A stretch of 64,000 nt of DNA from Bacteroidota bacterium (GTDB taxonomy: Bacteria; Bacteroidota; Bacteroidia; Bacteroidales; UBA10428). The notes under the pieces were generated by a model. That model saw nothing but the letters and a program-made list of their open reading frames with translations. It had not been told where the DNA came from and did no database searches. Both the position numbers and the translations under genes were made by a program. Below are positions 1 through 64,000 of this stretch, piece after piece (within the stretch, counting starts at the first letter, position 1; each line of letters begins with the position of its first letter). Location of the stretch: contig JAEZZA010000004.1 in NCBI GenBank assembly GCA_023442525.1, forward strand, positions 32,052 through 96,051, read 5' to 3'.

Positions 1-784
1 CTTTTCCTTTCATAATCAGCCGTTCGATGGAATCGCGGTGAGTAACCCTCACCACGTCCTGATCGATAATGGGACCGGCATCCAGGTCGCAGGTAACATA
101 ATGACTTGTAGCACCAATAATTTTGACGCCTCTCTCATAGGCCGAATGGTAAGGCTTTGCTCCCGGAAAAGCCGGTAAAAACGAATGATGTATGTTGATA
201 ATCTCATTCGGATAAACACTTATGAATTTCTCACTGAGTACCTGCATGTACCGGGCAAGCACAATAAAATCCACCTTGTGCTTTTTGAGCAGTTCGAGTT
301 CGACTTTTTCTTTTTCTGCTTTGTTCCCGGCATTCTTTTCGATATGGTAAAAAGGAATATTAAACTGCCGGGCAACAGGTTCCAGATCGGTATGATTACT
401 TATGACCAGAGGAATATCCACCTCCCATTCACCTGCATATACTCTGGATAAAATATCATACAGGCAATGCGACATTTTTGAGACGAAGATGGCCATGCGG
501 GGTTGCCTGTTGCTGAAATAGAGCTTCCATGTCATCTTGTATCTTTCAGCGATCAGTGTACCGAAATAATCCGCCAGTTTTTTTTCAGGGATCGTGAAAC
601 CCTCCATTTCCCATTCCACACGCATGTAAAATGTATTGTCAAGCCGGTCGACGTGTTCATCGAGAGTGATGATGTTCCCGTTATTGTCGTTTATAAAAGC
701 CGTGATCACCGCAACAATTCCCTTGCTGTCGGGACAGTGTATAAGCAGGATGGCTGAGTTTTTATTTCTGCGCGTAAGTGTCAT
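1..784 (-). CDS. purU: Formyltetrahydrofolate deformylase, C-terminal end cut by window edge
   Basis: Not in the ORF track because it runs off the window. My minus-strand translation from ATG 784-782 reads [46 protein letters not shown] (ACT-like N-terminus), then [50 protein letters not shown] (formyltransferase core). The start overlaps the hisB stop as ATGA (781-784). Confidence 0.8.
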
Positions 785-1905
785 AGCATTCCTTTTGTTG
801 AAGGCAGGGATGTATCAAGAACATTTCGCCGGACGGCCATTTTTATGGATTTAGCCAGGGCTTTGAATATGGCCTCGATTTTGTGGTGCTCGTTATTTCC
901 CCGGGCTAAAATATTGAGGTTACATTTTGCTGAATCTGAAAACGATTTGAAAAAATGCATGAACATCTCGGTGGGCATCTCTCCGATTTTTTCCCTGGTG
1001 AATTCGGCATCCCACACAAGCCACGGGCGCCCGCCGAAATCAATCAAAACCTGGGCCATACAATCGTCCATCGGCAGGGCGAATCCATATCGTTCAATGC
1101 CGGTTTTATTGCCGAGTGCCCGGTAAAAGCATTCACCAAGAGCCAGGGCTGTGTCTTCAATAGTATGATGCTCATCCACGTGAAGATCACCCTCGACCCT
1201 TACAACCAGGTCGCAGCCCGAATGCCGTGCAAGCTGGCTGATCATGTGATCAAAAAAACCGAGACCCGTGGATATGTCATATTTTCCGGATCCGTCGAGG
1301 TTCAGCTCAACGGCGATTTTGGTTTCCGCTGTGTTACGCTCTACACGGGTTTTGCGAATCTCTCTTGAAACCAGTTCGAAAATTTCATCCCAGCTTTGTA
1401 CCAACCATTCTGTCTCAATTCCCGATACATTCAGTTCGCCCTGGGAATGATCATCGCCGGGTGCGTATAGAATTCCTTTTGTGCCCAGGTTTCGCGCAAG
1501 CCGGATATCTGTAAACCTGTCGCCTATTACATAAGAATTCTTAAGATCATAATCTCCGCTGAGATACCGGGTAAGCATGCCAATTCCGGGTTTTCGCGTC
1601 GGCGCGTTATCCGAAGGCATTGAACGGTCGATCAGAATATCATCAAATTCAATTCCTTCGTTCTGAAATGCCTTTAACATTTTCGACTGAACAATCCGGA
1701 ACGATTCTACGGGATAGCCTGCCGTACCCAGACCGTCCTGGTTGGATACAATTACCAGCTCGTAATCGAGCAACTTTCGTATTTGGTAAAGGTTACGGAA
1801 TACACCGGGCTTATATTCAAGCTTTTCAAGAGAGTCGACCTGGAAATCAACCGGTGGCTCTTCGATCAGCGTTCCGTCACGATCGATGAAGAGGGCTTTT
1901 TTCAT
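781..1905 (-). CDS. hisB: Bifunctional histidinol-phosphatase / imidazoleglycerol-phosphate dehydratase
   Basis: N-terminal HAD phosphatase ([15 protein letters not shown]) is fused to an IGPD domain ([26 protein letters not shown]). Start placed at [11 protein letters not shown] (ATG 1905-1903). The track start at 1959 adds 18 unconserved-looking residues. Confidence 0.9.
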
Positions 1906-1978
1906 ATTGTTTGGGACTAATGGACATTTGAAACATTTGTAAATTAATACTGCAACCAATTGGCCTGAAACATAATAC

Positions 1979-3010
1979 CTAGTACTGTTCCAGGTAATTC
2001 AGCAACAAACGGTTCTCCTCCGGAGATCCAACGGTAATCCGTAAAAATCCTTCACACAGGGCCACTTTCGAGCGGTCGCGTACAATCACCTTTTTACAGA
2101 TCAGATAATTAAACACTTCCTGGGGATTGTCAAATTTCACCATCAGAAAATTCGCATCGCTGGGTAAGATCTTTTTTACCATGGGCAAACGGGTAAGTTC
2201 TTTAACCAGGTATTGACGTTCATGTAAGATATCCCTGATCCATTTTTCTACTCCCGCTGTATTCGAAAGGCATTCCATCGCCGTTTTCTGTGTGAGAATA
2301 TTGATGTTATACGGATACTTGATCTTATTCAAAACCTGGATAATCTCTCTTGCTGCGTATGCCAGTCCCAACCGGATGCCTGCCATTCCCCATGCCTTGC
2401 TGAATGTCTGAAGTATTACCAGGTTCAGGAATTCTCCAAGACGGTCGCTCAGCGAAGATTCCTTTGAAAAATCAATATAAGCCTCATCAACCACTACCAA
2501 TCCGTTAAAGGATCTTACCAGCTGCAGAACCGCATCCCGGTTCAGGCTGTTTGATGTAGGATTATTGGGCGAACAAAGGAAAAGGATTTTACTGTTTTCA
2601 TCAGATGCGGATAACATGGCACTGGCATCGGGCTGATAATCGGCATCGAGCAGTACCTCGCGGATCTCAACATTATTTACGTTTGCACATACCTTATACA
2701 TTCCGTAAGTAGGCTTAATGCTCACAATGTTGTCGTGCATGGGTTCACAGAAAGCCCTTATGAGAAGGTCTATGGCTTCATCGCTGCCGTTTCCGAGAAA
2801 AATATTCTCAACCGGAACATTTTTCACTTCCGAAATCTTCTTTTTCAGTTTTAGCTGTTGCGGATCGGGATACCGGTTCAGCGGATTGTTGAATGGATTT
2901 TCATTGGCATCGAGAAATACTGCTTCCTCGCCTTTGTATTCGTCACGTGCCGAAGAGTAGGGGACCATTTCCCTGATGTTCTTCCTGATTAGTTTATTAA
3001 TATCCGGCAT
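1979..3010 (-). CDS. hisC: Histidinol-phosphate aminotransferase
   Basis: 343 aa class I/II aminotransferase with PLP-lysine context [15 protein letters not shown] and the SPNNPTSN motif. It sits between hisD and hisB. Confidence 0.9.
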
Positions 3011-3025
3011 ATTTGTTTCTGTGCA

Positions 3026-4300
3026 TTATTTGATTCTGATGGCAACCGCATTTTTATGCGCTTCAAGATTTTCGGTTTCTGCCATTTTCATTATGGCACT
3101 GCCGATATTCATAAGACCTTCACGCGTTAATTCCTGGAATGTGATCTTTTTAATGAACGAATCAAGATTTACTCCGCTGTACGCCTTGGCATATCCGCTG
3201 GTTGGCAGAGTGTGGTTAGTTCCTGAAGCATAATCTCCCGCGCTTTCAGTCGACCAGTGTCCAATGAATACCGACCCTGCATTGACGATTTTTGCCGACA
3301 ATTCAGGGGCATTATCTGTGGAAATGATCAGGTGCTCGGGCGCGTAATCATTCACCATCTCCATGATTTCGTCATAATTGCCGAGTACAAAACAACGGCT
3401 GTTTTTGAGCGAGGCCACAGCTATATCCCTACGGGGCAACAATTCAACCTGCCGTTTAACTTCGCTTACTACAGCCTCAGCGATCTTTTCGTTATTGCTG
3501 AACAGCAAAACCTGGCTGTCGGTTCCATGTTCAGCCTGCGATAACAGATCGGCAGCTACAAAGGATGGATTGGACGATTCATCGGCCACTACGGCAAGTT
3601 CTGAGGGCCCCGCAGGCATATCTATTGCCACCAGTCCCCTCGAAACAACCTGCTTGGCAGCAGTGACATATTGATTTCCGGGGCCGAATATCTTGTATAC
3701 TTTTGGGATAGTTTGTGTACCATAAGCCATGGCAGCTATGGCCTGGGCTCCTCCAACTTTAAATATTCTTTTTATCCCTGAAACCTTTGCAGAATATAGC
3801 ACTGCGGGATGAATACTGCCATCTGCCGATGGCGGAGTGCATAGTACGATTTCTTTGCATCCTGCAATGCGGGCGGGAATAGCCAGCATGAGGACTGTTG
3901 AAAATAACGGTGCCGTTCCGCCGGGAATGTAAAATCCGACCTTTTCAATCGCCAGGCTTTTCTGCCAGCAACTTACTCCCGGGTCTGTAATTACACGGTT
4001 GCCGGCTGAAACCTGCATAGTATGAAAGGCCTCAATATTGTCGCTTGCCTGTTTAATTGCATTTTTGAGCTCCTGATCTACGGATTTTTCTGCATTCTGA
4101 TATTCCGTTTCTGTAACTTCGAACGATTGCAGAAGCACTTTATCAAATTTCAGGGAATATTCTCTGACAGCATCATCTCCTCTCATCCGTACTGCTTCGA
4201 TAATGGGCGATACCAATGCATCTATATCGGCACTGCCGAGCAACGGTCGTTGCAACAGTTCAGACCATTCAGCTTTGGGCGGGTATTTAATTATTTTCAT
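3026..4300 (-). CDS. hisD: Histidinol dehydrogenase
   Basis: 424 aa with typical HisD blocks (IPGGTAPLFSTVLM, LLSQAEHG, GDYASGTNHTLPT), in a his operon context. Confidence 0.92.
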   Translation of the reverse strand: MKIIKYPPKAEWSELLQRPLLGSADIDALVSPIIEAVRMRGDDAVREYSLKFDKVLLQSFEVTETEYQNAEKSVDQELKNAIKQASDNIEAFHTMQVSAGNRVITDPGVSCWQKSLAIEKVGFYIPGGTAPLFSTVLMLAIPARIAGCKEIVLCTPPSADGSIHPAVLYSAKVSGIKRIFKVGGAQAIAAMAYGTQTIPKVYKIFGPGNQYVTAAKQVVSRGLVAIDMPAGPSELAVVADESSNPSFVAADLLSQAEHGTDSQVLLFSNNEKIAEAVVSEVKRQVELLPRRDIAVASLKNSRCFVLGNYDEIMEMVNDYAPEHLIISTDNAPELSAKIVNAGSVFIGHWSTESAGDYASGTNHTLPTSGYAKAYSGVNLDSFIKKITFQELTREGLMNIGSAIMKMAETENLEAHKNAVAIRIK

Positions 4301-4354
4301 AAGAAAGACTTTAGAGACTTAGTGACCATAGAGACTTTAGGGATCAAACATATT

Positions 4355-5215
4355 TCAGGTAATCATCTTCTCTATCGGTATCACCAATATACCTTCAGCA
4401 CCGTTTTCCTTGAGCTTGCCAATAATCTCCCAGAATTCATTTTCGTTTACCACAGAATGCACCGAACTCCATCCCTCTTGATAGAGCGGGAGAACGGTTG
4501 GACTTTTCATACCGGGCAGCAATTCAACAATTTTATCAAGGTTTTCATTGGGTGCGTTAAGCAGAATGTACTTGTTGTTTTTCGACCGCCGCACTGCCTG
4601 GAAACGGAACAAAAGGTCATTTAATATTTTCCTCCTTTTTGCACTCAGCTCAGGTGATGAGATGACAACAGCTTCGGATCGGGTTACTATTTCCACCTCC
4701 TTTAAACGGTTTGAAATCAGCGTACTTCCTGTGCTCACAATATCGAAAATAGCGTCTGCCAGGCCGATTCCGGGAGCAATTTCAACTGATCCGCTTATTT
4801 CATGTATTTCTGAGTTAAGCTTATTCTTTTTCAGAAACTTTTTGAGAATTACCGGGTAAGAAGTGGCAATTCGTTTATTATTGAAGTATGAAAGATCTTC
4901 ATACACGTCGGATTGTGGAATAGCCAGTGAAAGACGACATTTGGCAAATCCGAGACGCTCCACGATATCTACATTGCGATCACGTTCTATTACCTCATTC
5001 TCGCCTACAATGCCAATATCTGCGACAGCATCAGCTACATATTGCGGAATGTCGTCGTCACGCAGGTACAGGATCTCTACGGGGAAATTTTCTCCAATTG
5101 AGATCAGTTTTCTCTTGCTGTCCTGGTTATGCCGGATACCTGATTCTCTTATAAGCTCCAGCGATTTCTCGCTGAGCCGGCCATCTTTCTGAATTGCAAT
5201 TTTTAATTTTTCCAT
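4355..5215 (-). CDS. hisG: ATP phosphoribosyltransferase, long form
   Basis: 286 aa. Begins MEKLKIAIQKDGRLSEKS, contains DIVSTGSTL, and has a C-terminal regulatory domain. It is the first gene after the leader/attenuator. Confidence 0.9.
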   Translation of the reverse strand: MEKLKIAIQKDGRLSEKSLELIRESGIRHNQDSKRKLISIGENFPVEILYLRDDDIPQYVADAVADIGIVGENEVIERDRNVDIVERLGFAKCRLSLAIPQSDVYEDLSYFNNKRIATSYPVILKKFLKKNKLNSEIHEISGSVEIAPGIGLADAIFDIVSTGSTLISNRLKEVEIVTRSEAVVISSPELSAKRRKILNDLLFRFQAVRRSKNNKYILLNAPNENLDKIVELLPGMKSPTVLPLYQEGWSSVHSVVNENEFWEIIGKLKENGAEGILVIPIEKMIT

Positions 5216-5231
5216 TACGGGTTTTTGTTAT

Positions 5232-5261
5232 AAAAAAGGGGTTTGCAGTATTGCAAACCCC
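5232..5261 (-). terminator. Intrinsic terminator of the his attenuator
   Basis: In RNA sense the sequence is GGGGUUUGCA-AUAC-UGCAAACCCC followed by UUUUUU: a perfect 10-bp stem, 4-nt loop and U6. It lies 16 nt upstream of the hisG ATG and 42 nt downstream of the leader stop. Confidence 0.8.
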
Positions 5262-5303
5262 TTTCGATATTATTGTCAGAGACACATACTGCCATTTTCC
5301 GTA

Positions 5304-5345
5304 TTACGGCCGGTGATGGTGATGATGTGTCCTTTGATATTTCAT
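5304..5345 (-). CDS. His-operon leader peptide (13 codons, 5 consecutive His codons)
   Basis: Minus-strand ATG AAA TAT CAA AGG ACA CAT CAT CAC CAT CAC CGG CCG TAA encodes MKYQRTHHHHHRP. It is too short for the ORF track. It sits between a -7-like box and the terminator, upstream of hisG. Confidence 0.7.
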   Translation of the reverse strand: MKYQRTHHHHHRP

Positions 5346-5363
5346 ATTTATGATTTTGTTCTG

Positions 5364-5371
5364 CAAATATA
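5364..5371 (-). promoter_or_regulatory. Candidate Bacteroidota -7 promoter box (TATATTTG) for the his leader
   Basis: The minus strand reads TATATTTG, matching the TAnnTTTG consensus, and ends 18 nt upstream of the leader ATG. No clear -33 TTTG was found. Confidence 0.4.
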
Positions 5372-5412
5372 GTAATTTTATAGACACAATGCAACTATGA
5401 AGGAATTATTTT

Positions 5413-5466
5413 AAGGTTCCAAAGGTTCCAAAGGTTCCAGGGGTTCCAGGGGTCCCAGGGGTTTCG
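5413..5466. repeat. 6 x 9-bp degenerate tandem array
   Basis: The units are AAGGTTCCA x3, GGGGTTCCA, GGGGTCCCA, GGGGTTTCG. The array lies between the stop of the rRNA methyltransferase gene (5472) and the his promoter. Confidence 0.9.
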
Positions 5467-5471
5467 CAGAT

Positions 5472-6827
5472 TTACTTTCTCTCCAACATCACCACCGTCT
5501 CCAAATGATGTGTATGCGGGAGCATGTCAAAGGGTTGAATGCGTGTGATGTGGTAAACTTCGGTGAGCTGCTTCAGATCGAAGGCCAGCGAAACCGGATT
5601 ACAGCTCAGGTAAATCACCTTCCGCGCGCCGGAGGCATTAATGGTTTTTTTAATTTCAATAAGAGTGCCCGAACGCGGGGGATCCAGAACGATCAAATCA
5701 GGAGAACCGTTTTCACGCAGAAAGCCGGTGGTAAATGTTTTTAGTATATCACCCTGAATAAAATGGGTATTCTTAAGATTATTCATTTCTGCATTGGCCC
5801 TTGCATCTTCAATTGCCTGTGCCGATCCTTCGATACCCGTCACATGTCCCGCATCTTTAGCCAGGTAGTGTGCAATAGTGCCGACTCCGGTATACAGATC
5901 CACAACTTTGTCGTTTTTGCCCGCCTGCGCCCATTCGCGGATCGTCTGGAAAATATTCCCGGCCTGAGCTACATTGGGCTGGAAAAAAGATGAAGCATGT
6001 ATCCGGAATTTGAACTCCCCTGATGTTTCCATGATATAGGGCTGAGTTCCCTTAAAAGTGCAGATCTCGCCATGTAGCTGGCTATGCCTGGGTGATAGAT
6101 GAACCGTATAATTTAAGGATACAATCTGTTTGAATTTTTTCATCAGATCGGTCATCAGTTTTTCACGCAGTCCGGGGTCGTCGCGATGCAATCCCAGGAC
6201 AAGCATGATCTGGCCGTCTTTATTGATACGGATGGATAGACTTCTTAAAAACCCTGAATCAGCCTGTGCATCGTAATATTCAACACTTCTCGAATAGGAG
6301 TATGCCTTAATAAACTCACAAATTGCACGTGACATCCTCGGTTGCAGATAGCATTCAAGTATATCATTCACCGATTTTGAATCTTCCGAACTATGGAACC
6401 CCAGTATGTCAGGTGCAGAAAAGGAATATTCCATCCGGTGTCTGTAGAAATGAAGCATCGGTGAAGGAATTACCTTTGGTATATCCGTAAACGGAATGTT
6501 GTATTTTTTTAACGCGTTAACAAGTATTTCGGATTTCAGAGTGAGCTGATTCGAATATTCAATATGCTGCCAGGGGCATCCCCCGCACTCTTTTGAATGT
6601 ATACAATAAGGATAGATCCGGAATTTCGAAGGCAATAAGATCCGGGCAATTGAACCGGTCCGGAATCCCAGCTTCCTGCGCTGAGTTGTAAATAATACTT
6701 CCTCGCCGGGAATTCCATTATCCATAAATACGTTTTTCTCATCGTGTATTGCCATGCAACGTCCCGACGAATGTATTTGTACAAGCTTAACCGGCCCTTT
6801 TACCGTTTTTCTTTGAAAATCAGACAT
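5472..6827 (-). CDS. rlmD: 23S rRNA (uracil-C5)-methyltransferase, RumA/RlmD family
   Basis: 451 aa. N-terminal TRAM-like region plus Cys cluster (CIHSKECGGCPWQH). SAM methyltransferase fold (VDLYTGVGTIA, LDPPRSG) with catalytic Cys context YLSCNP. Confidence 0.75.
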   Translation of the reverse strand: MSDFQRKTVKGPVKLVQIHSSGRCMAIHDEKNVFMDNGIPGEEVLFTTQRRKLGFRTGSIARILLPSKFRIYPYCIHSKECGGCPWQHIEYSNQLTLKSEILVNALKKYNIPFTDIPKVIPSPMLHFYRHRMEYSFSAPDILGFHSSEDSKSVNDILECYLQPRMSRAICEFIKAYSYSRSVEYYDAQADSGFLRSLSIRINKDGQIMLVLGLHRDDPGLREKLMTDLMKKFKQIVSLNYTVHLSPRHSQLHGEICTFKGTQPYIMETSGEFKFRIHASSFFQPNVAQAGNIFQTIREWAQAGKNDKVVDLYTGVGTIAHYLAKDAGHVTGIEGSAQAIEDARANAEMNNLKNTHFIQGDILKTFTTGFLRENGSPDLIVLDPPRSGTLIEIKKTINASGARKVIYLSCNPVSLAFDLKQLTEVYHITRIQPFDMLPHTHHLETVVMLERK

Positions 6828-7020
6828 TAATCTGAAGTTTTGTTTAATCGGTCAAAATTATATGGAATTTCATAAGGATTACACGTTTCAGATATAAATT
6901 TAATTTTTGGTTTCCTGTAATGCATTAATTACGGGCGTAATAGAAAAAGTCGGACATGTATCTGAAAAATTTTCTAAATTTAATCAGGTAAGAAATCAGA
7001 ATGACCAGCACGCGGACAAC

Positions 7021-7770
7021 ATGATACTGAAATCCATAATAGTAGATGATGAAAAACCCTCAAGGGAGGCACTTGCCAGGTGTCTTTCGGAGTACTGTAG
7101 TGATGTGGAAGTTGTGGCATCATGTAATTCAGTAAAAACCGGCTATAATGCCATTATTAAATACGATCCTCACCTCGTATTTCTGGATATTGATATACCG
7201 GAAAAAGATGGATTCGAACTTCTGAAAATGTTTAATCCAATCCGGTTTAAGGTTGTATTTATTACTGCCTATGCCGAACATGCCATAAAAGCTTTTCGCT
7301 TCTCAGCAACTGATTATCTTCTGAAACCTCTTATAGTGGATGAATTGATTGAAGCTGTGAACAAGGTAAGGACTGAAATTCAGAACATGACCGGTAGTAT
7401 TAATCTTCAGAAGCTGATGGAAACCATCGGCAAAGGGAATGATGAATTCCGGCAACTTGTTATCTCGGACAATAACGGGTTTAAAGTGATAGACACGTCA
7501 GATATTATTATGTGCGAGGCAGACGGATACTGCACCTATTTTTATCTATCGGGAAGTGAAAAAATAACAAGCTCGAAAAATCTTAAACACTACGAGGAAT
7601 TGCTTGCCAAGCACGGTTTTATTCGGGTACATAATTCATTCATGATCAACCTTCAGCACATAAAAAGCTACAGCAACCAGGGCGAAATTTTGCTATCCCG
7701 TAATCTGCACTGTCCCTTGGGTAATGCTTTTAAACAGCGATTTCTGGAGCGATTCAGGAAAAACAGGTAG
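7021..7770 (+). CDS. LytTR-family response regulator (REC + LytTR DNA-binding domain)
   Basis: REC domain IIVDDEKPSREAL...VFLDIDIPEKDGFELL, and LytTR domain FIRVHNSFMINLQHIKSY. ATG 7021 was chosen; the track ORF begins at TTG 6907. No histidine kinase is adjacent. Confidence 0.85.
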   Translation: MILKSIIVDDEKPSREALARCLSEYCSDVEVVASCNSVKTGYNAIIKYDPHLVFLDIDIPEKDGFELLKMFNPIRFKVVFITAYAEHAIKAFRFSATDYLLKPLIVDELIEAVNKVRTEIQNMTGSINLQKLMETIGKGNDEFRQLVISDNNGFKVIDTSDIIMCEADGYCTYFYLSGSEKITSSKNLKHYEELLAKHGFIRVHNSFMINLQHIKSYSNQGEILLSRNLHCPLGNAFKQRFLERFRKNR

Positions 7771-7850
7771 TATAAATCTTGTTTGTTAGTCGGGCACGGG
7801 TGTTTGTAGGAAAAATAGCCGTATTAGTTATATTGCAATAATTCTTGCAC

Positions 7851-7873
7851 CCGAAATCTTTTATTTTGCATAC
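7851..7873 (+). promoter_or_regulatory. Copy A of a duplicated 23-bp AT-rich box upstream of darA
   Basis: CCGAAATCTTTTATTTTGCATAC resembles copy B at 8021-8043 (CCGAAATCTTTTTAATTTTATAC). The first 12 nt are identical. Confidence 0.35.
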
Positions 7874-7904
7874 TCAACACACATGATCCGCGCTTTCTTA
7901 CCAC

Positions 7905-7942
7905 AACCGGTCATTTTCGGGTTCCTCTGGAATTGACCGGTT
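7905..7942 (+). promoter_or_regulatory. Perfect 9-bp inverted repeat with 20-nt spacer in the darA upstream region
   Basis: AACCGGTCA (7905-7913) and TGACCGGTT (7934-7942) are followed by TACTTTTTCTGTTT. This could be a terminator for the upstream regulator gene or an operator/leader hairpin. Confidence 0.4.
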
Positions 7943-8020
7943 TACTTTTTCTGTTTGCAGGATTCTTCCAGGGATCCGGGCCGTGTATTGGCATGCAAAG
8001 TATTCACATAGTTCCTTTCT

Positions 8021-8043
8021 CCGAAATCTTTTTAATTTTATAC
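8021..8043 (+). promoter_or_regulatory. Copy B of the duplicated box, likely core promoter region of darA
   Basis: CCGAAATCTTTTTAATTTTATAC ends 18 nt before the darA ATG (8062). Confidence 0.35.
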
Positions 8044-8061
8044 CCAAACTAACATTGTAGT

Positions 8062-8979
8062 ATGGGTAAAAAAGTATTGGTCGTTTATTACTCACAAACC
8101 GGACAGCTCAGAGAAATAACGGATACTATTACCAGCGCCTTGTCGGCCGCTGACGGTATTACTGTGACTTATGAAGAACTGAATCCCGATCCGCCCTTTC
8201 CGTTTCCATGGTCATCCGATCAGTTTTTTCAGGCTATGCCGGAATCAGTAAAAGGAATTCCCTGTAAACTGGAGCCATTAAAGGTTAATCCCGATGAAAA
8301 TTTCGATCTCATTATCCTTGCCTGGCAACCCTGGTACCTTTCACCTTCGATCCCTATTCATGGTTTTATGCAGCTTCCCGAAGCAAAAAGGCTGATGTCG
8401 GGTAAACCTGTAATCACTGTGATTGGCAGCAGGAACATGTGGGTAATGGCTCAAAACAGGATTAAAGAATACATAAAAGCAAACGGTGCCAGGCTTGTCG
8501 GTAATATTGTTCTGTTCGACAGGGCATCGAACCTGTTAAGCGTCATATCCATTATCCGGTGGATGTTCAAAGGGAAAAAAGAGAGGTTCATGAAGATCAT
8601 ACCTCCAGCGGGAGTTTCGGAAGAAGATATCCGTAAATCTGCAGAATATGGAGTTACCATTAAGGATGCTTTGCTGAACGAAAATTTTGATAATCTGAAT
8701 GATGAATTGATTAAGCAGGGTGCCATTGATGTAAACCCCGCCGTTGTAATGATCGAAAAAAGAGGTATAATTTTCTTCAGGATATGGGCAGGTTTTATCC
8801 TTAAGAAAGGGGGATATGGCGATCCGAAGCGGCTTACAAGAATACGGATGTTTAAATACTACCTTCTGACTGTTCTCTATCTTGTATCACCGTTCGCTTC
8901 ATTGTTATACGCCATTATCAGGCCTTTCAGAACAGAGACGATAAAAAAACAGATTACTTTATATCAATCTACCGACTGA
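8062..8979 (+). CDS. darA: DarA-like dialkylresorcinol biosynthesis protein (flavodoxin-like N-terminus, C-terminal membrane anchor)
   Basis: 305 aa with flavodoxin-like start MGKKVLVVYYSQTGQLREI and hydrophobic C-terminal segments. It lies directly upstream of a KAS III-like gene, the darA-darB arrangement known from flexirubin clusters. Confidence 0.7.
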   Translation: MGKKVLVVYYSQTGQLREITDTITSALSAADGITVTYEELNPDPPFPFPWSSDQFFQAMPESVKGIPCKLEPLKVNPDENFDLIILAWQPWYLSPSIPIHGFMQLPEAKRLMSGKPVITVIGSRNMWVMAQNRIKEYIKANGARLVGNIVLFDRASNLLSVISIIRWMFKGKKERFMKIIPPAGVSEEDIRKSAEYGVTIKDALLNENFDNLNDELIKQGAIDVNPAVVMIEKRGIIFFRIWAGFILKKGGYGDPKRLTRIRMFKYYLLTVLYLVSPFASLLYAIIRPFRTETIKKQITLYQSTD

Positions 8980-9044
8980 GGTACTGTTTTTTTTATAGTT
9001 TTGCAGTTTTATAAAGTTATGTAGTCCTAATTTTTTCATTTTCT

Positions 9045-10181
9045 ATGCCTAACGAGGTTTACATTAACAAAGTAACGAAATTTCTGCCGAACAAGCCTGT
9101 TACGAATGATGAGATGGAAGAGTATCTTGGCATGATTGATAATAAACCATCAAAAGCCAGGCGGATTGTTCTCAGAAATAACGGAATTGTTAGCCGGTAT
9201 TATGCCCTGACGAAAGAAGGGAAGCCGACACACACCAATGCCGGACTGGCAGCTGAGGCTGTGAAAATGCTTTTTGACGAAAGTTTTAGTAAGAACGATA
9301 TCGAATTGCTGGCATGTGGCACGGCATCACCCGACCAGGTAATGCCGTCACAGGCATCGATGGTTCATGGCCTTTTGGATATTCCCGCTATTGAGATAGC
9401 ATCCTTTGCAGGCTCATGTTGTGCAAGCATGCAGGCACTGAAGTTTTGTTACCTTTCTGTTCTTTCGGGAAATACACGAAATGCGGTTTGTACAGGATCA
9501 GAGATACTTTCTCTCTGGATGCTTTCAAAGTATTTTGAAAAGGAATGTGAGAACGAGGCCAAATTGAAAGAAAATCCTTTGCTGGCTTTTGAAAAGGAAT
9601 TTCTGCGCTGGATGTTATCCGACGGAGCAGGAGCAGTTTTGCTTGAAAACAAGCCTTCGGGCAGATTACCTTTGAAAGTTGAATGGATTGATATCCGTTC
9701 GTACGCCAATGAGAAAGAAACCTGCATGTATGCAGGCGCTGATAAGGGCGCAGATGGCGAAATATTCGGATGGTGCAGGTTTGAACCGGAAGAATGGCTC
9801 ACCCGGTCGATTTTCTCTCTCAAACAGGATACCCGGATGCTGGGCAGCTTCATTGTCAAACTGGGCGGCCAGTTCCTGAAAGAAATCATTGAATCGAGGA
9901 ATCTGGACATTAATTCTATAGATTACTTCCTGCCTCATCTGTCTTCGGAATTTTTCCGTGAACCTATCTATAAAGAACTTGATGAACTTGGAATTAATAT
10001 ACCCAAAGAGAAGTGGTTTACAAACCTGACTACTGTTGGCAATGTTGCCACAGTTTCTTTCATTCTGATGCTTGAAGAATTGATAAGGGTCAGGGATCTT
10101 AAAAAGGGGCAGAAGATACTTATCCAGGTGCCGGAAAGTGCCAGGTTCACGTATGCTTACGCGCTCCTTACTGTATGTTGA
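9045..10181 (+). CDS. darB: DarB-like beta-ketoacyl-ACP synthase III family condensing enzyme
   Basis: 378 aa FabH-like thiolase fold. Cys context FAGSCCASMQAL, His context FLPHLSS, Asn context TVGNVATVS (C-H-N triad). Confidence 0.8.
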   Translation: MPNEVYINKVTKFLPNKPVTNDEMEEYLGMIDNKPSKARRIVLRNNGIVSRYYALTKEGKPTHTNAGLAAEAVKMLFDESFSKNDIELLACGTASPDQVMPSQASMVHGLLDIPAIEIASFAGSCCASMQALKFCYLSVLSGNTRNAVCTGSEILSLWMLSKYFEKECENEAKLKENPLLAFEKEFLRWMLSDGAGAVLLENKPSGRLPLKVEWIDIRSYANEKETCMYAGADKGADGEIFGWCRFEPEEWLTRSIFSLKQDTRMLGSFIVKLGGQFLKEIIESRNLDINSIDYFLPHLSSEFFREPIYKELDELGINIPKEKWFTNLTTVGNVATVSFILMLEELIRVRDLKKGQKILIQVPESARFTYAYALLTVC

Positions 10182-10214
10182 CAAGCCTGTACAGTTGAGT
10201 GAATCGTACAAAGC

Positions 10215-10646
10215 ATGAAAGTAAATGAAGTCCCCCAGGATAAGGGATATTTAGTTAAGGGAAGAGTCACCGATCTGAATTATGCCGTGGATGAAAACGG
10301 CAATTACACTACCATGCAAAGTGAGGGATGGCAGCCTAAGAATGAGGCAATGACACTGGCATGGGAAGTAGTTTATGAGAAAGCACAGGAAGTACGGCAG
10401 AAAGTATTGGATGGTATTTTGAGTCCCGTTGCTTTTTATATGGAACTGAATGTTATGGATGTTAAAATACTGTCGGATTACACCGGTATTCCAAAATGGA
10501 AGGTCAGAAGGCACCTGAAGATGAAGAATTTTACGAAACTTAATAGTAATATCATTTCCCGGTATGCAGATGCTTTCAAATTAATTCCGTCTGACCTGTC
10601 AGATCTGAACAAAATACGCGAGGCTAAGCCGGGACATGAAGATTGA
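10215..10646 (+). CDS. Hypothetical protein, possible HTH-like segment
   Basis: 143-aa ORF that overlaps the next gene by 11 nt. The segment ILSDYTGIPKWKVRRHLK looks helix-turn-helix-like. No confident family assignment. Confidence 0.55.
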   Translation: MKVNEVPQDKGYLVKGRVTDLNYAVDENGNYTTMQSEGWQPKNEAMTLAWEVVYEKAQEVRQKVLDGILSPVAFYMELNVMDVKILSDYTGIPKWKVRRHLKMKNFTKLNSNIISRYADAFKLIPSDLSDLNKIREAKPGHED

Positions 10647-11640
10647 TTTTAAGCACTACCAGTCGGCACACTGTGAGAACGGAGTCACTTCCAATCTTCT
10701 CAGATTCTACGGTATTGAGCTGAGCGAACCAATGGTTTTTGGTATCGGTTCGGGCTATTTCTTCTCACATATGCCGTTTATCAAACTCCACGGAATGGCA
10801 GTGACTTCATTCAGGGTACTGCCAGGGTGGATATTTAAGAGAGTTACACGCCGGCTGGGTGTTAAGGTTCAACGACGCAAATTTTCGGATCCGCAGCGAG
10901 CCATGCAGGAACTCGACGAACTACTCGGACAGGGAATTCCGGTAGGAATGCTGGTTGGCGTTTACCAGTTACCATACTTCCCCAAAGAATTCAGATTCCA
11001 TTTCAATGCTCACAATCTTACTGCTTTTGGAAAAGAAAACGGGCATTACCTGATCAGCGATCCGGTTATGGAAAATGTAGAAACGCTTTCGGGCGAAGAG
11101 CTGAAAATTGTAAGGTTTGCAAAAGGTACATACCCACCAAGAGGCAGAATGTATCACATCGCATACATGCCGGAGAAAGTGGATGTTAAGCCTGCAATTA
11201 TTGCCGGAATAAGACAAACTGCAAGGGATATGCTAACCATCCCGGTACCAATGTTTGGTATTAAAGGCATACGGACCCTCGCCAAACGAATGCGAAAATG
11301 GCCGTCACGTTTAGGTGAAAAACTGGCAGCCCAGAATCTCGCCCAGGTTATCAGAATGCTCGAGGAGATTGGTACCGGAGGTGCAGGATTCAGATTCATC
11401 TATGCTGCCTTTCTTCAGGAGAGCGCTTCAATACTAAATAAGCCATGGCTTAATAAACTGAGTGCTGATATGACTGTTATCGGCGATGCATGGAGAGATT
11501 TTGCAGTACACGCGTCACGTCGTTTTAAGAACAGGGATAGTGAAGGTATTACTTACGATTCCCTTGCTGATATGTTGATGAAAATTGCCGATAGGGAGGA
11601 AAAGGTGTTTCTTCAACTAAGGAATATTGATAAGGAATGA
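10636..11640 (+). CDS. BtrH N-terminal-domain (papain-like/C39-like fold) protein
   Basis: 334 aa. The N-terminus HYQSAHCENGVTSNLLRFYGIELSEPMVFGIGSGYFFSH matches my recollection of the BtrH_N/DUF4872 pattern, with a Cys-containing HCE motif. Confidence 0.65.
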   Translation: MKIDFKHYQSAHCENGVTSNLLRFYGIELSEPMVFGIGSGYFFSHMPFIKLHGMAVTSFRVLPGWIFKRVTRRLGVKVQRRKFSDPQRAMQELDELLGQGIPVGMLVGVYQLPYFPKEFRFHFNAHNLTAFGKENGHYLISDPVMENVETLSGEELKIVRFAKGTYPPRGRMYHIAYMPEKVDVKPAIIAGIRQTARDMLTIPVPMFGIKGIRTLAKRMRKWPSRLGEKLAAQNLAQVIRMLEEIGTGGAGFRFIYAAFLQESASILNKPWLNKLSADMTVIGDAWRDFAVHASRRFKNRDSEGITYDSLADMLMKIADREEKVFLQLRNIDKE

Positions 11641-12389
11641 GTGAAGAACCCATCATCCGTGTAGAAAATCTCACAAAGAGATACAAGGGGACTGATAAAG
11701 ACGCCATTGATAATGTAAGTTTTGAAGTTCCCCGGGGAAGGATATTTGGCCTCTTAGGTCCCAATGGCGCAGGGAAAACCACCATGATAAGAATATTATG
11801 CGGATTACTTGCACCAACAAGTGGTGACATAACCGTTAACGGTTATTCACTTAAAAACGAAAAAAGTCTCATAAAGAAACTGATTGGCGTTGTGCCCCAG
11901 GAAATAGCACTTTATCCTACATTAACTGCCAGGGAAAATCTGGTGATATTCGGAGGCGTTGCGGGCCTCAAAGGGTCGGAACTGACGGATCGGATTAACA
12001 ACTGGTTGTCGATATTCGGGCTGGACAAAAGCCGGAATCACCAGGTTCGGAATTTTTCAGGCGGAATGAAGCGAAGACTGAATCTGATAGCGGGTCTTAT
12101 TCACAATCCTGCCATTCTGATACTGGATGAACCCACTGTTGGCGTTGACGTTCACTCCAAGAATGTGATTATCGAAAATTTGTTCGAGATTAACCAAAAG
12201 GGTACTACTATTATTTATACATCACATTATCTCGAAGAGGCAGAAAATCTGTGCTCCTGCCTCGCCATTATTGACGAAGGTATTATAATAAAAAGGGGAA
12301 GCCTCCACGATATTCGAAATGAATATGGCGGAAATGCAAAGCTCGAAGATGTGTTTTTACAATTAACCGGCAGAGAACTCAGAGATTGA
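11637..12389 (+). CDS. ABC transporter ATP-binding protein
   Basis: Walker A GPNGAGKTT, signature FSGGMKRRL, Walker B ILILDEP. ATGA overlap with the upstream gene. Confidence 0.9.
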   Translation: MSEEPIIRVENLTKRYKGTDKDAIDNVSFEVPRGRIFGLLGPNGAGKTTMIRILCGLLAPTSGDITVNGYSLKNEKSLIKKLIGVVPQEIALYPTLTARENLVIFGGVAGLKGSELTDRINNWLSIFGLDKSRNHQVRNFSGGMKRRLNLIAGLIHNPAILILDEPTVGVDVHSKNVIIENLFEINQKGTTIIYTSHYLEEAENLCSCLAIIDEGIIIKRGSLHDIRNEYGGNAKLEDVFLQLTGRELRD

Positions 12390-12393
12390 ACCG

Positions 12394-13671
12394 ATGAGAG
12401 TGATTCAAAAACTGATATATAAGGATTTCCTGGTTCTCATAAGAGACCGGAGCGGACTGGCCATGTTGTTTATCATGCCAATGGCACTTGTACTGATCAT
12501 GACAGCATTGCAGAACAACACGTTCAAAGCTATCAACGAAAGCGGAATCAATCTGGTTCTGCTAAATAACGACCAGGATTCACTGGGTCTGGCAATTGAA
12601 AAGGAACTCGATAATTCGAATTTTTTCAACATACATAAATCTGTTGACCATAAAACACCCGACGAAAAATCGGTGAGGGAAGCAGTTGCATCCGGCCGGT
12701 TCCAGATTGGTGTTGTGATACCTGAGAATGCAACCAACCGGATCAGGGAAAAAGTAAAAGAGAATGTTCTGATGATCTTCTCAGGTAAAACTTCTGCCAG
12801 CGGTCCCAAAGATTCCATACTTATCCGGATATATATCGACCCTGCCACCAAGAATTCACTCAGATCAACTCTGCAGGGGTCGATACGTGAATTCTCCGCT
12901 AAAATTGAATCCCGAATTGTTTTTACGGAGCTCACAAGGGAAATTAACAGCCGTATGATGGCACAACTTCCCGATCTGAACAGGTTAAGGGAAGAGGTTG
13001 TGTTTTACGATGAGGAATATGTTGCCCGAAACAACCGGACTGTCATCCCCAATGCCGTTCAACACAACGTGCCGGCATGGACACTTTTCGCCATGTTTTT
13101 TATTGTGATACCCTTTGCCAGTGCGATGATAAAAGAACGTGAAGACAGCAGCCTTGCCCGTCTTCTTACTATGCCTTGTTCTTACGGGACAATTATGATC
13201 AGCAGAGTAATTGTTTACCTGGTAGTATGCTTCATGCAATTTGCCCTGATCATGGCAATGGGCGTGTTCCTTTTCCCTGTTCTGGGTTTACCCTCGCTGG
13301 TAATCGAAGGCAGAATGGCAGGACTATCGGTTATGGCTATAGCTGCTTCACTGGCCGCGATCGGCTACGGTGTGGCTGTAGGTACCATATCCCGCACACA
13401 TCAGCAGGCCGCAATCTTTGCTTCAATATCCGTTGTGATACTGGCTGCGATCGGTGGTATTTGGGTACCCGTATTCATCATGCCTTCGCTGATGAGGGAA
13501 CTCAGTATCATTTCGCCTATGAACTGGGGATTACATGGATTCTATGATATCCTTGTTCGCAATTCATCGCTGATACAGGTAATACAATATGCCTTTTACC
13601 TGATTGTTTTCTCTGCTGCATGCCTGTTGCTTGCCATGTACTATCACAGGTCGCGCAAGGAGATGGCTTAA
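12394..13671 (+). CDS. ABC-2 type transporter permease
   Basis: 425 aa with an N-terminal TM helix, a roughly 200-aa extracytoplasmic loop and about 5 C-terminal TM helices. It follows the ATPase after 4 nt. Confidence 0.8.
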   Translation: MRVIQKLIYKDFLVLIRDRSGLAMLFIMPMALVLIMTALQNNTFKAINESGINLVLLNNDQDSLGLAIEKELDNSNFFNIHKSVDHKTPDEKSVREAVASGRFQIGVVIPENATNRIREKVKENVLMIFSGKTSASGPKDSILIRIYIDPATKNSLRSTLQGSIREFSAKIESRIVFTELTREINSRMMAQLPDLNRLREEVVFYDEEYVARNNRTVIPNAVQHNVPAWTLFAMFFIVIPFASAMIKEREDSSLARLLTMPCSYGTIMISRVIVYLVVCFMQFALIMAMGVFLFPVLGLPSLVIEGRMAGLSVMAIAASLAAIGYGVAVGTISRTHQQAAIFASISVVILAAIGGIWVPVFIMPSLMRELSIISPMNWGLHGFYDILVRNSSLIQVIQYAFYLIVFSAACLLLAMYYHRSRKEMA

Positions 13672-14351
13672 AACAGGAAATCCATTTTGAAACCTCCGGT
13701 AAGGTTATAACTCCATTTAGGCCCTTCGTTATAGTAGTAATTCCAATTGTCGAACAACCCCGAAATTTCTCTCACTTCTTTAATGTCGACATTGTAATAA
13801 TGGTTGTGACGTAAACGCACACCAATGCCTCCATATATTTCAAATGCCATTGCGGGTCCCATCTTGAAAATGAATCCTCCCTTCACATTGAATCCCGTCT
13901 TTGTTCTTAGGAAATCGGCCTGATAGTAGTAAATGGACAACTCTTCATCCTCGGGCTTGAAATTATCATCAAGCATCGTCTGCCTGTGCCGGATATAATA
14001 AAGCTCAAATCCTGTATAGGGTATCACGTATTTCCGGACTCCCGAAACAAGATATCTGCTTTCGGTACGCATTTCCCAGAGTCTGTAGTTCGGGTTAAGA
14101 TCCTCATGAAGGTAAAATGACGATTCGGGAAAAACCCGATGACTTCCATATCCCATCTCAAATGTCTGCGAATAATAATTACTTACAATAAAGGTATAGC
14201 CAAACCGAAGACGCGGAAAATTGGGATCAAACGGTGTTGCCAGGTTAAACGATATAATATTGCGCCTGAATTTCTCCTCAACCGGATTCCCTGCATTAAG
14301 AATCGTTGGTAAAGCTATTATCCAGGCCAGAAGGACAATCCTTTTATTCAT
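13668..14351 (-). CDS. Putative outer-membrane beta-barrel protein
   Basis: Signal peptide MNKRIVLLAWIIALPTILNAG, alternating aromatic/Gly-rich strands, and C-terminal GGFKMDFLF ending in Phe. Its stop overlaps the permease stop within TTAA (13668-13671). Confidence 0.6.
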   Translation of the reverse strand: MNKRIVLLAWIIALPTILNAGNPVEEKFRRNIISFNLATPFDPNFPRLRFGYTFIVSNYYSQTFEMGYGSHRVFPESSFYLHEDLNPNYRLWEMRTESRYLVSGVRKYVIPYTGFELYYIRHRQTMLDDNFKPEDEELSIYYYQADFLRTKTGFNVKGGFIFKMGPAMAFEIYGGIGVRLRHNHYYNVDIKEVREISGLFDNWNYYYNEGPKWSYNLTGGFKMDFLF

Positions 14352-14537
14352 TTCGTTTCGTTGTTTGTTTAACTTATTATTTTAAAGATATACGTTTATA
14401 CGTATAGTTGCATCCGGGGTAATGTTAATTTCTGAATTAGTTTTTTTATATTGCACGACCTTATTCAGGCCTTTTGTGAATTTTTAAAATATTAATAACC
14501 AGGTACTTATATTAATAAGTGTCGCTTTTTTCATTAT

Positions 14538-14801
14538 ATGGAAGAGTTAATCAGGCAGTTGAAACAAGATATTATTGAAGCACTTTCGCTTGAAGACGTT
14601 GTGGCAGATGATTTTGATGCCGATACTCCTTTATTCGTCGAAGGTCTCGGATTGGATTCAATTGACGCTCTTGAGCTGATCCTGCTCATGGAACGCAAAT
14701 ATGGTGTTAAAATCGAGGATCCTAAAGAAAGGCGTAATGTTCTCAGAAATGTCAGAACTATGGCCGAATGCATAATGAATCACCGAAATATGCAGAAGTA
14801 A
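14538..14801 (+). CDS. Acyl carrier protein (ACP-1)
   Basis: 87 aa with phosphopantetheine site GLGLDSIDALEL. Confidence 0.9.
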   Translation: MEELIRQLKQDIIEALSLEDVVADDFDADTPLFVEGLGLDSIDALELILLMERKYGVKIEDPKERRNVLRNVRTMAECIMNHRNMQK

Positions 14802-15991
14802 TGGCACCCCGGGTTTTTGTGACCGGTGTCGGAATTATTTCAGCTATTGGCAATGGCATTTCGGAAAACCGGAAATCAATTGTCGATCACAATTCGGGCA
14901 TAGGGAAATTAACTCACTTTGATTCTGTTCACAAGGATATCCCTGTTGCAGCCATTAAATACAGCAATCCTGAACTACGTGAATTAGCCGGGTTAACAGG
15001 CAACAATACTATTTATACCCGTAATACGCTGCTGGCTATAATTGCTGCATCGCAGGCTATGCAAAGGGCCGGTTACAAAAAAGAATACTCAGATAATACG
15101 GGAGCAGTATTTGCCACCACAGTGGGGGGCATGGATTACAACGAGCAGTATTACCGCTCACTTTTAAAAGAAGACAAGTACAAAGAATATATCGGTGTTT
15201 TGGATAGTGCCGATTGTGGCGAAAAGGTTGCGGCTTATTTCGGATTAAGCAATAATATCACTACCGTTTCAACAGCATGCTCATCGTCGGCTAATGCATT
15301 GTTATTCGGATCGCGACTGATTAAAAGCGGCCGTCTGAAACGTGTTCTGGCCGGGGGCTCCGATGCGCTTACCAGGTTCACCCTTAACGGATTTAATGCA
15401 CTTGAAATTCTGTCATCCACAGGATGCAGGCCATTCGATAGTTCGAGAAACGGATTGACAATTGGCGAAGGTGCTGCATTCCTGGTTCTCGAATCGGAAG
15501 ACGTAGCTGATCCCAAAAAGATAATCGGCGAGGTTAAGGGATATTCCAATGTAAATGAGGCTTACCATGCTACGGCCTCTTCAACCGAAGGCACGGGAGC
15601 ATCATTGGCCATGAACGGCGCCCTGGAATCGGCCGGTTTAAACGCTTCGCAAATCGATTATATTAATGCGCATGGTACCGGCACTGAAATAAACGACCTG
15701 TCGGAAGGCCGGGCCATTGAAACTGTATTCGGGAACAACATTCCTCCGGTAAGTTCCACAAAAGGATTTACCGGTCATACCCTTGGTGCAGCAGGTGCTG
15801 TTGAAGCCGTTTTTTCATTAATCGCACTCATGGATCAGTTGGTATTGCCAAATTTGAATTATACCGGAAAAATGCCTGAGCTGTCATTCGAACCCGTTAA
15901 ATCAGCCCGTTCACACCGAATCCGCAATGTAATGTCAAATTCATTCGGATTTGGAGGCAGTAATACAACACTCATTTTTTCTGAATTCTGA
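14801..15991 (+). CDS. Beta-ketoacyl-ACP synthase (KS-1, FabF/FabB-like)
   Basis: Catalytic triad contexts TACSSSANAL (Cys), NAHGTGTEIND (His), TGHTLGAAG (His). Start set at ATG 14801 (MAPRVFVTG), overlapping the ACP stop as TAATG. The track start is 14768. Confidence 0.9.
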   Translation: MAPRVFVTGVGIISAIGNGISENRKSIVDHNSGIGKLTHFDSVHKDIPVAAIKYSNPELRELAGLTGNNTIYTRNTLLAIIAASQAMQRAGYKKEYSDNTGAVFATTVGGMDYNEQYYRSLLKEDKYKEYIGVLDSADCGEKVAAYFGLSNNITTVSTACSSSANALLFGSRLIKSGRLKRVLAGGSDALTRFTLNGFNALEILSSTGCRPFDSSRNGLTIGEGAAFLVLESEDVADPKKIIGEVKGYSNVNEAYHATASSTEGTGASLAMNGALESAGLNASQIDYINAHGTGTEINDLSEGRAIETVFGNNIPPVSSTKGFTGHTLGAAGAVEAVFSLIALMDQLVLPNLNYTGKMPELSFEPVKSARSHRIRNVMSNSFGFGGSNTTLIFSEF

Positions 15992-17067
15992 TGGCAGTTT
16001 ATATACAATCTGGTGCAATTATATCCCCGCAGCACACTCACGATGCTGTGGATTTTCCTGCTGTGATTCACAGTGATGTATCAGACAGACTTAATTGTAT
16101 TGAACCTGAATACCGGACGCTGATAAATCCGTTACTCCTGCGCAGAATGCCCAGAATACTTAAAATGGGACTGGGAGCCGCCCAATTGTGCATTTCACGC
16201 TCGGAATGCACTAATCCCGACGGTATTATTGTTGGAACCGGACTCGGCTGCCTCGATAACCTGGAGAAATTCCTTCTTGACGTTATTGATAATAATGAAG
16301 AGGTGACATCTGTGCTCCCGTTCATTAATTCCACTCATAATGCCGTGGCTGCCCAGATTGCCATGCTTCTGAAAAACCAGAAATATAACACCACATACTG
16401 TCACAGAAACTTCTCGTTTGAAACGGCTCTTCTGGATGGGATGATGCTGGTAGAGGAAAACAGAGCAAATCATATCCTCGTCGGTGGTATCGATGAATGC
16501 ACCGGTGATTATATACTCATCCACCGTTACCTGGGTACATGGAAAGATCCTTTAAACAATCTCGAACTTTTCAGTTCTCCTACACCGGGAACAATTGCCG
16601 GCGAAGGTGCAGGGTTCTTCATGCTTGGCGGTAAGAAAAGTGAAAATACCGGATCTGTACGGTTGGTAGGTGTTCATACATTTTTAACACCGGAACTGGT
16701 GAATGAAATGGAAATAACCGCAAGAATCATGAGCTTTCTCAGCAAACATTCAATGGACACCGGCGATATCGATGGTGTGATTATGGGATTCAGCGGTGAT
16801 TCAAAAACAGATAGCATTTATAATTACCTGGCCGGTGAATTATTCGGTGATCAGACAATCCTTGGCTATAAACATTTATGCGGTGAATATTATACTTCAG
16901 GAGCCTTTGCCCTTTGGCTGGCCTCTGTAATTGCAGGGAAGGAGAAAATACCGGAAATTTTGCTGATGAGTTCATTAATAAAAACACCGCTGAAAACGAT
17001 ATTGATTTATAACCAGCTTAATTCGACGGAACATTCCCTGATCTGTTTGAAATATGACCGTTTATGA
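15991..17067 (+). CDS. KS-like chain-length-factor-type partner (no active-site Cys)
   Basis: 358 aa thiolase-like protein. INSTHNAVAAQ occupies the position where KS-1 has TACSSS. TGATG overlap with KS-1. Confidence 0.75.
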   Translation: MAVYIQSGAIISPQHTHDAVDFPAVIHSDVSDRLNCIEPEYRTLINPLLLRRMPRILKMGLGAAQLCISRSECTNPDGIIVGTGLGCLDNLEKFLLDVIDNNEEVTSVLPFINSTHNAVAAQIAMLLKNQKYNTTYCHRNFSFETALLDGMMLVEENRANHILVGGIDECTGDYILIHRYLGTWKDPLNNLELFSSPTPGTIAGEGAGFFMLGGKKSENTGSVRLVGVHTFLTPELVNEMEITARIMSFLSKHSMDTGDIDGVIMGFSGDSKTDSIYNYLAGELFGDQTILGYKHLCGEYYTSGAFALWLASVIAGKEKIPEILLMSSLIKTPLKTILIYNQLNSTEHSLICLKYDRL

Positions 17068-18544
17068 TGTTGTAATTGTCGGAGGAGGTCTTGGAGGGCT
17101 TCTTTGCGGAAATATTCTCAGCCGCGAAGGAATGAATGTTTGCCTGATCGAGAAAAATCATAAGCTGGGCGGATCATTGCAGACTTTCGGAAGGAAGGGT
17201 TGCATTTTCAATACAGGATTGAACTACACCGAAAGCCTCGACAAGGGCCAGGTACTTCACCAATACTTCAGATACTTTAAGCTCATTGACAGGATTCAGC
17301 TGAGAAGGCTCGATGGAAACGGATTTGAGCATATTCACTTCAACAACGGTGAGTATAAATTTGCAATGGGCCGGGAGTCATTCGTTGAAACACTCTGCCG
17401 GCAATTCCCATCGGAACGCGAAGGTTTAAACGAATATGTTTCCAGAATACACAGTATCTGTGAGGGTATTCCACTTTATACATTCTCGGGCGAACCATCC
17501 AATATAATCCTGAACAGCAATCTGAATACGGGAGCTGCAGGCTTTATCCGGTCGGTTATTTCAGACCCGCGTTTACAGAATATTCTGGCCGGAAATAATA
17601 TGCTGTATTCGGGAACCGACGACCGGACACCTCTATACATTCACGCGCTCATCAACAATTCATTTATCGAAAGTGCCTGGCGAATTGCCGACGGCAGTCA
17701 TAATGTTGTGAATGTTCTTGCCGAAAACATCACCAGTAACGGTGGTACAATTATGAAGAATAAAAGGGTTGATAAAATTCACTCGCATAACGGTATTGTT
17801 GAATCGGTGATTCTCGAAAACGGCGAAAGAATTTCAGGTAAAAATTTCATTGTTAATGTTCATCCATCAGAATTACTTAAAATGGTTGAACCAAATGCAT
17901 TAAGAAAGACTTTTCGCATCCGTATTGATAATCTGGGCGATACCATGGGTATGTTTACACTCTACCTTGTATTCAAAAAGAATACAGTGCCCTATATGAA
18001 TTTTAATTTCTACCATTACAACCACGATAATGTATGGGTAGCATCGGACTACGACGTTAAAAAGTGGCCCCAGAACTATCTGCTGATGCCGGTTGCTATG
18101 TCGGATGATTCAAAGTATGCGCGCAGTGCATCTGTAATTACCTATATGAATTATTCCGAGCTTCAGAAATGGGAAAATACTTTCACCGGCAACAGGGGCG
18201 ATGATTATCTTGAATTTAAAAACAACAAGGCGGTTGAGCTTCTGAAATCAGTGGAACATCAATTCCCGGGCATTTCCAATAATGTGGAAGCTTATTACAC
18301 ATCTACACCTCTAACCTGGAGGGATTACACAGGTACACGACGCGGATCGGCTTACGGTTTGATAAAAGATTACAACCGGCCACTGGAGTCGCTTATTTTA
18401 CCCAGAACTCATATGCCCAATCTGTTTCTTACGGGCCAGAATAACTATGTACATGGGATACTCGGTGTTACCATAAGTTCGGTAGTTACGTGTTCCCAAC
18501 TGATAGATGAATCATATCTAGTAAAAAAAATACGATCTTCGTAG
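17054..18544 (+). CDS. NAD(P)/FAD-dependent oxidoreductase, phytoene-desaturase (CrtI)-like, copy 1
   Basis: 496 aa with Rossmann motif VVIVGGGLGGLLCG. Confidence 0.8.
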   Translation: MTVYDVVIVGGGLGGLLCGNILSREGMNVCLIEKNHKLGGSLQTFGRKGCIFNTGLNYTESLDKGQVLHQYFRYFKLIDRIQLRRLDGNGFEHIHFNNGEYKFAMGRESFVETLCRQFPSEREGLNEYVSRIHSICEGIPLYTFSGEPSNIILNSNLNTGAAGFIRSVISDPRLQNILAGNNMLYSGTDDRTPLYIHALINNSFIESAWRIADGSHNVVNVLAENITSNGGTIMKNKRVDKIHSHNGIVESVILENGERISGKNFIVNVHPSELLKMVEPNALRKTFRIRIDNLGDTMGMFTLYLVFKKNTVPYMNFNFYHYNHDNVWVASDYDVKKWPQNYLLMPVAMSDDSKYARSASVITYMNYSELQKWENTFTGNRGDDYLEFKNNKAVELLKSVEHQFPGISNNVEAYYTSTPLTWRDYTGTRRGSAYGLIKDYNRPLESLILPRTHMPNLFLTGQNNYVHGILGVTISSVVTCSQLIDESYLVKKIRSS

Positions 18545-18558
18545 TTTAATGCAGCCGG

Positions 18559-20052
18559 ATGAAATTTGATGTAGCTATTATTGGAAGTGGTTTAGGCGGA
18601 TTGCAGTGCGCTTACATTCTCAGCAAGGAAGGATATAACGTTTGTGTTCTCGAAAAGAACCGTGTACTGGGTGGTTGTCTCCAAACATTTTCGAGATGTG
18701 GAACTGTTTTTGATACCGGTATGCACTATATCGGAGGAATGGATAAGGACCGGCTGCTTTATAAGCTGTTCAATTATTTCGACCTGAATTCAGGATTGCA
18801 ATTGAAACGCCTCGACGACGACGGCTATGATGTCATTCGTTACAACGATAAGGATTACCGGTTTGCAATGGGATATAAACAATTCACCGAATCGTTCTGT
18901 GAGCAGTTCCCCGGCGAAAGGGAAGCCATTGGCAAATACGTTGATATGATGCGTGAGGTACGTGATTCAGTTGATTTTTATAACCTTGAGAATCTCAGTA
19001 GTTCCAATACTGCTTACCTGAAGTATTACGGGATGGGGTTTGCCGATTTTCTTGATTCCATTACAACAAATGAAACGCTCAAAAACGTACTTACCGGATT
19101 CGCACCTCTCTACGGGGGCATGAGAGAAACTTCACCCGTTTATATTCCCCTGATCATTCATTCTTCATATATTGAAGGATCGTACCGTTTTGTTGGCGGT
19201 GGATCTCAGTTAAGTGAGCTTCTCGCCAATTCGATTGTAAAAAACGGAGGTACCATTATGAAAAAGGCCTGCGTTACCAGGGTTGAATACAAAGATGAGA
19301 AAGTAACATCGCTTGAAATAAACGGAACCGATCATATAGAAGCCGACCACTTCATTTCGGATATTCATCCAAAAACCTTGTTCAGCCTGTTGGATGGAAA
19401 TGCTTTCAGGCCTGCGTACACGAATCGCATTAATAGTATCGATGAAACTTATGGAATGTTTACCGTATATTTGTCGATGAAACCTAAGGCGTTCAGGTAC
19501 ATCAACAAGAATTATTTCTGTTATCAGGTGAAGGATCTGTGGAACGACTTTCATTATACGCAGGATACCTGGCCGGGAGGATACATGATCCACTTTTCGG
19601 CATTTGAAGACGACATGGAATATGCTGATGCAATCATCGTTAATACCGTTATGCGATGGGAGGAAATGACACCCTGGATTAATACAACGTTTGAGAACAG
19701 AGGCGAAAGCTACCTTGCTTTCAAACAGATGAAATCCGCAAAAATCATGGAACAGGTAGAAAAGGATTTCCCTGGTATCAAAAAGGCAGTGAAATTTGTC
19801 TATACCTCATCACCACTTACCTATCGTGATTATACCGGAACATGGGAAGGCTCTGTATATGGAATTCAGAAAGATTATAAGAATCCATTAAAAACAATGA
19901 TCTTGCCAAGAACGCGGTTGAGAAATCTTCTGCTCACCGGTCAGAACACAAATGTACACGGCGTGGTAGGAGTTACAATTGGTTCATTTCTTACCTGTGC
20001 CGAAATATTGGGCAAGACTTACCTTATGAACAAAATGCAAAATGCCGGTTAA
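18559..20052 (+). CDS. NAD(P)/FAD-dependent oxidoreductase, CrtI-like, copy 2 (tandem paralog)
   Basis: 497 aa with motif VAIIGSGLGGLQCA. It is collinear with copy 1 along its full length (for example YTSTPLTWRDYTGTRRGSAYG versus YTSSPLTYRDYTGTWEGSVYG). Confidence 0.8.
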   Translation: MKFDVAIIGSGLGGLQCAYILSKEGYNVCVLEKNRVLGGCLQTFSRCGTVFDTGMHYIGGMDKDRLLYKLFNYFDLNSGLQLKRLDDDGYDVIRYNDKDYRFAMGYKQFTESFCEQFPGEREAIGKYVDMMREVRDSVDFYNLENLSSSNTAYLKYYGMGFADFLDSITTNETLKNVLTGFAPLYGGMRETSPVYIPLIIHSSYIEGSYRFVGGGSQLSELLANSIVKNGGTIMKKACVTRVEYKDEKVTSLEINGTDHIEADHFISDIHPKTLFSLLDGNAFRPAYTNRINSIDETYGMFTVYLSMKPKAFRYINKNYFCYQVKDLWNDFHYTQDTWPGGYMIHFSAFEDDMEYADAIIVNTVMRWEEMTPWINTTFENRGESYLAFKQMKSAKIMEQVEKDFPGIKKAVKFVYTSSPLTYRDYTGTWEGSVYGIQKDYKNPLKTMILPRTRLRNLLLTGQNTNVHGVVGVTIGSFLTCAEILGKTYLMNKMQNAG

Positions 20053-21748
20053 ACCATGGTTTAAGAGGAGAAGACCGAGGGTATTTCTGGTGCTGGTTGT
20101 CCTTATTATTGCCGCACTGATATACCTTGCAGTTGTGGCCATTGACCGTCCGCCTGAAGTTGATGATATGTCGGCGCTCGATATTCAACGGATTGATCAC
20201 GGTAACGGAACATATAGTTATGGCTCAAACTGGCTTCGCAAAAGCGAAAGCGGATTGTGGGAGTTGTACCTCGAAGGAAGTCCATTTGAACGTGGCGTAG
20301 CATTCGGACAACTTACCCGGGAACTGCTATATTACCAGGAAACCACATTTTTTAACCAGATTCGCGAAATAATACCGTCGGACAGATACCTCAAAGTCCT
20401 GAAATACTTCATTGCTTTTTTTAACCGTAATCTCGACAACTGCATATCCGATGAGTATAAAAAGGAGATTTACGGAACTTCGCTGGCCTGCGATCCTTCT
20501 TATGATTTTATAGGTTCGGGATATCAAAGACAATTGAATTACCATGCAGCACACGATATAGGGCATGCCTTACAGGGTATGAACCTGGTGGCCTGCACAT
20601 CGTTTTCGGCCTGGGATAATAAATCAAAGGATTCTTCATTGCTGATCGGAAGGAATTTCGATTTTTATATGGGCGACGAATTTGCCGTTAACAAGATCGT
20701 GTGTTTTGTCAAACCAGACAGCGGTTACCGGTTCATGATGATTACATGGGCCGATCTGATCGGTGTGGTTTCCGGTATGAATGAAAAAGGACTTACGGTA
20801 ACACTCAACGCGGCCAAATCAAAAATTCCATGGCAGGCTGCAACACCGGTGACTCTTCTGGCACGCGAGATTTTACAGTATGCCTCAGACATTGACGAAG
20901 CTTATGAAATAGCCCGTAAGCGCGATTTGTTCGTTTCGGAATCTATTATGATCGGTTCTGCTAATGACAACACTACAGCCATAATTGAAAAATCACCTCA
21001 TAAAACGGCACTCTATAATCCCGGAGGAAACCTTATTGTGTGTTCCAATCATTTTCAGAGTGAAGAATTTGCAGATGACCCGCGGAATCTTGAGAATATA
21101 AAAGAATCCGATTCATTCGACCGGATGAAGAGGGTAAACGAACTTCTGAGCCGTAGTGAGAAAATTGACGTAGGTATTGCAGCATCCATTCTTCGTGATC
21201 AGAAAGTGTTGAATGATGTTGACGCGGGGATGGGCAATGAGCTGGCGATAAATCAAATGATTGCTCATCATTCGGTAATTTTCAAACCCGACAGTCTGCT
21301 GGTATGGATATCCACTGCTCCATGGCAACTCGGAAAGTTTGTAGCGTACGATCTGAACGAAATTTTCAATTTGCCGGCACAACTACCCGACAGAGAAATT
21401 CAATTAGTTAGCAGAACAATACCTGCTGATTCTTTCCTGTATAACAACGAATATACTCAGTTCATGCGGTACAGGGAACTGAGCCGGGAACTCCGGCTTT
21501 TAAAAAATGTGCAAAAACCGCTTCCCGAGGGCTTTGCCGAAGAATACATTCAGACTAATCCGTTGCTTTATCTGACGTATTCGAATCTTGGCGACTATTA
21601 CTACGAAACAGGCGATATGGAAACCGCCGTTAAATATTACAAAGGCGCACTTGAATGCAGATTGCCTGGATTGGAAGAAAAAGTTCATCTGGAAAAAAAG
21701 ATCACGAAAATTTCAAAAAAAACAGATAATGGCTCTTCGAGAAATTGA
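20042..21748 (+). CDS. C45-family (acyl-CoA:6-APA acyltransferase-like) protein with N-terminal TM helix and C-terminal TPR-like tail
   Basis: 568 aa. TM segment VFLVLVVLIIAALIYLAVVAI, candidate nucleophile context LVACTSFSAW, GRNFDFY block, and a C-terminal TPR-like YYYETGDMETAVKYYKGAL. Confidence 0.6.
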   Translation: MPVKPWFKRRRPRVFLVLVVLIIAALIYLAVVAIDRPPEVDDMSALDIQRIDHGNGTYSYGSNWLRKSESGLWELYLEGSPFERGVAFGQLTRELLYYQETTFFNQIREIIPSDRYLKVLKYFIAFFNRNLDNCISDEYKKEIYGTSLACDPSYDFIGSGYQRQLNYHAAHDIGHALQGMNLVACTSFSAWDNKSKDSSLLIGRNFDFYMGDEFAVNKIVCFVKPDSGYRFMMITWADLIGVVSGMNEKGLTVTLNAAKSKIPWQAATPVTLLAREILQYASDIDEAYEIARKRDLFVSESIMIGSANDNTTAIIEKSPHKTALYNPGGNLIVCSNHFQSEEFADDPRNLENIKESDSFDRMKRVNELLSRSEKIDVGIAASILRDQKVLNDVDAGMGNELAINQMIAHHSVIFKPDSLLVWISTAPWQLGKFVAYDLNEIFNLPAQLPDREIQLVSRTIPADSFLYNNEYTQFMRYRELSRELRLLKNVQKPLPEGFAEEYIQTNPLLYLTYSNLGDYYYETGDMETAVKYYKGALECRLPGLEEKVHLEKKITKISKKTDNGSSRN

Positions 21749-23027
21749 AACACGAAGTAAGGATGAAATTATACAGTTTCAGGAAAATGAACTGAAGAAA
21801 ACATTACAGTATATAAATACACATTCGAAATTCTATATCAATACTTTTAAAAAGCATCAGATCGATATAGAACAAATCAAAACACTCGATGATCTGAGTC
21901 AACTGCCGCTCACCACCAAGGAAGATCTTCAGTTAAATGGTTCCGACTTTGTTTGCGTGGATAAGAAACAGATTGTGGATTACATTACAACCTCGGGAAC
22001 GCTTGGTGAACCTGTGGTTTTTGCCATGACAGATAACGATCTGAACCGTCTTGCATACAATGAATATCTTGGATTTGGCGTTGCTAACTGTACTGGCGAT
22101 GATATATTCCAGTTGATGACCACCATGGACCGGCGATTTATGGCTGGTCTTGCTTATTTTTTAGGTGCCAGGATGCTTAAAGCCGCTATGGTGAGGGTAG
22201 GTAATGGTATTCCCGAATTGCAGTGGGATTCCATCCGAAGGTTTTCGCCGACCACACTGGTTGCCGTTCCGTCATTTTTACTAAGCGTTATTGATTATGC
22301 CGAGCGAAATGGTATTGATCATCGAAAAAGTGGAGTGAAACGTGCTGTTTGTATTGGCGACTCCATTCGCAATACCGATTTTACATTTAATACATTGGGG
22401 AAAAAGATATCTGAAAAGTGGCCCGAATTAAAGCTTTATTCAACCTATGCCTCCACTGAAATGGCCACTTCGTTTACGGAATGTGAATTCGGCGTTGGAG
22501 GTCATCATGCCCCGGAACTGATCATTATTGAATTCCTTGATGAAAACGGCAAGCCCGTTCCTTCGGGTACACCCGGAGAAGTTACAATTACTACACTGGG
22601 AGTTGAAGGCATGCCCCTGCTGCGTTTCAAAACGGGCGATATAGCCTCTGCTCATACAGCGACCTGTAAATGCGGAAGGAATACCCTGAGGGTAGGACCG
22701 GTAATCGGCCGTAAAAAACAAATGATCAAATTCAAGGGTACTACACTTTACCCACCTGCTCTGTACGATATCCTTGAGAATATTGATGGTGTAAAGAATT
22801 ACGTGGTAGAAGTGTATACTAACCAGATCGGCACTGATGAAATACTCATCAGGGTAGGTGCCAATGATCATTCCGAAAGCTTTGAAAAAACTATCAAGGA
22901 TCATTTCAGGGCACGGCTCAGGGTTGCTCCTGCCGTGAAGTTTGAATCACCCGATTATATTAACAGCCTGCTCTTGCCTCCCATGAGCCGTAAACCGGTG
23001 AAACTTATCGACCGGAGAGGAGAGTAA
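21729..23027 (+). CDS. Phenylacetate-CoA ligase family (PaaK/F390 synthetase-like) adenylating enzyme
   Basis: The start MALREIETRSKDEIIQFQENELKK is typical of the PaaK family. Contains TTSGTLGEPV and YASTEM motifs. ATG 21729 was chosen (20-nt overlap with the upstream gene); the track ORF starts at 21588. Confidence 0.75.
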   Translation: MALREIETRSKDEIIQFQENELKKTLQYINTHSKFYINTFKKHQIDIEQIKTLDDLSQLPLTTKEDLQLNGSDFVCVDKKQIVDYITTSGTLGEPVVFAMTDNDLNRLAYNEYLGFGVANCTGDDIFQLMTTMDRRFMAGLAYFLGARMLKAAMVRVGNGIPELQWDSIRRFSPTTLVAVPSFLLSVIDYAERNGIDHRKSGVKRAVCIGDSIRNTDFTFNTLGKKISEKWPELKLYSTYASTEMATSFTECEFGVGGHHAPELIIIEFLDENGKPVPSGTPGEVTITTLGVEGMPLLRFKTGDIASAHTATCKCGRNTLRVGPVIGRKKQMIKFKGTTLYPPALYDILENIDGVKNYVVEVYTNQIGTDEILIRVGANDHSESFEKTIKDHFRARLRVAPAVKFESPDYINSLLLPPMSRKPVKLIDRRGE

Positions 23028-23104
23028 AACATAAAACCATCATATCTAATATAAAAAATTGCTGAAACGCAAAAATATTCGTTTTTGTAATTAGTATATT
23101 TATG

Positions 23105-23130
23105 CCCCGTTTGAGTAGAACGGGGTTTTA
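23105..23130 (+). terminator. Hairpin plus T-run inside the cluster
   Basis: CCCCGTT-TGAGTAG-AACGGGG followed by TTTTA. It lies 78 nt after the ligase stop and 18 nt before the thioesterase ATG. Confidence 0.5.
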
Positions 23131-23148
23131 TCATAATTACGGAATTAT

Positions 23149-23568
23149 ATGGTTGAACTCGTTTGCCGCACCGAATCCAGGGTGCGGTTCAGTGATGTGG
23201 ATTCAATGGGTGTCGTCTGGCACGGAAATTATATCAAATTGTTTGAAGACGGCAGAGAAGCTTTTGGTAATCTCCATGGTATAAATTATATGGATTTTTA
23301 TAGCCGGGGTATTCTGATCCCGCTGGTAAAAATCAGCTGCGATTACAAAAAGCCACTGAAGTACGGCGATACGGCTGTAATTGAAACCCGCTTTGTTAAT
23401 TGCGATGCCGCCAAACTTAAATATGAATACACTGTTTACAGAAACCATACGAACGAAGTAGTGGCTACCGGTTCTTCAATTCAGGTATTCCTGAACCTGG
23501 ATATGGAACTGCTGCTCGACTTCCCTCCTTTTTACCTTGAGTGGAAAAAGCGACATAACCTGGCTTAA
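23149..23568 (+). CDS. Acyl-CoA thioesterase, 4HBT/YbgC hot-dog family
   Basis: 139 aa with RVRFSDVDSMGVVWHGNYIKLFEDGREAF (catalytic Asp context). Confidence 0.8.
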   Translation: MVELVCRTESRVRFSDVDSMGVVWHGNYIKLFEDGREAFGNLHGINYMDFYSRGILIPLVKISCDYKKPLKYGDTAVIETRFVNCDAAKLKYEYTVYRNHTNEVVATGSSIQVFLNLDMELLLDFPPFYLEWKKRHNLA

Positions 23569-23602
23569 ATAACATTTTACTGTGTAAATCGAAAATTCGT
23601 AA

Positions 23603-24745
23603 ATGCATCCCGTATATGTGATATCCGATAACATCATTTCCTCGCTGGGATTTACAACCGACGAAAATGCATCAAACCTTCTGAAAGGTATTTCCGGTAT
23701 AAAATTGCATAATGATATTTCTCTTTCGCCAAATCCTTTCTGGGCATCCATTACCGATCACAGCAGACTTAATGAGGAATTTTCATCTTTTGCAGATCCC
23801 GACAGGTACACTCTTTTTGAAAAACTGGTCATCCGTTCGGTTAAATATGCATTAGAGCCTGTTTCACCGGATATCCGAAACGACCGCGTCCTGTTAATAC
23901 TTTCAACTACCAAGGGAAATATTGATGTGTTGAATAAAAACAATCCGTTTCATAACGATTCCCGGAGAGCATATTTATGGGATACTGCGGAACGCATCCG
24001 GAATTTCTTTCAGCTTACAAATACTCCGGTAATTGTTTCAAATGCCTGCATTTCAGGCGTTCTGGCCGTTATCACAGGGGCCCGGCTGATCCGTTCACGA
24101 CAATTCGATCATGTAATTGTTACCGGAGCCGATCTGGTTACTGAATTTGTTCTGGCCGGGTTCAATTCATTTCAATCGATCTGTGACGGACCCTGTAAAC
24201 CTTTCGATATGAACCGTACAGGCCTGTCGCTGGGAGAAGCCGCAGGTACTATTGTACTTTCATCAGAACGGGGACTTGCAGGCGATTTTGCACCAACCAT
24301 CGGAAAGGGATTTTCAAGTAACGACGCCAATCATATTTCGGGTCCGTCAAGAACAGGCGAAGGCCTGGTAACCGCAATTGAAAAAACCATTGAACCGGAT
24401 ACCGCCATCGACTATATTTCTGCTCATGGCACGGCTACCCCTTATAACGACGAAATGGAATGTATTGCACTTAACAGGACCTTATTGAATCATATACCTG
24501 TTAACAGCCTGAAAGGATTCTGGGGACATACCCTTGGCGCAGCCGGACTAATTGAAATAGCTGCCGCATTGTATTCGATGGAAAAAAATGTTCTGTTTAA
24601 AACACTTGGATATGATGTCCATGGAACCACTCAGCCCCTTGCTGTGATTGACCGGAATATGAAATGCAACGTAAATACTGTTCTGAAACTGGCTTCAGGA
24701 TTTGGCGGAAGTAATGCTGCTCTTGTAATATCCAGGGAATCATGA
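23603..24745 (+). CDS. Beta-ketoacyl synthase (KS-3)
   Basis: 380 aa with Cys context VSNACISGVLAV and His contexts SAHGTATPYND and WGHTLGAAG. Confidence 0.85.
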   Translation: MHPVYVISDNIISSLGFTTDENASNLLKGISGIKLHNDISLSPNPFWASITDHSRLNEEFSSFADPDRYTLFEKLVIRSVKYALEPVSPDIRNDRVLLILSTTKGNIDVLNKNNPFHNDSRRAYLWDTAERIRNFFQLTNTPVIVSNACISGVLAVITGARLIRSRQFDHVIVTGADLVTEFVLAGFNSFQSICDGPCKPFDMNRTGLSLGEAAGTIVLSSERGLAGDFAPTIGKGFSSNDANHISGPSRTGEGLVTAIEKTIEPDTAIDYISAHGTATPYNDEMECIALNRTLLNHIPVNSLKGFWGHTLGAAGLIEIAAALYSMEKNVLFKTLGYDVHGTTQPLAVIDRNMKCNVNTVLKLASGFGGSNAALVISRES

Positions 24746-25365
24746 AAGAGAGTTATTTTATTACCGATTATTGCACCATCCGAAAGCAGACGGTTTCCGA
24801 AAACGGACAGGTTGTATTCAAAGGAAGTGAATCCAAACCTGCTGCCTTTTTCACTGAAGCTTACAAGCGCTTTGCATTTAATTACCCCAAGTTCTACAAG
24901 ATGGATACCCTTTGTAAACTGGGATACCTGGCATCGGAGATTGTTCTGAAAAATAAGGAGATTAACGGGAAAAATACCGGTGTTATTCTTTATAACGCGG
25001 CATCATCGATGGATACAGACCGGAATCATCAGCATTCAATTGACGATCGCAATGCCTGGTTTCCGAGTCCCTCTGTTTTTGTTTATACCCTGGCCAACAT
25101 TGTAATCGGCGAAATCTGCATCCGGCATAAAATTTACGGCGAAGGTGCCTTTTTTATTTCGGAAAAATATGACATCGATAAAATGCACAATTATGTTGAA
25201 CTGCTTTTCAACGATAATGTAATTCAGAACTGCCTTACCGGCTGGGTGGAATGCAACGGTGATCATTACGACTGTAATCTGATGCTGATTCAAAAATCGT
25301 CAGTTAAAAGAGAAGGATTTGTTATTTTTGATCCCTTAAATATCCGGGAGATTTATTCACATTGA
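24742..25365 (+). CDS. Short KS-like (thiolase N-terminal-like) accessory protein
   Basis: 207 aa with ATGA overlap with KS-3. No catalytic Cys/His motifs seen. The family call is tentative. Confidence 0.45.
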   Translation: MKESYFITDYCTIRKQTVSENGQVVFKGSESKPAAFFTEAYKRFAFNYPKFYKMDTLCKLGYLASEIVLKNKEINGKNTGVILYNAASSMDTDRNHQHSIDDRNAWFPSPSVFVYTLANIVIGEICIRHKIYGEGAFFISEKYDIDKMHNYVELLFNDNVIQNCLTGWVECNGDHYDCNLMLIQKSSVKREGFVIFDPLNIREIYSH

Positions 25366-25373
25366 AAACAGCT

Positions 25374-25631
25374 ATGGAAAAACTTATTGCAAAACTAAAG
25401 GAGGAAATTATCGAAGCGCTTAATCTTGGCGATATGAAGCCCGAGGATATCAACGAAAATGAACCGCTGTTTGTTGATGGGCTTGGACTCGATTCCATAG
25501 ATGCACTTGAGCTTATTGTACTTCTGGAAAAGAATTACGGATTAAAACTGGCTACTGCTGAAGACGGAAAAAGAGTATTGCGCTCGGTTAGAACGATGGC
25601 GGAATTTATCAGGGAAAACAATAAGGGATAA
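25374..25631 (+). CDS. Acyl carrier protein (ACP-2)
   Basis: Contains GLGLDSIDALEL. MEKLIAKLKEEIIEAL parallels ACP-1 MEELIRQLKQDIIEAL. ATG 25374 is preferred over the track TTG at 25362. Confidence 0.9.
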   Translation: MEKLIAKLKEEIIEALNLGDMKPEDINENEPLFVDGLGLDSIDALELIVLLEKNYGLKLATAEDGKRVLRSVRTMAEFIRENNKG

Positions 25632-25633
25632 TC

Positions 25634-26851
25634 GTGCCGAGAGTTTTTGTTACCGGATACGGAATTATTTGTTCAATAGGCACCGATGCCGAAAGCGTCG
25701 GGAACTCGCTTCGTGAAAAGAAATCGGGAATAGGACCGATCGACCTGATCGATACGGTTTATAAGAATGAGATTCCGGTTGCTGAAATCAAACTTACAAA
25801 TGATGAACTCAGGGTGCTGGCCGGAACCGGTAAAGAATTCAGGTCGCGGACGGCTCTCCTGGGTGCCATAGCAGCACGCCAGGCTGTTTCACAGTCACGA
25901 TTGGATAAAAGATCTTTTAATAGTTGCGCTCTTATTTCAGGAACTACTATAGGCGGAATGGATCGCACCGAGGAATTCTATAAAGTATTCAGAAATAACC
26001 GAAGAAAAGGTAAGATCTCCGAAGTAGCCGGTCACGACTGCGGATCAGCGGCAGAGCTAATGGCAGATCATTTTGGAATCACCGGTATAATTTCCACAAT
26101 CAATACGGCGTGCTCTTCATCGGCAAACGCCATTATGCTCGGATCAAGACTAATCAAACAGGGATTAATCAAGAAAGCTTTGGTTGGAGGAACCGACTGC
26201 CTGGCACGTTTTACGCTGAACGGATTTAACAGTCTGATGATACTCGACCGTGAACATTGCAAGCCTTTCGATGAAAACCGCAATGGCCTGAACCTGGGCG
26301 AAGGTGCTGCATTCCTTGTACTGGAGCCGGAAGATGAGGTGATCCGCGAAAAAAAGAAAGTATTTGCCGAAATCAGCGGATATGGTAATTCATGCGATGC
26401 ATACCATCAGACCGCATCGTCGCCCGATGGGAATGGCGCATATCTGGCCATGAAACAGGCACTTGAAAGCGCCGGATTAAATGCGGGCGACATCGATTAT
26501 ATCAATGCCCATGGCACCGGTACAAAAAATAATGATCTCTCAGAAGGTGTTGCCATTGAGAGGCTTTTTGGTGAAAATATTCCGGCTTATAGCTCAACAA
26601 AGGCGCATACAGGTCATACACTTGGAGCTGCAGGCGCTGTTGAAGCAGTAATCAGCATTCTCGGTTTGAGTTCAGGTTGCATCTATCCCAATCTTAATTT
26701 CTCGCAAAAAATGCAGGAACTGAAGGTTGAGCCTGTGCACGAAATTCAGAGCAGCAAATCGTTACATCATGTTATGTCGAACTCCTTCGGCTTCGGAGGT
26801 AATAATTCATCATTGATCATTTCAGCAGTATCCGATGGAAGCATTTATTAA
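25634..26851 (+). CDS. Beta-ketoacyl-ACP synthase (KS-2, paralog of KS-1)
   Basis: GTG start (MPRVFVTGYG). Contexts TACSSSANAI, NAHGTGTKNND, TGHTLGAAG. Confidence 0.9.
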   Translation: MPRVFVTGYGIICSIGTDAESVGNSLREKKSGIGPIDLIDTVYKNEIPVAEIKLTNDELRVLAGTGKEFRSRTALLGAIAARQAVSQSRLDKRSFNSCALISGTTIGGMDRTEEFYKVFRNNRRKGKISEVAGHDCGSAAELMADHFGITGIISTINTACSSSANAIMLGSRLIKQGLIKKALVGGTDCLARFTLNGFNSLMILDREHCKPFDENRNGLNLGEGAAFLVLEPEDEVIREKKKVFAEISGYGNSCDAYHQTASSPDGNGAYLAMKQALESAGLNAGDIDYINAHGTGTKNNDLSEGVAIERLFGENIPAYSSTKAHTGHTLGAAGAVEAVISILGLSSGCIYPNLNFSQKMQELKVEPVHEIQSSKSLHHVMSNSFGFGGNNSSLIISAVSDGSIY

Positions 26852-27887
26852 AGGCATATCAGTAATTTCACCCCCGGTTGCTGCGGAAAATAACAATCTG
26901 CAAGCATTGCAGCCCGGCTTCGGGTACTTGAAATGTGTTGAACCGCAGTACCGCGAATTTATCGATCCCATGGCATCACGCAGAATGAGCAGGATTGTCA
27001 AGATGGGTGTTTATTGTGCCAGGAAATGCATAAAGGAAACCGGAATTGATATGCCCGACGGGATCATAGCGGGAACGGGTCTTGGATGCCTCGAAGATAC
27101 CGGTAAATTCCTTGATTCGATTTATGCAAACGATGAAAAGCTTCTGAATCCCACACCATTCATACAATCCACACATAACACAATTGCCGGTGCCATTGCA
27201 TTGGCCATCAAGTGCCACGGTTATAATGCCACTTATACGCAACGGGCGTTTTCTTTCGAAAATGCGCTCAGTGATGCTATGCTACAACTGGCAGAAAATC
27301 CTTCGATGAATATTCTTACCGGAGGCTTTGATGAAGTCACAGAAACTTCATTTGAACTGACCTCACGACTGGGACTGTGGAAAAATCATCCGGTAGACAT
27401 TCATCGTCTTTATGAATATAATACCCGGGGCAGTATTGCAGGTGAAGGCGTGGTATTTATGATGCTTGGAGGAAAACAGGACATAACAGGTGCCGTCTGC
27501 ATCAAATCGCTCTCGTATGTTTTCGATCAGGGGAGTGATATCAATGGCACGGTTTTGGATATGCTGAATCAAAAAGGAATCGACCTGGGAAAAACCGACC
27601 TCGTTATGCTTGGATATAACGGTGATTCCCGAAGCGATCATTATTATCATCAACTGGTGAAAGGAGCACTTAAGCATAAAGCCGTTACTGCCTATAAGCA
27701 TTTGTGCGGTGAATATGATACTTCCACATCATTTGCCCTCTGGCTTGCCTGGCATATTCTCAAAAACGGTATGCCTGTACTGCCGGCATTTACAGAGGAA
27801 AAGCTCCCCCAGGAAATACGCTCAGTTCTGATTTATAATCAGATCAGGGGAAAGTACCATTCAGTATATTACCTCCAAAAATGCTGA
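26835..27887 (+). CDS. KS-like chain-length-factor-type partner 2 (no active-site Cys)
   Basis: 350 aa with IQSTHNTIAGA at the Cys position. Collinear with the 15991-17067 protein. 17-nt overlap with KS-2. Confidence 0.75.
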   Translation: MEAFIKGISVISPPVAAENNNLQALQPGFGYLKCVEPQYREFIDPMASRRMSRIVKMGVYCARKCIKETGIDMPDGIIAGTGLGCLEDTGKFLDSIYANDEKLLNPTPFIQSTHNTIAGAIALAIKCHGYNATYTQRAFSFENALSDAMLQLAENPSMNILTGGFDEVTETSFELTSRLGLWKNHPVDIHRLYEYNTRGSIAGEGVVFMMLGGKQDITGAVCIKSLSYVFDQGSDINGTVLDMLNQKGIDLGKTDLVMLGYNGDSRSDHYYHQLVKGALKHKAVTAYKHLCGEYDTSTSFALWLAWHILKNGMPVLPAFTEEKLPQEIRSVLIYNQIRGKYHSVYYLQKC

Positions 27888-28657
27888 CTTACCGGAAAAC
27901 AGTCATAACTTTTGCCCTAATTCTGCTGGTCGTACTGGGGATTGATTACCTCGTAGATGTAAATAAGTGGATTTATGCCGGCATCATCGGCGTATTTCTT
28001 ATCCTGATTGCCTGGGGATCAAAAAATATAAATTCCGGCTTTTACATGAAAACTGTGAATCATGGTGACCGGAACAAGAATTCAATCTCGCTGACTTTTG
28101 ATGACGGCCCCGATGCCCAGGTTACTCCCATGATCCTCGAAATATTGAAAAAACATCAGGTAAAGGCTACGTTTTTTGTCATTGGCAGTAAAGCCGAACA
28201 ACTTCCGGATTTAATCAAACAGATAGATAAGGAGGGACATTTACTCGGATCGCATAGTTATTCTCATCACTTCTTCTTCGACCTGTTTTTGTCGCGGACT
28301 ATGCAGGCGGAAATGATCCGGACTGAAAATTTCATTTATTCATGTATAGGTAAGCGCATGAAACTTTTCAGACCCCCTTACGGTGTTACAAATCCTCCGC
28401 TGGCAAAGGCGGTTCGAAGGCTGCAATACTGGGCTGTAGGCTGGAGCCTGAAATCGGATGATACCGTCATAAAGGATGAGCATGCACTTGTTAACCGGGT
28501 TACAAGCAGAGTACAGAATGGCGACATCATACTCTTCCACGATAACAAACCCTGGAATGTAAGGGCGCTTGACGAAGTGATCTTTTCCTTGAAAGAAAAG
28601 AACTATCAGATTTTACGTCTGGATGAATTGCTTAATCTTCATGCTTATGTTTACTAA
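27881..28657 (+). CDS. Polysaccharide deacetylase (NodB homology) with N-terminal TM helices
   Basis: NodB motifs SLTFDDGPD and GSHSYSHH. Two N-terminal hydrophobic helices. Confidence 0.8.
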   Translation: MLTYRKTVITFALILLVVLGIDYLVDVNKWIYAGIIGVFLILIAWGSKNINSGFYMKTVNHGDRNKNSISLTFDDGPDAQVTPMILEILKKHQVKATFFVIGSKAEQLPDLIKQIDKEGHLLGSHSYSHHFFFDLFLSRTMQAEMIRTENFIYSCIGKRMKLFRPPYGVTNPPLAKAVRRLQYWAVGWSLKSDDTVIKDEHALVNRVTSRVQNGDIILFHDNKPWNVRALDEVIFSLKEKNYQILRLDELLNLHAYVY

Positions 28658-29285
28658 AATCAATTATACATTACTCTTTCTCTCCATTTGTGTGGTATTG
28701 CAGGCACAGACACCCGGACAAAAAATGAAGGACATTCCATCATTCAAATCCGCTCTGGAATCGATGTCGGCTAAAGTAACATCTATTGAAAGCGATTTTG
28801 TACAGGAAAAAAATCTGAGTGTGCTGTCAAATACCATCATTTCAAAAGGCCACTTCTGGTACAAAAAAGAGAATAATATCCGATGGGAGTATCTTCAGCC
28901 TTACAAATACCTGATCATTATCAGCGGCGGTAAGATATTCATACGTGAAGAACAGGGCCAGAAACAGTATGATATTGAATCGAACCGTATGTTTCGTGAA
29001 ATGAATAATTTCATCAGCGGTTGCATCCAGGGAGATATTCTTAAAAACGAAAAGGACTTCAGTACAGCTTATTTTGAAGACGAAAAGAACTACTTTGTAT
29101 CCCTGGTTCCTCGTGCCGAATCGATGCGCAAAATGCTCAACGAAGTTCAGATCTGGTTCGATAAGAACGATCTTACGGTTTCAAGGATTAAAATGCTCGA
29201 GAGTGGAGGTGATTATACCAAAATTGAATTTACTTCCAAAAAACTGAATACCGGAATATCTGATGATAAATTCATTTTCAGATAA
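28641..29285 (+). CDS. LolA-like outer-membrane lipoprotein carrier family protein
   Basis: Signal peptide MLMFTKINYTLLFLSICVVLQAQ, with size and position as in aryl-polyene clusters. The start is uncertain (28623, 28641 or 28647). Confidence 0.6.
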   Translation: MLMFTKINYTLLFLSICVVLQAQTPGQKMKDIPSFKSALESMSAKVTSIESDFVQEKNLSVLSNTIISKGHFWYKKENNIRWEYLQPYKYLIIISGGKIFIREEQGQKQYDIESNRMFREMNNFISGCIQGDILKNEKDFSTAYFEDEKNYFVSLVPRAESMRKMLNEVQIWFDKNDLTVSRIKMLESGGDYTKIEFTSKKLNTGISDDKFIFR

Positions 29286-29937
29286 AAAGCCCGTTAGTAC
29301 TCTGGTTGCGATTCTCAGCCTGAGCTTTGTGCTCCTACTGTGTTTCTCTTGTGGTTCATTGCCAAAAAATACACTTCCTGAAGATGCAGGTAGCCGTCCG
29401 GTATCATGGTTTGAATCGGACTCAGACCATTACCTGTTCAACACTTCCATTGATTTTATGAAGAACCATTTGAGTGGTCTCACAGTTGTAAAACCATTGA
29501 GTTCCGGGAATTACCGCGTAGTTATTCTTACCGAAACCGGTTTAAAGATCATGGATATGGAATTCTTTGCCGACAGTGAGCCCCGAATTCATTATATAAT
29601 GGAGCAACTGAACCGGAAGATCATGATAAGGACGCTTCAGAAAGATATGAACCTTATGCTGATGAATCATGTGGAGAACATGAATCCCTTCTGGTACAGC
29701 AATTACCCGGTTAATCCCGGAATGAATGCCTTGTATAAAGTGAATAGTGAAAGGTATTTTTATACTATTGATAAGGGACAGATACATCCGTCGGTTGCCA
29801 TGATGGGAAAGGGCAGAAAGTTCAAATCGGTTGTTCACTTTTTCGGTACCAACGTATCGGGAATTGATTCATTGAAACTTCAACATAATAATATAGATTT
29901 GTCGATCGGACTGTTCCGGATTCATGAACTGCAATGA
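29263..29937 (+). CDS. Putative lipoprotein (LolB-like position in aryl-polyene clusters)
   Basis: 224 aa. Hydrophobic leader ending LLLCFSCGS (candidate lipobox Cys). No family assigned. Confidence 0.5.
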   Translation: MINSFSDKKPVSTLVAILSLSFVLLLCFSCGSLPKNTLPEDAGSRPVSWFESDSDHYLFNTSIDFMKNHLSGLTVVKPLSSGNYRVVILTETGLKIMDMEFFADSEPRIHYIMEQLNRKIMIRTLQKDMNLMLMNHVENMNPFWYSNYPVNPGMNALYKVNSERYFYTIDKGQIHPSVAMMGKGRKFKSVVHFFGTNVSGIDSLKLQHNNIDLSIGLFRIHELQ

Positions 29938-30311
29938 GCATAAGTACACTTTATACAACAAGCTGTTTTGAATACCATCCCGATACTGGACTGGTGATTT
30001 CAACCATTGAATTAAATCCGGCTCATCCTGTTTTCAGCGGCCATTTTCCGGGAAATCCTGTTTTACCGGGAATATGCACTCTGCAAATAGCAAAGGAACT
30101 ACTTTCAAGGGCTCTTGGAGGTAATTACCGGATTTCCAAAGCATCAACCATCAAATACCTCGGATTTGTAAATCCTGTACTTACTCCGGAGATGACATTT
30201 CAGCACACTCTTAAGCATGTAGAGAATGGGGCAGTACAAAGTTCTGTCACCGTTACTGCTTCCGGAAATACCGTCTGTACTTTCAAAGCAGAATATATAG
30301 CCGAAAGTTGA
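29934..30311 (+). CDS. 3-hydroxyacyl-ACP dehydratase (FabZ/FabA-like hot-dog)
   Basis: 125 aa with the HPVFSGHFPGNPVLPG catalytic His motif. ATGA overlap with the upstream gene. Confidence 0.75.
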   Translation: MSISTLYTTSCFEYHPDTGLVISTIELNPAHPVFSGHFPGNPVLPGICTLQIAKELLSRALGGNYRISKASTIKYLGFVNPVLTPEMTFQHTLKHVENGAVQSSVTVTASGNTVCTFKAEYIAES

Positions 30312-30323
30312 GCAGGCTATGTG

Positions 30324-30743
30324 CTACCTGCTTTCTAGTATTCTCATCTCACATTCGGCCAGTAATTTATCGGCAGAAAAAACTTTACCCGTAAGAATGG
30401 TAAAACCTACAATTTCATTCACAATTTCTATCTCCGAAGTAACCACAGTTCCGGTATGAGGCAAGTCGTGTATAACCAGGTTTTTGATAGCGCCGATATA
30501 TCCTTCCTTAACCGGGGTTTGGTTTATATTGTGATTATAACCGGTGAATGCTGCTGCTGTTTGTGCTATGAATTCAACCATTGCTGATTCACTGAGTCGT
30601 CCGTTCTCAACAAACAGGTTATCTTCTTTTACCAGGAGGCTTCCCCTGGCACCTTTTTCAGAAACAGATTCCAACCTGTCGATCATTTGCATGGGTGTTT
30701 GCTGCGGAATCAGTTCTGTAATATTAAGTTTATCAGGGTCCAT
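30324..30743 (-). CDS. Hot-dog fold dehydratase-like protein
   Basis: 139 aa. The N-terminus ITELIPQQTPMQMIDRL is typical of the second dehydratase in aryl-polyene clusters. It is the last gene of the minus-strand arm. Confidence 0.6.
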   Translation of the reverse strand: MDPDKLNITELIPQQTPMQMIDRLESVSEKGARGSLLVKEDNLFVENGRLSESAMVEFIAQTAAAFTGYNHNINQTPVKEGYIGAIKNLVIHDLPHTGTVVTSEIEIVNEIVGFTILTGKVFSADKLLAECEMRILESR

Positions 30744-30763
30744 GAGTATGTGAGAAGTCCTTA

Positions 30764-31660
30764 TTATTGTTCAATATACCAAAAATTGTAATAATTGAAC
30801 CACTGATAAGGATATTTCTGAATCTTTTCTTCAACGGCTACAATATAATCGGAAATCATCTCTCTGAGTGTTTCATTGCGTGAACTCAATGAATTGTCCG
30901 ACTTGTATGTTTTCGGCGGAGCGGCATAGAAATGATAATGCCTTCGGCTGTCTTTCATTGCAAAAACAAAAGAGACCGGAACATTGTACTTTATTGCCAG
31001 GTAAAAAGGTCCCGTTGGAAATAAAGCTTCTTTATCCAGGAAAACCGACTGAAGAGTCTTGCTTCCCGGCATAAATCTGTCGCCATGCATACAAACCATC
31101 TCATGATTTTTCAATACTTCGCTGAGGGTATATACATGAGAGTTATCCTCGCGGATTGGAATAACATTAAAGCTTTTATGCGTTAAGGTCGATAAATAGT
31201 CCTTGATCTTTTCATGTTCGGCATCAAGCATCAGGATGTTTATCTTTGTATCGAGCCTTTCGAGCATGTGCCCGGCCATTTCGAAATTTCCGATGTGTGC
31301 ACTGATTAGCAATCCGCCTGAACCCGATGATGACATCTCTCTCAGATACGATTCCCCTTCAAAATCGAAAGTGAAACGGGCATCGAATCCAGCCATAGTT
31401 GCTGTACGATCGAGGATAACCTGGCCGAATTTGTAATAATTACGGTAAACGGCAAATACCGACTTGATGAAATTAAATTTCAGGCGTTTCCGGTAGAAAT
31501 AAAATATATTCCGGAACGACCCGGGAGAAAACAGGAAGAAGTATAAAGCAACAAAGAGCAATAAAAAGTACGCGAAAGGTAACCCGGGATACTTCAGAAT
31601 AGCAATGAATATTTTATATCCGGCCAGTCCACCCCTGGTTTTTCCTTTCCATTGCGCCAC
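30764..31660 (-). CDS. LpxL/HtrB-like lysophospholipid acyltransferase
   Basis: 298 aa. N-terminal TM segment (FAYFLLLFVALYFFLF) and an LpxL-family-like core (ISAHIGNFEMAG). Confidence 0.65.
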   Translation of the reverse strand: MAQWKGKTRGGLAGYKIFIAILKYPGLPFAYFLLLFVALYFFLFSPGSFRNIFYFYRKRLKFNFIKSVFAVYRNYYKFGQVILDRTATMAGFDARFTFDFEGESYLREMSSSGSGGLLISAHIGNFEMAGHMLERLDTKINILMLDAEHEKIKDYLSTLTHKSFNVIPIREDNSHVYTLSEVLKNHEMVCMHGDRFMPGSKTLQSVFLDKEALFPTGPFYLAIKYNVPVSFVFAMKDSRRHYHFYAAPPKTYKSDNSLSSRNETLREMISDYIVAVEEKIQKYPYQWFNYYNFWYIEQ

Positions 31661-31666
31661 GGCAGG

Positions 31667-31915
31667 CTATTTCTTGTTTACACAATCGAAAATATAGTTA
31701 TGCAGGTCATCCAGTGTCCGGATAGCTGTCATTTCTTCGCCCTTTAAAGTAAGACCGAATTCTTTCTGAACAATCACGGCAATATCAACAAAGTCAAGGC
31801 TCTCCAAACCCAGATCGTCCTTCAGATGAGACTCCGGAGTAATTTTGGCTTCATCAATTTCGAATTCTTCCATCAGGAAATTCTTAATAATGCCTGCTAT
31901 TTCTTCTTTTGTCAT
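31667..31915 (-). CDS. Acyl carrier protein (ACP-3)
   Basis: 82 aa with DLGLESLDFVDI. Confidence 0.9.
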   Translation of the reverse strand: MTKEEIAGIIKNFLMEEFEIDEAKITPESHLKDDLGLESLDFVDIAVIVQKEFGLTLKGEEMTAIRTLDDLHNYIFDCVNKK

Positions 31916-31931
31916 ACTACAGTAAAATCAA

Positions 31932-33152
31932 TTATTTGTACTTTTTTATCACAAGTGATGAATTGGTTCCGCCAAAACCGAATGAATTCGACAAAAACGT
32001 GTTTATCTCGTGTTCAGTGGTTTTGGAGGCAATATTCAATTTGGCAGTAAATTCGTCAGGTTCTTCGAAATTGATGTTTGGGGCCACAAACGAATTTTCC
32101 ATCATCAGCATGGAATATACAACTTCGCTGGCGCCTGCCATCCACATCTCATGACCGGTCATTGATTTGGTCGATGAAATCAACGGTTTCACATGTCCGA
32201 AAATATGATCGATTGCTTTTGCCTCATTTTGGTCTCCTATGGGTGTTGAGGTGGCATGTGCGTTAATGTAATCAATACTATCCGGTGTAACCGATGCATC
32301 TTTAAGTGCCATGGAAATGGCACGTATCGGACCATCTACATCAGGAACAGAGATATGTTTGCCATCGGAGGAAAAACCATATCCGATAATTTCGCCGAAA
32401 ATCGGTGCACCTCTTTTTATTGCGTGTTCCAGGCTTTCGAGAACAACGGTGGCAGCACCGCCGCTGGGTACCAGTCCGTCTCTTTTACGGTCAAATGGTT
32501 TCGAGGCTCCTGCAGGATTATCTTCCTGTTTGGAGAACGCGCCAAGAGCATCAAAACTACCTACACAGAAAAGGTTTACTTCCTGGGCACCGCCGCAAAT
32601 AACACAATCCTGGTAACCATGCCTGATCATGTGAAATCCCATGCCAATAGCATGTGATCCGCTTGCACATGCACCGCTGAGCGTGAAGTTCACACCCCTG
32701 AGTTTGAAAATAACCGATAAATTCATGGTAACTGAAGAATTCATCGACTGGAATACGTATCCCGAACTCACCATCTGCGTGTTCCGATTTTCACGGATGA
32801 TATCGGCACTCTCAATTACCGAAGGAGTGGAACTGTCGTTACCAAAAATGATCCCGACTTCGTTTTGTTCAAAATAGTTTGCCTCGAGACCGGCATTCTT
32901 CAGCGCTTCGGCTGTAGATACATAAGCATATTCGGCATGATCGGGCATACATACTCTGGCGCGACGGTCGAGAATTCCCTTGAGATTAGGCCGGTCGAGT
33001 TTGCCGGTAAGCCCCGACTGATAACCATATAATTTTCTCTGTGGATCAAGATAAACTCCGGATTTACCCTGGTACAAAGATTCTTTTACTTCAGCCAGGT
33101 TATTGCCGATAGACGAGTAAATGCCAATGCCGGTTATGACTACCCTGTTCAT
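31932..33152 (-). CDS. Beta-ketoacyl-ACP synthase (KS-4, FabF/FabB-like)
   Basis: 406 aa with contexts SGACASGSHAIG, NAHATSTPIGD and TGHEMWMAGA. Confidence 0.9.
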   Translation of the reverse strand: MNRVVITGIGIYSSIGNNLAEVKESLYQGKSGVYLDPQRKLYGYQSGLTGKLDRPNLKGILDRRARVCMPDHAEYAYVSTAEALKNAGLEANYFEQNEVGIIFGNDSSTPSVIESADIIRENRNTQMVSSGYVFQSMNSSVTMNLSVIFKLRGVNFTLSGACASGSHAIGMGFHMIRHGYQDCVICGGAQEVNLFCVGSFDALGAFSKQEDNPAGASKPFDRKRDGLVPSGGAATVVLESLEHAIKRGAPIFGEIIGYGFSSDGKHISVPDVDGPIRAISMALKDASVTPDSIDYINAHATSTPIGDQNEAKAIDHIFGHVKPLISSTKSMTGHEMWMAGASEVVYSMLMMENSFVAPNINFEEPDEFTAKLNIASKTTEHEINTFLSNSFGFGGTNSSLVIKKYK

Positions 33153-33173
33153 AAAATTTAAATCACTCTGTTA

Positions 33174-33902
33174 TTAAGTATATAGTCCACCATTCACCGA
33201 AATAACTTCGCCAGTGACATAAGAGGCTTTTTCGGATGCCAGAAAACACACCAGATCAGCCACCTCTTCAGGATTGCCAAATCGGTTCAGGGGAATCAGG
33301 TTCTTTAATTCGCTTTCATTCAGGTCCTTTGTCATATCGGTTTTAATGAAACCGGGTGCCACTGCATTTACAGTAACACGCTTTTTGCCTATCTCCTGGG
33401 CAAGAGCTTTGGTGGCTCCAATGATCCCCGCTTTAGCAGCCGAGTAGTTAACCTGGCCCGGCAAGCCCTTAATTCCGGATAGAGACACCACATTTACAAT
33501 CCGGCCGTACTTCTTAACAAGCATGTTTTTCAGCACAAACCGTGTGACAAAAAAGAAACCGTTCAGATTAGTATTTAACACATCATTCCAATGTGAGTTT
33601 TCCATCCACATCATCAATGTGTCTTTGCGTATACCGGCATTATTAACAAGCACTTCAATGTATTCCGATTCGTGAGCCGACTGCCATTCCGAAAGTGCTT
33701 TTTCTACCGACTCACTGTCCGAAACATCAAATTGCATCAGCGTGCCATCTGTGCCTGCCTGCCTGACCTGCTCGAGAGTATGAGTTGCACCCTCTGAATC
33801 CCGAACATAATTAATGAGCACATGATAGCCCATTTCGGCCAGCTTAATGCAAACCGACTTTCCGATGCCTCTTGATCCACCTGTTACTAATGCGTATTTC
33901 AT
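33174..33902 (-). CDS. fabG: 3-oxoacyl-ACP reductase (SDR)
   Basis: 242 aa with TGGSRGIG, NNAG and YSAAKAG motifs. Confidence 0.9.
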   Translation of the reverse strand: MKYALVTGGSRGIGKSVCIKLAEMGYHVLINYVRDSEGATHTLEQVRQAGTDGTLMQFDVSDSESVEKALSEWQSAHESEYIEVLVNNAGIRKDTLMMWMENSHWNDVLNTNLNGFFFVTRFVLKNMLVKKYGRIVNVVSLSGIKGLPGQVNYSAAKAGIIGATKALAQEIGKKRVTVNAVAPGFIKTDMTKDLNESELKNLIPLNRFGNPEEVADLVCFLASEKASYVTGEVISVNGGLYT

Positions 33903-33913
33903 TGTAAATCAAG

Positions 33914-35455
33914 CTATTGAATAGTAATGAATTGACTGCAAAGGTAATCTTTAATTCGCTTTAATTCGACATATTTAATGGTGTCTTCCTCAAAACGCGG
34001 AACAATCGACCGTATAATGCTGTACTTGTCCCTTGTAAACGACGACATCCTGCTTTCGATATTCAGATAATCAATGGCCTGTACTATACTTAGCAGCTCA
34101 ATGGCAAGCACCTGGTACGTATTGTCGATTACACGGCGGGCAAATTGTGCCGAATTTGTACCCATGCTTACAATATCCTGATTGTCGTTATTGTTCGGAA
34201 TACTGTGAACATAATTTGGAAACGACAACGTTTGGTTTTCAGCAACAGTGGAAGTAGCCGTGAACTGCGACCCCTGCATACCAAAATTTACGCCCAGTTT
34301 ACCCAGGTTCACAAAAGGAGGAAGTTTGCTGTTCAGCCTGTCATTCATCATGTAATTGATCTGTCTTTCGAACAGGAGCGAAAGCTTGGTCATTACAATT
34401 TTCAGCTTGTCCATTTCAAGCGAAATGTAATCGCCATGGAAATTACCTCCATGAAAAATATTTTGCTTTTCGACATGCACAACGGGATTGTCGCTTGCCG
34501 AATTAGCCTCATTTAGCAGTATTTTTTCAGTATACTCGAGAGTATCATAAATCGGGCCCAGTATTTGCGGAACACACCGTATGGAATAATACTCCTGAAC
34601 CTTGTCGGCAATCACATAATCATTTCTGTGTTTTCCGTTGAAGAAATGCTCTTCGCGCTTGCGTATCAGCTTGCTGTCCTTAAGTATATTGCGCTCCAGT
34701 CCGGCAATATAATTCTGTCCGAACTGTTTCTTAACACCGTTTAGCTCTTCGGAAAAATAATCGTCGAACGACCTTACAATTTCGTTAATCATGCAGGCCA
34801 CAACTACTGCCCATCTGAGAAGGTTCCGGGCATGAAGTACATTCACGATGCCGGTGCCGGTCATGAAGCACGTTCCGTTTATCAGTGATAATCCTTCACG
34901 AAGATGTATACTGATCGGAGTCAGCGAATGTTTTTTGAAGACCTCTGCTGTTGGAATAATTTTGCCCTCGAAAATTACCTCACCTTCGCCGATAAGCACA
35001 AGTGCAATATGTGCAAGTTGAACAAGATCACCACTTGCCCCTACACCTCCGTGTTCGGGTACTACAGGCACAATATTACGGTTAACCAGTTCCCTGATCA
35101 GATCAATTACTTCAGGATGCATGCCTGAAAAGCCATGCGAGAAGTTACTCAGCAAGGTGATCATGGCCGAGCGAACATATACCGGATTTACAGGATCACC
35201 TGAGCCCGAAGCGTGGCTTCGGATTGCATTATAATGCAATTTCACACTATCGACCTCATCAATACGGTATTGAGCCATTGGCCCTAAACCGGTGCTTATT
35301 CCGTAAATGATTTTGTCCTTATGAAAAGTTTCAAGAAAACCGTAACTTTTTTTTATCCTCTCCTCTGCCTCAGAATCTATCGCAACTTTTTCATTTTTAA
35401 ATAGTACGTCGTAATAATCCTGTATCGTAATTAAACGTTCACCAATTTTTAACAT
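33914..35455 (-). CDS. Aromatic amino acid ammonia-lyase (MIO enzyme), probable tyrosine ammonia-lyase of the flexirubin type
   Basis: 513 aa with the MIO-forming triad in GGVGASGDLVQLAHIAL. It is the first gene of the minus arm within a type II FAS/PKS-like cluster, not a hut operon. Confidence 0.85.
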   Translation of the reverse strand: MLKIGERLITIQDYYDVLFKNEKVAIDSEAEERIKKSYGFLETFHKDKIIYGISTGLGPMAQYRIDEVDSVKLHYNAIRSHASGSGDPVNPVYVRSAMITLLSNFSHGFSGMHPEVIDLIRELVNRNIVPVVPEHGGVGASGDLVQLAHIALVLIGEGEVIFEGKIIPTAEVFKKHSLTPISIHLREGLSLINGTCFMTGTGIVNVLHARNLLRWAVVVACMINEIVRSFDDYFSEELNGVKKQFGQNYIAGLERNILKDSKLIRKREEHFFNGKHRNDYVIADKVQEYYSIRCVPQILGPIYDTLEYTEKILLNEANSASDNPVVHVEKQNIFHGGNFHGDYISLEMDKLKIVMTKLSLLFERQINYMMNDRLNSKLPPFVNLGKLGVNFGMQGSQFTATSTVAENQTLSFPNYVHSIPNNNDNQDIVSMGTNSAQFARRVIDNTYQVLAIELLSIVQAIDYLNIESRMSSFTRDKYSIIRSIVPRFEEDTIKYVELKRIKDYLCSQFITIQ

Positions 35456-35670
35456 TACTCGAATTTGATTTGAAAATTCTTCGTTTTAAAGGGTTTTGGT
35501 TGTCGTAAAAGGCTGCAAAATAATAAAAAATTTATTTCCTGACGAAATAATTGCTTTAACTTTCAGTTAATCCAGACTTAAATCTTTTTATCAGGATTTT
35601 TTTTTATACCGGGTTCCGGTTAGGAACTATTATTTCATTTCATCGACGGATGCTATACAAATAATAAATA

Positions 35671-35678
35671 TATATTTG
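35671..35678 (+). promoter_or_regulatory. Candidate -7 box TATATTTG upstream of the GT2 gene
   Basis: Matches TAnnTTTG and ends 38 nt upstream of ATG 35717, in the 261-bp divergent intergenic region. Confidence 0.35.
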
Positions 35679-35716
35679 CACTGTTTTGACCGCATGCTGC
35701 AAGGAATAGGTTAGGA

Positions 35717-36868
35717 ATGAACTGGTGCGTTGTAATCCCGACATTCAATAATGGTAAAACATTAGCAAAGGTAATTGAGGATGTCCTTCAGACAACCCGC
35801 AATGTTATTGTTGTTAACGACGGTTCAACCGACAATACGCTTGAGGTTTTGAAAGGCTTTCCGCAGATTACATGTATTCATAATTCAAAAAATAAAGGGA
35901 AGGGCTATTCTTTAAGAAAGGGATTCGACAAGGCTTTAAAGGATGGTTTTGATTACGCGGTTACACTGGATTCCGACGGACAGCATTTCGCCAGTGATAT
36001 TACAACGCTCACCAATAAATGCCATGAAAATCCGGATTCGCTTATTGTAGGTTCCCGAAGTCTTGAAGGCGAAAAACTTCGGAAGGGCAGCGGATTCGCT
36101 AATAAATTTTCAAACTTCTGGTTTAAACTTATAGCGGGGGTCAGCCTTCCTGATACCCAATCCGGATTCAGGATGTATCCACTGCAACTGCTCGGCCCGG
36201 TGAAATTCTATTGCAACCGTTATGAATTCGAGCTCGAAGTTCTTTATCGTGCAGCCTGGAAAGGGATCAATCTGGTAAATGTTCCAATTAAGGTGTTTTA
36301 CCCCGAAAAATCCGAAAGAGTGAGCCATTTCAGGCCTTTTCACGATTTCGTGCGTATCAGCCTTTTGAATGTGGTTTGTTTTTTTATAGCATTCTTTTAT
36401 GTCAAACCCTTTTCGTTCGCGAAATATCTGAGAAAAGAAAACCTGAAAGATTTTATCCGTGATAATATTATCCATACCAACGACTCTGCATGGAAAATGA
36501 CCTTTTCGGTAATGCTGGGAGTTTTTATGGGCATCATACCTATATGGGGCTATCAGCTCATTTCCGCCATTGCTCTTGCATATCTGTTCCGGCTGAACAA
36601 ACTTCTTGTAATAGTGGCCGCTAATATCAGCATCTTCCCGTTCACTGCAGTAATCCTTTATCTGAGCTATATTACGGGAGGACTCGTGATGCCTGAAAGC
36701 CATCTGATGGGTTTTAGTATGGATATTTCAATAGACAGCCTTGGTTCCGGATTATATCAATATCTTGTGGGTGCTGTTATCCTGGCTGTAGTCGCATCCC
36801 TGTTCTTCGGCTTGCTTACATATATATTTCTGAAACTGATCCGAAAAAAACCTTCTATTGCCAGCTAA
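35717..36868 (+). CDS. Glycosyltransferase family 2 with C-terminal DUF2062-like membrane domain
   Basis: Contains VVIPTFNNGKTL, VNDGSTDNT and LDSDGQH. The C-terminal roughly 130 aa are multi-TM. Confidence 0.8.
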   Translation: MNWCVVIPTFNNGKTLAKVIEDVLQTTRNVIVVNDGSTDNTLEVLKGFPQITCIHNSKNKGKGYSLRKGFDKALKDGFDYAVTLDSDGQHFASDITTLTNKCHENPDSLIVGSRSLEGEKLRKGSGFANKFSNFWFKLIAGVSLPDTQSGFRMYPLQLLGPVKFYCNRYEFELEVLYRAAWKGINLVNVPIKVFYPEKSERVSHFRPFHDFVRISLLNVVCFFIAFFYVKPFSFAKYLRKENLKDFIRDNIIHTNDSAWKMTFSVMLGVFMGIIPIWGYQLISAIALAYLFRLNKLLVIVAANISIFPFTAVILYLSYITGGLVMPESHLMGFSMDISIDSLGSGLYQYLVGAVILAVVASLFFGLLTYIFLKLIRKKPSIAS

Positions 36869-36870
36869 CC

Positions 36871-39800
36871 ATGGAAGCCATATTTCTCAATCTATTTCAT
36901 TTTTTCAGAAAGCGAAGGCTGTGGCTTTTTGTGGCTGTAATTGCCATTATCTCCGTGGCAGTTTTCCTGGCATCGCGAATTAAACTTGAAGAAGACATAA
37001 CCCGGATGATCAGCGGAAGCGATAAAACGGGTATGTTGACAAAAATTGTGGAGCAATCTGAATTTCTGGATAAGATTATAATTACCTTATCAACAGAAGA
37101 TATAACGTATAAGGATTCTCTTGAAAAAGCCGGTGATCGTCTGGCCGACACCCTGCTTTCACCTGCTTTTCAGCCCTATGTCAAAGAAGTAACTTACAAA
37201 ATAAGCGACACTGTTGTTGAAGCCATGTTTAACCTGGTATACAACAATCTGCCGCTGTTTCTTGAAGAAGAGGATTATGCAGCTGTTGACTCTGCCATCC
37301 TTCCGCATAGTATCGACCGCTCGGTACTGAATGTCTACAGGAATTTGCTATCACCGGCAAGCTTTGCAATGAAAAAAATGATCCTCCGCGACCCACTCGG
37401 CATAAGCTCAATTGCACTAAAAAAGCTGGGATCATTTCAGAACGACGAGAATTATACCATGGTGAACAGCAGGATCTATTCACGTGATACCACTTCACTG
37501 ATGCTGTTCATTTCACCGGTGTACAAGCCGAAAGAAACTTCGAAAAACGTTGAATTTGCAGATATTCTGCGCAATACTCTGAAAGAAATAGGCTCTGAAT
37601 ATAATGTAGAAGCAGCAGCCTTCGGTTCGGCACTAATAGCCGCAGGTAATGCCGACCGGCTTAAAAGAGACATAAGACTTACCCTGAGTATTTCCATTAT
37701 TCTGCTGACACTGATCATTTCTTTTTCTATCCGCAAGAAAAAACTGTTTCCGTTCATTTTCTTACCCGCTGTATTTGGCGGCATCCTTGCACTGGCAGTC
37801 CTTTTTCTGCTGAAGGGAAAAGTCTCCGTAATATCTCTCAGCATTGGTTCGGTTATTCTGGCTATTACTGTCGACTACGCCCTTCATATCACAACTCATT
37901 ACAAACACAGGCATTCCATCATCGGAACAATCAAGGATGTTTCATTCCCTATTATCGTTTGTGGCTTTGCCACGGCTTTTGAATTTCTTGCCCTTGTTTT
38001 TGTTTCATCCGAATCGTTGAAGGAACTTGGAATTCTGGCTGCCATCAGCGTGGTTACTGCTGCATTTTTCACCATGGTTGTTCTTCCGCATATACTGGAA
38101 ATGTCAACAGGCAAGGCGGATGAGACCGAAGAAAAAAACCTGCTTGAATGGGTTCTCGATAAAATTACACGATATGCCTTTCATAAAAAGAAGTTGCTAT
38201 TGGCTGCCATGGTGATTTATTCAATAGCTTCTCTCTTTTATTTAAGCCGTGTAGGTTTTGAGAGCGATATGATGAAGATGAATTACATGTCGGCAGACCT
38301 CAGAAAAGCAGAAAGTAAACTGGACCGGATCAATAATGCAAGCCTGAATTCGATATACGTTGTATCTTACGGTAACAATATTCAAAAAGCCCTGGAAAGT
38401 AATGAAAGAGTGATTTCAAGGGCATCGGATCTGAAATCGGAGGGAATTGTAAGCAACTATACTTCTCCCGCTTCACTTCTGATGTCTGATTCCGTTCAAC
38501 AGCAAAAAATTCAGAAATGGAATGAATTCTGGAGTAATCATGATATAGCAGCAGTTATTAATACTCTTGACGCTAAGGCAAGCCGGACAGGTTTCAGATC
38601 AGGGTCATTCGAAGAGTTCACCAGTCTTCTTGGCAATTCCTATTCTCCTGATTCCAATCTTTTTCGCACGCTACAATCGATTTTCTCAATTGAAAACATT
38701 TCGGTAAATCCGGAAATGACATCGATTGTCACGGCTTTGAAAGTTCGCCCCGAAAATGTGGATAAAGCCTCGGCAAGCTTTGCCGATATACAGGGCGCAA
38801 TGGTCATTGACAGGAAATCTGCTCTTTCGGGAATTGTAGATACCCTGGGGGATGATTTCAATTTCATTGCAAATGTCAGCCTGTTGCTTATCCTGCTTGT
38901 ACTGATCCTGGCATTTGGCCGGCTTGAACTGGGAATTATCACTTTTGTGCCAATTTTTCTCAGTTGGATATGGACCCTCGGTTTTATGGGAATGACAGGT
39001 ATAAAATTCAATATTTTTAATATCATCATATCGTCGTTTATCACAGGACTGGGAATTGATTACAGCATTTACATCATGCAGGGCCTTGTACAGGGTTATA
39101 AATCCGATAACCATAACCTGCTTTCCTATAAAACCTGCATACTGATTTCGGTTATGATATCCATATCCGGCACCGGAGTTATGATCCTGGCCAAACATCC
39201 GGCATTGAATTCCATAGCGATAATTTCCATTTTTGGACTTCTTGCCGTAGTACTGATTTCCTATACTTTTGAACCTCTGCTATTCAATTACCTGGTGTCG
39301 AAGAACAATAAACCACGGGTACTGCCTGTTACACTTTCCGACATCCTCACAACCATTGTGGTGTTTACGATTTTTGTAATTGGTTGTGTTTTTATGAATG
39401 CAGTTCTGCTACTGGTATGGATAATACCTGTGAAAAAGGAATATAAGAAATTATGGATTCATTATGCCATAATGTTGTGGTGCAGGATACCAGTATATGC
39501 CATGATTCACATCCGGAAATCTGTTGTGAATACCAGCAGAGAGGATTTTTCAAAACCTGCCCTTATAATCAGTAACCACCAGTCGCACATCGATCTTCTG
39601 CTTCTGCTTATGCTTAATCCGAAGCTGATTGTGTTAACCACAAAATGGGTTTGGAATAATCCCATTTATATGCTGGTAATACGGTACCTCAACTATTACC
39701 CGGTAATGGAGGGTTATGGTGATCTGATGGAAAAGATCAGCGATCGGGTAAAAGAAGGTTATTCCGTGATTGTGTTTCCCGAAGGGAGCCGTTCGGCCGA

Positions 39801-40713
39801 TTCGTCTATTACCCGCTTCCACAAAGGAGCTTTTCTGATGGCACATACACTGGGATTGGATCTTTTGCCTGTTATCATTCACGGAGCAGGCGATTGCATG
39901 AACAAAGGTGAGAATCACCTGCGTGGCGGATCAATCACCGTTAAAATATTCCCCCGTATTAAACCCGGTGATCCGGAATATGGTGCCGATTATCACGAAA
40001 TGAAAAATTCCATGCTTCGCTTTTACAGGCAGAACTATGCACGAATGAAAGAGGAGCTTGAAACGCCGGATTATTTCAGAAGAAAGCTGATTCGAAACTA
40101 TATTTATAAAGGACCGGTTCTGGAATGGTATACCCGAATCAAGCTTTCACTTGAGAATAATTATATCTGCCTGAACGATCTGATTCCCCGGAAAGCCACA
40201 ATAACTGATATTGGATGCGGATATGGGTACCTTACCCACATACTCAGCTTTGTTTCAAGCGAACGTACCATTACTGCGTTTGATTATGACGAGGATAAAA
40301 TTGAGGTTGCCTCCGGTTGCATGTCAATCCAACCCAATGTTGAATTCAGATGTGCCGATGTAACAACCGTTGATTTTACTGAATCGGATGTTTTCGTTCT
40401 GAGCGATGTGCTGCATTATTTGCCGGATGATAAACAGGAAGAACTTATATCGAGATGCATGCAAAAATTGAAACCGGGTGGTAAGATTTTGATTCGCGAT
40501 GCAGATCGTGATTTGGTAAAACGACATAAAGGAACACGCTATACAGAATTCTTTTCCACACGTTCAGGCTTTAATAAATCGAATAACAACCGGCTCTATT
40601 TCTTTGCGGGAAGCAAGATCAGGACAATTGCAGGAAAAAATGGATTCAATATAAAAGAATCCGATCAAACGAAATTAACTTCCAATATTTTGTATGTTTT
40701 GGAGAGAGCATAG
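36871..40713 (+). CDS. Three-domain fusion: MMPL/RND-like exporter + PlsC-type lysophospholipid acyltransferase + class I SAM methyltransferase
   Basis: 1280 aa. Residues 1 to about 810 form two TM bundles separated by two large loops (MMPL-like). An LPLAT domain follows with NHQSHIDLLLL (HX4D) and FPEGSRS near aa 900-960. The methyltransferase motif I DIGCGYGYL is near aa 1112. It is a single uninterrupted ORF. Confidence 0.8.
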   Translation: MEAIFLNLFHFFRKRRLWLFVAVIAIISVAVFLASRIKLEEDITRMISGSDKTGMLTKIVEQSEFLDKIIITLSTEDITYKDSLEKAGDRLADTLLSPAFQPYVKEVTYKISDTVVEAMFNLVYNNLPLFLEEEDYAAVDSAILPHSIDRSVLNVYRNLLSPASFAMKKMILRDPLGISSIALKKLGSFQNDENYTMVNSRIYSRDTTSLMLFISPVYKPKETSKNVEFADILRNTLKEIGSEYNVEAAAFGSALIAAGNADRLKRDIRLTLSISIILLTLIISFSIRKKKLFPFIFLPAVFGGILALAVLFLLKGKVSVISLSIGSVILAITVDYALHITTHYKHRHSIIGTIKDVSFPIIVCGFATAFEFLALVFVSSESLKELGILAAISVVTAAFFTMVVLPHILEMSTGKADETEEKNLLEWVLDKITRYAFHKKKLLLAAMVIYSIASLFYLSRVGFESDMMKMNYMSADLRKAESKLDRINNASLNSIYVVSYGNNIQKALESNERVISRASDLKSEGIVSNYTSPASLLMSDSVQQQKIQKWNEFWSNHDIAAVINTLDAKASRTGFRSGSFEEFTSLLGNSYSPDSNLFRTLQSIFSIENISVNPEMTSIVTALKVRPENVDKASASFADIQGAMVIDRKSALSGIVDTLGDDFNFIANVSLLLILLVLILAFGRLELGIITFVPIFLSWIWTLGFMGMTGIKFNIFNIIISSFITGLGIDYSIYIMQGLVQGYKSDNHNLLSYKTCILISVMISISGTGVMILAKHPALNSIAIISIFGLLAVVLISYTFEPLLFNYLVSKNNKPRVLPVTLSDILTTIVVFTIFVIGCVFMNAVLLLVWIIPVKKEYKKLWIHYAIMLWCRIPVYAMIHIRKSVVNTSREDFSKPALIISNHQSHIDLLLLLMLNPKLIVLTTKWVWNNPIYMLVIRYLNYYPVMEGYGDLMEKISDRVKEGYSVIVFPEGSRSADSSITRFHKGAFLMAHTLGLDLLPVIIHGAGDCMNKGENHLRGGSITVKIFPRIKPGDPEYGADYHEMKNSMLRFYRQNYARMKEELETPDYFRRKLIRNYIYKGPVLEWYTRIKLSLENNYICLNDLIPRKATITDIGCGYGYLTHILSFVSSERTITAFDYDEDKIEVASGCMSIQPNVEFRCADVTTVDFTESDVFVLSDVLHYLPDDKQEELISRCMQKLKPGGKILIRDADRDLVKRHKGTRYTEFFSTRSGFNKSNNNRLYFFAGSKIRTIAGKNGFNIKESDQTKLTSNILYVLERA

Positions 40714-40782
40714 TGAATAAACTACTGTAACTCTTTTAATAATGCATCGTAACATATCTATTCAATTTAAATTAATATCGGA

Positions 40783-41385
40783 ATGATTATGAAAAAAATC
40801 TTAGTTCTGACAATTTCTGCTTTTCTTGTAATGAGCATGAACGCACAGAAAATTACATTGAAAAGCGGTTCAGTAAATGCACTTAAAGGCGAAAAAACCA
40901 TGCTTGCCGAGTACGACTACAGCAATTTGAAAGTAGGTAAATTCGACAAGGAAGAGGATTATATCGAAAAAAAAGTGGCCGATTATGAGAAATCTGAGGC
41001 CGGCAAAGGCGAAAAATGGAAAGAATCATGGACAGCTGACCGCAAAAACAGGTTTGAGCCTAAATTCGAACTTTTATTCAACGAAAATTCAAACGGTGTG
41101 AAGGTTGATCAGAATGCATCCGATGCCAAATATAAAATTCTGGTACATACTACATTCATTGAACCCGGCTTCAATGTAGGAGTAACCCGAAAACCTGCTT
41201 TTATAAATTCTGAAGTCAGGATTTCAGAAGTCGCCAGTGGTAAAGAAATTGCAGTTATTACCGTTCAGAATTGCCCGGGCCGGGATGTTATGGGATTTGA
41301 CTATGATACAGGATACCGTATCGAAGAAGCCTATGCCAAGCTTGGAAAATCCATTGCCGCATTCATAAATAAGCAGACCAGGTAA
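40783..41385 (+). CDS. Hypothetical secreted protein
   Basis: 200 aa with signal peptide MIMKKILVLTISAFLVMSMNAQ. No family recognised. A strong terminator follows. Confidence 0.6.
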   Translation: MIMKKILVLTISAFLVMSMNAQKITLKSGSVNALKGEKTMLAEYDYSNLKVGKFDKEEDYIEKKVADYEKSEAGKGEKWKESWTADRKNRFEPKFELLFNENSNGVKVDQNASDAKYKILVHTTFIEPGFNVGVTRKPAFINSEVRISEVASGKEIAVITVQNCPGRDVMGFDYDTGYRIEEAYAKLGKSIAAFINKQTR

Positions 41386-41407
41386 ACTGCTGTTATAAAA
41401 TACAAAG

Positions 41408-41438
41408 CGGTGAGCCAATTTGGTTCACCGTTTTTTTT
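41408..41438 (+). terminator. Rho-independent terminator
   Basis: CGGTGAGCCA-ATT-TGGTTCACCG (10 pairs including one G-U) followed by T8. Confidence 0.85.
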
Positions 41439-41520
41439 GTTATAACATATACATCATTATTTATAAATTCGTGCGCATTAAGTATTCTGATTCCGGATAC
41501 CGGATATTCTGGATCAAACA

Positions 41521-41560
41521 CACATTAGCACATTGGCACATTGGCATATTAGCAAATTAA
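41521..41560. repeat. 5 x 8-bp degenerate tandem array abutting a start codon
   Basis: The units are CACATTAG, CACATTGG, CACATTGG, CATATTAG, CAAATTAA, followed by ACC and ATG at 41564. Confidence 0.85.
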
Positions 41561-41563
41561 ACC

Positions 41564-42145
41564 ATGGAACTCCTGAATTCACCTTACTTTGATTATATCA
41601 TACTTCCGTTATTGATTTTTGTCCTGCGCATTTTCGACGTTTCACTCGATACGATGCGTATTATATTTATGACTAAAGGCTACAGGAAACTGGCTCCGGT
41701 AATCGGATTTTTTGAGATTCTCATCTGGATTGTGGCTATAACCCGGATAATGCAAAACCTGAATAACTGGGTGACTTATATAGGTTATGCCGCAGGTTTT
41801 GCTACTGGTAATTACGTGGGAATGTTGCTCGACGAGAAACTCGCAATTGGTCATGAAATGATACGGGTGATAACCAAAATTGAGCCGACCGGTTTGGCCG
41901 ACAGACTACGAAGTGCAGGTTTCGGAGTTACTTCGGTGAGAGCAACGGGAATGCAGGGCGATGTGGGCATCCATTATATTGTTGTTAACCGGAAGAACCT
42001 GAAAACTGCAGTTAAAATAATTGAAGAACATTCACCCAGTGCCTTCTACACTGTAGAAAACATACATTTTGTAAACCGTCCGCTCGATAAAAATATTAAT
42101 CCCAACAGGGGAGGAACAGAGATAGTTCCGAAGGCGAGACCGTGA
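41564..42145 (+). CDS. UPF0316/DUF2179 family membrane protein
   Basis: 193 aa. DVSLDTMRIIFMTKGYRKLAPVIGFFEILIW and AYAAGFATGNYVGMLLDEKLAIG are typical of the family, with a C-terminal DUF2179-like soluble domain. Confidence 0.8.
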   Translation: MELLNSPYFDYIILPLLIFVLRIFDVSLDTMRIIFMTKGYRKLAPVIGFFEILIWIVAITRIMQNLNNWVTYIGYAAGFATGNYVGMLLDEKLAIGHEMIRVITKIEPTGLADRLRSAGFGVTSVRATGMQGDVGIHYIVVNRKNLKTAVKIIEEHSPSAFYTVENIHFVNRPLDKNINPNRGGTEIVPKARP

Positions 42146-42190
42146 CTGCCTGACTGCCTGACTGCACGACAGCCCGACTGCCCGACTTAC
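42143..42190. repeat. 6 x 8-bp degenerate tandem array filling a convergent intergenic spacer
   Basis: The units are TGACTGCC, TGACTGCC, TGACTGCA, CGACAGCC, CGACTGCC, CGACTTAC. The array starts at the TGA stop of the plus gene and ends across the TTA (stop, minus) of the LysE gene. Confidence 0.85.
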
Positions 42191-42783
42191 CCTAAAATGA
42201 ACCAGGATCCGATTCCGATAAGGATAATACCTGACGCAATGTAAATGCCCCGCAATATCCGCGTATGAATCAGATTACTTAGGCGGTAGGCGAAATAAGC
42301 CTTTATTATGTCAAATATTGCCATTACTGTCAGGGCAGCAGCATAGTATATGAAAGTTTCTTTTCCGCTATGGGTGAAATTCCTCAGCGATACAGCCATG
42401 GTACCCATCCAGAAGATGAGTACCGAGGGATTCATGAGGTTAACAAAAAATCCGTTGGCAAAGGTCTTCCAGTTTTGCTGAACAGAAAGTGTTTCCAATT
42501 CGGCCTTTTTCCGTCTTAAAATATAATTCACACCAAAGGCCATAAAAAGAACTCCACCTGTAATATTGAAATACTGGTTACTGATAACAGTCTGGTTTAT
42601 CCACGAGGCAAAGAAATAGATCGATGTAATAATCATCGCATCACACAGAACAACGCCTGCGTCAAACCAGAGGGCTGCCTTAAATCCCCTGGTCATGCTG
42701 GTTTCAATCAGCATAAAGAAAGTAGCTCCAAGCAGTGTACTTAGTACAAGGCCTGTTAACAGGCCTTTAATTATTATGTCCAT
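42187..42783 (-). CDS. LysE/RhtB family amino-acid-type exporter
   Basis: 198 aa with about 6 TM helices and N-terminus MDIIIKGLLTGLVLSTLLGATFFMLIE. Its start overlaps the GH3 gene end by 17 nt. Confidence 0.75.
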   Translation of the reverse strand: MDIIIKGLLTGLVLSTLLGATFFMLIETSMTRGFKAALWFDAGVVLCDAMIITSIYFFASWINQTVISNQYFNITGGVLFMAFGVNYILRRKKAELETLSVQQNWKTFANGFFVNLMNPSVLIFWMGTMAVSLRNFTHSGKETFIYYAAALTVMAIFDIIKAYFAYRLSNLIHTRILRGIYIASGIILIGIGSWFILG

Positions 42784-44314
42784 TCAGATACTGTCTTGAA
42801 AACTCGTTCCACTCGGCATATTGATTCCCGATAACTCTGGGAAATTTATGTTGTCCTCCTTCTTTTCCTTTCATTTTTAGCCATTCATAGAATGCCTTGG
42901 GCTGAATAATCTCAACCAATACTTCTTTTAATGCAGCCCGTCTTTCAACCGCGTAATCATCATTCAGTTTACACAACGTCTGATCGAGCAGGTCCCTCAG
43001 TTTCTGCGGGTCAAAAATCGCATCGTCGGTACCAATGTACCATTTATGAGCAAATCTTTTTTCAAAAGGAATTCCGGCAACCGTGAATTCTTTAATCTGG
43101 ATATTCATTGCTTCCGCAATTTCGCTAATAGCACTCGTCATATTGTCCACGCTCAGATGTTCACCGCATAAACTCAAAAAGTGCTTGGTACGCCCTGTTA
43201 TTACAATTTCATAATCTTTTACAGAAGTAAATTTTATGGTATCACCTATCAGATACCGCCATGTGCCTGCGTTGGTTGAAATGATCAGCGCATAATCCTC
43301 ATTCTCCCTGACTTCATCCAGGAGTAATACCTGCGGATTTTTAACCAGACTTCCATCCGGTCGAAAATTAGAGGAGTTGAAAGGTATAAATTCAAAAAAG
43401 ATACCATTATCCAGTACGAGTTGCATGGGCCGGTCTTTTTTGCGCTGATATGCAAGAAAACCCTCAGACGCCAGATAAGTTTCGAGGTAATGAATTTCTT
43501 TACCCATTAACTTCTCAAACGATTTCCTATAGGGCGAGAAATGAACTCCGCCATGCGCAAATACCCTGAAATTTGGCCAGAGATCATGGATATTTTGCAA
43601 ACCGTAATGATCAATAATCTTTTCCAGAAGGATTTGAACCCATGCCGGGACGCCGCAGATTCCTCCGATATTCCAGTCCTTGGCTTTGAGAACAATTTTA
43701 TCAAGCTTGGTATTCCAGTCTTTTTCCTTTGAGATCTGCCCCGGTTTATAAAAACTGTTGAACCAGAAGGGTAATCTTCCGGCAAGTATACCGCTCAGGT
43801 CACCCTCAAAGTATTTTTCCATGTTTATCAGAGACGTACTGCCTCCCAGCATGAGGATGCTGCTTTCATAGAAATGAGGAGGAAGATCCAGTTCGGCAAG
43901 GGACAAAAGTTGCCGTATTCCAATCTTTCGGATCGACTTGATCATATCGCGTGTGATAGGAACGCGTTTACTTGAATCATTGGATGTCCCCGACGTCAAT
44001 CCAAAGTACTTAACCTTACCAGGCCAGGTTACATCGGGTTTACCTTCGAGCAGCAAATGCCAGTATTCACTGAAAAGTAGTTCATAGTTGTACAGTGGCA
44101 CATTTTTCCTGAATTCGCCAACAACATCATCATTGTCCAGTATTTCACCGAAAACGTGATCTTTCCCGAAACGGGTATTTCGTGCTTTCTGTAACAATGC
44201 CTGCAAGGTTTTCACCTGCAGATTGAAGTTTAATTGCTTTTTTTCGAGGCTGTTTTTCCTGTTTATCAGTACACCATGCAAAATATTACCCACGAGAGCC
44301 ATATCGCAATGCAA
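42767..44314 (-). CDS. GH3 family protein (acyl-acid amido synthetase-like adenylating enzyme)
   Basis: About 511-515 aa. Contains GLTSGTSNDSSKRVPIT and YLASEGFLAYQ blocks, as in bacterial GH3 auxin-responsive-promoter family proteins. The alternative start MALVGN is at 44302. Confidence 0.75.
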   Translation of the reverse strand: MHCDMALVGNILHGVLINRKNSLEKKQLNFNLQVKTLQALLQKARNTRFGKDHVFGEILDNDDVVGEFRKNVPLYNYELLFSEYWHLLLEGKPDVTWPGKVKYFGLTSGTSNDSSKRVPITRDMIKSIRKIGIRQLLSLAELDLPPHFYESSILMLGGSTSLINMEKYFEGDLSGILAGRLPFWFNSFYKPGQISKEKDWNTKLDKIVLKAKDWNIGGICGVPAWVQILLEKIIDHYGLQNIHDLWPNFRVFAHGGVHFSPYRKSFEKLMGKEIHYLETYLASEGFLAYQRKKDRPMQLVLDNGIFFEFIPFNSSNFRPDGSLVKNPQVLLLDEVRENEDYALIISTNAGTWRYLIGDTIKFTSVKDYEIVITGRTKHFLSLCGEHLSVDNMTSAISEIAEAMNIQIKEFTVAGIPFEKRFAHKWYIGTDDAIFDPQKLRDLLDQTLCKLNDDYAVERRAALKEVLVEIIQPKAFYEWLKMKGKEGGQHKFPRVIGNQYAEWNEFSRQYLNGHNN

Positions 44315-44351
44315 TTTGAGAAAATAGGGCGTAAATGTAACAAAAAAGTAA

Positions 44352-45608
44352 TTAGTCGATCAGGTCTATCATTTCCTGTTCAACTTCAATTCGGGCAGTC
44401 TTTAGCATATCGATTGCAATTTCAATGTCCTTTTCCTGGTGTGATGCCATAAGCTGGAACCTGAAAATAGCCTTGCTTTTGGGAACAGCAGGAAATTCAA
44501 TAAGATTCAGCAATAGTCCTTTTTCAAAGATCTTTTTAAAGATCATACGCGCCGGACGTTCGTGTCCTATCAGCACAGGAACAATTTGTGAAGGTATACC
44601 ATTAAGCGTGAATCCGTTTTCTTTGAATTTGCTTACCGTGAACTGCACGAGCTCTCTCAGACGGTTTCTGATATCTTCACCTTCCTGCGAAAAGATTAGG
44701 TCCAGGCTCTGCGATGCAATATGGCATTGTAAGGGCGAAGCACCGGTAGAAAATACATATGTTGGCGTCATAGCAACCATTTGTCGCCTGATATCCGCCG
44801 GCCCTGAAACAAAACCTCCATTGGTGCCAAAGGCTTTGCTGAATGCGCCGCATATCACCAGGTTTTTTGAATAATCCAGGTCGATTGTTTCAAGCAGTCC
44901 AAGTCCGTGCTTACCCATTACACCCAGGTCATGAGCCGTGTCAATAATAACAATGGCATCGTACTTATAAGCGAGTTCCATTAACCGGCGCAGATCAGGC
45001 GAATCCGAATTCATGGAATATAACGTTTCTGTTACAATAAACAGACCGTTCTTATCATCTATCTGTCGGCATCGTTCAAGGACGGCATTCAGATGCGTCA
45101 TGTCGTTATGATTGAACTTGAAAATGTTCTGGGTTGAAAACTTCGATGCAACCTGCATACAGTTATGAGCCAGGGCATCTATTACAATAGTATCCTTCCC
45201 GTTTGTCAGTCCGGTAACGGCTCCGAAACATGCCATCCAGCCCGACGGAAAGATCAGGGTACTTTTCTGGTGAAGCAGATTCGATAACTTGTCTTCCAAC
45301 TCTGCCGTCCATACTGTTCTTCCGGTGAGAGTTGGGGACCCCGAACTGTGAATAATATTGTTATGGCTGATGAAATCCAACAACGAATCAATAATCTTCT
45401 TATTCGTTGATAATCCGAGGTAATCCTGGGTACCGAAGTTCAATGGCCTTCGGTTATCATTTTCCAGTCCAAAAGGCCAAAGATTCTGTTCTTCTCTTAA
45501 GGTTCCCCAATGGTTGAAAGGAGCATATCTTTCTGTGAGATTCTTTCCTGAAAAATTCATGAAATTCAAACCACTACCCTCGTAAGGTCCTAAAAATTGC
45601 GAAGTCAT
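44352..45608 (-). CDS. Alpha-oxoamine synthase family PLP enzyme (BioF/Kbl/Spt-like)
   Basis: 418 aa with DTAHDLG and PLP-lysine context GAFSKAFGTNGG. No bio genes are nearby. Confidence 0.85.
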   Translation of the reverse strand: MTSQFLGPYEGSGLNFMNFSGKNLTERYAPFNHWGTLREEQNLWPFGLENDNRRPLNFGTQDYLGLSTNKKIIDSLLDFISHNNIIHSSGSPTLTGRTVWTAELEDKLSNLLHQKSTLIFPSGWMACFGAVTGLTNGKDTIVIDALAHNCMQVASKFSTQNIFKFNHNDMTHLNAVLERCRQIDDKNGLFIVTETLYSMNSDSPDLRRLMELAYKYDAIVIIDTAHDLGVMGKHGLGLLETIDLDYSKNLVICGAFSKAFGTNGGFVSGPADIRRQMVAMTPTYVFSTGASPLQCHIASQSLDLIFSQEGEDIRNRLRELVQFTVSKFKENGFTLNGIPSQIVPVLIGHERPARMIFKKIFEKGLLLNLIEFPAVPKSKAIFRFQLMASHQEKDIEIAIDMLKTARIEVEQEMIDLID

Positions 45609-45623
45609 CCGGAAATATATTTA

Positions 45624-47423
45624 TTATTCACCTGTTTCTCCTTTTTGTACAGAAAAAATCTCCTCAATAAGCTTCGCATAGCGACTTACCAGGAATTTTC
45701 TCTTTAATTTCAGCGTGGGCGACAATTCTCCGGTATTCGGACTCCATTCTTCCTGAACAAGGCGAAATCTTTTGATTTGCTCTGTCTGGCCAAGTTGTTT
45801 GTTCATTTCAATAACAACCCGCTGGAATCTGGCAATTACCTCAGGAATCTGAATAAGTTCCGCGTTATCGCGAAATGCAATACCATGCCTCATTGCCCAG
45901 TTGTGAAGGAAGTTAAACTCAGGTGAAATAATCGCGCTGGCGAATTTCTGGTTTTCACCAATTACCATAACTTGCTCTATAAAACTGGATTCCTTTAGCT
46001 TATTCTCGATTACCTGTGGAGCAATATATTTGCCGCTTGAAAGCTTGAACATTTCTTTTTTTCGATCGGTAATTTTTAGATACCTGTTTTCCAACAGAAT
46101 ACCTATATCGCCGGTGTGAAGCCACCCCTCTTCGTCTATCACCTCTTTGGTAAGCACGGGATCGCCGTAATAACCTGCCATAACATTCGGACCCTTGCAG
46201 AGGATCTCTCCATCGTGAGCTATTCGCACTTCAACACCAGGAACTGCCGGGCCAACGGTACCGATACGTATGTCGCCAGTGGCCGGATGCCGATTGGTGG
46301 CTATAACAGGCGACGATTCCGTCATTCCGTATCCTTCAGCAACCGGTACGCCGGCTGCATTAAATATTACACACAGTCGGGGTTGCAATGCTGCACCTCC
46401 TGCAACAATCAACTGAACCTGACCACCCAAAGCCTGGCGCCATTTCCTGAATACAAGCTTGTCGGCTATCATTAGCCTGAATTTATACCACCAGTTGTTT
46501 GTTTCAGGAATTCGATATTTCATCCCCAGGTTTACTGCCCAGAAAAAAATCTGTTTCCTGATTCCGTGCAATTCCCTTCCCTTGCTTAATATTTTGTCGT
46601 ATGTGCGTTCCAGAAGCCTTGGTACGGTTATAAAGACATGGGGCCGTACTTCTTTCAGATTTTCCGAAATAGTACCCAGGTTCTCCGAATAGTAAATGCC
46701 TGCACCTATACTTTGAAAATAATAATTAATGGTTCTTTCAAAAACATGGCTTATCGGAAGAAAACTCAAGGTGCGGTGAGTGTGATTGAAATCATAGGTC
46801 TGTGAAATAGAGAGCACATTGCTCATAATATTCCGGTGCGATAGCATAACACCCTTGGGATATCCGGTAGTCCCCGATGTATAGATCAATGTGGCCAGGT
46901 CTTCTTCCTTTATCGACCGCCTTATCTTGTCGAGTGTCTGATTCAGGCTTTCCGATTTTTTAATGCCCAGATCCAGTATTTGCTTCCAGTGCTTTGCACC
47001 TTCAACTGCGTTGTAGGTATAAATATCACGAATGCTCTTTATTTTTTCAGCAATGGGCTTCAGTTTATCGTACAACCCGCGGTCAGAAACTATTAGCAGC
47101 CTGGGTTCACAATTACCCAGAATATAGGTATAATCATCTTCGCTAATAGTAGGATAAATCGGAACATGAATAACTCCGATCTGGCTGAGCGCCATATCCA
47201 TGATGTTCCATTCGGGACGGTTATTTGAAATGGTAGCTACCATATCGCCCTTCTGCAGTCCCGTTGCAATCAGGCCGTAACTTGTATTTTCAACTAATTC
47301 GAGATATTCTTTAACCGAATATCTAACCCATGAACCTTTTTCCTTACCAGCAAGTATATCCTCTTTTTCCGGACAGATTTTCAGTAAGTTATCCAGGATG
47401 TCAAAAGTCCTCAACAAATCCAT
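45624..47423 (-). CDS. Long-chain acyl-CoA synthetase (AMP-dependent ligase)
   Basis: 599 aa with YTSGTTGYPKGV, GYGMTES and TGDIG motifs. Its stop is 15 nt upstream of the AOS start. Confidence 0.85.
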   Translation of the reverse strand: MDLLRTFDILDNLLKICPEKEDILAGKEKGSWVRYSVKEYLELVENTSYGLIATGLQKGDMVATISNNRPEWNIMDMALSQIGVIHVPIYPTISEDDYTYILGNCEPRLLIVSDRGLYDKLKPIAEKIKSIRDIYTYNAVEGAKHWKQILDLGIKKSESLNQTLDKIRRSIKEEDLATLIYTSGTTGYPKGVMLSHRNIMSNVLSISQTYDFNHTHRTLSFLPISHVFERTINYYFQSIGAGIYYSENLGTISENLKEVRPHVFITVPRLLERTYDKILSKGRELHGIRKQIFFWAVNLGMKYRIPETNNWWYKFRLMIADKLVFRKWRQALGGQVQLIVAGGAALQPRLCVIFNAAGVPVAEGYGMTESSPVIATNRHPATGDIRIGTVGPAVPGVEVRIAHDGEILCKGPNVMAGYYGDPVLTKEVIDEEGWLHTGDIGILLENRYLKITDRKKEMFKLSSGKYIAPQVIENKLKESSFIEQVMVIGENQKFASAIISPEFNFLHNWAMRHGIAFRDNAELIQIPEVIARFQRVVIEMNKQLGQTEQIKRFRLVQEEWSPNTGELSPTLKLKRKFLVSRYAKLIEEIFSVQKGETGE

Positions 47424-47544
47424 GTAAAAACTATTTCTATTTCAAATATAACTAATAAGTCCATATTTTTCTGATGTTATGTATCATTATCATTTTTTTA
47501 GCCTGTTGAAAAAATTACCTTTTCTTGATAATTAAGAAAGATGT

Positions 47545-48492
47545 ATGAAGAAACTTGCCGTTATTGCATTAGGTGGAAACGCCCTTCAGAGGGATAATCA
47601 GAAAGGGACCATTGAGGAACAGGAGAAAAACACATTCAAAACTCTTGAGAACCTGGTATTTCTTTTAAAAGAAGAATATGAACTGGTAATAACCCATGGT
47701 AATGGTCCGCAGGTTGGGGATTTACTGCAACGCAATGACGCCGGTGAGCAGGTATATGGAATCCCGCAGATGCCGCTTGATGTTTGCGTAGCCGGTACCC
47801 AGGGCGAAATCGGTTATATGATTGAACGTATACTTCGCAATGTACTGAACAAGCATGGGATAGAGAAAAACGTGATAAGCCTTATCAGCCAGATTGTGGT
47901 TGACAAAAAGAGCAAGTCGTTTAACAATCCGGTGAAGCGTATCGGCAGAAGCTATTCGCCTGAAATGGCAAAAAAACTTGAGCTTGAGAAAAACTGGATT
48001 TTTAAGGAAGAAAAGAAGTCCGACGGCGGTTTGCGGCGTGTGGTGGCTTCTCCGGAACCGGTACGGATTCTCAACAGCGACATCATTACCGACCTGGTAC
48101 GTAAAGGAAATATAGTGCTGGCCGCCGGAGGCGGTGGAATCCCGGTTTATATCGATGCAAAGGGAAACTACCGTCCGGTTGAGGCGGTGATCGATAAAGA
48201 TATGGCTTCAGCACTGCTGGCAGTTTGCGTGAAAGCTGATGAATTTTACATCCTGACTGATGTGCCTTATGTTTATCTGAACTATAAAAAGCCGGATCAG
48301 AAGATCGCTGAATTCATTACACGCGATGAAGCCCGATTGTACCTGGAATCGGGGATGTTCGGCGAGGGTACTATGGCTCCTAAGATGAAAGCTGCTCTGT
48401 ATTTTATTGAACATGGAGGTAGTAAAAGTGTAATTACAGAGGCAACCAAGCTTGAGAACAAGAAATACGGATCGAGGATAACCATGAATTAA
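47545..48492 (+). CDS. arcC: Carbamate kinase
   Basis: 315 aa with MKKLAVIALGGNAL and THGNGPQVG. Confidence 0.9.
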   Translation: MKKLAVIALGGNALQRDNQKGTIEEQEKNTFKTLENLVFLLKEEYELVITHGNGPQVGDLLQRNDAGEQVYGIPQMPLDVCVAGTQGEIGYMIERILRNVLNKHGIEKNVISLISQIVVDKKSKSFNNPVKRIGRSYSPEMAKKLELEKNWIFKEEKKSDGGLRRVVASPEPVRILNSDIITDLVRKGNIVLAAGGGGIPVYIDAKGNYRPVEAVIDKDMASALLAVCVKADEFYILTDVPYVYLNYKKPDQKIAEFITRDEARLYLESGMFGEGTMAPKMKAALYFIEHGGSKSVITEATKLENKKYGSRITMN

Positions 48493-48499
48493 TATAAAA

Positions 48500-48522
48500 A
48501 GCCGGGCTTGGATGGCCCGGCT
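48500..48522 (+). terminator. GC-rich hairpin after arcC (no T-run)
   Basis: AGCCGGGC-TTGGATG-GCCCGGCT begins 8 nt after the stop. Confidence 0.4.
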
Positions 48523-48694
48523 GCTGCCTGAATCTTACTAACCTAACTACTCTTTAGATAACCTTATTGCCCTTGTTATCATTATGACCGGGCAAAAGCA
48601 TTATTACCCTATAAAAAATTGTTGAAAACAAATGCAATTATTAACAACAGACCGCATATAATCATCGTTATTTTAGCGAAGTTAAATAGTATCA

Positions 48695-49702
48695 ATGCGG
48701 AAAGGATTGTTGACAGCGGCTGCTTTGTTGAATTTTTACGTACTCCCGGCACAGTATCCGGAGAGAATGTCGAGGCACGAATATTTTGAAACCTATAAAG
48801 ACATCGCTATCAGAGAAATGGAGAGAAGCGGTGTCCCGGCCAGCATTACGCTGGCTCAGGGTGCTCTCGAAAGCGGCAACGGTAACAGCCGGCTGGCCCG
48901 GTCGGGAAACAATCATTTTGGCATTAAATGCCATAACGACTGGACCGGAAAGAAAATACATGAGGATGACGACAAGAAGAACGAATGTTTTCGCAAATAT
49001 TCCTCCGCAGAGGAGTCATACCGCGATCATTCAGATTACCTGAGAGCAAAAACCAGGTACGCATTTCTGTTCGATCTGAATATTACGGATTATAAAGGGT
49101 GGGCAAGGGGACTCAAAAAAGCGGGATATGCCACCAGCCCTACCTACGCAGAGGCTCTGATAAAGATTATTGAAGAACATAATCTTACTATTTACGACCG
49201 CCAGACGGCCAAAAGTCTGGAATCACCACAACGCGCAAAAAAGGCACGCGTGGAAGCCTCTTCACGGCCCATATTGGAACGCAACAGGGTGAAGTATATT
49301 GTAGCACGTACTGGAGATACATTCGACGGGATTGCAGGTGAACTGGGAAAACTTCCCTGGGAATTGCCCAAATATAATGATGTCAGAAACCCCGATTCAC
49401 TGTTCCAGGGACAGATTGTTTATATACAGCCCAAACGTAACAAGGCAGAAGCCGGAAAGAACACTCATACGCTTCAGAAAGGCGAAACCATGTATATGAT
49501 CTCCCAACTTTACGCAATTAAACTGGAACGATTATATGCACTAAATAACCTGAACCCCGGAACACTTGTTTCCGAAGGAACCGTTTTGCAACTTCGTAAA
49601 CCGGTTAAGCGCCGTGCTGCCAGGCCCCAGGTTGAACCATCTACAAAAAAAGAATCATCAATCGATTCAGATGAAGAAATAAAGATTGATGTGGTTTTTT
49701 AA
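48695..49702 (+). CDS. GH73 N-acetylglucosaminidase domain protein with two LysM domains
   Basis: Contains GVPASITLAQGALESGNGNSRLARSGNNHFGIKC. LysM-like segments are YIVARTGDTFDGIAGELG and HTLQKGETMYMISQLY. Confidence 0.8.
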   Translation: MRKGLLTAAALLNFYVLPAQYPERMSRHEYFETYKDIAIREMERSGVPASITLAQGALESGNGNSRLARSGNNHFGIKCHNDWTGKKIHEDDDKKNECFRKYSSAEESYRDHSDYLRAKTRYAFLFDLNITDYKGWARGLKKAGYATSPTYAEALIKIIEEHNLTIYDRQTAKSLESPQRAKKARVEASSRPILERNRVKYIVARTGDTFDGIAGELGKLPWELPKYNDVRNPDSLFQGQIVYIQPKRNKAEAGKNTHTLQKGETMYMISQLYAIKLERLYALNNLNPGTLVSEGTVLQLRKPVKRRAARPQVEPSTKKESSIDSDEEIKIDVVF

Positions 49703-50664
49703 GTCAACCGGCAGTTGTTCAGATCAAAGCCCCTCAAAAAGTCCTCTATATCCAGTTGTTTTTTACCTTGTAGCTGTACCCGGTATAACTGCATAAATCC
49801 ATCACGGGCAGCCACTTTTACAAAGGTCTTCTTATCTGTAACCAGTTCTCCCGGTCTTAATGAGTGGGAATCCCTTAACCGGACGGCCCTGAAAATCTTA
49901 AAATTGAGTTTTTCACCAGTGGGAGTTAGCAGGTCGGTCCATGCTGCAGGGTGGGGACTCAGGCCACGTATGAAATTATGAATTGTATCAATGCCCTGGT
50001 TCCAGTTTATTCTGCACTCTTCACGAAAGATTTTCGGTGCAGCTTTAAGTGGTACTTCCGTTTTTACCAGGATCTGATCAACCGGTTTAATCTTCCCCGA
50101 AAAGATATTCCGGATAGTTTCAACAACCAGATCTGAACCAATTTCCATCAGCCTGTCGTGCACTTCACCGGCCGATTCATTTTCGCCGATAGGAGTTTCA
50201 CTCGAAGATATCAGGGCTCCTTTGTCGATTTCATGATTGATAAAGAATGTAGTGACCCCTGTTTTTGTTTCCCCGTTCATTACGGCATGGTTTATCGGAG
50301 CGGCTCCCCTGTATTGTGGCAGTAACGAAGCATGCAAATTGAACGTGCCAAGCGGAGGTAAACTCCATACTTCTTCGGGCAGCATTCTGAAGGCAACCAC
50401 TACCTGCAGTGCCGGTTTAAAATTCTTAAGAGCTTGCAGAAATTCCGGATCCTTCAGTTTAACAGGTTGAAGAACAGGCAGCCCTTTCTCTAAGGCGAAC
50501 TCCTTAACCGGAGAGGAGTGTAATTGCAGGCCTCTGCCCGATGGTTTATCAGGCGCCGTAACAACTGCTTTAACGTCGAAACCCGCATCGGTTATTGCCT
50601 TGAGCGATGCCACGGCAAATTCGGGCGTGCCCATGAATACGATGCCGCGATTTTGCATAATCAA
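49699..50664 (-). CDS. fmt: Methionyl-tRNA formyltransferase
   Basis: 321 aa with [25 protein letters not shown] and a C-terminal Fmt domain. 4-nt overlap with ribBA. Confidence 0.9.
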
Positions 50665-51929
50665 TCGTCGTTTACAATCCTGAAATCCTGATCTTCGAGC
50701 AGGTCGAGCAAATGACCCATTTTATTCTTTTTTGTCTTCAGGTAAAAGTGGTTATGCTCGTTGGGCGGAATACAAAGGGGGATATTGTCCACTATCGAGA
50801 TCCCATATCCTTCAAGTCCTGCCCGTTTTATCGGGTTATTGGTGATAAGCCGTACTTTCCCAAGTCCGAGTTCGCGGAGTATGCTGGCACCCACGCCATA
50901 ATCTCTTTCGTCTTCTTCAAATCCAAGGTCAAGGTTGGCTTCAACGGTATCCCTGCCTTTTTCCTGCAGGTTATATGCCTTGATTTTATTGAACAGTCCT
51001 ATCCCCCGTCCTTCCTGATTCAGATAAACTATGACACCCTTTCCTTCTTTTTCAATCATACGCATGGCTTCATGCAACTGTGGACCACAGTCGCAGCGAT
51101 ACGATCCGAAAATATCACCGGTCATGCATGAGGAATGAACCCGTACCATTACCGGATCCTCCGGAGTCCATGATCCTTTGATCAGGGCCAGATGTTCGAG
51201 CCTGTTCGATTTTTGTATAAAAGGAATAACCTTGAATGTTCCGTATTTAGTGGGAAGTTTAGCTTTTTCGCCTTTGATTACGAGGCTTTCCTGTTCAAGC
51301 AGGTAAGCAATAAGCGACTTGATGGTAATTATTTTAAGTTTATGCCTTTTTGCAATTTCAATTAATTCAGGCAACCTGGCCATACTGCCATCTTCGTTCA
51401 TTATCTCAACAAGTGCCCCGCCGGGTTTGAGTCCGGCAAGCCGGGTCAGGTCAATCGCAGCTTCAGTATGTCCCGGCCGGCGTAAGACTCCCTTCATTTT
51501 TGCTTTTAAAGGGAATATATGCCCGGGTCGTCCGAGATCTTCAGGCCTGGTTTCCGGATCAACCAGGGCCCGGATTGTCTTGGCACGGTCAGTGGCCGAA
51601 ATGCCTGTAGTGCATCCGTGACCGAGCAAATCAACCGATACGGTAAACGGAGTACTGTGCAATGAAGTATTACTGCGAACCATCAATTCGAGTTCCAGTT
51701 GTTCGCATCTCTTTTCTGGCAGGGGAGCGCAAATTAGTCCTCTCCCGTATGTGGCCATGAAATTTACTATCTCGGGGGTAATAAGTTCAGCAGCGCAAAT
51801 GAAGTCTCCTTCGTTCTCACGGTCTTCGTTATCGACCACAATTATCACTTTGCCTTCCTTGATATCCTGTATAGCTTCCTTAACAGTGTTCAACTCAATT
51901 AACATATTGTTTGTAAACCTATTCGGCAT
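50661..51929 (-). CDS. ribBA: Bifunctional 3,4-dihydroxy-2-butanone-4-phosphate synthase / GTP cyclohydrolase II
   Basis: Contains [11 protein letters not shown] (DHBP synthase) and [20 protein letters not shown] (GCH II zinc site). The true start may be MLIELNTV at 51905. Confidence 0.92.
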
Positions 51930-52025
51930 GTGAAATTAATTCGATGCAAATTTACAACTTGTAATACAATCTGAAGAAGGTTCAGCGAATAAAACATTTC
52001 TGCACTTCAATTCAAATGAATTTCA

Positions 52026-53201
52026 TCAGCTCCTCTTTACTTTCTGCCATTTTACCGAATAATTGCCGGTGAAATACCTGAAAAAACCTGTTAAAACAGC
52101 ATAATTCATAATAAAAAGATAATAGGGAGCAAAGAAAAACCCCTGTTTGGTTTTAACATTCTCAAGCTGCCAGCCTGCAAGTGCCAGAGCGTAAAACAAA
52201 CATTGCAGGATGAAAAGGGTAATGTAAAGAGGTGAACTGAAAGAACTCAGTACGATTAACAGGTTTAAGATAAAAACTACCGGGAAAGCAAATGGAACAA
52301 CAGTCCAGCGGAAAACCTTATGTGAAATATATTTAAACGAGAGCGCACCATATTTGAACGGATTTAGTAAATCCGACATACGGGCAAGCGATTGCATACC
52401 TCCTGAGGCAATACGCGTCTTCCTCTTGATTTCCTCTGAAATCGACAGCGATGCAGTTTCGGTGCCGCAAGCCCTTGGAGCGTATTTAATGGAATAGCCC
52501 TTACGGATCATCTGCAGCGAAAGGGTAAAATCGTCGAGTAGTGTATCCTCACTGACTTCATCGTATAATTCCGTACGAATGGCGAAAATTTCACCAACCG
52601 CACCCACTACAGATCCGGTTTCGGATTCAAGCTTCTTAATTTTCGATTCATATTGCCAGTATAGTCCCTCTCCGGCACTCACAGCCTGCTGCTTGCAGGA
52701 TGCAGCAATTCTTTTTTCGCCAGTGACACAACCTACTGACGGATCAGCAAAAGGACGCAGAATTTCATACATTGCTTCCGGGTTAAGCATGGAATTGGCA
52801 TCCGTAAATACTACGAATGGTGTTTTCACTGCTTTTATCCCCCTGTTCATTGCGTGTATCTTGCCTTTTCGCTCATGCTGGTGCATAACCGAAATTTCAG
52901 GATAACGGCACAGCAGATCAGCAGTATTGTCGGTAGTCCCGTCGGTAATCCAGATAATTTTCAGCTTTTCGGGAGGGTATCTCAGAGTCAGACAGTTATT
53001 AACCTTTGCAATTACATATCCTTCCTCATTATATGAAGGGACCAGTAAAGTTACCTCTGGCTCAAAAACAACAGCAGACTGGTCTCTTTTTCTTCGCGTA
53101 ATTCGTTGGAAAAGCGAAGCAACCATCAAAATCAGAGTGTATCCCAGGTAGGTATAGAGTATGATTGAAAGGAAAAACCAGAAAAGCAATTTCAGGATCA
53201 T
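52026..53201 (-). CDS. Membrane-embedded glycosyltransferase family 2 (COG1215-like synthase type)
   Basis: 391 aa. N-terminal TM helix, GT-A core (VPSYNEE, TDGTTDNT, FTDANS), an FRW element and about 4 C-terminal TM helices. Confidence 0.8.
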   Translation of the reverse strand: MILKLLFWFFLSIILYTYLGYTLILMVASLFQRITRRKRDQSAVVFEPEVTLLVPSYNEEGYVIAKVNNCLTLRYPPEKLKIIWITDGTTDNTADLLCRYPEISVMHQHERKGKIHAMNRGIKAVKTPFVVFTDANSMLNPEAMYEILRPFADPSVGCVTGEKRIAASCKQQAVSAGEGLYWQYESKIKKLESETGSVVGAVGEIFAIRTELYDEVSEDTLLDDFTLSLQMIRKGYSIKYAPRACGTETASLSISEEIKRKTRIASGGMQSLARMSDLLNPFKYGALSFKYISHKVFRWTVVPFAFPVVFILNLLIVLSSFSSPLYITLFILQCLFYALALAGWQLENVKTKQGFFFAPYYLFIMNYAVLTGFFRYFTGNYSVKWQKVKRS

Positions 53202-54412
53202 TTCAGATTCTGTTTATAGAATTCAGCCAGCTTACCGGCAAGATAGCTGTTGTTATATTTCTCATTTACCAGGTTATAGCCGTTTTGTCCAAGTTTTCGA
53301 CAAAGATCAGGATATTTCATCAACGATTCAATAGAATTTGCAAACGATTCAGGCTCATCGGCAATCATAAGATGTTCGCCATTTACCGCCATCAAACCTT
53401 CGGCGCCGATGGTTGTGGTTATTACCGGCTTGCAGAGTGCCATAGCTTCAATAACCTTCATTCGCATACCGCTTCCCGAGAAACAGGGCGCTATCATGGC
53501 GGAATAATTTTGGGAATATGATACGGGATCTTCGATTTCACCATGAAAAACAACACCGTGAACTTCGAGGCGATGAATCAGCGACCGGGTAGCATTCCTG
53601 CCGGCTACATGCAGTTTCAGATCATGGTATTTCTGATGTAATCCGCGAAATACCTTATTAATAAACCATAGTAGTCCTTCCTGGTTGGGTATCCAGTCGA
53701 GCGATCCCAGGTAATACAATGTGAAGGCCCTGGTCGGCAACTGAGTCGACACTGTGTCATCAGGGTATTGAATTATGTCCACTCCGGCAGTGCAAACATG
53801 CGAAGGTTTGGTATTACCCATTTGCCTGAATTTCACATTATCTCTTTCGGTTATCGGAACCAGCAGGTCGTAAGTATTCATTGCCATCTCTTCGAACCGT
53901 TTCAACCGCTGTGCAAGCAGCCTGAAATATTTTTTCTTAAGATAATTTGTTTCCGCATCAGCAATTCTCGTCCATATTTCATGTTCAACATTATGGGCCC
54001 TTAGGGCGATCTTTGCCGATGAACACTTTTTAATGGCAGGTATATATTGAGTCAGATACAACCCTTCGAGTTGCACAATGTCAAATTCCGAATTCGATAA
54101 GATCCTCACCAGCTCATCCTCAAAAAAAGATGAACGGAAACGGCTTGCAGTATATGGCTTTACCGAAAACAGGATATTATATACCAGGCTTCCCAATCTG
54201 ACACCGGCATCGACGTAAACACTATGAACATCCATAAACCTGGTGTAAGCCTGATGATGTTCTACAGTGAGCTTATGCTTACGCGTAAACATGGTGAGTA
54301 CAGTAACCTGATGTCCCAGTGTATGTAAAGCACGGGCAAGGCTGAACATGGCAAGTGATCCTCCATCACGTGGTGGATATGGAGGCTTATTACATACCTG
54401 TAATATCTTCAT
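53198..54412 (-). CDS. Glycosyltransferase family 4 (GT-B)
   Basis: 404 aa with MKILQVCNKPPYPPRDGGS and a C-terminal EGLMAVNGE-type block. ATGA-type overlaps on both sides. Confidence 0.8.
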   Translation of the reverse strand: MKILQVCNKPPYPPRDGGSLAMFSLARALHTLGHQVTVLTMFTRKHKLTVEHHQAYTRFMDVHSVYVDAGVRLGSLVYNILFSVKPYTASRFRSSFFEDELVRILSNSEFDIVQLEGLYLTQYIPAIKKCSSAKIALRAHNVEHEIWTRIADAETNYLKKKYFRLLAQRLKRFEEMAMNTYDLLVPITERDNVKFRQMGNTKPSHVCTAGVDIIQYPDDTVSTQLPTRAFTLYYLGSLDWIPNQEGLLWFINKVFRGLHQKYHDLKLHVAGRNATRSLIHRLEVHGVVFHGEIEDPVSYSQNYSAMIAPCFSGSGMRMKVIEAMALCKPVITTTIGAEGLMAVNGEHLMIADEPESFANSIESLMKYPDLCRKLGQNGYNLVNEKYNNSYLAGKLAEFYKQNLK

Positions 54413-56556
54413 TCGGGTATATAAACTTCAGGTTTTAATGCATTACTATTGAGAAGATTGACCATTCCTGCCGAAAGTTCTATGATCTGTCGTAAGTTCC
54501 TGGCAAGCAATCTGACCTTGATTCTTAAATGAATCAAACGGATTAAAGCCACAGGGAAAACTATAAGGGCAATTATCCGGTATGAGGGTTTAGTGAAGAT
54601 TGTTGAGGTAATCCGGCCATTTACAGGCGGAAATTCTGTAAGTCGCTTTTTAAAATAGGGCAAACGGAACCACTGACTCAGAATAACCTGGTCGATAAAA
54701 CTATTGTAGTGGATTCCGAATTCCACAAGGTAAAAATAACCAGTATTATGAAAGGATTTCGATGCCAGATTTGCCATTTTCCCATCGGTCTCCAGTTGCT
54801 CAAGGCATTTACGAGCCAAATTGCTTATCTCAATAAAACCATTCTGTAGGTCGCTCCTGGGAAAATCATTGAATTCAAACTTTCCGGTGATATGCACTTT
54901 CTTTTCCATCAGCACACCCTTCCTTAAACCCGTTTTTTCACGAATCCAGTTCAGGTAAGTATCTATGTTCAAAATGGCAGAATCGTTGGTTGCCTGGTAA
55001 GTAAGGAAAATTCCTGCAATTACCAGGATAAAGGATGAAAGCCACATACCCTGGAATGAGGAAAGGAGGCTTTCTTCCACGAATTTCTGTCCTATTAGTG
55101 AAATCACATAGTACAGTATAAATAGCAAGGTTGAAATTACGGTTGGCAGCCCGAGTCCCCCTTTACGAATGATTGCACCTAATGGTGCGCCAATAAACAG
55201 AAAAATGAGGCAGGCAAATGAAAGCGTAAATTTCCGGTGCCATTCTATTTCGTGTTTTCGAAGTTTTCTTATTTCAAAATCCATCATGCGCGTTGAGGAC
55301 TGAACCATGTAATCGTTTGTCTTTACCATGCTTAGGGCTTCGGAAACGATCCTTTTTCTCGTCTCGAGTGCGAATGAAGAATACAGGCTGTCGAAATCCT
55401 CAATTTTTTTAAGTGTAACTAATCCGAGATCTGTAGTATCGGCTTTAATGGTATCAGTATTAACAGTATCCGCGGGCAGGTCGGCACGTGCACCTTTTGC
55501 GGCCAAACGGGCGGCTTTCTTCCGGGCCTCAATATTTCTCTGCAACATCTCCCTTCTTTCCCCGGGTGAAATCGTAGGTGCAGATACATTCCTTGAAGCG
55601 TTGGTATAAAGATTCCGGTTGATATCTGATGCGATCGGGGCAGTACCCGGGCGATTCAATTTATAAAAACTGGTTCTGATCATGTTACGGGCGAATTCCC
55701 GACTGCTCAACTCCAGCGATCGTTGGAGCGAATCGGTGGCATACTTAAGTTGTGAAGCATTCAGCATCTGGTAGGCATTCTTGAATATGCGTTCGTCGGA
55801 ACGTTCGAGCTCAAATCCGGTCATTTCAATAATAATATTCTGTTCGCCGAACCTGAGTAGCTGATGTGGATAACGCTTATCACGGCGCCGCCTGCTTTCA
55901 CCGACTTCCGTGTATTTATATCCGTTCCACAGGGTTATGACCATATTCCTCTTATCCTCGGTAATTTTCATTCTCCCCGAATCAGCCACGGTAACATCAC
56001 TGTTACCACTGGATTTTGAATGATCATAAATCTTAATATCGTACAATAAATTGGTAACCGGATCCTTTTTTCCGACTCTTATAACAAGATCTTGAATACC
56101 CTTGGTAAATACGCCTTCGGTAATTGAGACTTCCGGATGAAGATTTCGTACATCCAGCCTCAGGGTCCGCATTTTCAGGTTGGTAATGGGAACCACGTTA
56201 TTGGCAAAAAAAAATGCAAACCCCGAAATAATTATTACGAGAAATATAACAGGAAGAAGAATACGCTGAAGCGAAATGCCCGAAGCTTTAATGGCAGTGA
56301 GCTCATAATACTCGCCCATATTCCCGAATGTCATGAGCGACGAAAGTAATACGGCAAGCGGAAGTGCAAGAGGTACTAAACCTGCACAGGCATAAAGCAG
56401 AAATTCACCTATAATTTCAATTCCCAGTCCTTTACCAACCAGCTCATCAATATACCTCCATAAAAACTGCATGAGGAGGAGGAACATTACAATGAAAAAG
56501 GTCATAACAAAAGGACCCAGAAAAGACATAATAACCAACTTGTGCAGTCGCTTCAC
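54409..56556 (-). CDS. LptF/LptG (YjgP/YjgQ) family permease, unusually long (715 aa)
   Basis: The N-terminal 3 TM helices (FLGPFVMTFFIVMFLLLMQFLW and following), a beta-jellyroll-like loop and a second TM bundle near aa 455-525 fit LptF/G. A charged low-complexity insertion of roughly 150 aa and a C-terminal extension of roughly 190 aa are extra. Confidence 0.7.
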   Translation of the reverse strand: MKRLHKLVIMSFLGPFVMTFFIVMFLLLMQFLWRYIDELVGKGLGIEIIGEFLLYACAGLVPLALPLAVLLSSLMTFGNMGEYYELTAIKASGISLQRILLPVIFLVIIISGFAFFFANNVVPITNLKMRTLRLDVRNLHPEVSITEGVFTKGIQDLVIRVGKKDPVTNLLYDIKIYDHSKSSGNSDVTVADSGRMKITEDKRNMVITLWNGYKYTEVGESRRRRDKRYPHQLLRFGEQNIIIEMTGFELERSDERIFKNAYQMLNASQLKYATDSLQRSLELSSREFARNMIRTSFYKLNRPGTAPIASDINRNLYTNASRNVSAPTISPGERREMLQRNIEARKKAARLAAKGARADLPADTVNTDTIKADTTDLGLVTLKKIEDFDSLYSSFALETRKRIVSEALSMVKTNDYMVQSSTRMMDFEIRKLRKHEIEWHRKFTLSFACLIFLFIGAPLGAIIRKGGLGLPTVISTLLFILYYVISLIGQKFVEESLLSSFQGMWLSSFILVIAGIFLTYQATNDSAILNIDTYLNWIREKTGLRKGVLMEKKVHITGKFEFNDFPRSDLQNGFIEISNLARKCLEQLETDGKMANLASKSFHNTGYFYLVEFGIHYNSFIDQVILSQWFRLPYFKKRLTEFPPVNGRITSTIFTKPSYRIIALIVFPVALIRLIHLRIKVRLLARNLRQIIELSAGMVNLLNSNALKPEVYIPE

Positions 56557-56624
56557 TGTAGTTGAAAATGAAATAAATCCAATCTGAATGCAAAGCTAAG
56601 GATAATTTTGCAGAGGAAAGCAGG

Positions 56625-57005
56625 TTAAAGTCCTAATGCATGCTTTAACCTGGAAACCTGGGAATTCCAAAGTTCAATGGTGCTTTCCTTATCCTCATCA
56701 TCTGTAAAATCGGTGATAATCAGAGCAGTATCACCAGTTAATTCATCGGTGCTAATCCTGAATTCAAACCAGTGAGTTTCGGGTTCGTAGTCATCTACCC
56801 AGCGATACCGGATGTACTTATTCTCTTTTCGTTGAATAATATCCGCCCTTTGTTCTGAATTGTCCCAGAAAAAGCTGTATTGTGTGCCATTGATATTCAC
56901 ATTATCTGCAAACCATTCAGATAATCCTCCCGGAGTGCTTAAACGTGGATAGATCACTTTCGGTGAGGAATTAAGCGTATATTCAAGTATAATCTTTTTC
57001 TTCAT
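56625..57005 (-). CDS. START/AHSA1-like (SRPBCC) small protein
   Basis: 126 aa. LSTPGGLSEWFADNV is typical of START-like domain proteins. Confidence 0.6.
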   Translation of the reverse strand: MKKKIILEYTLNSSPKVIYPRLSTPGGLSEWFADNVNINGTQYSFFWDNSEQRADIIQRKENKYIRYRWVDDYEPETHWFEFRISTDELTGDTALIITDFTDDEDKESTIELWNSQVSRLKHALGL

Positions 57006-57130
57006 CTTACATGTAAGTGATTTTTCTACAATTAATTAGCTGAATGGCAACAGCCTTATTGACGCAATATATGAAAAATGTTTTCAATTTTCAATTATTT
57101 TTGAAATAAGATCAATTCAACCTCAAGATT

Positions 57131-58312
57131 ATGGTGACAAAAAAGAGACACACGGGCAGAAATCTTGTGTTGCTTAGCCCGGGGCTACGCAGAGACAGCC
57201 TTTTTAAAATGGCAGCACTTTCATCGGTTAAACTGGCTCATTTTTCGGATTACATTAAAAAGCCTGAAAACTATGTAAAGGCGTTTTCGCAAGGCGATGG
57301 GATTTTCTTTGAGGAAATAAAAGTCGCCGTTGTGAACTTCGATAAGGAAGACCAGTTCGACTTTATGAACAGGAAGTGGTCGGGGAAAGCCGTACTTTCC
57401 ACCGAACCCGAAAGGTATGTTTATAAAACAATCCCGATACGAAGAAAGAAGTTTTCAGATGATCCGAAAACAACTTGGGGAATAAAAGCTGTTTTAGCCG
57501 ACAAAACTTCCTTGTCGGGGAAAGGAGTGCGCATTGCGATACTTGATACGGGCTTGTTCCCTAAGCATGAAGACCTGAAGGGCAGAACAATTAAAATGAA
57601 AAAATTCGTCGATAATGCAACATCGGGTGATGCTGACGGACACGGATCTCATTGCACAGGAATCGCCTGTGGGTATACCGATTCCCGCGGATTAAGGTAT
57701 GGTGTAGCCTACGAATCGGAAATTTTTGCAGGAAAAGTCCTCAACGACCAGGGTGAAGGCACTGATAGCGGAATCCTTGCCGGTATAGAGTGGGCGCTAA
57801 CCGAAAAGTGTCGTGTTATCAGCATGTCGCTTGGCGCCCCTGCAGACCGGGGGGAAAGCTATAGCGAAACTTATGAGGCTGTGGCCAAACGATCAATGAA
57901 ATTGGGGGCACTCATTATTGCCGCGGCTGGCAACGAAAGCCGGAGACCGTCGTATACCGCACCGGTGGGTCATCCTGCCAATTGCCCCTCTATTATGGCC
58001 GTAGGAGCTATTGATAATAATCTGAAAATTGCTCCGTTCTCATGCGCAGGTATTAACCCCAACGGTGGCCAGGTTGATTTGGTTGCCCCGGGAACAGCAG
58101 TATACAGCATGATTAATTCGGATGGCGGTCACGAGGCATGGGATGGAACAAGCATGGCAACTCCGTTTGTATCGGGAGTTGCAGGGCTACTGTTTGAACA
58201 AAATAAGAATGCTACACCGCTTGAAGTCTGGTCGCTTCTTTCACAGATTGCAAGGCGGCTTAAGCTGAGTTCCATCGACGCCGGCTCCGGACTGGTTCAA
58301 TGTCCAATTTGA
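57131..58312 (+). CDS. S8 family (subtilisin-like) serine peptidase without a recognisable signal peptide
   Basis: D-H-S triad contexts IAILDTG, DGHGSHCTG and GTSMATPFVSG, with oxyanion AAAGNE. The N-terminal roughly 130 aa contain no hydrophobic leader but have a propeptide-like segment. Confidence 0.85.
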   Translation: MVTKKRHTGRNLVLLSPGLRRDSLFKMAALSSVKLAHFSDYIKKPENYVKAFSQGDGIFFEEIKVAVVNFDKEDQFDFMNRKWSGKAVLSTEPERYVYKTIPIRRKKFSDDPKTTWGIKAVLADKTSLSGKGVRIAILDTGLFPKHEDLKGRTIKMKKFVDNATSGDADGHGSHCTGIACGYTDSRGLRYGVAYESEIFAGKVLNDQGEGTDSGILAGIEWALTEKCRVISMSLGAPADRGESYSETYEAVAKRSMKLGALIIAAAGNESRRPSYTAPVGHPANCPSIMAVGAIDNNLKIAPFSCAGINPNGGQVDLVAPGTAVYSMINSDGGHEAWDGTSMATPFVSGVAGLLFEQNKNATPLEVWSLLSQIARRLKLSSIDAGSGLVQCPI

Positions 58313-58318
58313 TCGGAT

Positions 58319-58531
58319 ATGAAAAACTTCATTGCATCGGTTAGTGATGAATATTCAGGCCATATTGATGATGTGGCCGATCAACTCCGTAACATGGGTT
58401 GCGAAATCAGACAGGTGATGAAACTTACCGGTGTGATTACCGGCAGAGTGAAAAACAATGTATCAATTACCGATCTTAAAATAAATGGTATTCAATCTGT
58501 TGAATTCCAGAGGAAGGTTCGGAAAATTTAA
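58319..58531 (+). CDS. Small protein, possible stand-alone I9-like propeptide/inhibitor
   Basis: 70-aa ORF that starts 6 nt after the protease stop. The end ITDLKINGIQSVEFQRKV resembles the C-terminal V-x-x-V-E pattern of subtilisin propeptides. This is weak, pattern-level evidence only. Confidence 0.45.
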   Translation: MKNFIASVSDEYSGHIDDVADQLRNMGCEIRQVMKLTGVITGRVKNNVSITDLKINGIQSVEFQRKVRKI

Positions 58532-58538
58532 GACAAAA

Positions 58539-58904
58539 TCAGTCAGTATAACTGACTATCCGGAATTCGGCTTTTTTAAGAAGTTTTTCAAAAACCAGAC
58601 CGTGCTCCATAAGCTCCTCGTCGCCATCTTCATAATACCAGGTGACTTTGAGCGATTCCATATCTTTGTTATGATCCATTGTTTTGAGAAGATGAAGAAG
58701 CTTTTTGGAAGAACTGCTGTTCATGTATTCGAGGCGGATTATCACATGAAATGCAGATGATTTTGCTTCTTTGGCCCATTCGATAAACGGGTCATAAAAA
58801 TTCGCTTCACTTAGGGGAATTGAACGCCCGGTTATACTTAATTCTTCTGAGGTTAGTGTGATCGCCGGTGTTGTGGCCGTGGATTGAAGATTAACTGGGT
58901 CCAT
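58539..58904 (-). CDS. SiaC-like DUF1987 protein
   Basis: 121 aa. STATTPAITL, FYDPFIEW, LEYMNSSSSKKLL and VTWYY follow the conserved blocks I recall for DUF1987/SiaC. Confidence 0.7.
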   Translation of the reverse strand: MDPVNLQSTATTPAITLTSEELSITGRSIPLSEANFYDPFIEWAKEAKSSAFHVIIRLEYMNSSSSKKLLHLLKTMDHNKDMESLKVTWYYEDGDEELMEHGLVFEKLLKKAEFRIVSYTD

Positions 58905-58915
58905 TTGATTTGTTT

Positions 58916-59872
58916 TTAAGGAGATTTAAATCCCGTATTTTCAATCATTGTTATATCAATTTGTTTAATTCTATCTTCCAGTACATTAATGCGTGTTATT
59001 CTCGAAACGGAAACTTTCAGGGGAGTTCCGGGAAAATATAAATAATCATAAATATCGTCTTCAACGACATCAACCAGCGAACTTTCTACCGTACTGGCTA
59101 TTGCTTCAGGGCGAATGCCAATTGACGTGTAATAATTAACCAGGAATTTACGTACCGAGTCAGGCAATATTCTCATTTGCTTTACCAGTTCACAACGCTG
59201 ACTGTCAGCATTTGCATGGCGGATGAAAATTACGCCATTTCCGGTTGCAGGAGCACTGTTGACCATAATGGGTATTTCTTCGGTGTAATAATAACGTTTA
59301 CCCTTTTCGTACTGCTTTCCATACGGAAAATGCATCATTAACAATTCGTTAAAGACCAGTTGCTCCATACCTCGCTGTGTACTGAATACCGATATAAGTG
59401 GTTGAAGTGATTTTCGTACTTCTCTGGCTTCTGCCTTCGTCTCACCAATAGCCTGTATCAATTCATCAGTCATTTCATTGATCATCTTACTCAGGTCCCT
59501 CCAATTTATTATTTCGCGAAATGCACCGAATTGATCGGTCTTGTAAACCACTCTTATAGAATCGTATTTTTGAAGTTTGAGCCTGGATTGATCCGGCAAC
59601 TGCAATCTGTCAAAGAGATAGTTTTTTAGCGACCATTGAATGGTATACGAAGATGAATCTGCATCAATAACCAGGAAATGAGCATTATAATTCGATGAAT
59701 CATCCTGTGCAAGAGTTTTGCCAATCCACTTACGTTTAACTTTTATAACGCTGAAATCATGGATATCGCCTACGTTCCAGTATGCTGCCACAGGAACGAA
59801 ATTTGTGTCGGGTTGGCATGAAACATTTAATACAACAGAAAATACCAGAAAAAGTGAGAGATAGAATTTCAT
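58916..59872 (-). CDS. Hypothetical secreted protein or lipoprotein
   Basis: 318 aa with leader MKFYLSLFLVFSVVLNVSC. Its stop is 11 nt upstream of the SiaC-like gene start. Confidence 0.6.
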   Translation of the reverse strand: MKFYLSLFLVFSVVLNVSCQPDTNFVPVAAYWNVGDIHDFSVIKVKRKWIGKTLAQDDSSNYNAHFLVIDADSSSYTIQWSLKNYLFDRLQLPDQSRLKLQKYDSIRVVYKTDQFGAFREIINWRDLSKMINEMTDELIQAIGETKAEAREVRKSLQPLISVFSTQRGMEQLVFNELLMMHFPYGKQYEKGKRYYYTEEIPIMVNSAPATGNGVIFIRHANADSQRCELVKQMRILPDSVRKFLVNYYTSIGIRPEAIASTVESSLVDVVEDDIYDYLYFPGTPLKVSVSRITRINVLEDRIKQIDITMIENTGFKSP

Positions 59873-59949
59873 ACGGGGACAACTTTTGAAAGATCACAAA
59901 CTCTTTCAAAAATAATGATATTTAGCTTGAAATTATCAAGGGCAACTTT

Positions 59950-61536
59950 TTATTCTTCCTTAATATCCAGTTTTTTAAGATCATTTAAAGCCGGACCGTT
60001 AATTACCTTACCCATGGCAGTGAACCTGGAACCATGAGCCGGACAGTCGAACGACTTTTCTTCTTCATTCCATTGCAATAATCCTCCCAGATGAGGACAA
60101 ACAGCCTGGAATGCATGTACTTCGTCATCCTTGTCCCGATAAACCGCGAGTTTCTTTAATCCTGTAGATAATATTGCCCCTTGTCCGGTTTTCAATTCTG
60201 CCAGGTCTCTGATGTCCTTTCTCCAGATCCAGTCGGCGTATTCCGACACCATTTTGCCAGCCTCACGGATATAATCTCCCGAAATATTGAGGGTGATGCG
60301 CGAAGGACTATATAATTCCTCCCAGATATTCCTTTTCTGCATAATAAGATCGGATATTAGCAATCCGCCAATCGTGCCGTGAGTCATTCCATTCCCTGAA
60401 TCGCCTGTAATTATATAAATATTGTCATCTCCGGGATTCCTGCCTATGAATCCGAGTGAATCAATGGGTTCTAATACCTGACCCGACCATTTGAAAGCGA
60501 TATTTTCAACCATGGTGAACTTACTTTTCGTCCATTCCCGGAGTGCATCAAACCGGTCGGTTTCAGGTACATCCTCCCTGCCGGCCTGTCCCACTTTATG
60601 ATCCTCTCCTCCGGCTATCAACAGGTCATTTTTTTCATCAAATTCCTGTAATCTGACGTAATGGTAAGGTTCAGTGATCCATTCACTTTTAACGTTTCCG
60701 GTATCCCACCAGAGGGCAAAAGGAAGTGCCCCCCGTGGTACCGTGGCTGCAATAACATAAGTGCGATAAGGCCATTGCTTGGTGTGAATGGTCACCCTGT
60801 CGTTCACGGGGGTATTGGTCGCCACAACAATATGATTGGCTTTTACCTGATATCCATTTGCCATTGCACCCGATTTTGTAATATTTTCTGCCCTGGTTTC
60901 GGTATAAATTCGGCCGCCATACTTTGTAAAGGCTTCAGCCAGCCCCCTCAGATATTGCAAAGGATGAAACTGGGCCTGTCCCGGAAATTTGATTCCCCGG
61001 CTGTCGGGCAGATTTTCGATTCCCGGAACCCGGGGAAGTGCCTCGGTGAATAAACCCAGCCTCCGGGTCGATTCATATTCCTTTTCAAGGGTTTCAGATT
61101 TATCACTGGAATGAAGAAACAGATAGCCGGGGACACGCCGGAATCCACATTTTATGTTTTCCAAACGTATTGTTGTATCAATCCAGTGAAGTGCAGCCAG
61201 GTGGCTATTGGCGGCAAGCATGGCTTTACTCTTTCCAAAGATTCTTTCCAGCTCATAATACCTGTCGTCGAGTGCATAAGTTATATGAGCAGTAGTACGA
61301 CCGGTTTCTCCGCTCCCGATATAACCATCATCCACCAGTGTTACCTGGCGACCTGCAACTGCAAGCCTGTATGCGGTTGTAAGACCGGAAATGCCTCCTC
61401 CGATAATCAGGATATCGGTTTCAATCGACTTACTGAGCTTTTGATATTTGATCGGTCCGGTTGAAGCAGTCCAGAATGATATATTTTCACCTGAAGTAAT
61501 ATTCGGATTGACCGGATCGTGTCTGTATTCTTTCAT
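59950..61536 (-). CDS. FAD-dependent oxidoreductase fused to a C-terminal Rieske [2Fe-2S] domain
   Basis: Contains ILIIGGGISGLTTAYRL, and the Rieske motif CPHLGG...CPAHGSRF at the C-terminus. Confidence 0.8.
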   Translation of the reverse strand: MKEYRHDPVNPNITSGENISFWTASTGPIKYQKLSKSIETDILIIGGGISGLTTAYRLAVAGRQVTLVDDGYIGSGETGRTTAHITYALDDRYYELERIFGKSKAMLAANSHLAALHWIDTTIRLENIKCGFRRVPGYLFLHSSDKSETLEKEYESTRRLGLFTEALPRVPGIENLPDSRGIKFPGQAQFHPLQYLRGLAEAFTKYGGRIYTETRAENITKSGAMANGYQVKANHIVVATNTPVNDRVTIHTKQWPYRTYVIAATVPRGALPFALWWDTGNVKSEWITEPYHYVRLQEFDEKNDLLIAGGEDHKVGQAGREDVPETDRFDALREWTKSKFTMVENIAFKWSGQVLEPIDSLGFIGRNPGDDNIYIITGDSGNGMTHGTIGGLLISDLIMQKRNIWEELYSPSRITLNISGDYIREAGKMVSEYADWIWRKDIRDLAELKTGQGAILSTGLKKLAVYRDKDDEVHAFQAVCPHLGGLLQWNEEEKSFDCPAHGSRFTAMGKVINGPALNDLKKLDIKEE

Positions 61537-61649
61537 AATAACCTGATTTACATCAATTAGTAATACATGATCCTAAACGTACCAGCTCATTCACTTGCTC
61601 TATCCTGGGCGAAGCTGAAGGCCCGGTACACCTGACTCCATCCTAACAA

Positions 61650-62108
61650 CTAACCATCCAATAAGTTCTTTAATTCATCCAGCACCGGTATCTGACCTTT
61701 CAGAATCTTTTTCCGCGCATCATCGTAATTAAACCATTCAAGTCTGTCGATTTCCGGGAATTTAGCATGTTTGCCTGATTTGGGAGGCCATTCAATTTCG
61801 AATTCATTGCTTTTAAATTTACTCACATCGGCATTATTTTCAATTGCCCAGGTATGAATCAGCTTTCCGCCACTCTGCTTTACCACTTTCAGTTCGATGA
61901 ATTCACCACTTAATTTAATGCCGGTTTCCTCATTGAATTCTCTTTTTGCGGCTTCCAAAGGATCTTCAGAACCTTCGATTTCCCCTTTGGGAATCGACCA
62001 TGAACTTTCATCCTTTTTAGCATAGAACGGACCTCCCGGATGAGCGAGTAAATATTCAACACTGTTGGACTTTCTCCTAAATACTAGTATTCCTGCACTT
62101 CTTTTCAT
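61650..62108 (-). CDS. NUDIX hydrolase
   Basis: Nudix box GEIEGSEDPLEAAKREFNEETG. Confidence 0.85.
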   Translation of the reverse strand: MKRSAGILVFRRKSNSVEYLLAHPGGPFYAKKDESSWSIPKGEIEGSEDPLEAAKREFNEETGIKLSGEFIELKVVKQSGGKLIHTWAIENNADVSKFKSNEFEIEWPPKSGKHAKFPEIDRLEWFNYDDARKKILKGQIPVLDELKNLLDG

Positions 62109-62113
62109 CTATT

Positions 62114-62719
62114 TTAAAATAGTAATATCATCCGGATGACCGGAAAAATAGCTGTTAACCGCATACGGAGAAATTTCAAAGCCCTCGACATGTGATTCTC
62201 GACCGTATTTTCAGAAATTCCCAATTTATCAGCTATTTCAGAGTAAGTCAATCCCTCCTGCCTGTGTGCCAGGAATACTTCCTTTTGACGCTCAGGTAAA
62301 CTTCCGATCAGTTTTTCAATTTGTTGTTTAAGTTCATTGATTTCTGCCTCAATATCCTGATCTTCAAAATTATGAGATGACGAACTTAATCTCAGATGCT
62401 CGAGATATTTGGTACTGCTTATTCTTTTCCTTAACAGATTAATGCAAATGTTGTAGGTAATCGTGAATAAAAATGAATTCAATTGTTTATGGTCATCCAG
62501 ATGATTTCTTTGTTCCCACAGTTTAATAAATACTTCCTGTACTATGTCTTCAGCATCCGATTCATCTTTCAATATTCTAAGTGCAAACAGGTATAGTTTA
62601 TGACAATACCTGTTGTAGATATGATCATAAGCCAGGATATTTCCTCTTCTAAGTAAGCCTATGATTTCCGGAGTAATATGAAGATCATCATTCTTCAATT
62701 GTACCAACTGAATTCTCAT
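62114..62719 (-). CDS. ECF-type RNA polymerase sigma-70 factor
   Basis: Region 2 is DAEDIVQEVFIKLW. Region 4 is LPERQKEVFLAHRQEGLTYSEIADKLGISENTVENHMSRA. Confidence 0.85.
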   Translation of the reverse strand: MRIQLVQLKNDDLHITPEIIGLLRRGNILAYDHIYNRYCHKLYLFALRILKDESDAEDIVQEVFIKLWEQRNHLDDHKQLNSFLFTITYNICINLLRKRISSTKYLEHLRLSSSSHNFEDQDIEAEINELKQQIEKLIGSLPERQKEVFLAHRQEGLTYSEIADKLGISENTVENHMSRALKFLRMRLTAIFPVIRMILLF

Positions 62720-62825
62720 ACCAATTTAGGAAAAACGCCTGAACTTTTTTCATTTTTTATGTAGTGGTATTTTTTTGGTCAAACGTACTACAATCAGAAC
62801 TTAACCACTGAAAAAATACGACCAA

Positions 62826-63890
62826 TTGAAAATGACTAAAGAACTCTTTATTAAGTTTTTGAATGGAACATGCACTGACGCTGAATTTGGGCAAATACTG
62901 ACATGGATTAAGGAAGAATCCCTTTCGGTTGAAAGCAAACGAATGATCCGGGAGGTATGGGATGAATTTGAACCTTCTGCAGATCCTGAAGCACGGTTAA
63001 AATACAATCGATTACTGGATAGTATACATCACAAAATCAATCTGAATCAGGAATCAGTACGTCCTGTGGTACGGCCGTTACCATCATCCGGAAGAATACT
63101 GACTCTGATTACACGGGCAGCTGCTATTTTGCTTCTGCCGGTGCTATCTATATTACTATATAAAATAGGTATAGATAATGTCAGGTACAGTGAAAATCTG
63201 AACGACATTCAGATTGAGTCTCCTGCAGGATTCAGAATGAATATCACTCTTGGCGACGGTACACAGGTTTGGCTGAATAACGGCAGCAAACTCAGGTACC
63301 CGTATCAGTTTAAAGGAAATAGCCGTAGGGTGTTCCTCACAGGTGAGGCATATTTTAAAGTAGAACATTCTGACAGGATACCTTTTATAGTTGAAACTGC
63401 CGATCTGGAGGTGAAGGCAACAGGAACGTCGTTTAACGTAAATGCTTATCCGGACGAAGATTTTACAGAAACAACGCTTGTGGAAGGCAGTATTACGGTA
63501 TATGACAGGAGCAGAAACCGTAAGATAAAAGATATGTTTCCCAACGAGTACCTTAAGTTTGATGCTGAAAAAAACGTTTCTGAGTTGAAATCAGACGAGC
63601 CAATCGACAAGTATATCTCGTGGAAAGACGGAATCCTGATCTTTAAGAACGATTCTGTGACTGAGATAGCCCGAAAATTGTCGCAGTGGTACAATGTGGA
63701 TGTCAGGATCAGCGACGAGAGAGTAAATAAGTTCACATTCACAGCTACTTTCTATGGTGAGACTTTATCACAGGTACTTGAACTTTTGTCTTTGCCCAGC
63801 CCGGTTAACTATAAGCTTACACCATTAAACAGATTGGCCGACGGGAGCTTTTCGAGGCAGAGTGTATTGATTTCGCTTAAGAACAACTGA
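62826..63890 (+). CDS. FecR family anti-sigma factor
   Basis: 354 aa with a central TM helix (AAAILLLPVLSILLY), a FecR domain (TLGDGTQVWLNNGSKLRYP...GEAYFKV) and a C-terminal DUF4974-like region. Confidence 0.85.
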   Translation: MKMTKELFIKFLNGTCTDAEFGQILTWIKEESLSVESKRMIREVWDEFEPSADPEARLKYNRLLDSIHHKINLNQESVRPVVRPLPSSGRILTLITRAAAILLLPVLSILLYKIGIDNVRYSENLNDIQIESPAGFRMNITLGDGTQVWLNNGSKLRYPYQFKGNSRRVFLTGEAYFKVEHSDRIPFIVETADLEVKATGTSFNVNAYPDEDFTETTLVEGSITVYDRSRNRKIKDMFPNEYLKFDAEKNVSELKSDEPIDKYISWKDGILIFKNDSVTEIARKLSQWYNVDVRISDERVNKFTFTATFYGETLSQVLELLSLPSPVNYKLTPLNRLADGSFSRQSVLISLKNN

Positions 63891-63918
63891 TTATTAGTAT
63901 AACCTACAAATCCTGAAT

Positions 63919-64000
63919 ATGAAAAAAATTCTGTTTAATTATTTACCTTTCAAATCATTCCCTGATTTGAGGGTATGGTATTTAATTAGGCCATCCCGAA
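63919..64000 (+). CDS. Start of an ORF, possibly a SusC/TonB-dependent receptor (partial)
   Basis: ATG at 63919 encodes MKKILFNYLPFKSFPDLRVWYLIRPSR. Only positional logic (after sigma/FecR) supports the call. Confidence 0.25.
   Translation, partial: MKKILFNYLPFKSFPDLRVWYLIRPSR

Follow-up and report, generated by a model that had tools for sequence, protein, structure and literature searches.

A probable histidine leader-peptide attenuator upstream of hisG in Bacteroidales, and its relatives across Bacteroidota

Introduction

Attenuation through a leader peptide is a textbook mechanism, and the open-access literature describes his attenuators as characteristic of Proteobacteria and, in addition, of a few Firmicutes (PMC3766115, PMC9413887, PMC2965389). 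They are recorded in this way in surveys of the RegPrecise type (PMC3766115) and in a review from 2022 (PMC9413887), and Naville and Gautheret (2010) knew leader peptides only from Proteobacteria and Actinobacteria (PMC2965389).

The closest described system is the hisG leader of Flavobacterium psychrophilum (THC0290_N_0824), for which Guérin et al. (2021) give a mapped transcription start site and a structured, terminated 5' transcript of 129 nt (PMC9723704, Table S7 / SI D9). Read-through at this leader is conditional, with maximal expression in minimal medium, and the authors themselves read it as leader-peptide attenuation, so that the occurrence of the mechanism at the level of the phylum is already in their supplement (PMC9723704). 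The sequence-only reading, an earlier interpretation of the DNA analysed here, had held that attenuation of this kind has little experimental support in Bacteroidota; this is right in part, but the start site, the terminated transcript and the conditional read-through of the F. psychrophilum leader are such support (PMC9723704). The same study mapped, upstream of trpE in F. psychrophilum, the Bacteroidetes trp leader that had been predicted by Weinberg in 2010 (PMC9723704). That Bacteroid-trp leader is also a leader-peptide attenuator and a Bacteroidetes-specific prediction, with Trp codons and another operon, and it shows that the mechanism is accepted for Bacteroidota. The abstract of Vitreschak et al. 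from 2004, in FEMS Microbiol Lett 234:357, is said to name candidate attenuators in Bacteroidetes/Chlorobi.

Here we describe the leader of a his gene cluster in a genome of the order Bacteroidales, studied within a 64-kb window (the whole stretch of DNA that was analysed), and compare it with leaders from all over the phylum. We consider it very likely that this leader is a ribosome-mediated histidine leader-peptide transcription attenuator, which tunes the his operon to the supply of charged tRNA-His. Neither the Bacteroidales version of the leader nor its antiterminator, which is predicted to reach into the loop of the terminator, is catalogued, and the same applies to the extent of the family.

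Results

Promoter, leader ORF, terminator and operon

The leader begins with a promoter box of the -7 type of Bacteroidota, TAnnTTTG (TATATTTG, that is TAtaTTTG, at 5371-5364 on the minus strand, as all features of the leader), recognized in the sequence and kept in relatives. It is unchanged in the seven closest relatives, and in all of them the start codon of the leader ORF follows 18-20 nt past the box; in the window the distance is 18 nt (5363-5346). A consensus scan found no sigma-70-type promoter on the minus strand, and to our knowledge such a promoter is not to be expected in Bacteroidota. Because the mapped start site of the F. psychrophilum hisG leader is located 6 nt past the TTTG, we place the predicted start of transcription at about 5357-5360, which would leave an A-rich 5' UTR of about 13-15 nt; the 5' UTR has no Shine-Dalgarno sequence.

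The leader ORF, MKYQRTHHHHHRP, has 13 codons and a TAA (5345-5304, minus strand), and is found both in the sequence and in homologues. After the ATG at 5345-5343 its codons are AAA TAT CAA AGG ACA CAT CAT CAC CAT CAC CGG CCG, followed by TAA at 5306-5304, and we propose that the five consecutive His codons (CAT CAT CAC CAT CAC, 5327-5313, minus strand) are the sensor, i.e. the site where a ribosome stalls when charged tRNA-His is low. The ORFs of the seven closest relatives align with it codon for codon and have a length of 13-14 codons, and among these codon-for-codon homologues are those of the loci L001 (MNFSGTHHHHHHQP), L081, L004 (MIYLMVHLHHHHLP) and L002. We also considered the Pro codon before the stop as a conserved feature for slow termination, but dropped the idea, as a C-terminal Pro was present in only 11 of 120 leaders.

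The stop codon is followed, after 39 nt, by the extended stem of an intrinsic terminator, AAAGGGGUUUGCA-AUAC-UGCAAACCCCUUU with a U6 tract (5264-5232, minus strand), that is evident from the sequence as well as from folding. Its core, GGGGTTTGCA-ATAC-TGCAAACCCC, is at 5261-5238, AAA/UUU pairing extends the stem to 5264-5235, and the T6/U6 tract is at 5237-5232. The hairpin has 13 bp and a folding energy of -19.8 kcal/mol, and the attenuated transcript that it predicts is about 128 nt long. A consensus scan reported the hairpin on the plus strand alone, but this is an artefact of the rule and no evidence for either strand, because the stem is palindromic and the greedy AAA/UUU extension consumes the U-tract of the minus strand. 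Between the end of the terminator and the ATG of hisG (5215) there are 16 nt (5231-5216), and the leader ORF ends 88 nt ahead of the his genes. The promoter box and its spacing, the His ORF, the terminator and the gap to hisG had all been placed by the sequence-only reading, correctly to the base.

The gene that follows had been called hisG in the same reading, and the Pfam matches agree: its product of 286 aa (4355-5215, minus strand) matches HisG at 1.1e-48 and also HisG_C. After it come, on the same strand, hisD (3026-4300, Pfam Histidinol_dh 2.7e-169), hisC (1979-3010, Pfam Aminotran_1_2) and a bifunctional hisB (781-1959, Pfam IGPD and a HAD-like domain), and we propose that hisG-hisD-hisC-hisB (781-5215, minus strand) make up the operon under control of the leader. 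The upstream neighbour, a gene of the U5-methyltransferase family by Pfam (5472-6827), is also on the minus strand.

Within the 64-kb window the combination is exceptional. A run of five CAY codons is found once, compared with 0.01 expected on both strands, and the minimum free energy (MFE) of the 145-nt leader is -39.4 kcal/mol, against -21.8 +/- 3.2 in dinucleotide shuffles (z = -5.56; none of 200 shuffles as good). When the window was scanned for mini-ORFs with runs of regulatory codons and a terminator, the hisG leader was the sole match outside long ORFs. A second candidate, the mini-ORF at 26392-26466, sits within an ORF of 405 aa and was rejected as noise.

Alternative pairings of the leader RNA

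In the following, nt 1 of the leader is position 5360 of the window, and nt n is 5361 - n. The terminator hairpin is then nt 97-126. In the MFE structure the leader ORF takes part in another hairpin, long and imperfect, at nt 24-85, with the stop codon within its apical loop and an energy of its own of -16.5 kcal/mol. The 5' strand of it (segment 1, 5332-5311, minus strand) holds the Arg, the Thr and all His codons, and the 3' strand (segment 2 by folding, 5301-5278, minus strand) lies in the spacer after the stop codon. As a duplex the two have -17.8 kcal/mol, which none of 300 shuffles of the window's spacer equalled (z = -3.74). AUGUGUC and GACACAU, the latter running from the third base of the Arg codon across the Thr codon to the end of the first His codon, had been named as partners before; they are complementary and belong to this MFE hairpin.

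The 3' part of segment 2, GCAGUAUGUGUCUCU (5292-5278, minus strand, from folding), doubles as the 5' strand of an antiterminator, so that the stretch common to both structures is about 10-15 nt (nt 72-81; 5292-5278). Its partner, segment 3 (5262-5245, minus strand, from constrained and truncated folds), comprises AGGGG at the base of the 5' arm of the terminator, the GC of that arm, the loop AUAC and UGC, the first 3 nt of the 3' arm. In the helix G69-U75 (GCAGUAU) pair with A110-C116, G76-U77 with G107-C108, and U79-U83 with A99-G103. The earlier claim that GCAGUAU pairs with AUACUGC, in the loop and the UGC that begins the 3' arm, is borne out, as the two are complementary and form the core of the alternative structure in truncated transcripts, but it did not give the full extent of the antiterminator, which also has GU/GC and UCUCU/AGGGG pairs that sequester the base of the 5' arm of the terminator.

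A comparison of the terminator with the antiterminator by folding, also proposed in that reading, gives -19.8 against -11.1 to -12.5 kcal/mol, the latter from constrained and truncated folds. With the His codons masked, the antiterminator is nonetheless the MFE structure for transcripts that end at nt 116-120, which is the RNA that is outside of the polymerase when the U-tract is reached, and the terminator is ahead only from nt 123. The 5' arm alone does not account for the stability of the antiterminator, which is mostly due to pairing with the terminator loop and with the three bases that open the 3' arm, and the antiterminator therefore forms late. A thermodynamic switch was rejected: at equilibrium the terminator always wins, even if the His codons and the bases covered by a ribosome are masked, and the attenuation model therefore depends on co-transcriptional kinetics. 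Taken alone, the antiterminator of the window is not significant, neither as a duplex against the shuffled spacer (-12.3 kcal/mol, z = -1.59, p = 0.073) nor in a constrained-MFE shuffle test (z = -0.47, p = 0.28), the second being a weak test for leaders of the Bacteroidales type and the first the cleaner of the two.

The antiterminator strand starts 22 to 34 nt past the first base of the His codons, a distance at which a ribosome stalled on these codons would leave it free, and 14 nt past the first base of the UAA (13-15 across the clade). The leading edge of a ribosome is usually about 12-15 nt past the first base in the A site, and a ribosome on the UAA would thus just reach G69/C70. When nt 69-71 are masked, the antiterminator is weakened from -11.1/-12.5 to -8.1/-8.3 and then -4.7/-5.0 kcal/mol, and according to the folding the upper stem of the terminator is able to nucleate once the bases at the 5' end of the antiterminator are masked.

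Conservation across Bacteroidota

The comparison covered Bacteroidota-like hisG loci, 80 of them from species genomes and 80 from metagenome contigs, and the latter contributed only three close relatives. Of the 147 loci with 250 nt or more of upstream sequence, 123 have a His-rich mini-ORF on the hisG strand, whereas none of the 147 reverse complements has one, and no other residue is comparably enriched. In the genome set (80 loci and the window) 58 of 81 regions have a mini-ORF with three or more consecutive His codons about 130-170 nt before hisG, and further leaders of this set carry interrupted His runs, e.g. HHGHH. A hairpin with a T-run lies between the His mini-ORF and hisG in 66 of the 68 genome loci that have such an ORF.

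The two pairings of the spacer were also evaluated over the family, by duplex energies against 300 shuffles of the spacer in 120 distinct leaders. Against the 5' arm of the terminator with the loop and 3 nt, the mean z was -2.17, with p <= 0.05 in 62.5% of the leaders; against the region of the His codons it was -2.28, with p <= 0.05 in 66%. The two segments of the spacer share at least 4 nt in 73% of the leaders. In the sister clade (L002, L004 and L082) the antiterminator is an unbroken helix of 15 bp over the whole 5' arm, the loop and the UGC, with -15 to -15.8 kcal/mol and p <= 0.01. The ribosome-stalling attenuation by histidine that the sequence-only reading put forward is thus upheld in silico, by the frequency of the mini-ORF, by that of the terminator and by both pairings.

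An alignment of hisG upstream regions, which had been suggested as a further check, shows conserved His-codon runs and some compensatory changes. RNAalifold predicted the lower 1:2 helix from the six closest sequences, with one pair that is A-U in three of them and G-C in three, and a second that varies between U-A, U-G and G-U. The antiterminator of L027 has GCAGUGC/GCACUGC where the window has GCAGUAU/AUACUGC, i.e. two compensatory double changes, and in the six closest sequences the upper antiterminator helix is hardly variable and the register of the lower one shifts between subclades. The immediate clade is represented by these six sequences, and the covariation is accordingly thin. In all six, GCAGUAU follows the stop codon at 11-13 nt, although the sequence between the two differs. 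Counted from the first base of the stop codon, the 5' strand of the antiterminator typically occupies -12 to +1 in those leaders where the antiterminator is significant, and in 71-92% of them the whole strand would be under a terminating ribosome. Most his leaders of Bacteroidota outside the window's clade have this strand within the end of the ORF.

Translation of the leader could in principle control hisG with no antiterminator helix at all, be it through Rho and polarity, through the stability of the mRNA, or through the terminator hairpin, if it mainly gates the initiation of hisG translation on read-through transcripts. That the antiterminator of the window is not individually significant, and that it lies beyond the reach of a terminating ribosome, speaks for such control, and since the base of the terminator and the U-tract finish just 16 nt before the ATG, an effect on translation is conceivable, as Bacteroidota rely on unstructured, A-rich initiation regions. 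But a strong, canonical hairpin with a U6 does not depend on Rho, the spacer is significantly complementary to the terminator both over the family and in the sister clade, and L027 has the compensatory change. Occlusion of the start site is not a conserved function either, because the distance from the terminator to hisG ranges from 4 to about 190 nt among the relatives. We regard control of this kind as improbable, although it is the strongest of the alternatives to attenuation.

What is conserved all over the phylum also bears on whether the terminated leader RNA of about 128 nt might be, additionally or instead, a trans-acting small RNA, with the His codons of no importance to that role. 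Attenuated leaders may accumulate as abundant, stable RNAs, and there is a sub-threshold likeness to the model of the Bacteroides sRNA GibS (28.1 bits, the gathering score being 115). This match is however far under the threshold and driven by the terminator, and the conserved features are the His run, the reading frame and the place before hisG, not a seed-like sequence, which makes a role as a small RNA very improbable.

The gene upstream bears on yet another possibility, namely that the hairpin is merely the terminator of the methyltransferase gene and the His ORF a product of chance. This gene shares the strand of the leader, no other terminator is obvious for it, and the hairpin is palindromic and of a generic form, but the conserved TAnnTTTG promoter is located between the gene and the ORF, and a run of five His codons is hardly to be expected by chance in the window. 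The methyltransferase gene is shared by 1 of 80 loci only, the closest relative L001, and because the upstream gene is not conserved the unit of ORF and terminator belongs to hisG and is not the neighbour's terminator. As more than 120 loci with differing upstream genes keep both the ORF and the terminator ahead of hisG, coincidence is effectively refuted and the chance that remains for it is slight indeed.

Three leader architectures

The leaders fall into three types. Type A, with 24 loci from Bacteroidales including the window, has the terminator GGYYUGCA-loop-UGCARRCC-U(n). Type B, with 63 loci, e.g. from Prolixibacteraceae, Cytophagales and gut Bacteroides, has the terminator GGCUUACC...GGUAAGCC, and either its ORF ends with ...GGUAGGC(NN)UAA or CGGUGGGC comes after the ORF; from these ORF ends and the terminator sequence it follows that the antiterminator strand of type B is within or at the end of the ORF. 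Type C, with 30 loci from Flavobacteriales, has CAGGCG within its last codons and the terminator CCCGUYUGAG....

The hisG leaders of Bacteroidota are marked by a TAnnTTTG box, by about 14-20 nt of 5' UTR and, ahead of hisG, by a mini-ORF rich in His and a terminator, and the leader of the window has these traits. In nhmmer searches a profile of 18 leaders of the Bacteroidales type, made without the window's own clade, found it as the top match in the window (E = 7.6e-11, 5374-5229). A profile of type B (59 leaders) matched it from the promoter through the His codons (E = 1.1e-7, 5375-5310), and the Flavobacterium profile of type C matched weakly, in the promoter and the His codons only (E = 0.11). 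The F. psychrophilum hisG leader RNA, on the other hand, matches the type C profile with E = 2.4e-29.

Searches against Rfam

Rfam 15 gave no match at or above the gathering score, neither in the leader and the rest of the window nor in the 12 related loci chosen as representatives. The gamma-proteobacterial His_leader (RF00514) was not found in the leader even at E <= 10 with permissive filters, and neither the T-box (RF00230) nor the Bacteroid-trp leader, which we take to be RF01692, had a match in the leader or in the window. The best Rfam match of the leader was Thr_leader (RF00506), with 29.5 bits and E = 9.6e-4 in a search of 351 nt, where the gathering score is 55; this model aligns end to end, leader hairpin first and then terminator, but the likeness is one of architecture only, since the amino acid is the wrong one. 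A leader that senses tRNA like a T-box, or histidine through an RNA-binding protein, and is not translated would have a precedent in the T-boxes of his operons in Firmicutes and Actinobacteria (PMC9413887), but with no T-box in the leader at E <= 10 and no Rfam family at gathering score in the window or the 12 related loci, a gap of 39 nt between stop codon and terminator that is too short for one, and a conserved reading frame with a His run, a start and a stop codon, its probability is negligible.

Discussion

How the leader may work

The most rational explanation to these features is leader-peptide attenuation, and the three pairings (1:2, the antiterminator and the 3:4 terminator) would follow a four-segment logic like that of trp. 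For the positions of the ribosome, the timing, the response of the leader to histidine and the details of the antiterminator in the window's clade we infer the following course. Transcription would start a few bases past the TAnnTTTG box, and a ribosome would load on the short A-rich leader and translate the 13-codon ORF. If His-tRNA is scarce it should stall on the five His codons and cover segment 1, whereby the 3' part of segment 2 is freed and may pair with the 5' arm of the terminator, with its loop and with UGC, the three bases with which the 3' arm begins. This pairing would precede the exit of the remaining 3' arm from RNA polymerase, so that no terminator forms and transcription reads on into hisGDCB.

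If His-tRNA is plentiful there are two conceivable routes. The ribosome may stand at the UAA, with its edge touching two G-C pairs that carry most of the stability of the antiterminator, or it may be released, so that segment 1 pairs again with segment 2. By either route the strong terminator hairpin would form, and the transcript would end about 128 nt from its start. We think that termination in cells replete with histidine comes about in one of these two ways, the edge effect or the release of the ribosome and re-formation of 1:2. This branch is the weakest step of the model, because the antiterminator strand starts 13-15 nt past the stop, where a terminating ribosome barely reaches it.

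Meaning for Bacteroidota

Judged by sequence, about 125 leaders in three architectures, none of which is covered by Rfam 15, show that predicted his leader-peptide attenuation is the rule in Bacteroidota. For the locus studied here the result is a regulatory annotation of the his operon; gene callers as well as Rfam had missed its promoter, its presumably translated ORF of 13 codons and the premature terminator. Attenuation requires that a ribosome is close behind the polymerase, and the leader is because of that indirect evidence for coupling of transcription and translation in Bacteroidota; it offers a handle on such coupling in a phylum where initiation is not led by Shine-Dalgarno sequences.

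We tentatively suggest a wider view, to which we would give slightly less than an even chance: the hisG leaders may form a phylum-wide family of Bacteroidota outside the RNA databases, with at least three solutions for the antiterminator, of which that of the window's clade is the unusual one. It would invade the loop of the terminator and the start of the 3' arm, from a place that a ribosome at the stop codon just fails to reach, and the decision would then fall on two G-C pairs at the edge of the ribosome, or on rapid refolding of 1:2. If this is true, the leader is a natural reporter of how tightly translation trails transcription, in a phylum that initiates without Shine-Dalgarno sequences.

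Comparison with known systems

The leader has much in common with the enterobacterial hisL, namely a short ORF in which His codons stand in tandem, alternative hairpins and an intrinsic terminator ahead of hisG, as well as, by prediction, the same input, charged tRNA-His, and the same output. There is however no detectable similarity between the two, and the leader of the window is without a Shine-Dalgarno sequence. The hisL of E. coli has 16 codons with 7 His, where the leader of the window has 13 with 5, and the enterobacterial his attenuators follow a scheme of six segments, A-F, where the window has four segments, as in trp. The trp attenuator of E. coli is indeed similar in its four segments, with the regulatory codons in segment 1 and a stop codon in or near the 1:2 loop, and in having an antiterminator that is weaker than the terminator and an outcome that is kinetic. 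It differs from the leader of the window, which has His codons and an antiterminator that takes in the loop of the terminator and UGC at the start of its 3' arm, and where the stop codon is 11 nt before the antiterminator part of segment 2, so that a terminating ribosome would do no more than touch it.

The F. psychrophilum hisG leader is the nearest of the known systems, being from the same phylum and having the same place before hisG, the TAnnTTTG box, a short A-rich 5' UTR and an intrinsic terminator. It has a mini-ORF with a run of His codons, MSLNQLHHHHFHICSQAKC, as has the leader of the window, and its 5' RNA of 129 nt compares with the approximately 128 nt predicted for the window. Its peptide is longer, 18-20 aa, and its terminator is another one, CCCGUYUGAG.... 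For its antiterminator strand it has CAGGCG, which is part of the final codons of the ORF and would be masked directly by a terminating ribosome, unlike the strand in the leader of the window.

Discussion

In the window and its immediate relatives, the 5' strand of the predicted antiterminator of the his leader (5278-5292 in the window) begins 13-15 nt past the first base of the stop codon of the His-codon mini-ORF, and in most Bacteroidota his leaders this strand falls within the final codons of the ORF. The predicted position of the strand in this clade is a clade-specific rearrangement of the switch. A search of the whole window (1-64000) against Rfam returned zero families at the gathering score.

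Further upstream, between the TAnnTTTG box and the methyltransferase gene, is a segment at 5415-5463 that L001, the closest relative, lacks. It has no further copy elsewhere in the window except for one match with 3 mismatches, at 8321-8338. Replication slippage could be its origin, or it could be a protein-binding array.

Two His-rich mini-ORFs are found in tandem upstream of hisG in three of the related loci (L008, L032 and L029), and these pairs look like tandem attenuators. In L008 the first, MSLQFVHTVHYHHHHAGNGAVCKFL (-319 to -241), is followed by its own hairpin and T-run, and the second, MNQRQHHIHHHHSSENHTRRKIL (-158 to -86), lies 3' of these.

Six Flavobacterium-type loci (L037, L042, L056, L060, L061 and L062) have a conserved segment, (TA)TACTCAGA, about 20-60 nt 3' of the terminator and followed by TTTTAT. 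The segment is complementary to the 5' arm and loop of the terminator (TCTGAGTATA), and the pairing of the two gives another hairpin, larger than the first, at -15 to -19 kcal/mol; the window has no counterpart. In the Flavobacterium his leaders this additional hairpin may act as a further switch or as another terminator.

What the first reader, a model, noticed from the sequence alone, without database searches (positions are those of the whole stretch)
42187..47423. Compact fadD-like / alpha-oxoamine synthase / GH3 / LysE operon of unknown product
Four minus-strand genes are packed with 15-nt and 37-nt gaps and one 17-nt overlap:
- a 599-aa long-chain acyl-CoA ligase
- an alpha-oxoamine synthase (PLP Lys in GAFSKAFG), which would condense an acyl-thioester with an amino acid
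- a GH3-family enzyme; in plants GH3 proteins adenylate an acyl acid and ligate it to an amino acid, while their role in bacteria is essentially uncharacterised
- a LysE/RhtB small-molecule exporter

Read together, these look like a self-contained pathway: activate a fatty or aryl acid, build an amino-ketone or sphingoid/capnoid-like backbone, add an amide-linked group, and export the product. No bio, kbl/tdh or known sphingolipid/sulfonolipid partner genes are adjacent. I am not aware of a described system with this composition. It also sits directly beside the pigment cluster.
Basis: inference. Interest (0 to 1): 0.6.

Follow-up and report, generated by a model that had tools for sequence, protein, structure and literature searches.

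The report
Two gene pairs, not one pathway
Four tightly packed genes that looked like one new lipid-making pathway are better read as two neighbouring units: a fatty-acid activator with an uncharacterised condensing enzyme, and an enzyme-plus-exporter pair of unknown product that is conserved in both Bacteroidota orders sampled.

Summary
The four minus-strand ORFs are real and as compact as described. GH3 most likely starts at ATG 44302, which makes the AOS-GH3 spacer 49 nt. The family calls hold.

Comparative data split the array into two units.

- **GH3-LysE.** This pair is tightly coupled (median spacing 1 nt). It occurs in 62 of 71 GH3 loci, down to 52% GH3 identity, in Bacteroidales and Cytophagales, with no FadD or AOS nearby.
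- **FadD-AOS.** FadD is a widespread ACSL-type ligase with its own Bacteroidetes -7 box in 17/17 loci. The AOS follows it with no such box in 16/17 loci.
- **AOS distribution.** Close relatives (at least 63% identity) come only from one Bacteroidales MAG lineage. There the FadD|GH3 slot occurs in five states, two of them without the AOS.
- **GH3 promoter.** GH3 keeps a -7 box at -33 to -37 in 14/20 loci (-47 in L045).

The AOS reaches no curated BioF, Kbl, Spt or CqsA cutoff. It belongs to an uncharacterised clade in which Gln replaces a conserved Asn. GH3 resembles OlsH, the GH3-like lyso-ornithine-lipid synthetase described in 2025, but scores below its cutoff.

Best reading: a FadD-AOS operon lies next to a GH3-LysE "conjugate and export" module conserved across Bacteroidota orders. 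A single four-step pathway is not excluded, but it is unsupported.

The parts
47443..47450 (-). Bacteroidetes-type -7 promoter box TATATTTG, 27 nt upstream of the FadD ATG
   Evidence: This is the only perfect TAnnTTTG on the minus strand of 42100-47600. A perfect box sits at -27 to -36 in 17/17 FadD loci, including unlinked contexts L127 and L128. That TAnnTTTG is the Bacteroides -7 consensus is my own knowledge (Bayley et al. 2000).
45624..47423 (-). ACSL-type long-chain fatty acid-CoA ligase (FadD-like), 599 aa
   Evidence: Pfam AMP-binding 239 bits + AMP-binding_C_3. The best NCBIfam hit is FadD11, 350 bits, below the 950 cutoff. The homolog search saturates at 8000 proteins, and all of the top 120 are at least 64% identical. 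The gene is found in unrelated contexts without AOS or GH3.
44352..45608 (-). alpha-oxoamine synthase of an uncharacterised clade, 418 aa, probably co-transcribed with FadD
   Evidence: No NCBIfam equivalog cutoff is reached: bioF 278/426, Kbl 208/460, Spt-CFB 212/640, CqsA-type 156/428. The best PDB hit is Sphingobacterium Spt at 167 bits; CapB and SulA reach about 110. Catalytic residues H148, D223, H226, K258 and R383 align with those of BioF. The clade motif FGTQDYL has Gln where BioF, Kbl and Spt have Asn. The spacer to FadD is 15 nt, and there is no -7 box upstream in 16/17 loci.
44332..44339 (-). degenerate -7 box TACATTTA, 37 nt upstream of the GH3 ATG (the homologous position carries a perfect TAnnTTTG in most relatives)
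   Evidence: Of 20 loci, 14 have a perfect TAnnTTTG at -33 to -37 of the GH3 ATG (one more, L045, at -47), whether the upstream gene is AOS, DUF1684, Amidohydro_3, FadD or unrelated. The window, L009 and L047 have TAnnTTTA at that place.
42767..44302 (-). GH3-family acyl-acid amido synthetase (OlsH-like), 511 aa from ATG 44302
   Evidence: Pfam GH3, GH3_M and GH3_C are all above gathering. NF052613 OlsH scores 347 bits, below the 620 cutoff. The three nucleotide-binding motifs T103SGTSNDSSK112, T275YLASE280 and G346TWRYLIGD354 match those defined for OlsH and for plant GH3; their core residues are invariant in A1. The best structural matches of the low-confidence model are all plant GH3.
42187..42783 (-). 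LysE/RhtB-type small-molecule carrier, 198 aa, overlapping the GH3 stop by 17 nt
   Evidence: Pfam LysE 69 bits, with a weak hit to TIGR00949 RhtB. A kindred gene lies immediately downstream of GH3 in 62/71 loci. Median spacing is 1 nt. The hydropathy profile fits a multi-pass membrane protein.

Best explanation
The array is a juxtaposition of two transcription units on one strand, not one dedicated pathway.

**Unit 1: FadD-AOS.** It is driven by a conserved Bacteroidetes-type promoter in front of FadD.
- FadD is a widespread ACSL-type ligase that turns free fatty acids into acyl-CoA (inferred from family).
- The AOS is confined to one Bacteroidales lineage and has been lost repeatedly within it. 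It would condense such an acyl-CoA with an amino acid to give a 2-amino-3-ketone. The chemistry is inferred from intact catalytic residues. Both substrates are unknown.

**Unit 2: GH3-LysE.** This bicistron, found in both Bacteroidota orders sampled, has its own promoter box.
- GH3 adenylates a carboxylic acid and joins it to an amine or amino acid, as plant GH3 and OlsH do (inferred from intact motifs).
- The translationally coupled LysE/RhtB carrier moves the conjugate, or one of its substrates, across the inner membrane (inferred from conserved coupling only).

In this window there is no terminator between the units and the GH3 box is imperfect. Read-through from unit 1 into unit 2 is therefore likely, but that is a local circumstance.
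For: **GH3-LysE is an independent pair.**
- LysE lies directly downstream of GH3 in 62 of 71 GH3 loci with enough sequence. Median spacing is 1 nt.
- This holds down to 52% GH3 identity and 24% LysE identity, in Algoriphagus and Cyclobacteriaceae as well as Bacteroidales.
- Among the 83 GH3 loci, the AOS appears only in L047 and FadD only in L047 and L048.
- L045 and L046 show GH3-LysE in unrelated contexts.
- In assembly GCA_016928305.1, FadD (L128) and GH3-LysE (L045) lie on different contigs.

**The FadD|GH3 slot has five states.**
- FadD-GH3 with a 54-nt spacer (L048).
- FadD-AOS-GH3.
- FadD-AOS-Amidohydro_3-DUF1684-GH3.
- FadD-AOS-Amidohydro_3-GH3.
- FadD-Amidohydro_3-DUF1684-GH3 without the AOS (L129).

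The AOS-less GH3 proteins nest inside the AOS-bearing clade.

**Perfect promoter boxes.**
- FadD: 17/17 loci.
- AOS: 1/17 loci.
- GH3: 14/20 loci at -33 to -37 (one more, L045, at -47).

**Abundance.** The GH3 and FadD searches saturate at 8000 hits. The AOS search finds 442, of which only about 42 clusters are at least 63% identical.

**Enzyme integrity.** GH3 motifs are intact. AOS catalytic residues are intact.
Against: - The four genes are co-oriented, with spacers of 15 and 49 nt. No minus-strand terminator-like site lies in any of the spacers or downstream of LysE; the only minus-strand hits in the array are two weak 5-bp stems inside the FadD and LysE coding sequences.
- In the window and its two closest relatives the GH3 box is TAnnTTTA rather than TAnnTTTG. 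Local co-transcription of all four genes is therefore plausible.
- Separate operons do not exclude a shared pathway. In Rhodobacteria the ceramide N-acyltransferase gene is always in a different operon from aasR-cerR-acpR-spt (PMC11324152).
- Promoter boxes are motif matches only. No transcript data exist.
- The loci are phylogenetically related, so the counts are not independent.
- No substrate of any of the four proteins is known.
Confidence: 0.62

Rival explanations
1. One reading: the four genes form one lineage-specific pathway. FadD makes an acyl-CoA. The AOS builds a long-chain 2-amino-3-ketone. GH3 N-acylates that amine using ATP and a free acid, giving a ceramide-like product. LysE exports or flips the product.
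For: - The genes share a strand, have tight spacing and show no terminator-like site in the spacers.
- They are contiguous in 8 of 13 informative species-level MAGs.
- The GH3 promoter box is degenerate in the window, L009 and L047.
- N-acylation of the amino-ketone before reduction has a precedent in bacterial ceramide synthesis (PMC11087976). There too, the N-acyltransferase gene is a separate operon in the same region.
Against: - GH3-LysE is conserved in genomes and orders without the FadD/AOS neighbourhood.
- The AOS has been lost at least twice without any visible GH3 divergence.
- Unrelated genes (Amidohydro_3, DUF1684) sit between the AOS and GH3 in 5 of 13 MAGs.
- More distant AOS homologs (42-50% identity) are stand-alone genes.
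- LysE/RhtB carriers are known for small amino-acid-like solutes, not two-chain lipids (own knowledge).
Confidence: 0.12
2. GH3 is a true OlsH ortholog that makes lyso-ornithine (or lysine) lipid. LysE is a basic-amino-acid or lyso-lipid carrier serving that pathway. FadD and the AOS are bystanders.
For: - NF052613 (OlsH) is the only NCBIfam hit: 347 bits over residues 19-496.
- All three OlsH motifs are kept, including the essential Ser of motif 1.
- OlsH prefers ornithine and has minor activity on Lys and Arg. These are the classical LysE-family substrates (own knowledge).
Against: - The score is far below the 620-bit equivalog cutoff.
- No OlsI-type alpha/beta-hydrolase gene lies in the operon, whereas planctomycete olsH and olsI always share one.
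- The OlsH authors themselves argue that CFB bacteria make ornithine lipid with OlsF/OlsB, and that their GH3 homologs probably use other amino acids.
Confidence: 0.15
3. The AOS is simply the genome's housekeeping BioF, Kbl, Spt or cysteate acyltransferase (CapB/SulA).
For: The best NCBIfam profile is bioF (278 bits). The best solved structure is Sphingobacterium Spt (167 bits).
Against: - Every curated cutoff is missed by a wide margin.
- CapB and SulA reach only about 110 bits.
- The clade has Gln in place of the Asn seen in the BioF, Kbl and Spt chains aligned (FGTQDYL).
- The gene is variably present among close relatives.
- No bio, tdh, reductase or cysteate-synthase partner is in the window.
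Confidence: 0.05
4. The AOS is a CqsA/LqsA-like signal synthase. It would make an alpha-amino or alpha-hydroxy-ketone autoinducer from FadD-supplied acyl-CoA.
For: Burkholderiales relatives (33-37% identity, same FGTQDYL motif) sit in receiver / AOS / two histidine kinases / REC-GGDEF-EAL arrays. This layout recalls cqsA-cqsS and lqsA-lqsS-lqsR.
Against: - No two-component genes flank the AOS in the window or in any Bacteroidota locus.
- The CqsA-type profile NF005526 scores only 156 bits against a cutoff of 428, lower than bioF.
- CqsA structures are not among the PDB matches at E<=1e-20.
Confidence: 0.06

Closest known systems
OlsH/OlsI ornithine-lipid pathway of Singulisphaera acidiphila (PMC12493201)
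   Same: It is a bacterial GH3-like enzyme of about 510-526 aa. The three nucleotide-binding motifs are conserved. It is the only NCBIfam family hit by the window GH3. The presumed chemistry is the same: ATP-dependent amide bond between a free acid and an amino acid.
   Different: The score (347) is well below the equivalog cutoff (620). The partner gene is a LysE-type carrier rather than the alpha/beta-hydrolase OlsI and the methyltransferase OlsG. The acid and amine substrates are unknown. The OlsH paper does not mention a LysE neighbour.
Plant GH3 acyl-acid amido synthetases (JAR1, GH3.5, GH3.6, GH3.12, GH3.15)
   Same: Pfam GH3 N/M/C domains are present. These are the best sequence and fold matches in the PDB. 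The conjugation logic is the same (acid + amino acid).
   Different: Only about 13-16% identity in structural alignments. The window protein is about 70-100 residues shorter. It is encoded in an operon with a membrane carrier.
aasR-cerR-acpR-spt plus separate cerS of Rhodobacteria (bacterial ceramide synthesis; PMC11324152, PMC11087976)
   Same: An AMP-forming acyl-activating enzyme and an AOS lie in one operon. An N-acylating enzyme lies in a separate transcription unit nearby. The amino-ketone is acylated before reduction.
   Different: There is no dedicated ACP and no reductase here. The AOS is not Spt by any curated cutoff. The N-acylating candidate is an ATP-dependent GH3, not a bCerS-type acyltransferase. 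GH3 is conserved independently of the AOS.
Cysteate acyltransferases CapB/SulA of sulfonolipid synthesis (PMC9304779; PDB 28eh, 7u7h)
   Same: Both are Bacteroidota AOS enzymes that build a long-chain base from an acyl-thioester.
   Different: They reach only about 110 bits against the window AOS, lower than Spt, Kbl and BioF. No cysteate synthase or ketocapnine reductase gene is nearby.
CqsA/LqsA alpha-hydroxyketone autoinducer synthases
   Same: They belong to the AOS superfamily. The Burkholderiales relatives of this AOS clade share the synthase-next-to-sensor-kinase layout.
   Different: NF005526 scores 156-179 bits against a cutoff of 428 for every AOS-clade member scanned (9 proteins). 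No sensor genes lie next to the Bacteroidales gene.
LysE/RhtB amino-acid exporters
   Same: Pfam LysE across the full length. About 200 aa, multi-pass membrane protein.
   Different: The best curated subfamily (TIGR00949) scores only 37 bits against a cutoff of 184. The gene is translationally coupled to an amide synthetase, an arrangement I did not find described in the literature searched.

Membership tests
GH3 acyl-acid amido synthetase family | GH3 N-terminal, middle and C-terminal domains above Pfam gathering scores | tested here: met
   PF03321 91.3, PF23571 61.9 and PF23572 50.8 bits, each against a cutoff of 23.6.
GH3 acyl-acid amido synthetase family | Three nucleotide-binding motifs (SSGTSxGxxK, YGSSE, GLYRYRLGD in AtGH3.11; TSGTTQGATK, TYPCSE, GMWSHLIGD in OlsH) | tested here: met
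   T103SGTSNDSSK112, T275YLASE280 and G346TWRYLIGD354 are present. Their core residues are invariant among 12 homologs at 63-100% identity.
GH3 acyl-acid amido synthetase family | GH3/ANL two-domain fold | tested here: inconclusive
   The AF2 model has mean pLDDT 65.6. Its top 27 PDB matches are all plant GH3, followed by PaaK-type ligases, but TM is only about 0.43-0.45.
GH3 acyl-acid amido synthetase family | ATP- and Mg2+-dependent amide formation between an acid and an amino acid | not testable with these tools
   Needs an enzyme assay.
OlsH (lyso-ornithine lipid synthetase, NF052613) | Score at or above the curated equivalog cutoff | tested here: not met
   346.6 bits against a cutoff of 620.
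OlsH (lyso-ornithine lipid synthetase, NF052613) | olsI (alpha/beta-hydrolase O-acyltransferase) in the same operon, as in all planctomycete cases | tested here: not met
   The neighbours are the AOS upstream and LysE downstream. The paper notes that CFB homologs are not in an operon with olsI.
OlsH (lyso-ornithine lipid synthetase, NF052613) | Ornithine and long-chain fatty acid as substrates | not testable with these tools
   Needs an assay as in PMC12493201.
alpha-oxoamine synthase (AOS) family | PLP-binding Lys and the catalytic His/Asp/His/Arg set | tested here: met
   H148, D223, H226, K258 and R383 align with H133, D204, H207, K236 and the conserved Arg of E. coli BioF 1bs0.
BioF (TIGR00858) | Curated equivalog score; bio gene context | tested here: not met
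   277.6 bits against a cutoff of 426.45. No bio genes in the window.
Kbl (NF005394 / TIGR01822) | Curated equivalog score; tdh neighbour | tested here: not met
   208.5 against 460 and 169.5 against 493. No tdh in the window.
Serine palmitoyltransferase of CFB bacteria (NF047600) | Curated equivalog score | tested here: not met
   211.6 bits against a cutoff of 640. Sphingobacterium Spt scores 167 bits by phmmer.
Cysteate acyltransferase CapB/SulA | Close similarity to the solved CapB (28eh) or SulA (7u7h) | tested here: not met
   110.8 and 108.2 bits, below Spt, Kbl and BioF.
CqsA/LqsA autoinducer synthase (NF005526) | Curated equivalog score; adjacent sensor kinase | tested here: not met
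   156.3 bits against a cutoff of 428. No kinase gene lies next to the AOS in the window or in any Bacteroidota locus.
LysE/RhtB translocator family | Full-length PF01810 match above gathering; about 200 aa multi-pass membrane protein | tested here: met
   69.1 bits against a cutoff of 25.6, residues 13-196. The hydropathy scan shows four strong hydrophobic segments at the threshold used; two further weaker stretches (about residues 70-90 and 108-133) were judged by eye from the sequence.
Long-chain acyl-CoA synthetase (ACSL/FadD type) | AMP-binding + C-terminal domain; curated equivalog score | tested here: inconclusive
   The Pfam domains are met. No NCBIfam equivalog cutoff is reached (best is FadD11, 350 against 950). 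Source databases name relatives 'long-chain acyl-CoA synthetase'. Whether the acceptor is CoA or ACP was not tested.

The most novel reading that the evidence does not exclude
In this Bacteroidales lineage an uncharacterised AOS clade has been recruited between FadD and the conserved GH3-LysE module. GH3 then acts as an ATP-dependent, CoA-independent 'ceramide-synthase-like' enzyme that N-acylates the AOS-made amino-ketone. LysE moves the product out. This would be a route to N-acyl amino-ketone or sphingoid-like molecules that uses none of the known bacterial ceramide enzymes.
Probability: 0.1. Interest if true: 0.7.

Novelty: new variant of a known kind. Interest (0 to 1): 0.4.

Why it matters
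The OlsH paper of 2025 reported that about 90% of more than 7500 bacterial GH3 homologs are in Bacteroidota, and that their function there is unknown.

This analysis gives that open question a concrete handle. In Bacteroidales and Cytophagales the GH3 gene is almost always translationally coupled to a LysE/RhtB-type carrier. That points to a made-and-moved amino-acid conjugate rather than a purely intracellular reaction. It also names an easy experiment: co-express the pair and look in the medium.

The analysis also flags an AOS clade (Gln for Asn in the substrate-contacting motif) that no curated family covers.

For the finding itself, the value is mostly corrective. A tidy four-gene 'pathway' read from adjacency dissolves into two units once relatives are compared.

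Tried and rejected
1. **AOS as BioF, Kbl, Spt, CapB/SulA or CqsA.** Rejected on curated cutoffs and PDB scores.
2. **Link to the neighbouring flexirubin/aryl-polyene cluster.** Rejected. GH3-LysE-DUF5698 occurs without the cluster in L045. The cluster ends at 40713, on the other strand and two genes away.
3. **A conserved upstream partner of GH3.** None found. The commonest neighbour is a divergent YggS-like gene (26/68 loci), followed by an Exo_endo_phos gene (9/68).
4. **Literature on GH3 + LysE or on AOS + acyl-CoA ligase in Bacteroidota.** Nothing beyond the OlsH paper, its review and one RB-TnSeq mention of a GH3 gene with a rhizosphere fitness effect. The supplements of that paper are not held.
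5. **Sigma-70 promoter scan.** Uninformative: 17 hits against 17.6 expected. It was replaced by the Bacteroidetes -7 box.
6. **GH3 structure model from a 12-sequence alignment.** Poor (pLDDT 65.6). Used only as weak support.
7. **Organism names for the distant AOS homologs.** None available; all are uncultured.
8. **Compositional sign of recent transfer of the AOS.** None. GC is 0.434, against 0.432 for FadD, 0.417 for GH3 and 0.426 for the window. The GC3 values printed in that call used the wrong codon phase for minus-strand genes and are disregarded.

Full report
**1. Observation**

The four minus-strand ORFs exist at the stated coordinates, with gaps of 15 and 37 nt and a 17-nt overlap.
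- Pfam assigns AMP-binding + AMP-binding_C_3, Aminotran_1_2, GH3 (N, M and C domains) and LysE.
- The PLP lysine of GAFSKAFG is K258. It aligns with K236 of E. coli BioF, and H148, D223, H226 and R383 align with the other catalytic residues.
- One correction: the GH3 ORF most likely starts at ATG 44302 (MALVGN...) rather than TTG 44314. The identical database protein is 511 aa and relatives begin MAIVG. The AOS-GH3 spacer is therefore 49 nt.
- The window matches a 430-kb contig of an uncultured Bacteroidales MAG.
- Neighbours on one side are carbamate kinase, a glucosaminidase, fmt and ribBA. On the other side lie a DUF5698/DUF2179 membrane protein, a 200-aa ORF with no family hit, and the end of a flexirubin/aryl-polyene-type cluster.
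- No bio, tdh, reductase, cysteate-synthase or ceramide-synthase gene was found among the ORFs of at least 150 aa in the window (all but the last, 62826-63890, were scanned).

**2. What each protein is**

*FadD-like protein.*
- It is an ACSL-type ligase. Source databases name its relatives 'long-chain acyl-CoA synthetase'. It reaches no NCBIfam equivalog cutoff.

*AOS.*
- It misses every curated cutoff: bioF 278/426, Kbl 208/460, Spt-CFB 212/640, CqsA-type 156/428.
- Its best solved relative is Sphingobacterium Spt at only 167 bits. CapB and SulA reach about 110 bits.
- Its 42-50% relatives in other Bacteroidota and Verrucomicrobiales show the same profile fingerprint.
- The clade carries F[GS][ST]QDY[LM], with Gln where the aligned BioF, Kbl and Spt chains have Asn. 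From my own knowledge, that Asn contacts the substrate carboxylate in ALAS, Kbl and BioF. This was not tested here.

*GH3.*
- It hits a single NCBIfam model, OlsH (347 bits, cutoff 620).
- OlsH is a GH3-like enzyme of the planctomycete Singulisphaera. It makes N-acyl-ornithine from a free fatty acid, ATP and ornithine (PMC12493201).
- The three nucleotide-binding motifs defined there are present in the window protein; their core residues are invariant among its relatives.
- A low-confidence model (pLDDT 65.6) finds only plant GH3 structures as its best matches.

*LysE.*
- It is a full-length PF01810 protein with only a weak link to the RhtB subfamily.

**3. Is the neighbourhood conserved?**

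*Genome scan with an AOS alignment* (one genome per species):
- It returned 15 Bacteroidales MAG loci at 70-85% identity.
- The whole 20-kb region is syntenic in them, housekeeping genes included. Adjacency inside this lineage therefore says little by itself.
- FadD-AOS is always contiguous.
- In five MAGs, 2-2.7 kb (Amidohydro_3 with or without DUF1684) separates the AOS from GH3.
- More distant AOS homologs are stand-alone genes. One has an SDR upstream. None has FadD, GH3 or LysE nearby.

*Metagenome scan with a GH3 alignment:*
- It returned 80 loci at 52-78% identity.
- Together with three look-ups, 71 loci have at least 500 nt downstream of GH3. In 62 of them the next gene, on the same strand, is a LysE homolog.
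- Median spacing between the GH3 stop and the LysE start is 1 nt. In 64 of 77 pairs the genes overlap or lie within 20 nt.
- Exact-sequence look-ups place some of these loci in Algoriphagus, other Cyclobacteriaceae, and in other Bacteroidales; the Imperialibacter locus (L063) is one of the nine without a LysE neighbour (DUF6992 follows GH3 there).
- The AOS appears in only one of the 83 loci and FadD in two, all from the window's own lineage.

*FadD homologs:*
- At 64-69% identity they sit in unrelated contexts.
- In assembly GCA_016928305.1, FadD and GH3-LysE are on different contigs.

**4. The variable slot**

Within the lineage, the space between FadD and GH3 has five states:
- Empty, with a 54-nt spacer (L048).
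- AOS.
- AOS + Amidohydro_3 + DUF1684.
- AOS + Amidohydro_3.
- Amidohydro_3 + DUF1684 without the AOS (L129).

A neighbour-joining tree of the GH3 proteins puts the two AOS-less loci inside the AOS-bearing clade, in different sub-branches. The AOS was therefore probably ancestral to the lineage and lost at least twice, with no visible change in GH3.

Cluster counts agree roughly. About 34 clusters at 90% identity are at least 70% identical to the window protein for the AOS. The figures are about 78 for GH3 and about 95 for FadD.

**5. Transcription units (inferred)**

I scanned for the Bacteroides -7 consensus TAnnTTTG (own knowledge: Bayley et al. 2000). It occurs once on the minus strand of 42100-47600, 27 nt before the FadD ATG.

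Across relatives, a perfect box lies:
- at -27 to -36 of FadD in 17/17 loci;
- before the AOS in 1/17 loci;
- at -33 to -37 of GH3 in 14/20 loci (one more, L045, at -47), whatever gene is upstream.

The window, L009 and L047 have TAnnTTTA at the GH3 position. No minus-strand terminator-like site lies in any spacer of the array.

The simplest model is two units, [FadD-AOS] and [GH3-LysE], with likely read-through in this genome. No transcript data exist, so this remains inference.

**6. Mechanism**

*Shown here:*
- family membership;
- intact catalytic motifs;
- conservation patterns.

*Inferred:*
- FadD makes acyl-CoA.
- The AOS condenses an acyl-thioester with an amino acid to a 2-amino-3-ketone. 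By operon logic its acyl donor is the FadD product.
- GH3 adenylates an acid and amidates an amino acid or amine.
- LysE carries the conjugate, or a substrate, across the inner membrane.

The OlsH authors argue that CFB GH3 homologs probably make other N-acyl amino acids, because OlsF/OlsB already account for ornithine lipid there. One RB-TnSeq study lists a GH3 gene among those with a fitness effect in rhizosphere survival (PMC13440311).

**7. Rivals**

- *Four-step pathway.* It keeps some plausibility. In Rhodobacteria the ceramide N-acyltransferase gene always lies in a different operon from aasR-cerR-acpR-spt, and it acylates the amino-ketone directly. Against it stand the independence of GH3-LysE, the repeated loss of the AOS and the intervening genes.
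- *True OlsH ortholog.* It fails the score and the olsI-partner tests.
- *Housekeeping AOS.* It fails all cutoffs.
- *CqsA-like signal synthase.* It rests only on the layout of distant Burkholderiales relatives.

**8. Verdict**

The array is best described as two adjacent units. Each is a new variant of a known kind:
- an acyl-activating enzyme with an AOS of an uncharacterised clade;
- an OlsH-like GH3 coupled to a LysE carrier.

The second unit is the more general lead. I found no mention of the GH3-LysE coupling in the literature I could search.

Noticed in passing
L031 9482-16070 (also L024-L043): Burkholderiales MAGs carry AOS relatives (33-37% identity, same FGTQDYL motif). In L031 the AOS follows a response-regulator receiver domain in the same reading frame. 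It is followed by two HisKA/HATPase kinases and a REC-GGDEF-EAL protein. ORF clustering suggests a similar layout in most of the 19 loci. The layout is CqsA/LqsA-like, yet the three of these proteins scanned (L031, L033, L042) score only about 170 bits on the CqsA-type model (cutoff 428).
   Followed up: partly
window 45423-45443 (AOS residues 56-62, LNFGTQD): The whole AOS clade has Gln where the aligned BioF, Kbl and Spt chains have Asn (F[GS][ST]QDY[LM]). Counts: 39 of 42 close homologs, most distant Bacteroidota homologs and 18 of 18 Burkholderiales ones. This may be a marker of a different amino substrate.
   Followed up: partly
L129 8829-11338; L002 11320-13940; L015, L018, L020, L021, L049, L050: An Amidohydro_3 gene (529-548 aa), often with a DUF1684 gene, is inserted co-directionally between FadD/AOS and GH3 in one sub-clade of the lineage. 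An amidohydrolase next to an amide synthetase could be functional or could be chance.
   Followed up: partly
window about 47479-47499 (minus strand), FadD/carbamate-kinase divergent spacer: An element like AAAAAATGA[TC]A[AT]TGATCCAT lies about 55-75 nt upstream of the FadD ATG in most lineage loci, by eye. It may be a regulator site.
   Followed up: no
window 36871-40713: A 1280-aa fusion of MMPL transporter, acyltransferase and methyltransferase domains closes a flexirubin/aryl-polyene-type cluster (about 8062-40713). The cluster also holds a DarB-like KAS III, BtrH_N/DUF4872, an ABC transporter, six ketosynthase-like genes, tyrosine/histidine ammonia-lyase, KR, LolA-like, LPLAT and GT2-DUF2062 genes.
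   Followed up: partly
L002 / L016 14088-16749: GH3, LysE and the DUF5698/DUF2179 gene are all split into fragments on this 566-kb contig. Frameshift errors of the assembly are more likely than three neighbouring pseudogenes.
   Followed up: no
L059, L061-L064, L072 and others (26 of 68 GH3 loci): A YggS-like PLP-homeostasis gene lies divergently upstream of GH3 in many of the distant loci. It was identified by sequence motifs only, not by a family scan.
   Followed up: no
window 41564-42145; L045 12171-12719: A DUF5698 + DUF2179 membrane-protein gene is convergent with LysE throughout the lineage. The same holds in L045, which lacks FadD, the AOS and the pigment cluster.
   Followed up: no
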